In this document: in pieces, positions 1 to 6,060 of the stretch
Layout of the letters: every line of letters starts with the position of its first letter
How positions within the stretch are numbered: the first letter of the stretch is position 1
Source of the DNA: Promethearchaeota archaeon
Lineage (GTDB): Archaea; Asgardarchaeota; Hermodarchaeia; Hermodarchaeales; Hermodarchaeaceae
Length of the DNA stretch: 6,060 nucleotides
Assembly: GCA_048938295.1 (NCBI GenBank)
Contig: JBHLMI010000012.1
Location: 25,143 to 31,202 of the forward strand
Direction: 5' to 3'
Translations under genes and position numbers: made by a program
Notes under the pieces: generated by a model
Told to the model about the DNA's origin: nothing
Database searches by the model: none
The model's input: the letters and a program-made list of their open reading frames with translations, nothing else

Positions 1-41
1 TACTTGTTGAGAACACGGGAGGTTGGAGCTTTTGAGCCTTT

Positions 42-965
42 CTACTTTTTGTTTTGTTCACTAGCTGTGAAAACGAGATAGACGCCTTGTGGTGGGATAA
101 TACCTCGTTCTGTGATGAGCGCATCAATGTGTTCATGTCCAGTAACATCGAAGAGTGGATTTCGAATTGTAACAGTTGGATTTATTTCTGCAGTGGGAAC
201 GACTTGGCTTGGATTTCCTTCCTCAAGGGTAATGAGACGCCCTGAAATGGTTTCAGGAGAGAATTTGTAACTCCCCACAGCAATGAGGACACGAACCCGC
301 GCAGCGTGGCATAGTTCTGCCAGCGTCGCTGTTCCTACTTTAGAAACTATTGCCCCATTGGCAGCAATAGCTTCGCCTCCGGTTAACAGAATATCAATAT
401 CGGGTAAGAATATGCGCGCAGCGAAATCTGTAATGAGTGTGACCGGGATGCCAAGGTCTGCAACTTCATTGGCTAAAAGACGGCCTTCAAGGTCGGGACG
501 ACTTTCGGCAACGACTACTTGGATTTCCTTCCCTTGCTCTTTGACCTTTTTCAGAATTGCTAATACTGTGGTGCTACGACATAGTGTTAAGATGCGATCG
601 CCGGATCTAATCCGTTTCGCACCAATTTCCCCTATTCGTTGCTTAGCGTCTGCAATTCGGGCTACAAAGTCATCACAGGCGCTCGCAATTGTTTTACGAA
701 TTTTCTGTAATGAGGCTTTTTTCTGATACACCTGTTGGGCTGCATCTTCGATGTAGTCTAGGCAGTTAAGTAAAGCCGCTGAACTTTGACGAGCTTCCCG
801 GAGGCCATAAGCGGCGACATTAATTTGGTCAAGGAATTCCTTTGTAGATCTGGCAGGCGCCTTTAAAGCAATATCTTTTATCGCTGAGGCGGCTGCAATG
901 GCCGTTCCATCAGCACTAGCGATTTCATAATTCTTGAACTTCTTGATGAGCCAATCAACGTTCAA
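42..965 (-). CDS. eIF2B alpha/beta/delta / ribose-1,5-bisphosphate isomerase family protein; divergent paralog, probably catalytically altered (about 307 aa)
   Basis: Colinear along its whole length with the neighbouring R15Pi: AKRIRSGDRILTLCRS, VVVAESRP, GIPVTLITD, TGGEAIAANGAIVSKVGT, SYKFSPET, RNPLFDVT, IDALITERGIIPPQG. The ORF track starts at 1082, but that would overlap the opposite gene head-to-head. A TTG at 965 (LNVDW...) has GGAGG 9 nt upstream (979-975, minus strand) and aligns with the R15Pi N-terminus, so 965 is the preferred start (inference). Confidence 0.88.
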   Translation of the reverse strand: MNVDWLIKKFKNYEIASADGTAIAAASAIKDIALKAPARSTKEFLDQINVAAYGLREARQSSAALLNCLDYIEDAAQQVYQKKASLQKIRKTIASACDDFVARIADAKQRIGEIGAKRIRSGDRILTLCRSTTVLAILKKVKEQGKEIQVVVAESRPDLEGRLLANEVADLGIPVTLITDFAARIFLPDIDILLTGGEAIAANGAIVSKVGTATLAELCHAARVRVLIAVGSYKFSPETISGRLITLEEGNPSQVVPTAEINPTVTIRNPLFDVTGHEHIDALITERGIIPPQGVYLVFTASEQNKK

Positions 966-1030
966 CGTGTACCGCCTCCATGACAGCATTAAATACCTTG
1001 ATTCGGTATTAAATGCCTCGGCGAAGAGTG
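966..1030. promoter_or_regulatory. Compact divergent (bidirectional) promoter region with two TATA-like elements and RBS-like motifs
   Basis: 65 bp between the divergent starts. ATTAAATA at 988-995 reads as a TATA-like box on +; ATTTAATA at 1014-1007 reads as one on -. GGAGG at 979-975 (-) and a weak GAGTG just before ATG 1031. No TSS data. Confidence 0.5.
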
Positions 1031-2008
1031 ATGACATTAATTCCTCCTGAAACTCAGAAAATCGCAGAGGATATTCAGTCAATGCGTACGCGGGGAGCAG
1101 GACGCATCGCCCGTGCCGCAGCCAAGGGGCTAGTTATTGCTGCACAGGAGTCCAAGGCAAAACAAGTTCCTTCATTTCTTCGAGACATAGCTGTTGCGGC
1201 TCAGTTGCTCTATGAAACAAGACCGACTGCTGTCTCATTACCTAATGCATTGAGTTTTTTTTACACCCGGCTACTCAGCCGGCTTGATCAGACCCAAGGC
1301 ATTGCGGCGTTAAAAGAGGCTAGCGTAAAAATTGGCGAAGGCTTTATCGAGATGTCAAATAATGCAGTGAAAACCATCGGGCAAATTGGTTCACGGCTGA
1401 TCCAAGATGGAGACATCATCTTTACTTATTGTAATAGCGCCACAGCCTTCAGTGTCCTAAAAACCGCTTATTCGATGGGGAAGGAATTTAGTGTCTTCGT
1501 GCCCGAGACCCGACCGAAGTATCAAGGGCATATTACGGCTACCTGGCTGGATAAAGCAGGAATCCCATGTTCGTTGATAACAGATAATTCTATTAGGTAC
1601 CTCATTACACGATCTGACAAGGTGTTTGTGGGAGCTGATGCGATTACGGCTAACGGCGCAGTAGTGAACAAGATCGGAACCAGTTTGGTTGCCCTAGCCG
1701 CAGATGAAGCTCGATTAGACTTTTTTGTCGCAGCTGAAAGCTACAAGTTCAGCCCTGCCACGATGGCAGGTGAGTTAGTAGAAATTGAAGAACGGGATAT
1801 CTCGGAAGTCGTCACGAAAGAAAAGCTTGCAGAGTGGAAACATGTGAGTGTTCGTAATCCTGCATTTGATGTCACGCCTCCAGAATACATCGATGCCATC
1901 ATCACCGAGAAGGGCATCATCCCGCCTCAGGGTGCTATCGCAATATTATATCGTGAGTTTGGATGGTATTCCACGGAACAAGCGTTCCCATGGAATCCTT
2001 ATCTCTAA
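1031..2008 (+). CDS. e2b2: Ribose-1,5-bisphosphate isomerase (R15Pi, eIF2B-like family, archaeal AMP/pentose-bisphosphate pathway), about 325 aa
   Basis: All hallmark motifs of Thermococcus-type R15Pi are present: RGAG (1091-1102), ETRPTAVSLPNAL, TYCNS with the catalytic Cys (1430-1432), ETRPKYQG, VGADAI with the catalytic Asp (1637-1639), NKIGT, ESYKF, NPAFDVTPPEYID, and a C-terminal EFGW...PW tail. Start placed at the second Met (1031), which puts Cys and Asp at 134 and 203 versus 133 and 202 in T. kodakarensis (numbering from memory). The ORF-track start at 1013 lies inside the promoter repeat. Confidence 0.93.
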   Translation: MTLIPPETQKIAEDIQSMRTRGAGRIARAAAKGLVIAAQESKAKQVPSFLRDIAVAAQLLYETRPTAVSLPNALSFFYTRLLSRLDQTQGIAALKEASVKIGEGFIEMSNNAVKTIGQIGSRLIQDGDIIFTYCNSATAFSVLKTAYSMGKEFSVFVPETRPKYQGHITATWLDKAGIPCSLITDNSIRYLITRSDKVFVGADAITANGAVVNKIGTSLVALAADEARLDFFVAAESYKFSPATMAGELVEIEERDISEVVTKEKLAEWKHVSVRNPAFDVTPPEYIDAIITEKGIIPPQGAIAILYREFGWYSTEQAFPWNPYL

Positions 2009-2040
2009 AAAACTGAATCAAATTCGCAATTGAACTGACA

Positions 2041-2751
2041 CTATTCTTTAGCCTGTGTACGGATTTCCTTTCGCCATTCTTTGATGCGGGCTTCCGGAAT
2101 ACCAGTAAGCAGTGATAGATCTCGGGAATTTTCGGCTTTGAAGTCATCGAGCGACTCTACACCTAGCTCTTTGAGTAGCTTGACATCAGAACGGGTAATC
2201 TCGGGGAGATCTTTGAGCTCCTTAATCTTAGGCTCTTTAGCCTTCTCTTCACGTGCAGCCTTGGTCTTTTCTCGCCCATACCGTTTCGCAGATTCTACGA
2301 GCTTTTCAGCACGATCCCGTTTCAAATCAGTGATACGTGCTAAGCGTCTGGGTGAAATTCTTGCTAGATCATGAATATTCCTTACGCCTGCCACTACAAG
2401 AGTCTCAGAGAGTTTCTTTGCTACGCCACTAAGATTGGTCAAGTCTGTCTCAATGGGCGTGGGCTCCGGTTCAGGTTTTGGCTTTACCTTTGTTGGCTTT
2501 GGCTTCTCAGCTACTGGTGCCGATTTAGACGCCTTTGGAGCGATTTTTAATTTACTGATGCGTTTAGCGTAATCCTTGAGCAGTTTTACATTTTCAGGGT
2601 GTTTTGTTTTCCGCCGACTATCAATGGGAATTGCCATCCAGCGAGCATCCGCTAGCTCGATACCTGCATCTTTCAGTTCAGAGTGGCTGAACCCCCGACC
2701 CCGGCGAGTTTCACCTGTTTGAGGAGCATGAATTTCTGGTCGAAAGGCCAT
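2041..2751 (-). CDS. rpl13e: 50S ribosomal protein eL13 (L13e) fused to a Lys/Pro-rich linker and two C-terminal helix-hairpin-helix (HHH_5/DUF4332-like) modules
   Basis: The N-terminal ~60 aa carry the eL13 signature RRGRGFSHSELKDAG...AR..AIPIDSRRKTKHPENVKLLK. A K/P/A/E-rich linker follows (aa ~66-101), then two similar ~55-aa units: DLTNLSGV...LVVAGVRNIHDLA...L...TDL and ELKDLPEI...LKELGVESLDDF...L...TGI. GGTGA RBS at 2763-2759, 7 nt before the ATG. Confidence 0.88.
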   Translation of the reverse strand: MAFRPEIHAPQTGETRRGRGFSHSELKDAGIELADARWMAIPIDSRRKTKHPENVKLLKDYAKRISKLKIAPKASKSAPVAEKPKPTKVKPKPEPEPTPIETDLTNLSGVAKKLSETLVVAGVRNIHDLARISPRRLARITDLKRDRAEKLVESAKRYGREKTKAAREEKAKEPKIKELKDLPEITRSDVKLLKELGVESLDDFKAENSRDLSLLTGIPEARIKEWRKEIRTQAKE

Positions 2752-2758
2752 GACTTGT

Positions 2759-2810
2759 TCACCGTTATGCTGAGTGCTGGAGACGTGAAAGGACCCAGCT
2801 AAAAATGTTT
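2759..2810 (-). promoter_or_regulatory. Putative promoter and RBS of rpl13e
   Basis: On the minus strand, AAACATTTTTAG (2810-2799) is an AT-rich TATA-like element ~48 nt upstream of ATG 2751, and GGTGA lies at 2763-2759. Confidence 0.35.
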
Positions 2811-2866
2811 TGACCTAGTAGTCACTATCAGCAAATTATGACAGACTTTCGATGAAACCGAAAAGA

Positions 2867-2923
2867 GAAGAAAACTTAAATTCGTAGGGATATTCGTGGG
2901 AAATTAGTCACTGAGTTAGAGGT
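2867..2923 (+). promoter_or_regulatory. Putative BRE/TATA promoter and RBS of psmB
   Basis: Purine-rich GAAGAAAA is followed by CTTAAAT (2876-2882). GAGGT at 2919-2923 lies 10 nt before ATG 2934. Confidence 0.5.
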
Positions 2924-2933
2924 TTTACAAACC

Positions 2934-3551
2934 ATGATGGGACAAAATGATAATCATCGCTTAATGTCTCACACAACCACTGTTGCTGTGAAAGTGAACG
3001 GTGGGGTGGTTCTTGGTACTGAATCGCAAGCCTCAATGGGTTACCTTGTTGCAAGCGATACGGCACCGAAAATTCTGCAGATTACTGACCATACGGCAAT
3101 GACGATTTCAGGATCCGTTGCCGATGCGCAGCAACTCATCAACAATATTCGCGCAATCGCCCAACTCGAATCTTTAGATACCGGCCGTGAGTTAACCGTT
3201 AAAGCGATTTCACGACTCACATCTTCGATTCTATTTCGAAACCGCATGTTTCCCTTAATCACGATGCTTATCGTCGGTGGAGTTGACAAGGAAGGAGCGC
3301 ACATTTACATGCTCGATCCATTGGGCAGTATGTTGGAGGAGGAGAAATTCACTGCCACAGGAAGTGGATCAGTAGTAGCCTATGGTGTTCTTGAAGATGA
3401 GTATCGCGATAACATGGGTGTGGATGAAGGAAAAGAGTTGGTCACACGGGCTGTCAATGCTGCTCGAAAACGCGATATTGCGTCAGGTGGCGCTATTCAG
3501 ATGGCGATAATTAGCAGTGAAGGCGTTGACATCTCACGCGAACAACTTTAA
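2934..3551 (+). CDS. psmB: 20S proteasome beta subunit (Ntn hydrolase) with a 13-residue propeptide
   Basis: TTTVAV mature N-terminus (Thr1 codon at 2973-2975), Glu17 (GTESQ), Lys33 (APKILQI), ISGSVADAQ (Gly47), LIVGGVD, DPLGS, ATGSGS and RDIASGG. Confidence 0.96.
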   Translation: MMGQNDNHRLMSHTTTVAVKVNGGVVLGTESQASMGYLVASDTAPKILQITDHTAMTISGSVADAQQLINNIRAIAQLESLDTGRELTVKAISRLTSSILFRNRMFPLITMLIVGGVDKEGAHIYMLDPLGSMLEEEKFTATGSGSVVAYGVLEDEYRDNMGVDEGKELVTRAVNAARKRDIASGGAIQMAIISSEGVDISREQL

Positions 3552-3577
3552 ACCTGAAACCTTCTTCGTAGCAGTAC

Positions 3578-4537
3578 CTAGATCACACAGCAGGCATTGT
3601 GTTTGATGACGGTATAATCATTTTTTTCTAGGTATTGGAGCGTAGCTCTGGTAGGCTGAACAAGACGAGTAACCCCCGCCTGAACTGCGAGCTGTTCCGT
3701 TTGATGTCGAATGCGTCCACGGGGTCGCATACAACCAAGGGCGATTTCTGTTTTGGGGAAGAGGAGCCGGGCGATAGCACAGATGCGAGCAATGTCATAG
3801 GGGTGTGGAGGTGGGCTATTACTCATAGGTGTGCCTTTAGTAGGCATTAAGGCGATAATAACAATGACTCTAGGTTCAATGGTTTGTTTGATGAGTTGTA
3901 AGGCATCAAATTCACCGACCAGTTTTCCATTACGGAGACCAACACAAATGTGGGGGGCTGTGGAAATCCTGTGCTTTCTAAGTGCTGTTAGTGTTGTAAA
4001 ATAATCCTTTGTGGTTCGTTGCTGCAACCCATAGACTAGCTGAATAGTTGAGTCGTCACCTACAACATCGACCGACGCACAGTCTATTCCCGTTTGAGAT
4101 AGTTCATCTGCTTGAGAATCGGTGAGGAATCCCGTATGAACATTCAGAAAAAGGTTTGATGAGCGCTTGATGTGTGCTAGAGCGGGTAGAAAGGGAGTAA
4201 GAGGAACAGTTCCGGTGTCGTCGCAGCCGCCACTGATTAGGCAGCCGACACCTCCTCGGTGATCTAGTGCTTCACAGAATGCGATGAGGTTCTGAGGGGT
4301 TGTAATCGCGTGCATTGCTTGAAGGAAATGCCTGGCACAATGTTGACAATTTAGTTTACAGTGATGCCCCGTAATAGAAATAGAGGGAAATTCAGTACCT
4401 GGATGGAAAATGGTAATTTGCCGATTGAAGGCTTCTTCGGTCAGGGTTTGGGTATGTGAGAATAGTTCTGTAAGTTCTGTGGAGGACACTTCGAACCAGT
4501 CACGCAGATTGTTTGCTCCCTTGCTCAAGGAGCTCAT
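3578..4537 (-). CDS. lipS1: Radical SAM sulfur-insertion protein, LipS1-type lipoyl synthase subunit (biotin-synthase-like)
   Basis: CxxxCxxC (CKLNCQHC, 4360-4337) preceded by FPSISITG, then GCLISGGCD and NVHTG. GCMR (3736-3725) and the C-terminal CC (3592-3587) are the two motifs described as distinguishing LipS1. Start placed at ATG 4537, which forms an ATGA overlap with the upstream ligase stop; the ORF track starts at 4564. Confidence 0.85.
   Translation of the reverse strand: MSSLSKGANNLRDWFEVSSTELTELFSHTQTLTEEAFNRQITIFHPGTEFPSISITGHHCKLNCQHCARHFLQAMHAITTPQNLIAFCEALDHRGGVGCLISGGCDDTGTVPLTPFLPALAHIKRSSNLFLNVHTGFLTDSQADELSQTGIDCASVDVVGDDSTIQLVYGLQQRTTKDYFTTLTALRKHRISTAPHICVGLRNGKLVGEFDALQLIKQTIEPRVIVIIALMPTKGTPMSNSPPPHPYDIARICAIARLLFPKTEIALGCMRPRGRIRHQTEQLAVQAGVTRLVQPTRATLQYLEKNDYTVIKHNACCVI
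3621..3627 (+). terminator. Possible archaeal oligo-T terminator for psmB (lies inside the 3' end of lipS1 on the opposite strand)
   Basis: T7 run ~70 nt after the psmB stop. It could equally just reflect the GAA AAA AAT codons of lipS1. Confidence 0.2.
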
Positions 4538-5331
4538 TTCTTTAGCCCCCGTTGGTATGTCCAATCGGACTTTGCATACCAGGATCCTGCTATTTTTTGG
4601 GCAGATTGGAGTTCAGCGTCAGTTAAACCTTCATCGTAGAACCGTGCCGGCAATGTGCTGGATAATCCTTCAATCAGGGCTTCTTCGATTTGACCGAAGG
4701 AGGGAGGTGTTCCGAGTTCATGCTGTAATGAGGTCATGCTATTAACTGCCTTCTTGATTATAGTTTCATCGGCTTTTCGTTTGTTCACCTTCAAGACGGT
4801 GAACATCTTTACAAAATCGAGTTTGCGAAGGATCGTGCCATGCTGAAGCAAGGTGTTTCCACGACGGGATTGGGCATTTCCAGAGATTTTCCGTTTCTTA
4901 ACGAAGAGGTTGGGACAAAAATTCTCTGACCCAGCTGAGTATTTCGCACTGACACCAAGCCGACTCAACCCCATAAGGAGGCCTTGGCATAGATACTGGT
5001 ACATTTCAACGATGTCGGACGAGAGTTGCATATCTTGAGTTCGACAGATAATACTGTAGGTAAGCTCGCCTTCAAAATCATGATACACGGCGCCACCGCT
5101 TGATAGTCGCCGGACGATGTCAACGTTGAGTTTTCGGCAGGCTTCTACATCGACTTCATCTTCGAGATGTTGAAATCGTCCAATAGATACAGCTGAGGGT
5201 TTCCAGCGGTAGAAACGAACCGTATTGGCAGCAGTTTCTTTATGGCAGGCATCAAGCAGAACATGATCAATGGCCATATTTTCATAGGCGTTGAAAATAC
5301 CGGTGCGGATTAAGCGCCATAGTTTTGTCAT
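4534..5331 (-). CDS. lplA: Lipoate/octanoate-protein ligase family, catalytic domain only (LplA-N / sLplA-like; no C-terminal LplB domain), 265 aa
   Basis: WRLI, NMAIDHVLL, VRFYRWKPSAVSIGRFQ, VRRLSSGGAVYHD, ELTYSI, KISGNAQ (conserved Lys at 4890-4888) and LLQHGTIL. It lies between lipS2 and lipS1, with a 3-bp gap upstream and a 4-bp overlap downstream. Confidence 0.9.
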   Translation of the reverse strand: MTKLWRLIRTGIFNAYENMAIDHVLLDACHKETAANTVRFYRWKPSAVSIGRFQHLEDEVDVEACRKLNVDIVRRLSSGGAVYHDFEGELTYSIICRTQDMQLSSDIVEMYQYLCQGLLMGLSRLGVSAKYSAGSENFCPNLFVKKRKISGNAQSRRGNTLLQHGTILRKLDFVKMFTVLKVNKRKADETIIKKAVNSMTSLQHELGTPPSFGQIEEALIEGLSSTLPARFYDEGLTDAELQSAQKIAGSWYAKSDWTYQRGLKK

Positions 5332-5334
5332 GTA

Positions 5335-6060
5335 TCAGAGAACTCCTGCCAGTTGGTATGTAATTTCTTCAAGAACTTGCGCAGTAGGTGCTTCTGGATA
5401 GTTGAAGATTGGGCCTCCTGGTTGCTCTGTAAAGAAAGGGCGATTACAAGACGGGCAACCTGTCGTTTGAAAAGCCTTCCCTCGTGCAATAATATCCACT
5501 AGGATTTCTCTAGGCAACCCAAATTTCGTAATATCCTGTGTTGAGTTGTATTGAATCTTATCCAAGGTTACAAGTCGGTTTTGCAGCAAATGAAGAGCTA
5601 GTTGAATTCGACGGTATTGTTGAAGTGTTGGACGTTCCCGGTTCGCTAAAGGGGTTCCAAGAATAGGTGTGAAGGGGAATAGTCCAACGGTGATGGATTT
5701 GTTGACAAGCTGGTGGATTAGATTGACCACTTGGTGTTCTGTTTCACCTAACCCGATGATGAGATGCGTAGTCGCCCGATCCGGTCCAAAAATCGATCGT
5801 GCAGAGTTCAAGGCACGAAAATGGTGCTTCCAAGAAAAAGGACCTTTCACTCCAGTACCTTTGATTTCATTAAACAATCTTGGGGTAACAGCGTCAAGCG
5901 ATACTGCCACACGGTCAACCCCTTGGTCATAAAGGGCTTGGAACTGCTTAGCTTTCATTGGAGGAAGTGCAATGGATAGGGGGATATTTGGCAGATGGCT
6001 CCTGAAGAGGGAAACCAACTGTGTTAGATTTTCGAACAGTTTTGGAGAACAAAGTGTTTG
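5335..6060 (-). CDS. lipS2: Radical SAM protein, LipS2-type lipoyl synthase subunit (5'-truncated by the window edge)
   Basis: TTGCPSCNRP (5466-5437) matches the LipS2 TxGCPxC(N/D)RP motif; also VAVSLDA, HLIIGLGETE and LFPFTPILGT. The frame stays open from 6018 to the window end (QTLCSPKLFENLTQL...), so the TTG at 6018 is not the true start, and the CxxxCxxC motif is expected upstream of 6060. Confidence 0.87.
   Translation of the reverse strand, partial: QTLCSPKLFENLTQLVSLFRSHLPNIPLSIALPPMKAKQFQALYDQGVDRVAVSLDAVTPRLFNEIKGTGVKGPFSWKHHFRALNSARSIFGPDRATTHLIIGLGETEHQVVNLIHQLVNKSITVGLFPFTPILGTPLANRERPTLQQYRRIQLALHLLQNRLVTLDKIQYNSTQDITKFGLPREILVDIIARGKAFQTTGCPSCNRPFFTEQPGGPIFNYPEAPTAQVLEEITYQLAGVL

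Follow-up and report, generated by a model that had tools for sequence, protein, structure and literature searches.

A conserved R15P isomerase paralog with a remodelled catalytic pocket, a candidate sensing subunit paired with a canonical R15P isomerase in Asgard archaea

Results

The window analysed here (the whole stretch of 6,060 nucleotides) carries, at positions 42–965 of the minus strand (stop codon included), a gene for a 307-residue paralog of R15P isomerase (R15Pi) of the IF-2B family, hereafter PAR, whose catalytic pocket has been remodelled. It lies head to head with the gene of a canonical R15P isomerase, hereafter NEI (1031–2008, plus strand), its presumed catalytic partner. Judging from the sequences, we give about even chances to the reading that PAR is a non-catalytic subunit that senses AMP or a sugar phosphate within a hetero-oligomeric R15P isomerase formed with NEI. 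A regulatory role was among the options raised in a preliminary description of this DNA, and it gains support from the linkage to a canonical R15Pi gene and from an AMP site that is kept in PAR and lost in its partner.

Gene layout and family assignment

The start codons of both genes were assigned with an alignment of 14 genomes of the genus. The NEI reading frame opens at 1013, and conservation of the start codon backs the ATG at 1031 as its start. For PAR, the start at 965 is correct, with TTG, GTG or ATG found at the aligned position in the 14 genomes, and a genus-conserved GGAGG (975–979, minus strand) is located approximately 9 nt 5′ of it. An ATG at 989, which is not in frame in 3 of these 14 genomes, was rejected as the PAR start, as was a longer reading frame reaching 1082 on the basis of the genus alignment. 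The divergent intergenic region (966–1030, no strand assigned) holds two TATA-like boxes of the form ATTAAAT(A/G)CCT, at 988–998 and 1008–1018, both conserved in the 14-genome alignment. On its other side PAR is followed by a geranylgeranyl-reductase-like gene, two unknowns and a Glu/Gln-tRNA synthetase gene, which offer no metabolic hint.

With respect to family, PAR scores 237.1 bits against PF01008 (cut-off 22.4) over profile positions 3–280 of 280, which places it in the IF-2B family. Its best match by both structure and sequence is R15Pi (216 bits, 38% identity), and its AF2 model (pLDDT 93, pTM 0.90) superimposes on closed R15Pi (5YFX, 3VM6) with a TM score of 0.94–0.95 and an rmsd of 1.1–1.3 Å, as expected for the R15Pi fold. 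Against the R15Pi equivalog model TIGR00511, PAR reaches 269.5 bits, under the cut-off of 314.1; NEI scores 380 bits on the same model, and 335 bits against PH0208. Public annotations name PAR as R15Pi, and an ESM Atlas look-up returned generic IF-2B clusters only. When longer PAR variants and fusions were sought, a single MtnB–MtnA-type fusion came up, and neither a fused PAR nor a eukaryotic eIF2B-delta was among the results. Proteins of 446–468 residues that resemble eIF2B-delta in length were set aside, P0259 scoring 159 bits to R15Pi versus 78 to eIF2B-delta.

The catalytic pocket

In R15Pi, Cys135 and Asp204 are essential, as the C135S, C135A and D204N mutants are inactive (PMC5789824), which bears out the earlier premise that the enzyme requires this pair. 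The same work describes the pair as absolutely conserved and shows that the R22 side chain and the G23–G25 amides bind the 1- and 5-phosphates (PMC5789824). Specifically, the 1-phosphate is held by R22, R65, Q166 and K215, and the 5-phosphate by S137, K240 and the amides of A24, G25, K138 and A139 (PMC5789824).

We compared these positions in PAR through HMMER alignments to PDB entries 3A11 and 5YFJ and to NEI, with R15Pi residues numbered after PH0208 and all PAR codons on the minus strand. The catalytic pair in PAR is incomplete: Cys129 (579–581) corresponds to Cys135 and is retained, and Asp204 is replaced by Glu198 (372–374), which aligns with E198 of human eIF2B-alpha (PMC8187479). In the 5YFJ alignment, the phosphate-binding RGAG loop of the lid (PH0208 R22–G25) has become ASAD (residues 16–19, 909–920). 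Further into the pocket, Glu160 (486–488) takes the place of the 1-phosphate ligand Gln166, Ser208 (342–344) that of the sugar ligand Asn214 (N208 of eIF2B-alpha), and Lys234 (264–266) is the retained 5-phosphate ligand Lys240. Relative to the solved R15Pi structures, the changes are R22A, G25D, Q166E, D204E, N214S and E237G, with Cys135, R65, S137, K215 and K240 kept. Two of the four 1-phosphate side chains have consequently been lost (R22A and Q166E), leaving R65 and K215; at the 5-phosphate site S137 and K240 remain, and G25D introduces, according to the alignment, a carboxylate into the amide loop. This residue, Asp19, is invariant in PAR and its tier-2 relatives. In NEI the catalytic residues and phosphate ligands are all intact.

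These alignments confirm the substitutions listed in the preliminary description, namely RGAG to ASAD, the next Arg to Ile (R29), GAD to GGE, NKIGT to SKVGT and the QG after ETRP to EG, together with the absence of the C-terminal EFGW tail and the retention of the Cys, the Arg of RPT, ESRP and YKF. PAR thus appears to have given up R15P isomerisation. The opposing view, that PAR is a second R15P isomerase isozyme with different kinetics or regulation in which the Asp-to-Glu and lid changes are tolerated, would fit its closest match in sequence and structure, its retained Cys and its public annotation. We hold this to be very unlikely given the score below the equivalog cut-off, the depleted 1-phosphate site, the Asp in the 5-phosphate amide loop and the inactivity of D204N at a position that R15Pi conserves absolutely; moreover, R22, C135, Q166, D204 and N214 are kept in 24 of 24 canonical-type representatives.

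As for what the pocket of a sensing PAR might hold, R22 is gone and three new carboxylates are present (Asp at G25, Glu at Q166 and Glu at D204). Because of this altered charge, the pocket may bind a less negatively charged ligand, for example a sugar monophosphate as in eIF2B-alpha, or it may be occupied by phosphate-mimicking side chains of PAR itself (Asp19 and Glu160).

Conservation and phylogeny

The changed residues are invariant across P0001–P0051, approximately 50 protein clusters that are 68–100% identical, and dN/dS for PAR is 0.07–0.10 (0.07–0.095 at dS 0.29–0.9), the same as for NEI. The PAR–NEI pair is found in 14 of 15 genus genomes, the 15th being interrupted by a contig end, and the PAR reading frame is intact in all 14. 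An AU test rejects PAR and NEI as a single clade (p = 6.6e-7), which rules out a recent genus-specific duplication as the origin of PAR. Instead, PAR is an old lineage within a well-supported Glu204-type clade (support 99/93 for the Glu204 superclade and 100/100 for PAR plus tier-2). The earlier expectation of a signature conserved across orthologs with dN/dS below 1, and hence of a conserved paralog under purifying selection, has therefore held. That PAR is instead a functionless, decaying duplicate has only the loss of canonical active-site residues in its favour, and the low dN/dS, the invariance of the changed residues, the intact reading frames and the age of the lineage reduce its probability practically to nil.

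Within the Glu204-type clade, the catalytic Cys is missing from the sister group of PAR and from 24 of 25 representatives (kept in one); PAR itself retains it. The phosphate ligands follow a different course, as K215, K240 (Lys234 of PAR) and R65 are kept in 25 of 25, and the position of Glu160 is Glu in 18 of 25. R124 and R229, discussed below, are likewise present in all 25, and D290 in 23.

The retained Cys bears on a further account, in which PAR is an active sugar-phosphate isomerase that forms its own homo-oligomer and has acquired a new substrate, such as a pentose monophosphate or a less charged sugar phosphate. Cys129 and the longer Glu198 base would then act in a less positively charged pocket, and the reaction would have a metabolic tie either to the R15Pi/RuBisCO pathway or to two uncharacterised RuBisCO-like proteins that the genome encodes. 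This account draws on the invariance of Cys129 and of the R65, S137, K215 and K240 equivalents within the PAR clade, on the seemingly coordinated rather than random appearance of D204E, E237G and N214S, on purifying selection equal to that on NEI, and on the fact that a Glu could still serve as base beside a Cys that, unlike in most of the clade, has been kept. Nonetheless, the closest relatives of PAR and most Glu204 members lack the Cys yet keep the same Glu, the Lys/Arg ligands and the pairing with R15Pi, and the function shared by the clade therefore needs no catalysis. Among the PDB and Swiss-Prot matches, Glu does not occur at the catalytic Asp position of any characterised IF-2B enzyme, and PAR does not nest within a characterised enzyme clade, the other members of its own clade being mostly Cys-less. 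In addition, no substrate-specific neighbour genes other than NEI were found beside PAR. We regard a new catalytic activity as conceivable but rather unlikely.

Pairing with canonical R15Pi genes

Relatives of PAR with 43–48% identity form head-to-head pairs of the same kind in two further Asgard families, and other Glu204-type members usually adjoin a canonical R15Pi gene. In three pairs (L034, L061 and L063) the stop and start codons overlap, and two others (L035 and L058) share their operon with a PRPP-synthase-like gene, to which L058 adds RuBisCO. For P0061 and the f14 members, which are on short contigs, no pairing is visible. The genome with PAR encodes an AMP phosphorylase (668 bits, cut-off 535) and a form III RuBisCO (517 bits, cut-off 497), and a hetero-oligomer of PAR and NEI would be placed in the pathway made up of AMP phosphorylase, R15Pi and form III RuBisCO. 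Gene adjacency of this kind is a sign of functional linkage rather than of physical binding.

The linkage also bears on whether PAR is an aIF2B-like translation factor, for example one that binds aIF2-alpha, with a role unrelated to the enzymatic one of NEI. Archaeal IF-2B homologs have been reported as aIF2-alpha binders, with the H. volcanii R15Pi homolog described as an interaction hub (PMC8576121), and PAR shares with eIF2B-alpha the Glu at the former catalytic Asp. The genes with which linkage is conserved, however, are those of R15Pi, PRPP-synthase-like proteins and RuBisCO rather than translation genes, and PAR scores 130.1 bits on the PH0440-type aIF2B model NF006210 against a cut-off of 339. 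In profile searches of the PDB, used as a proxy for eIF2B affinity, eIF2B subunits fit the PAR-type and canonical profiles about equally (delta, 182 versus 173 bits; human alpha, 151 versus 143; yeast alpha, 166 versus 170; beta, 117 versus 120), giving no clear signal of a specific kinship. We consider a translation factor highly improbable.

The AMP site and a possible division of labour

AMP is a required activator of R15Pi and is bound among three protomers (PMC5789824). By sequence, the full set of AMP-site residues (R124, D290, R229, W/R231, N209 and R190) is present in PAR as R118, D281, R223, R225, N203 and R184. Arg118 (612–614, minus strand) is thus retained at a position of the site described in PMC5789824 where NEI has Leu; Arg223-Val-Arg225 (291–299, minus strand) preserves R229 and W/R231, which belong to both the AMP site and the hexamer interface, and Asp281 (123–125, minus strand) preserves Asp290. 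In addition to the loss of R124, NEI has Asp at position 231.

Single-copy Asgard R15Pi proteins retain the AMP-site residues. In five of eight pairs, that of PAR included, the canonical partner lacks R124 and/or R229; in the remaining three its AMP site is intact, though only partly so in L034. When canonical representatives lacking R124 were chosen as a test, two of three had a Glu204-type partner. The loss of R124 is nonetheless not unique to paired canonical enzymes, as this residue varies among more distant canonical-type representatives and the canonical gene P0142 lacks it with no partner visible.

In terms of mechanism, PAR retains the R15Pi fold and, as indicated by the model and the alignment, the C-terminal-domain surfaces used for dimers and hexamers, along with the residues (R124, R190, R229, R231 and D290) that would bind AMP, the activator R15Pi requires, where protomers meet. 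Since the AMP-site residues are kept in PAR, and in NEI R124 is gone and position 231 is Asp, the hetero-oligomer may divide the labour, with PAR sensing AMP and NEI carrying out catalysis. The conservation of R124 and R229 may, on the other hand, reflect oligomer contacts rather than AMP binding.

A complex prediction for NEI and PAR scored 0.82, compared with 0.00 for the best control, with three runs agreeing in at least 95% of contacts and partner pLDDT values of at least 88. Of 80 solved complexes 58 attained the mark used, as did 2 of 110 mismatched pairs; these counts are only rough for our case, in which custom alignments were used. The pass may reflect mere likeness to solved R15Pi homodimers, as NEI and PAR are homologous to a known homodimer and a heterodimer model would be expected to pass; the model cannot tell hetero- from homo-oligomers.

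Discussion

Taken together, these observations point to the pairing of an active enzyme with a paralog that has apparently lost catalysis yet kept its ligand sites, a pairing that is genomic and probably also physical. If the hetero-oligomer and its division of labour are real, the locus would provide a tractable experimental model for the birth of a pseudoenzyme in this family, and the annotation of genes now labelled R15Pi or eIF-2B would have to be corrected.

Among known systems, R15Pi (TK0185/PH0208; TIGR00511; 3A11, 3VM6, 5YFJ) shares with PAR its fold, length and domain layout, as well as Cys135, R65, S137, K215, K240 and the AMP-site residues R124, R190, R229 and D290; PAR also adjoins a true R15Pi gene, and AMP phosphorylase and form III RuBisCO are encoded in the same genome. 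The two differ in the Asp-to-Glu exchange, in R22A, G25D, Q166E, N214S and E237G, in the EFGW tail missing from PAR, and in the position of PAR below the equivalog cut-off and in a separate clade that mostly lacks the catalytic Cys.

MtnA (TIGR00512) belongs to the same superfamily and has the same Cys/acid catalytic architecture, and its substrate is a monophosphate, which is one option for PAR. In line with the preliminary description, PAR is not simply MtnA: it has no N-terminal extension, scores 125.3 bits against a cut-off of 279, and carries Glu instead of Asp, and a separate, bona fide MtnA (389 bits) is encoded elsewhere in the genome.

Complexes of an enzyme with a pseudoenzyme paralog, such as the HisG/HisZ ATP-phosphoribosyltransferase, offer a parallel in organization, as a catalytically degenerate paralog is encoded beside the active enzyme and gives a hetero-oligomer its allosteric ligand sensing. 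The fold families are unrelated, and for PAR both complex and allostery are putative.

In human eIF2B-alpha, E198 and N208 bind sugar phosphates within the ancestral pocket (PMC8187479), which agrees with the earlier statement that this protein has Glu at the catalytic position and binds sugar phosphates. The regulatory subunit eIF2B-alpha (3ECS, 7KMF) is a non-enzymatic descendant of the R15Pi-type fold that works within hetero-oligomers of paralogs, as PAR probably is too, and both have Glu198, a retained phosphate-binding K234 and a degenerate 1-phosphate site. The ancestral pocket of eIF2B-alpha serves sugar-phosphate sensing. The likeness claimed for the catalytic position stands for Glu198 but is incomplete: where PAR retains the Cys, eIF2B-alpha has Ala or Gly, and the essential N208 of eIF2B-alpha corresponds to Ser in PAR. 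Identity is only 24%, and the gamma and epsilon partners of eIF2B are absent in Archaea. The genomic partner of PAR is an enzyme. We regard it as unlikely that, among prokaryotes, the Glu204-type clade stands nearest to the alpha, beta and delta subunits of eukaryotic eIF2B; were it so, the eIF2B regulatory core would trace back to a hetero-oligomeric R15P isomerase of Asgard archaea in which, already before the origin of eukaryotes, a non-catalytic subunit sensed a metabolite. The only form of R15P isomerase known so far is a homohexamer, in which all subunits are identical and catalytic; the eIF2B regulatory core, with the same fold, is assembled from different paralogs, none of them catalytic. 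The present locus and the Glu204 clade look like a living intermediate state between the two, in the archaeal phylum nearest to eukaryotes.

Genomic context of the paralog pair

The source of the window is an Asgard archaeon (depositor labels on related MAGs read Hermod-, Thor-, Hod- or Odinarchaeota), and its GTDB class contains two genera only among the genomes compared. PAR, a 307-aa PF01008 protein (42-965, minus strand), forms a head-to-head pair with the plus-strand gene for NEI (ORF 1013-2008), a canonical ribose-1,5-bisphosphate isomerase (R15Pi). The two are 38% identical, and on the NCBIfam R15Pi equivalog model NEI scores 380 bits, above the 314.1 cut-off, and PAR 269.5 bits, below it. 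The PAR start codon of the preliminary description agrees with an alignment of 14 genomes of the genus, in which TTG, GTG or ATG is aligned downstream of a conserved GGAGG; an upstream ATG chosen by some gene callers was rejected, being out of frame in 3 of the 14. Judging from the sequence, the true NEI start is probably ATG 1031, because this ATG alone is conserved in these genomes and the ATG at 1013 that opens the ORF falls within a conserved TATA-like box, ATTAAATGCCT; the NEI mRNA is possibly leaderless.

Further along the minus strand, the product of 2041-2751 joins an eL13 ribosomal protein core (Pfam L13e) to a linker rich in Lys and Pro and to a pair of helix-hairpin-helix modules (HHH_5). 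The gene for a proteasome beta subunit (2934-3551) sits beside a minus-strand lipoylation cluster (3578-6060) of LipS1 (266 bits, above cut-off), an LplA-like ligase and LipS2, which is cut by the window end. Just downstream of PAR and outside the window (L057, 4967-6291) is a geranylgeranyl-reductase-like ORF without the FAD-binding N-terminus, overlapped on its upstream side by a 152-aa ORF in another frame; this split may reflect a frameshift or assembly error.

Active site and conservation of PAR

Residues of PAR were mapped by aligning the protein with HMMER to the solved structures 3A11 and 5YFJ, with ligand contacts taken from PH0208 (PMC5789824), whose numbering is used here. The residue changes and coordinates first described all proved exact. 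Specifically, the 1-phosphate ligands R22 and Q166 are replaced by Ala and Glu, the lid-loop glycines G23 and G25, which bind phosphate through backbone amides, by Ser and Asp, and R29, the Arg after this loop, by Ile. The catalytic D204 is Glu, the sugar ligand N214 is Ser, E237 of the AE(S/T)YKF motif is Gly, and the EFGW tail is missing. Retained are the catalytic C135, the 1-phosphate ligands R65 and K215, and the 5-phosphate ligands S137 and K240. The need of R15Pi for its Cys/Asp pair, as initially stated, is documented by the inactive mutants C135S, C135A and D204N (PMC5789824), and we infer that PAR has lost R15P isomerase activity.

Conservation of this signature among orthologs at dN/dS < 1, suggested earlier as a check, was borne out: exactly the same changed residues recur in approximately 50 protein clusters at 68-100% identity, and pairwise dN/dS for PAR is 0.07-0.095 (unsaturated pairs, dS 0.29-0.9), with NEI in the same range. 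The invariance of the changed residues and these ratios rule out a decaying copy. Within its genus, 14 of 15 genomes carry PAR, every time head to head with NEI, and in the 15th a contig end adjoins NEI. With the queries used, neither R15Pi nor PAR was found in the sister genus of the same family (G022, G033, G073, G114; completeness 80-83%), where the sole IF-2B gene is MtnA-type.

An old lineage retaining the AMP site

The PAR lineage is old. A maximum-likelihood tree with 74 rows and an MtnA root recovers PAR as monophyletic (support 100/100), groups it with relatives from other Asgard families and metagenomes at 43-50% identity (100/100), and unites the resulting clade with further odd groups in a superclade of proteins bearing Glu at position 204 (99/93); NEI is placed among canonical R15Pi. 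A tree joining PAR and NEI was rejected by the AU test (log-likelihood difference 94, p = 6.6e-7). The immediate sister group of PAR (P0054, P0057, P0060) has Gly at the catalytic Cys.

Searching 1.84 billion representative proteins with a profile yielded 25 Glu204-type representatives. C135 is kept in one, the PAR cluster itself; the phosphate ligands R65, K215 and K240, the AMP-site R124, and R229, shared by the AMP site and hexamer interface, are each kept in all 25, D290 of the AMP site in 23, and Arg at AMP-site position 231 in 21. What selection has preserved across this clade is therefore not catalysis but a portion of the phosphate pocket, together with the residues of the AMP site and oligomer interface. 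R15Pi strictly requires AMP for activation, and the nucleotide sits where three protomers of the hexamer meet (PMC5789824). The same search returned a separate IF-2B group (P0232-P0234, P0252, P0255, P0259) in which Ser replaces the catalytic Cys, Glu replaces Q166 and Gly replaces R190, Asp204 is retained, and some members carry an N-terminal extension of approximately 145 aa; identification of this group as eukaryotic eIF2B-delta was rejected.

AMP-site residues kept by Glu204-type proteins are often missing from their canonical partners, a pattern that is not absolute. NEI retains every catalytic and phosphate ligand and has Leu at R124 and Asp at position 231; the literature calls the residues lost here (R124; W/R231) absolutely conserved. 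R124 is likewise missing from the canonical partners in families f12 and f10 and from P0139 and P0174, and R229 from the f12 partner and that of locus L034. The non-canonical pair members keep all AMP-site residues that their partners lose, and single-copy Asgard R15Pi keeps R124 and R229. Three R124-less canonical-type representatives were picked as a test; a Glu204-type partner gene overlapped two of them, and none was visible for P0142. The canonical partners in L035 and L058 are exceptions with intact AMP sites, and R124 varies in more distant canonical-type proteins, a comparison made irrespective of pairing state.

Linkage of the two types extends across three Asgard families as head-to-head pairs. 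In L034 the stop of P0057 overlaps the start of the canonical gene immediately downstream, and canonical P0139 and P0174 are each preceded by a Glu204-type gene that overlaps their start (L061, L063). The P0107 and P0128 operons run from an odd paralog through a PRPP-synthase-like gene to canonical R15Pi. One of these, on a metagenome contig (L058, 2775-8587), comprises in order a HAD phosphatase, a Cys-less R15Pi-like gene, a PRPP-synthase-like gene, canonical R15Pi, RuBisCO and a HAD hydrolase, which suggests that a two-paralog isomerase serves a route from PRPP to RuBP. No pairing was visible for P0061 and f14 members, whose contigs are short.

Structural models and proposed role

The AF2 model of PAR is confident (pLDDT 93, pTM 0.90) and finds its closest structural match in the closed form of R15Pi with ligand bound (TM 0.95, rmsd 1.1-1.3 Å, 38% identity), followed by eIF2B-delta, alpha and beta and MtnA at 20-28% identity. 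Complex prediction for NEI with PAR gave 0.82 versus 0.00 for the best control, with at least 95% of contacts shared by three runs and partner pLDDT of at least 88; of 80 solved complexes, 58 attain this mark, as do 2 of 110 mismatched pairs, counts that hold only roughly here because our own alignments were used. In the model, NEI and PAR meet through the C-terminal-domain dimer interface familiar from R15Pi. Since R15Pi homodimers have been solved, the pass may only show likeness, and the model does not separate hetero- from homo-oligomers.

Taken together, the most likely arrangement is a hetero-oligomeric R15P isomerase: NEI would catalyze and PAR would sense AMP, its remodelled pocket perhaps also sensing a sugar phosphate; physical assembly and allostery would both be implied. 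The original view of PAR as a non-isomerising ligand binder or regulatory subunit is supported and extended by its conservation, age, linkage and residue patterns. Our literature search turned up no account of a catalytic R15Pi paired with a non-catalytic paralog.

Pathway context and comparison with eIF2B

The genome encodes AMP phosphorylase (668 bits, cut-off 535) and Form III RuBisCO (517, cut-off 497), so the pentose bisphosphate route is complete with NEI alone. It also has a bona fide MtnA (389, cut-off 279); PAR is therefore not needed as MtnA, in line with the earlier view that it is not simply an MTR-1P isomerase. Two RuBisCO-like proteins (G000:C2:100549-101382 and G000:C25:8617-9459; L054, L055) score below the cut-off for each named RLP family.

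Affinity to eIF2B was judged by proxy, from scores of Glu204-type versus canonical profiles against the PDB. The two profiles score eIF2B subunits about equally (182 versus 173 bits for delta, 151 versus 143 for human alpha, 166 versus 170 for yeast alpha, 117 versus 120 for beta), whereas R15Pi (376 versus 506) and MtnA (about 150 versus about 215) strongly prefer the canonical profile. Such a pattern would be expected from a shared loss of enzyme constraints; the scores reveal no specific PAR-eIF2B kinship, and an origin of eIF2B from the Glu204-type clade has a low probability. An interaction study speaks against a ternary aIF2B complex in haloarchaea (PMC8576121).

Human eIF2B-alpha binds sugar phosphates in the ancestral pocket, with E198 and N208 contacting the sugar and R132 and K234 the phosphate (PMC8187479), which confirms the Glu and the sugar-phosphate binding attributed to it in the preliminary description. 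The resemblance proposed at the catalytic position holds in part: PAR likewise has Glu at the catalytic Asp, keeps Lys234 and shows a weakening of the 1-phosphate site, but, unlike eIF2B-alpha, it retains the Cys and carries Ser at the N208 position.

Follow-up and report, generated by a model that had tools for sequence, protein, structure and literature searches.

A divergent gene pair of a canonical ribose-1,5-bisphosphate isomerase and an altered paralog in a Hermodarchaeia genome: a candidate heteromeric enzyme

Two ORFs of the PF01008 (IF-2B) family are encoded on opposite strands, head-to-head and 65 bp apart, in a Hermodarchaeia (Asgard) MAG that is 92% complete (GCA_048938295.1, contig JBHLMI010000012.1). 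We refer to the whole stretch of 6,060 nucleotides that was analysed as the window. To our knowledge, every ribose-1,5-bisphosphate (R15P) isomerase, or R15Pi, described so far is a homohexamer activated by AMP. The locus raises the question of whether the second gene encodes a partner subunit for the enzyme beside it. The original prediction had proposed that an active isomerase and an altered paralog could co-assemble here, pointing to the divergent arrangement and to near-identical strings in the C-terminal regions. We confirmed the arrangement, the spacing and all of these strings in both ORFs (SYKFSPET/SYKFSPAT, RNPLFDVT/RNPAFDVT and IDALITERGIIPPQG/IDAIITEKGIIPPQG); the two proteins are 38% identical over 264 aligned residues. 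The same strings also occur in the solved Thermococcales R15Pi structures. As family-wide motifs, they give no specific evidence for co-assembly. The coordinates are collected in Table 1.

Table 1. Genes and putative control elements of the divergent pair (window coordinates).
Feature	Position	Strand	Evidence
Altered R15Pi paralog, 307 aa, TTG start, stop codon 42-44	42..965	-	PF01008, TIGR00511, 3a11/5yfj alignment, tree
Shared divergent control region, 65 bp	966..1030	.	12 intergenic regions aligned
GGAGG Shine-Dalgarno-like motif, 9 nt upstream of the paralog TTG	975..979	-	10/12 genomes
TATA-like A/T-rich box 1, GCATTAAATACC, matching box 2 in inverted orientation	986..997	+	Conserved in 12
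A/T-rich box 2, GCATTTAATAC	1006-1016	-	Conserved in 12 congeners
TCGCCGAG, precedes box 2 on the minus strand	1017-1024	-	Conserved in 12 congeners
Canonical ribose-1,5-bisphosphate isomerase, 325 aa, ATG start	1031..2008	+	TIGR00511, PH0208 alignment, residue map

On the TIGR00511 profile (NCBIfam), the plus-strand protein scored 380 bits, above the curated equivalog cut-off of 314.1, whereas the minus-strand protein reached 269.5 bits and fell below it, in line with the predicted contrast between an active enzyme and an altered paralog. The plus-strand protein aligned over its full length with P. horikoshii R15Pi (PH0208; 5yfj) at E = 4e-99. Taking the ligand roles of the pocket positions from the PH0208 structures (PMC5789824), we find the catalytic Cys and Asp as well as Arg22, Arg65, Gln166, Lys215, Ser137, Lys240 and Asn214 all present in this protein; in its own numbering, it retains R21, G22-G24, R64, C134, S136, Q165, D203, N213, K214 and K239. 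Its AMP activator site is incomplete, with L123 at the position of PH Arg124 and D230 at that of PH Trp231, while the other inter-subunit AMP-site positions (Arg229, Asp290, Asn209 and Arg190 in PH numbering) are intact. The dN/dS values of the gene are 0.05-0.078. The genome also encodes an AMP phosphorylase (TIGR03327, 668 bits against a cut-off of 535) and RuBisCO (three RuBisCO_large matches, best 289 bits). Judged from its sequence, the plus-strand gene provides the archaeal AMP/pentose-bisphosphate pathway with its working R15P isomerase.

The paralog matched PF01008 at E = 3e-70, and its pocket is rebuilt. According to the residue map, A16, S17, A18 and D19 occupy PH0208 positions 22-25; the pocket also holds R59, C129, S131, E160 (PH Gln166), E198 (PH Asp204), S208, K209 and K234 in the paralog's own numbering. 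The ligands of the 1-phosphate are thus gone (Arg22 to Ala, Gln166 to Glu), Gly25 has become Asp, and the catalytic Asp (Tk Asp202/Ph Asp204) is a Glu. The paralog retains the ligands of the 5-phosphate and the sugar, the dimer interface and the residues of the inter-subunit AMP site, the last of these comprising R118, R184, R223, R225 and D281. The loss of catalysis that had been predicted for the paralog is made likely by the missing 1-phosphate ligands and the Asp-to-Glu change, but the catalytic Cys (Tk Cys133/Ph Cys135) is still there. With the 1-phosphate subsite destroyed and the catalytic Asp replaced, these substitutions indicate that the paralog has most likely lost R15P isomerisation. 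It is probably a non-catalytic partner subunit. Its dN/dS of 0.07-0.095 shows purifying selection. Downstream of the paralog, past a masked stretch, lies an unrelated FAD-dependent reductase-like ORF.

Surveying related genomes, we found the head-to-head pair in 13 of the 14 members of the genus, that is, in all whose contig allows it, and again in three Atabeyarchaeia and in Sifarchaeum (Sifarchaeia), so that the pairing is kept as the synteny check had demanded. Nine Bathyarchaeia/Thermoprotei-type loci carry the two genes on the same strand, overlapping or abutting; some paralogs, namely L055 and the Baldrarchaeia copies, lack an adjacent enzyme. All altered paralogs fall into one clade (clade B; support 98/99), in which the Asgard branch that holds the window paralog (B2) has support of 100/100. 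None of the 71 sequences of this branch has Arg at position 22, where Ala or Ser is found instead; Asp25 and Glu204 are invariant (71/71 each), Glu166 is present in 70 of 71, and R65, S137, K215, K240, R124, R190, R229, R231 and D290 are retained. The window paralog itself carries the Glu166 and Glu204 that mark clade B, with Ser137, Lys215 and Lys240 kept. In several deep branches of the clade the catalytic Cys is Gly or Ser, and it is therefore dispensable for the function of the family. A recent local duplication, as the origin of the pair, does not agree with this tree, since the paralog belongs to an old clade common to Asgard archaea and Thermoproteota. By its phylogeny and residue conservation, the paralog is a member of an old, conserved R15Pi-derived family that travels with the canonical R15Pi gene. 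Second copies of this kind are routinely annotated as 'ribose 1,5-bisphosphate isomerase' or 'translation initiation factor eIF-2B'.

The partner enzymes have changed as well. Both Arg124 and Arg229 are kept in all 47 unpaired canonical enzymes. In contrast, 31 of the 34 paired enzymes lack one or both of these AMP-site or inter-dimer arginines and three retain both, a correlation that provides only one independent contrast between pairing and AMP-site loss on supported branches and so loses all statistical power when relatedness is accounted for. The substitutions vary by lineage, with L, F or M at position 124 and S, A, D, K, N or H at position 229. At the level of aligned residues, the paralog and its partner enzyme show a reciprocal loss pattern.

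Aligning the spacer of the window with those of 11 congeners, we find it 63-65 bp long and highly conserved in all 12 genomes. The start codons that had been assigned, TTG for the paralog and ATG for the enzyme, are upheld by conserved codon positions and by the upstream GGAGG motif. The conserved Met of the enzyme is the ATG at 1031. At the paralog start (963-965), eight genomes have TTG, two GTG and two ATG; the paralog frame upstream of this codon is not conserved in the window and the 11 congeners. An ATG at 989 was considered as an alternative paralog start and rejected, as conservation favours the TTG at 965. The Shine-Dalgarno-like motif reads GGGGG in the two genomes that depart from GGAGG. 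The suggestion that the TTG means a lower expression of the paralog is weak, because this codon is ATG or GTG in some congeners and a strong Shine-Dalgarno motif is kept throughout. Box 1 lies 34-45 nt upstream of the enzyme ATG and, from this position, would be the enzyme promoter. Box 2 lies 41-51 nt upstream of the paralog start; together with TCGCCGAG, it is placed as a putative TATA box plus BRE of the paralog would be. A scan for bacterial promoters and terminators was uninformative, the host being an archaeon.

Can the two proteins associate? Structure prediction, which had been suggested as a check of co-assembly, returned the canonical heterodimer with high confidence, at an ipSAE of 0.81 (best control, 0.00), a pass that may only reflect memory of the already solved homologous R15Pi/eIF2B dimers and that does not rank hetero- against homo-oligomers. 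Of 80 solved complexes, 58 reach the calibration mark for ipSAE, as do 2 of 110 mismatched pairs. The heterodimer runs had at least 96% of their contacts in common, with a partner pLDDT of 88, and the modelled interface is the canonical C-terminal-domain dimer. Within this modelled interface we saw no hetero-specific charge complementarity, only lineage-specific neutral changes such as that at PH187, where Ser has become Asn in the enzymes and Phe or Ile in the paralogs.

Putting these observations together, we lean somewhat towards the paralog being a sensor or regulatory subunit, itself not isomerising R15P, of a heteromeric R15Pi. Both genes would be co-regulated from the one compact, conserved divergent promoter region. 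We infer that their products would associate physically through the canonical C-terminal-domain dimer interface and build mixed oligomers, in which the paralog, no longer isomerising R15P, would act as the effector-binding subunit. It could supply the AMP-site and inter-dimer arginines missing from the partner enzyme, and its rebuilt pocket may hold a sugar monophosphate or a nucleotide, as in eIF2B-alpha.

The retained pocket residues also suit another explanation, in which the paralog stands alone as a homo-oligomeric enzyme or binding protein. It would have a new ligand, such as a sugar 5-monophosphate or a nucleotide, would work in the salvage pathway of the isomerase and be co-regulated with it, but would form no mixed oligomers. 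Cys135, Ser137, Lys215, Lys240 and Arg65 are kept, and all Hermodarchaeia and Atabeyarchaeia copies combine the Cys with a carboxylate (Glu) at the base position, which makes catalysis on another substrate possible. The invariance of the rebuilt pocket implies a specific ligand, the complete AMP-site and hexamer-contact residues of the paralog would permit a homo-hexamer, and orphan copies exist. However, the catalytic Cys is gone in several branches of the same clade, and this explanation accounts neither for the repeated loss of Arg124 or Arg229 in the partner enzymes nor for the overlap of the tandem pairs. Nor is there a missing pentose isomerase to fill: RpiA is encoded in the same genome (RpiB was not found on searching this 92% complete genome), and on that ground a role of the paralog as a replacement ribose-5-phosphate isomerase was rejected. 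We regard an independent protein as possible, though unlikely. Hardly any credence can be given to the idea that the paralog is a functionless duplicate in decay. A score below the family cut-off and the substituted catalytic and ligand positions might suggest decay, but the low dN/dS, the intact frame, the start codon and Shine-Dalgarno motif conserved in the 12 congeners, the invariance across classes of the changed residues themselves and the age and good support of the clade contradict it.

We also weighed an aIF2B-like role for the paralog: it would be a translation regulator binding aIF2-alpha, a true relative of eIF2B's alpha/beta/delta lineage whose link to R15Pi is historical or which couples translation to nucleotide status. 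The whole genome has only three PF01008 matches and no other aIF2B-type gene. Thermococcales aIF2B and the tandem branch of the paralog clade both have Ser135 and Glu166. The paralog profile scores at least as high as the enzyme profile on eIF2B-delta and on human eIF2B-alpha, and lower on all catalytic relatives. A tree constrained to join aIF2B with the paralog clade came out 3.97 lnL above the free search, with a p-AU of 0.54. Joining aIF2B with clade A is likewise not rejected, however, so that the long aIF2B branch is simply unplaced, and the free tree sets aIF2B outside the whole R15Pi-like group (97/72). This tree was built without eukaryotic eIF2B sequences, and a search for longer homologs from the paralog alignment found none; searches at near length covered the 120 best archaeal matches. 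Moreover, the common residues could be convergent, and on the aIF2B profile (NCBIfam NF006210) the paralog scored 130 bits against a cut-off of 339. A translation regulator is, in our judgement, improbable.

We know of no extant intermediate between the enzyme and the eIF2B core that has been described. The original prediction had offered the gene pair as a model for the origin of that core. As an analogy, the model stands; a relationship by descent would be compatible with the constrained tree and is not seen in the free one. The eIF2B regulatory core is thought to derive from an R15Pi-like enzyme by duplication and lost catalysis (Kuhle et al. 2015, PMC4787765). A far-reaching reading would hold that archaea, including Asgard archaea, possess a two-gene heteromeric R15Pi, that its paralog is an eIF2B-alpha-like sensor to which AMP allostery has passed, that the enzyme has shed the allosteric site, and that the paralog clade, as the sister of aIF2B, is a living intermediate on the way from a metabolic homohexamer to the eIF2B core. 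We find it doubtful as a whole; the sensor that it names would take a nucleotide or a sugar-monophosphate in the old active site. Returning to the regulatory subunit that we favour, a true heteromer would be a natural example of the transition from enzyme to eIF2B, either halfway along or as an independent repeat. The annotation of the archaeal pentose-bisphosphate pathway would change with it, and it would offer a simple recombinant system in which to test the handover of allostery from a catalytic to a regulatory paralog. Canonical enzyme and rebuilt paralog are paired, as a conserved arrangement, in both Asgard archaea and Thermoproteota.

The closest known systems are the R15P isomerases of T. 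kodakarensis (TK0185; 3a11, 3vm6) and P. horikoshii (PH0208; 5yfj), which share the fold and family of both window genes and whose chains are the best PDB matches of the paralog too. The predicted window pair uses the same C-terminal-domain dimer interface. Unlike these AMP-activated homohexamers, the window enzyme is without the AMP-site Arg124, its residue 231 (PH numbering) is Asp, and a second, non-identical candidate subunit is encoded next to it. Compared with them, the paralog carries Glu in place of the catalytic Asp and is devoid of Arg22 and Gln166.

The eIF2B core, alpha2(beta-delta)2, is a hexamer of non-catalytic paralogs of the same fold. Its alpha subunit has Glu at the position of Tk Asp202 and takes AMP, GMP and R5P as ligands at the former active site (PMC4787765); it lacks the 1-phosphate ligands and keeps those of the 5-phosphate and the sugar (PMC4787765; PMC5789824). 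This pattern of kept and lost residues is that of the paralog. The eIF2B subunits, however, lack the catalytic Cys, which the window paralog has; eIF2B contains no catalytic isomerase subunit and acts on eIF2, whereas the window pair includes an isomerase.

Archaeal aIF2B of the Thermococcales type (PH0440; 1vb5), also a non-catalytic protein of this family, has Ser135 and Glu166 in common with the tandem branch of clade B. It is shorter than the paralog, and its branch in the tree is very long. Arg22 and Asp204 are kept in it, and Arg65, Arg124, Arg190 and Arg229 are lost. Among 133 genomes of the Thermococcales phylum, this type was seen only as Thermococcales-like sequences at 61-100% identity, all others being R15Pi-like, and none was found there that breaks the long aIF2B branch.

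Tandem 'R15P isomerase' genes beside a form I-alpha RuBisCO have been reported in a Bathyarchaeota MAG (bioRxiv 10.64898/2026.09.21.753380). The tandem loci of our analysis are pairs of this kind; in that report both genes are treated as R15P isomerase, and the second copy is not analysed. In comparison, the window pair is head-to-head and of Asgard origin, and the pocket of its second copy is more radically rebuilt.

The window (G000:C1:25143-31202 of a 2.5-Mb genome that is 92% complete) carries two divergent PF01008 (IF-2B) ORFs, whose products are 38% identical. The plus-strand product is a ribose-1,5-bisphosphate isomerase (R15Pi). It scores 380 bits against TIGR00511 (cut-off 314.1), aligns end to end with the P. 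horikoshii R15Pi, PH0208 (E = 4e-99), and contains both catalytic residues and every substrate ligand on a list drawn from PH0208 structures (PMC5789824). Its inter-subunit AMP activator site is altered: Arg124 is replaced by Leu, and Trp/Arg231 by Asp. An AMP phosphorylase encoded in the same genome scores 668 bits (cut-off 535), and RuBisCO-large has three homologs there (contigs C22, C2, and C25): a strong match at 289 bits and two weaker ones at about 160 bits, possibly RuBisCO-like proteins. Thus, the pathway is present. A third IF-2B-family gene of the genome (L002, G000:C8:36554-37441) is of the MtnA type with Cys and Asp intact.

The paralog scores 269.5 bits against TIGR00511, under the R15Pi cut-off. 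In PH0208 numbering, its catalytic Asp204 is replaced by Glu, and Arg22, Gly23, Gly25, Gln166, and Asn214 are replaced by Ala, Ser, Asp, Glu, and Ser, respectively. Cys135, Ser137, Arg65, Lys215, and Lys240 are retained, and the AMP site is entire (Arg124, Arg190, Asn209, Arg229, Arg231, and Asp290). Judged from these residues, the 1-phosphate subsite has been lost, that for the 5-phosphate and sugar remains, and the pocket has gained about three negative charges. All 71 paralog relatives have Asp25 and Glu204, 70 have Glu166, and none has Arg at position 22. The dN/dS values are 0.07-0.095 for the paralog and 0.05-0.078 for the enzyme. With the pocket changes fixed in relatives and a low dN/dS, the paralog is not decaying.

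The original prediction of a head-to-head pair with a 65-bp gap and TTG versus ATG starts was correct in detail. The longest minus-strand ORF begins at 1082; we assigned the paralog start to the TTG at 965. GGAGG lies 9 nt upstream of this codon, indels or stops interrupt the frame upstream of it in some of the compared congeners, and many database homologs begin with the residue encoded there. The enzyme starts at a conserved Met, the ATG at 1031. The spacer measures 63-65 bp across 12/12 genomes. The paralog start codon in the window and 11 congeners is TTG (8), GTG (2), or ATG (2); since it differs among congeners while the Shine-Dalgarno sequence is constant, the idea that TTG signals lower paralog expression is weak. 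Two conserved A/T-rich boxes lie in the spacer, 20 bp apart centre to centre. Owing to its conserved Shine-Dalgarno sequence, the paralog must use the distal box. If both genes use their distal box, the promoters would cross, each transcript beginning within the other's promoter footprint, an arrangement pointing to initiation that is either tightly coupled or mutually exclusive.

Features of the window and of the spacer between the paired genes
Feature	Position	Strand	Remark
Altered R15Pi paralog	42-965	-	
A/T-rich box 1	986-997		Conserved; inverted copy of box 2
A/T-rich box 2	1006-1016		Conserved; inverted copy of box 1
GC-rich block	1017-1024		Conserved in spacer alignment
Canonical R15Pi	1031-2008	+	
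L13e-like protein, 236 aa	2041-2751	-	L13e-like N-terminal segment
Archaeal proteasome beta subunit	2934-3551	+	220 versus NCBIfam cut-off 224, just under
Lipoylation cluster	3578-6060	-	LipS1, LplA-type lipoate-protein ligase, LipS2

In the L13e-like protein, a Lys/Pro/Glu-rich linker and two HHH_5 (helix-hairpin-helix) domains follow the N-terminal segment, which makes it an unusual ribosomal-protein fusion. LipS1 scores 266 bits, over its cut-off, its ORF overlaps that of the ligase by 31 nt as listed, and LipS2 is truncated by the window end. In the genome copy, a masked (N) stretch (L004:1290-1400) closely follows the paralog 3' end, about 150 bp to the left of where the window begins, and past it lies a FAD-dependent reductase-like ORF.

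We surveyed the pairing by whole-genome searches over the Asgard phylum and a scan of GTDB genomes. It is conserved in related genomes: the head-to-head pair occurs in 13/14 genomes of the genus (in the 14th, the enzyme lies on a short contig), three Atabeyarchaeia (two closed genomes), and Sifarchaeum. Neither gene was found in four genomes of the sister genus (completeness 80-83%). The Hermod-type pair stands on contigs assigned to Odinarchaeota, Thorarchaeota, or Promethearchaeota. Nine further loci, labelled Bathyarchaeia or Thermoprotei, hold an altered paralog directly upstream of canonical R15Pi in tandem, on the same strand and overlapping or abutting it; these paralogs show Cys135 to Ser/Gly, Gln166 to Glu, and, usually, Asp204 to Glu. 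Two of the nine are probably mis-binned as bacteria, the contigs being labelled Acidiferrales and Methylomirabilota. MAG labels are inconsistent for both types of pair (L044, L046, L073, L110). The paralog is usually adjacent to an enzyme, but the Baldrarchaeia copies and one from Bathyarchaeia have no such neighbour.

IQ-TREE placed every altered paralog in one clade (clade B; support 98/99) with a Thermoproteota/Baldr branch (99/97) and an Asgard branch (100/100), apart from canonical R15Pi and a third Asgard clade; quick trees concur. As this clade spans Asgard and Thermoproteota, the window paralog is an old partner gene rather than a recent duplicate. The third clade (100/100; L030-L038 in G019, G056, G042, G146, G031, G041, G255, G057, and G066) comprises the single R15Pi-like gene of most other Asgard lineages. 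It retains Cys135, Gln166, and Asp204, has Gln at Arg22 and Thr at Gly25, and differs at the AMP site (Glu209, Pro231). A further R15Pi-like copy in Baldrarchaeia (L026, G045:C9:606068-607063) retains Cys135, Gln166, and Asp204 and lacks Arg124, Arg190, Asn209, Asn214, Arg229, and Asp290, making it a degenerate subunit of another kind; the same genome encodes a clade-B paralog as well as an enzyme of fully canonical type. PRPP synthetase (Prs) lies between paralog and R15Pi at a Bathyarchaeia locus (L059) and heads a Prs-R15Pi-RuBisCO operon in Baldrarchaeia (L025, G045:C16), a hint that R15P may be supplied from PRPP.

In PH0208, Arg124 and Arg229 bind AMP, and Arg229 is also an inter-dimer contact (PMC5789824). 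Counting only canonical enzymes with a judgeable gene neighbourhood, both arginines are present in 47/47 unpaired enzymes, and one or both are missing in 31/34 paired ones. The substitutions are lineage-specific and argue for repeated loss: Hermod enzymes have Leu/Phe124 and Asp231, Atabey enzymes Leu/Met124 and Ser/Ala229, the Sif enzyme Leu124, and other lineages Asp, Lys, Asn, or His at that last position. The paralogs keep Arg229 and Arg231 in 71/71 and Arg124 in 70/71. No clade-B gene was found elsewhere in five genomes with an unpaired enzyme. The association of pairing with arginine loss is suggestive, independent contrasts being powerless with one supported contrast.

We modelled the enzyme with the paralog in three runs (64-row alignment each). 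The ipSAE was 0.81 (runs 0.80-0.84) versus 0.00 for the best control; the calibration mark is passed by 58/80 solved complexes and 2/110 mismatched pairs. The runs had at least 96% of contacts in common (partner pLDDT 88), and the two proteins meet as in the canonical dimer, through their C-terminal domains. Structures of R15Pi homodimers and of eIF2B dimers have been solved, so the pass may reflect the predictor's memory of them. The model shows a paralog predicted to be still able to form this interface; it does not indicate preference for the enzyme over self-pairing, and no hetero-specific charge complementarity was found at the modelled interface. The C-terminal strings quoted for the pair occur in both proteins and in solved Thermococcales enzymes, and are motifs of the whole family.

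The observation of the pair thus stood, and its interpretation as a mixed hexamer modelling the origin of the eIF2B core is partly supported. We somewhat favor a paralog that has lost R15P isomerisation and serves a heteromeric R15Pi as its regulatory, effector-binding subunit; the reciprocal AMP-site pattern and the modelled interface speak for this. A lesser, though real, possibility is that the paralog works independently in the R15Pi pathway and binds a new ligand. A dead duplicate was excluded by the pocket residues conserved across 71 relatives and the dN/dS of 0.07-0.095.

A role in translation through aIF2 seems improbable to us. Ser135 and Glu166 are common to Thermococcales aIF2B and the tandem paralog branch. 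In trees that took in no eukaryotic sequences, aIF2B formed a very long branch and, in the free tree, fell outside the R15Pi-like group; forcing it with the paralog clade improved the log-likelihood slightly, by 3.97 versus the free tree (p-AU 0.54), and forcing it with clade A was likewise not rejected. Among 133 genomes of a Thermococcus phylum sample (G301-G435), PH0440-type aIF2B was confined to Thermococcales-like genomes, at 61-100% identity, which suggests a lineage-restricted, fast-evolving offshoot and not a general archaeal factor.

The one precedent that we found in the searchable literature mentions 'tandem R15P isomerase' genes in passing (bioRxiv 10.64898/2026.09.21.753380). The Asgard head-to-head form is new, as are a paralog with Cys retained and a more radical N-terminal loop rebuild, the reciprocal AMP-site pattern, and a residue-level match to eIF2B-alpha. 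R15Pi is homologous to the eIF2B core, an alpha2(beta-delta)2 hexamer whose eIF2B-alpha subunit uses the former active site to bind AMP, GMP, and R5P and has Glu at the position of T. kodakarensis Asp202 (Kuhle et al., PMC4787765). Profile scores for the paralog versus the enzyme are 368 versus 514 (R15Pi), 154 versus 230 (MtnA), 177 versus 164 (eIF2B-delta), and 148 versus 144 (human eIF2B-alpha), and would fit a common loss of enzyme-specific features without proving kinship. In eIF2B-alpha, the residues that bind the 5-phosphate and the sugar are retained and the 1-phosphate ligands are missing (Gogoi and Kanaujia, PMC5789824), and the paralog has the same pattern of kept and lost ligands.

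What the first reader, a model, noticed from the sequence alone, without database searches (positions are those of the whole stretch)
2041..2751. Ribosomal protein eL13 carrying a flexible linker and two tandem helix-hairpin-helix modules
Seen: the eL13 core occupies only aa ~1-65 (2751-2557) of a 236-aa protein. It is followed by a K/P/A/E-rich low-complexity linker (KAPKASKSAPVAEKPKPTKVKPKPEPEPTP-like, ~2556-2449), HhH unit 1 (~2448-2281), a charged spacer and HhH unit 2 (~2223-2056). Both units fit L..L.[GE][VI]......L...GV.[NS][IL].D[LF].......L...T[DG][LI], the HHH_5/DUF4332 pattern also seen in RadA N-terminal and bacterial NusA AR domains. Established: typical archaeal eL13 is about 80 aa; HhH modules bind nucleic acid non-specifically or mediate protein contacts; HhH fusions occur on some archaeal eL32. 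Inference: this tethers two nucleic-acid- or protein-binding modules on the 50S surface, for example to replace or clamp rRNA expansion segments, link ribosomes to RNA polymerase or DNA, or support hibernation. An extra-ribosomal role is also possible.
Basis: partly seen in the sequence, partly recalled or inferred. Interest (0 to 1): 0.68.

Follow-up and report, generated by a model that had tools for sequence, protein, structure and literature searches.

The report
Asgard eL13 with two-HhH arm
The only gene for ribosomal protein eL13 found in this Hermodarchaeia (Asgard) archaeon carries a conserved flexible arm ending in two small helix-hairpin-helix domains, an add-on that is common on archaeal eL13, apparently undescribed, and most likely grips nearby ribosomal RNA such as this lineage's enlarged ES9 segment.

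Summary
Confirmed. 2041-2751 (-) is one 236-aa ORF: eL13 core (aa 1-70), disordered K/P linker, two five-helix HhH_5 domains joined by a fixed-length helix. It is the only eL13 found in this Hermodarchaeia genome, and all 18 family relatives have the fused form, so it is no artefact. Both HhH units are as conserved as the core. The fusion is not peculiar to this lineage: eL13 carries 1-4 HhH units in 15 of 23 Asgard families sampled, and also in proteins labelled Bathyarchaeota, Hydrothermarchaeales and Methanofastidiosia. In three families lacking it, an HhH sits on eL33 instead. Hermodarchaeia 23S rRNA has a 125-nt forked ES9, the segment that human eL13's C-terminal helix binds, and unit 1 has an invariant arginine patch. 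Best reading (0.4): a tethered clamp on surface rRNA helices. HhH arms also occur with short ES9, so protein docking or binding DNA/mRNA in trans stay open. Ten literature searches found no description. This scan already noted eL13-HhH arms on other genomes. New variant of a known kind; ligand untested.

The parts
2041..2751 (-). Complete gene, eL13 with two-HhH arm, 236 aa; only eL13 found in the genome
2542..2751 (-). eL13 core, aa 1-70
   Evidence: Pfam PF01294 E 2.5e-11; structural match to P. calidifontis eL13 9e6q_AH Z 7.9, rmsd 2.2, 66 aa
2458..2541 (-). K/P/A/E-rich disordered tether, aa 71-98, variable in length and sequence
   Evidence: pLDDT<50; mean identity 0.43, pN/pS 0.50
2272..2457 (-). 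HhH unit 1, aa 99-160; net basic, conserved K112 K113 R135 R136 R139 K144 R145 R147 K150 K156; first hairpin lacks its second glycine
   Evidence: fold matches NusA AR1/AR2 Z 9.5-9.6, POLQ HhH Z 9.7
2230..2271 (-). Charged helical spacer, aa 161-174, predicted to continue the last helix of unit 1; unit spacing fixed at 74-75 aa across the family
2047..2229 (-). HhH unit 2, aa 175-235; near-neutral, first hairpin lacks both glycines, second hairpin and W226 conserved
   Evidence: fold match to RAD51-paralogue N-domain Z 10.1, rmsd 1.8, 61 aa
2759..2763 (-). GGTGA, Shine-Dalgarno-like motif 7 nt before the ATG
   Evidence: read from the sequence; function inferred, conservation not tested

Best explanation
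This is the cell's working ribosomal eL13. The core docks at its usual site on the solvent side of the large subunit (inferred from conserved core and single copy). A 30-residue flexible tether carries a semi-rigid HhH-helix-HhH dumbbell (architecture shown; rigidity predicted). The dumbbell most likely binds the backbone of double-helical RNA without reading sequence, and its most likely partner is neighbouring surface rRNA, in this lineage the 125-nt forked ES9 (helix 30). It would do by other means what the unrelated C-terminal helices of eukaryotic eL13 do on ES7L/ES9L: fold, hold down or shield exposed helices. Binding and partner are inferred, not shown.
For: Single eL13 in G000; fused in 18/18 relatives. 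Units as conserved as the core: identity 0.71-0.72 vs 0.73, pN/pS 0.23-0.26 vs 0.23 (synonymous sites near saturation). Ten conserved basic residues in unit 1, net +3 to +7. ES9 stretch is 125 nt in 3/3 Hermodarchaeia 23S genes, with compensatory changes. Human eL13 C-terminal region binds ES9L and ES7L (PMC10665555; PMC7988564). All four families with long ES9 and one architecture carry eL13-HhH. Where HhH is missing other tails occur, with weak hits to an RNase H1 N-terminal domain (E 5.5e-4) or an HTH (E 0.11).
Against: Five families with a short ES9 (33-37 nt) also carry 1-2 HhH units, so the arm does not depend on ES9; 4/4 vs 5/10 families is about p 0.13 by hand and kin are not independent. 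One genome with a 90-nt ES9 has no HhH on eL13 (G304). The GhG hairpin of DNA-binding HhH motifs is degenerate in both units here. Units of Loki and Jordarchaeia are mostly net acidic. The 5' half of this genome's own 23S is not assembled, so its ES9 is inferred from relatives.
Confidence: 0.4

Rival explanations
1. Protein-docking platform, like NusA AR1/AR2: the tandem domains recruit a protein (transcription, ribosome assembly, hibernation or quality-control factor, or a neighbouring r-protein) to the large subunit.
For: Top structural matches include NusA AR1 and AR2 in their protein complexes, Z 9.5-9.6; tandem NusA ARs match weakly by sequence, E about 0.1. Hairpin glycines lost; unit 2 is near neutral with invariant E207, D211, L212, L214, E220, W226.
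Against: NusA ARs are acidic (own knowledge) while unit 1 is strongly basic. No partner gene is linked: neighbours differ between families. Shared fold shows no function.
Confidence: 0.27
2. The arm binds nucleic acid in trans (chromosomal DNA, nascent mRNA or RNA:DNA hybrid) and keeps ribosomes near the nucleoid or transcript.
For: The same module sits on RadA in this genome. Intact GhG hairpins in Loki, Jordarchaeia and others. The arm appears on eL33 in Odin and two other families that lack eL13-HhH, so the anchor point may matter less than having an arm. Linkers reach over 100 aa in some lineages.
Against: GhG hairpin degenerate in this family; tether here only about 30 aa; several families have an HhH on neither eL13 nor eL33.
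Confidence: 0.2
3. Extra-ribosomal or accessory role: free eL13 uses the arm for autoregulation, solubility or chaperoning, and the arm does nothing on the ribosome.
For: Extra-ribosomal roles are proposed for human eL13 (title of PMC10665555). The arm is absent in some Thorarchaeia genera and split off by a stop in one genome.
Against: Strong conservation and fixed unit spacing fit a defined binding geometry; no Rfam element in the window.
Confidence: 0.12
4. Assembly artefact or read-through joining two genes.
For: None found.
Against: Same fusion in dozens of independent assemblies; second run spans the junction.
Confidence: 0.01

Closest known systems
Ribosomal protein eL13 (Pfam PF01294; NCBIfam PRK12277; P. 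calidifontis 9E6Q chain AH; eukaryotic RPL13)
   Same: Core motifs and fold (Z 7.9, rmsd 2.2); single-copy gene.
   Different: C-terminal half is a tether plus two HhH domains. The archaeal model is 83 aa; the whole protein misses its cut-off (68.8 vs 96 bits). Eukaryotic and Pyrobaculum extensions did not align to the arm.
HhH-bearing r-proteins in curated models: long eL32 (PRK12766, 238 positions; PDB 9L94 chain Q) and long bL21 (PRK12278-1)
   Same: Same kind of HhH module joined to a large-subunit protein (E 4.7e-6 and 1.8e-6; weak PDB match).
   Different: Different carrier protein, tandem units here. This genome's eL32 gave no HhH hit.
NusA AR1/AR2 and RadA/Rad51 N-terminal domain ((HhH)2, SAM-like fold)
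   Same: Fold, Z 9.3-10.1; tandem arrangement as in NusA.
   Different: Basic rather than acidic unit 1; attached to a ribosomal protein; far below NusA and RadA cut-offs.
Supersized ES9 of Lokiarchaeota LSU rRNA (Penev 2020, PMC7594248; PMC9834061)
   Same: Hermodarchaeia have an expansion in the same helix 30.
   Different: Forked tip with two UUCG hairpins; in the passages read these papers name no protein partner for it.

Membership tests
Ribosomal protein eL13 | PF01294 match over the curated cut-off | tested here: met
   44.2 vs 24.9 bits
Ribosomal protein eL13 | Fold of the core | tested here: met
   9e6q_AH Z 7.9, rmsd 2.2, 66 aa; Foldseek top rows all eL13, best E 1.5e-3
Ribosomal protein eL13 | Orthologue, no second short copy | tested here: met
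   one match in G000, 91.6% complete; one relative has two copies, both fused
Ribosomal protein eL13 | Archaeal equivalog PRK12277 cut-off | tested here: not met
   68.8 vs 96 bits, model positions 15-80 of 83
Ribosomal protein eL13 | Present in the large subunit in vivo | not testable with these tools
   needs proteomics or cryo-EM
HHH_5 / (HhH)2 domain | Profile match and five-helix fold for each unit | tested here: met
   35.9 and 28.1 bits vs 27; Z 9.5-10.1
Canonical DNA-binding HhH motif | GhG hairpin in the first HhH motif | tested here: not met
   unit 1 GV[AT]KK, unit 2 [PH][ED]I[TN]R
Canonical DNA-binding HhH motif | Binds duplex nucleic acid | not testable with these tools
   needs binding assay
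NusA acidic repeats | TIGR01954 cut-off and acidic character | tested here: not met
   28.2 vs 48.15 bits; unit charges +5 and +1
DUF4332 | Full-length match to PF14229 | tested here: inconclusive
   24.2 vs 23.2 bits but only positions 53-92 of 122

The most novel reading that the evidence does not exclude
Many archaea carry an undescribed, modular 'arm' on the back of the large ribosomal subunit (1-4 HhH domains on eL13, or on eL33 or eL32 in other lineages). It predates rRNA expansion and either allowed ES9 to grow, as a prokaryotic forerunner of the protein-expansion-segment contacts of eukaryotic ribosomes, or ties ribosomes to DNA or the transcription machinery.
Probability: 0.25. Interest if true: 0.75.

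Novelty: new variant of a known kind. Interest (0 to 1): 0.48.

Why it matters
No high-resolution Asgard ribosome structure turned up in my searches, and how eukaryote-like expansion segments were first stabilised is open. A conserved arm on the very protein that grips ES9L in eukaryotes, in a lineage with a 125-nt ES9, gives a small, expressible protein-RNA pair to test. The fusion also confuses annotation: homologues are labelled nuclease or NusA. It is a widespread feature rather than a one-off, and this scan has seen it before, so this locus is one more instance.

Tried and rejected
Ten literature searches found no paper on eL13-HhH; subscription papers are not covered. Homodimer prediction for aa 99-236: no verdict. 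No RNA holder listed among sequencing runs. No Rfam match, and promoter/terminator scans at chance level. Recent internal duplication of the two units: rejected, 23% identity, BLAST E 0.18, not grouped together in a poorly resolved 65-column tree. Strict dependence of the arm on long ES9: rejected. ES9 insert as an intron: unlikely, same length in two genera with paired changes and UUCG loops. Strict either/or between eL13-HhH and eL33-HhH: rejected, one family has both and several have neither. Conserved gene neighbourhood across families: none. A genome-level survey outside Asgard was not possible; the phylum-wide rRNA search failed. ES9 of G302 could not be read (wrong strand or poor anchor). 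One search counts are biased because the query was a fusion profile.

Full report
Observation. The minus-strand ORF 2041-2751 encodes 236 aa. Pfam gives Ribosomal_L13e at aa 14-80 (E 2.5e-11) and two HHH_5 stretches; each unit passes the HHH_5 cut-off alone. AlphaFold (mean pLDDT 76.6, pTM 0.38) shows a folded core to aa 70, disorder at aa 71-98, and two five-helix domains linked by a helix running aa 145-172. Structure search matches the core to P. calidifontis eL13 (Z 7.9) and the units to a RAD51-paralogue N-domain (Z 10.1), POLQ (9.7) and NusA AR1/AR2 (9.5-9.6).

Host and reality. Close homologues come mostly from Hermodarchaeia records, including Ca. Hermodarchaeum yapensis. The gene is the only eL13 found in G000 (91.6% complete) and all 18 family genomes have the fused form. 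A second run of the same study has one contig across core, linker and unit 1. It is not an assembly artefact. The gene stands alone: convergent with a ribose-1,5-bisphosphate isomerase gene, divergent from a proteasome beta gene. These neighbours recur within the family but not between families.

Selection. Over 19 family sequences mean identity is 0.73 (core), 0.43 (linker), 0.71 (unit 1), 0.65 (spacer), 0.72 (unit 2); pN/pS is 0.23, 0.50, 0.26, 0.27, 0.23, with synonymous sites near saturation. Unit spacing is fixed at 74-75 aa while the linker varies. Unit 1 keeps ten basic positions in at least 90% of 47 sequences, clustered round its second hairpin; unit 2 is mixed. The GhG hairpin typical of DNA-binding HhH motifs is altered in both units, while Loki and Jordarchaeia units keep it. 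The two units share 23% identity, no more than with units of other lineages.

Range. In 300 Asgard genomes eL13 was found in 185. Of 23 families whose eL13 I extracted, 15 carry HhH units: one in Thorarchaeia (most), Lokiarchaeia family f9, Jordarchaeia, Baldrarchaeia, Asgardarchaeum and three unnamed families; two in Hermodarchaeia, Freyarchaeum and two others; three or four in three Lokiarchaeia-class or unnamed families. None was found in Odin, Njord and five further families, and one family (f23) is mixed. Outside Asgard, eL13-HhH proteins are labelled Bathyarchaeota, Hydrothermarchaeales and Methanofastidiosia. So the arm is common on archaeal eL13 and the two-unit form is the Hermodarchaeia version. 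Tails can also be swapped: one genome has two repeats with a weak RNase H1 N-terminal hit, another a weak HTH-like domain (leads only).

A second carrier. Odin genomes and two families in which no eL13 was found carry an N-terminal HhH on an eL33-like protein. One family has both, several have neither. Curated long eL32 and bL21 models also match the module. In G000 the broad HhH profile hits only eL13, RadA and two membrane proteins clearly; its eL33 has a basic tail without HhH.

rRNA context. Human eL13's C-terminal region binds ES7L and ES9L (PMC10665555; PMC7988564), and ES9 growth in Asgard lies in helix 30 (PMC7594248). Three Hermodarchaeia 23S genes (one same genus, two same family) have 125 nt between the flanking anchors, against 27-39 nt in most other Asgard families; it folds as a long stem with two UUCG hairpins and shows compensatory changes. 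G000's own 23S lacks this part. Long ES9 (90-174 nt) occurs in four families that all carry eL13-HhH, and in one genome with a non-HhH tail. Short ES9 occurs with HhH in five families and without in five. The arm therefore does not need a long ES9; the association in the other direction is suggestive only.

Mechanism. Shown: architecture, single copy, conservation, basic patch, enlarged ES9 in relatives. Inferred: ribosome incorporation, RNA binding, the partner. I favour a tethered clamp on surface rRNA helices (0.40) over a protein-docking platform (0.27), binding of DNA or mRNA in trans (0.20) and an extra-ribosomal role (0.12). The differing charge and hairpin state among lineages warn that the ligand may not be the same everywhere.

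Comparison and novelty. It is a member of the eL13 family by Pfam, fold and orthology, though under the archaeal equivalog cut-off. The units are HHH_5 domains but fail the GhG test and are not NusA repeats. HhH-bearing r-proteins exist in curated models, so this is a new variant of a known kind. Ten searches of the open literature found no description of eL13-HhH. This scan has noted it repeatedly on other genomes; those notes are not counted as support. Interest 0.48.

Noticed in passing
L102:1920-2110 (G006), L101, L100; Hermodarchaeia 23S helix 30: 125-nt forked ES9 with two UUCG hairpins in three genomes of two genera; not found reported for this lineage in the papers read.
   Followed up: yes
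L099 (G000:C20:43359-46863): This genome's partial 23S has a group I intron (Rfam 61 bits), a roughly 680-nt insertion near the peptidyl-transferase region with a LAGLIDADG-like ORF by eye, and a 61-nt insert at helix 98/ES39.
   Followed up: partly
L102, 23S model position about 657: 33-nt hairpin insertion in a loop, present in G006 only; possible mini-intron.
   Followed up: no
window 42-2008: Head-to-head pair of ribose-1,5-bisphosphate isomerase/eIF-2B family genes; one passes TIGR00511 (380 vs 314), the other does not (269). Covered by e1-5395474.
   Followed up: no
window 2934-3551: Proteasome beta subunit with His, not the usual Gly, before the TTT start of the mature chain; same in relative L098.
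   Followed up: no
window 3578-6060: LipS2-like, lipoate ligase and LipS1 genes in a row, an archaeal lipoate synthesis cluster.
   Followed up: no
L183, L188, L207, L255, L256, L258, L260: eL33-like proteins with an N-terminal HhH arm in Odin and three other Asgard families.
   Followed up: yes
L158, L156, L046, L054: eL13 with other tails: HTH-like, an unassigned short helical module, RNase H1 N-domain-like repeats, and a 100-aa helical domain.
   Followed up: partly
P0300, P0323, P0287: eL13 (with HhH) in records labelled Hydrothermarchaeales, Methanofastidiosia and Euryarchaeota, while a review table lists eL13 as absent from Euryarchaeota; labels not verified.
   Followed up: no
L032 (G145), G335, G331: Stops between the eL13 core and the HhH part in single genomes; error or real split.
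   Followed up: no
L192 (G074): Arf/Rag-type small GTPase with an N-terminal HhH-like module.
   Followed up: no
L152 (G071), L150 (G204): eL13-HhH copies that look foreign to their bins; probable contamination.
   Followed up: no
G000 C41:37718-38407 and C65:4410-5930: Two membrane proteins with C-terminal HhH modules.
   Followed up: no
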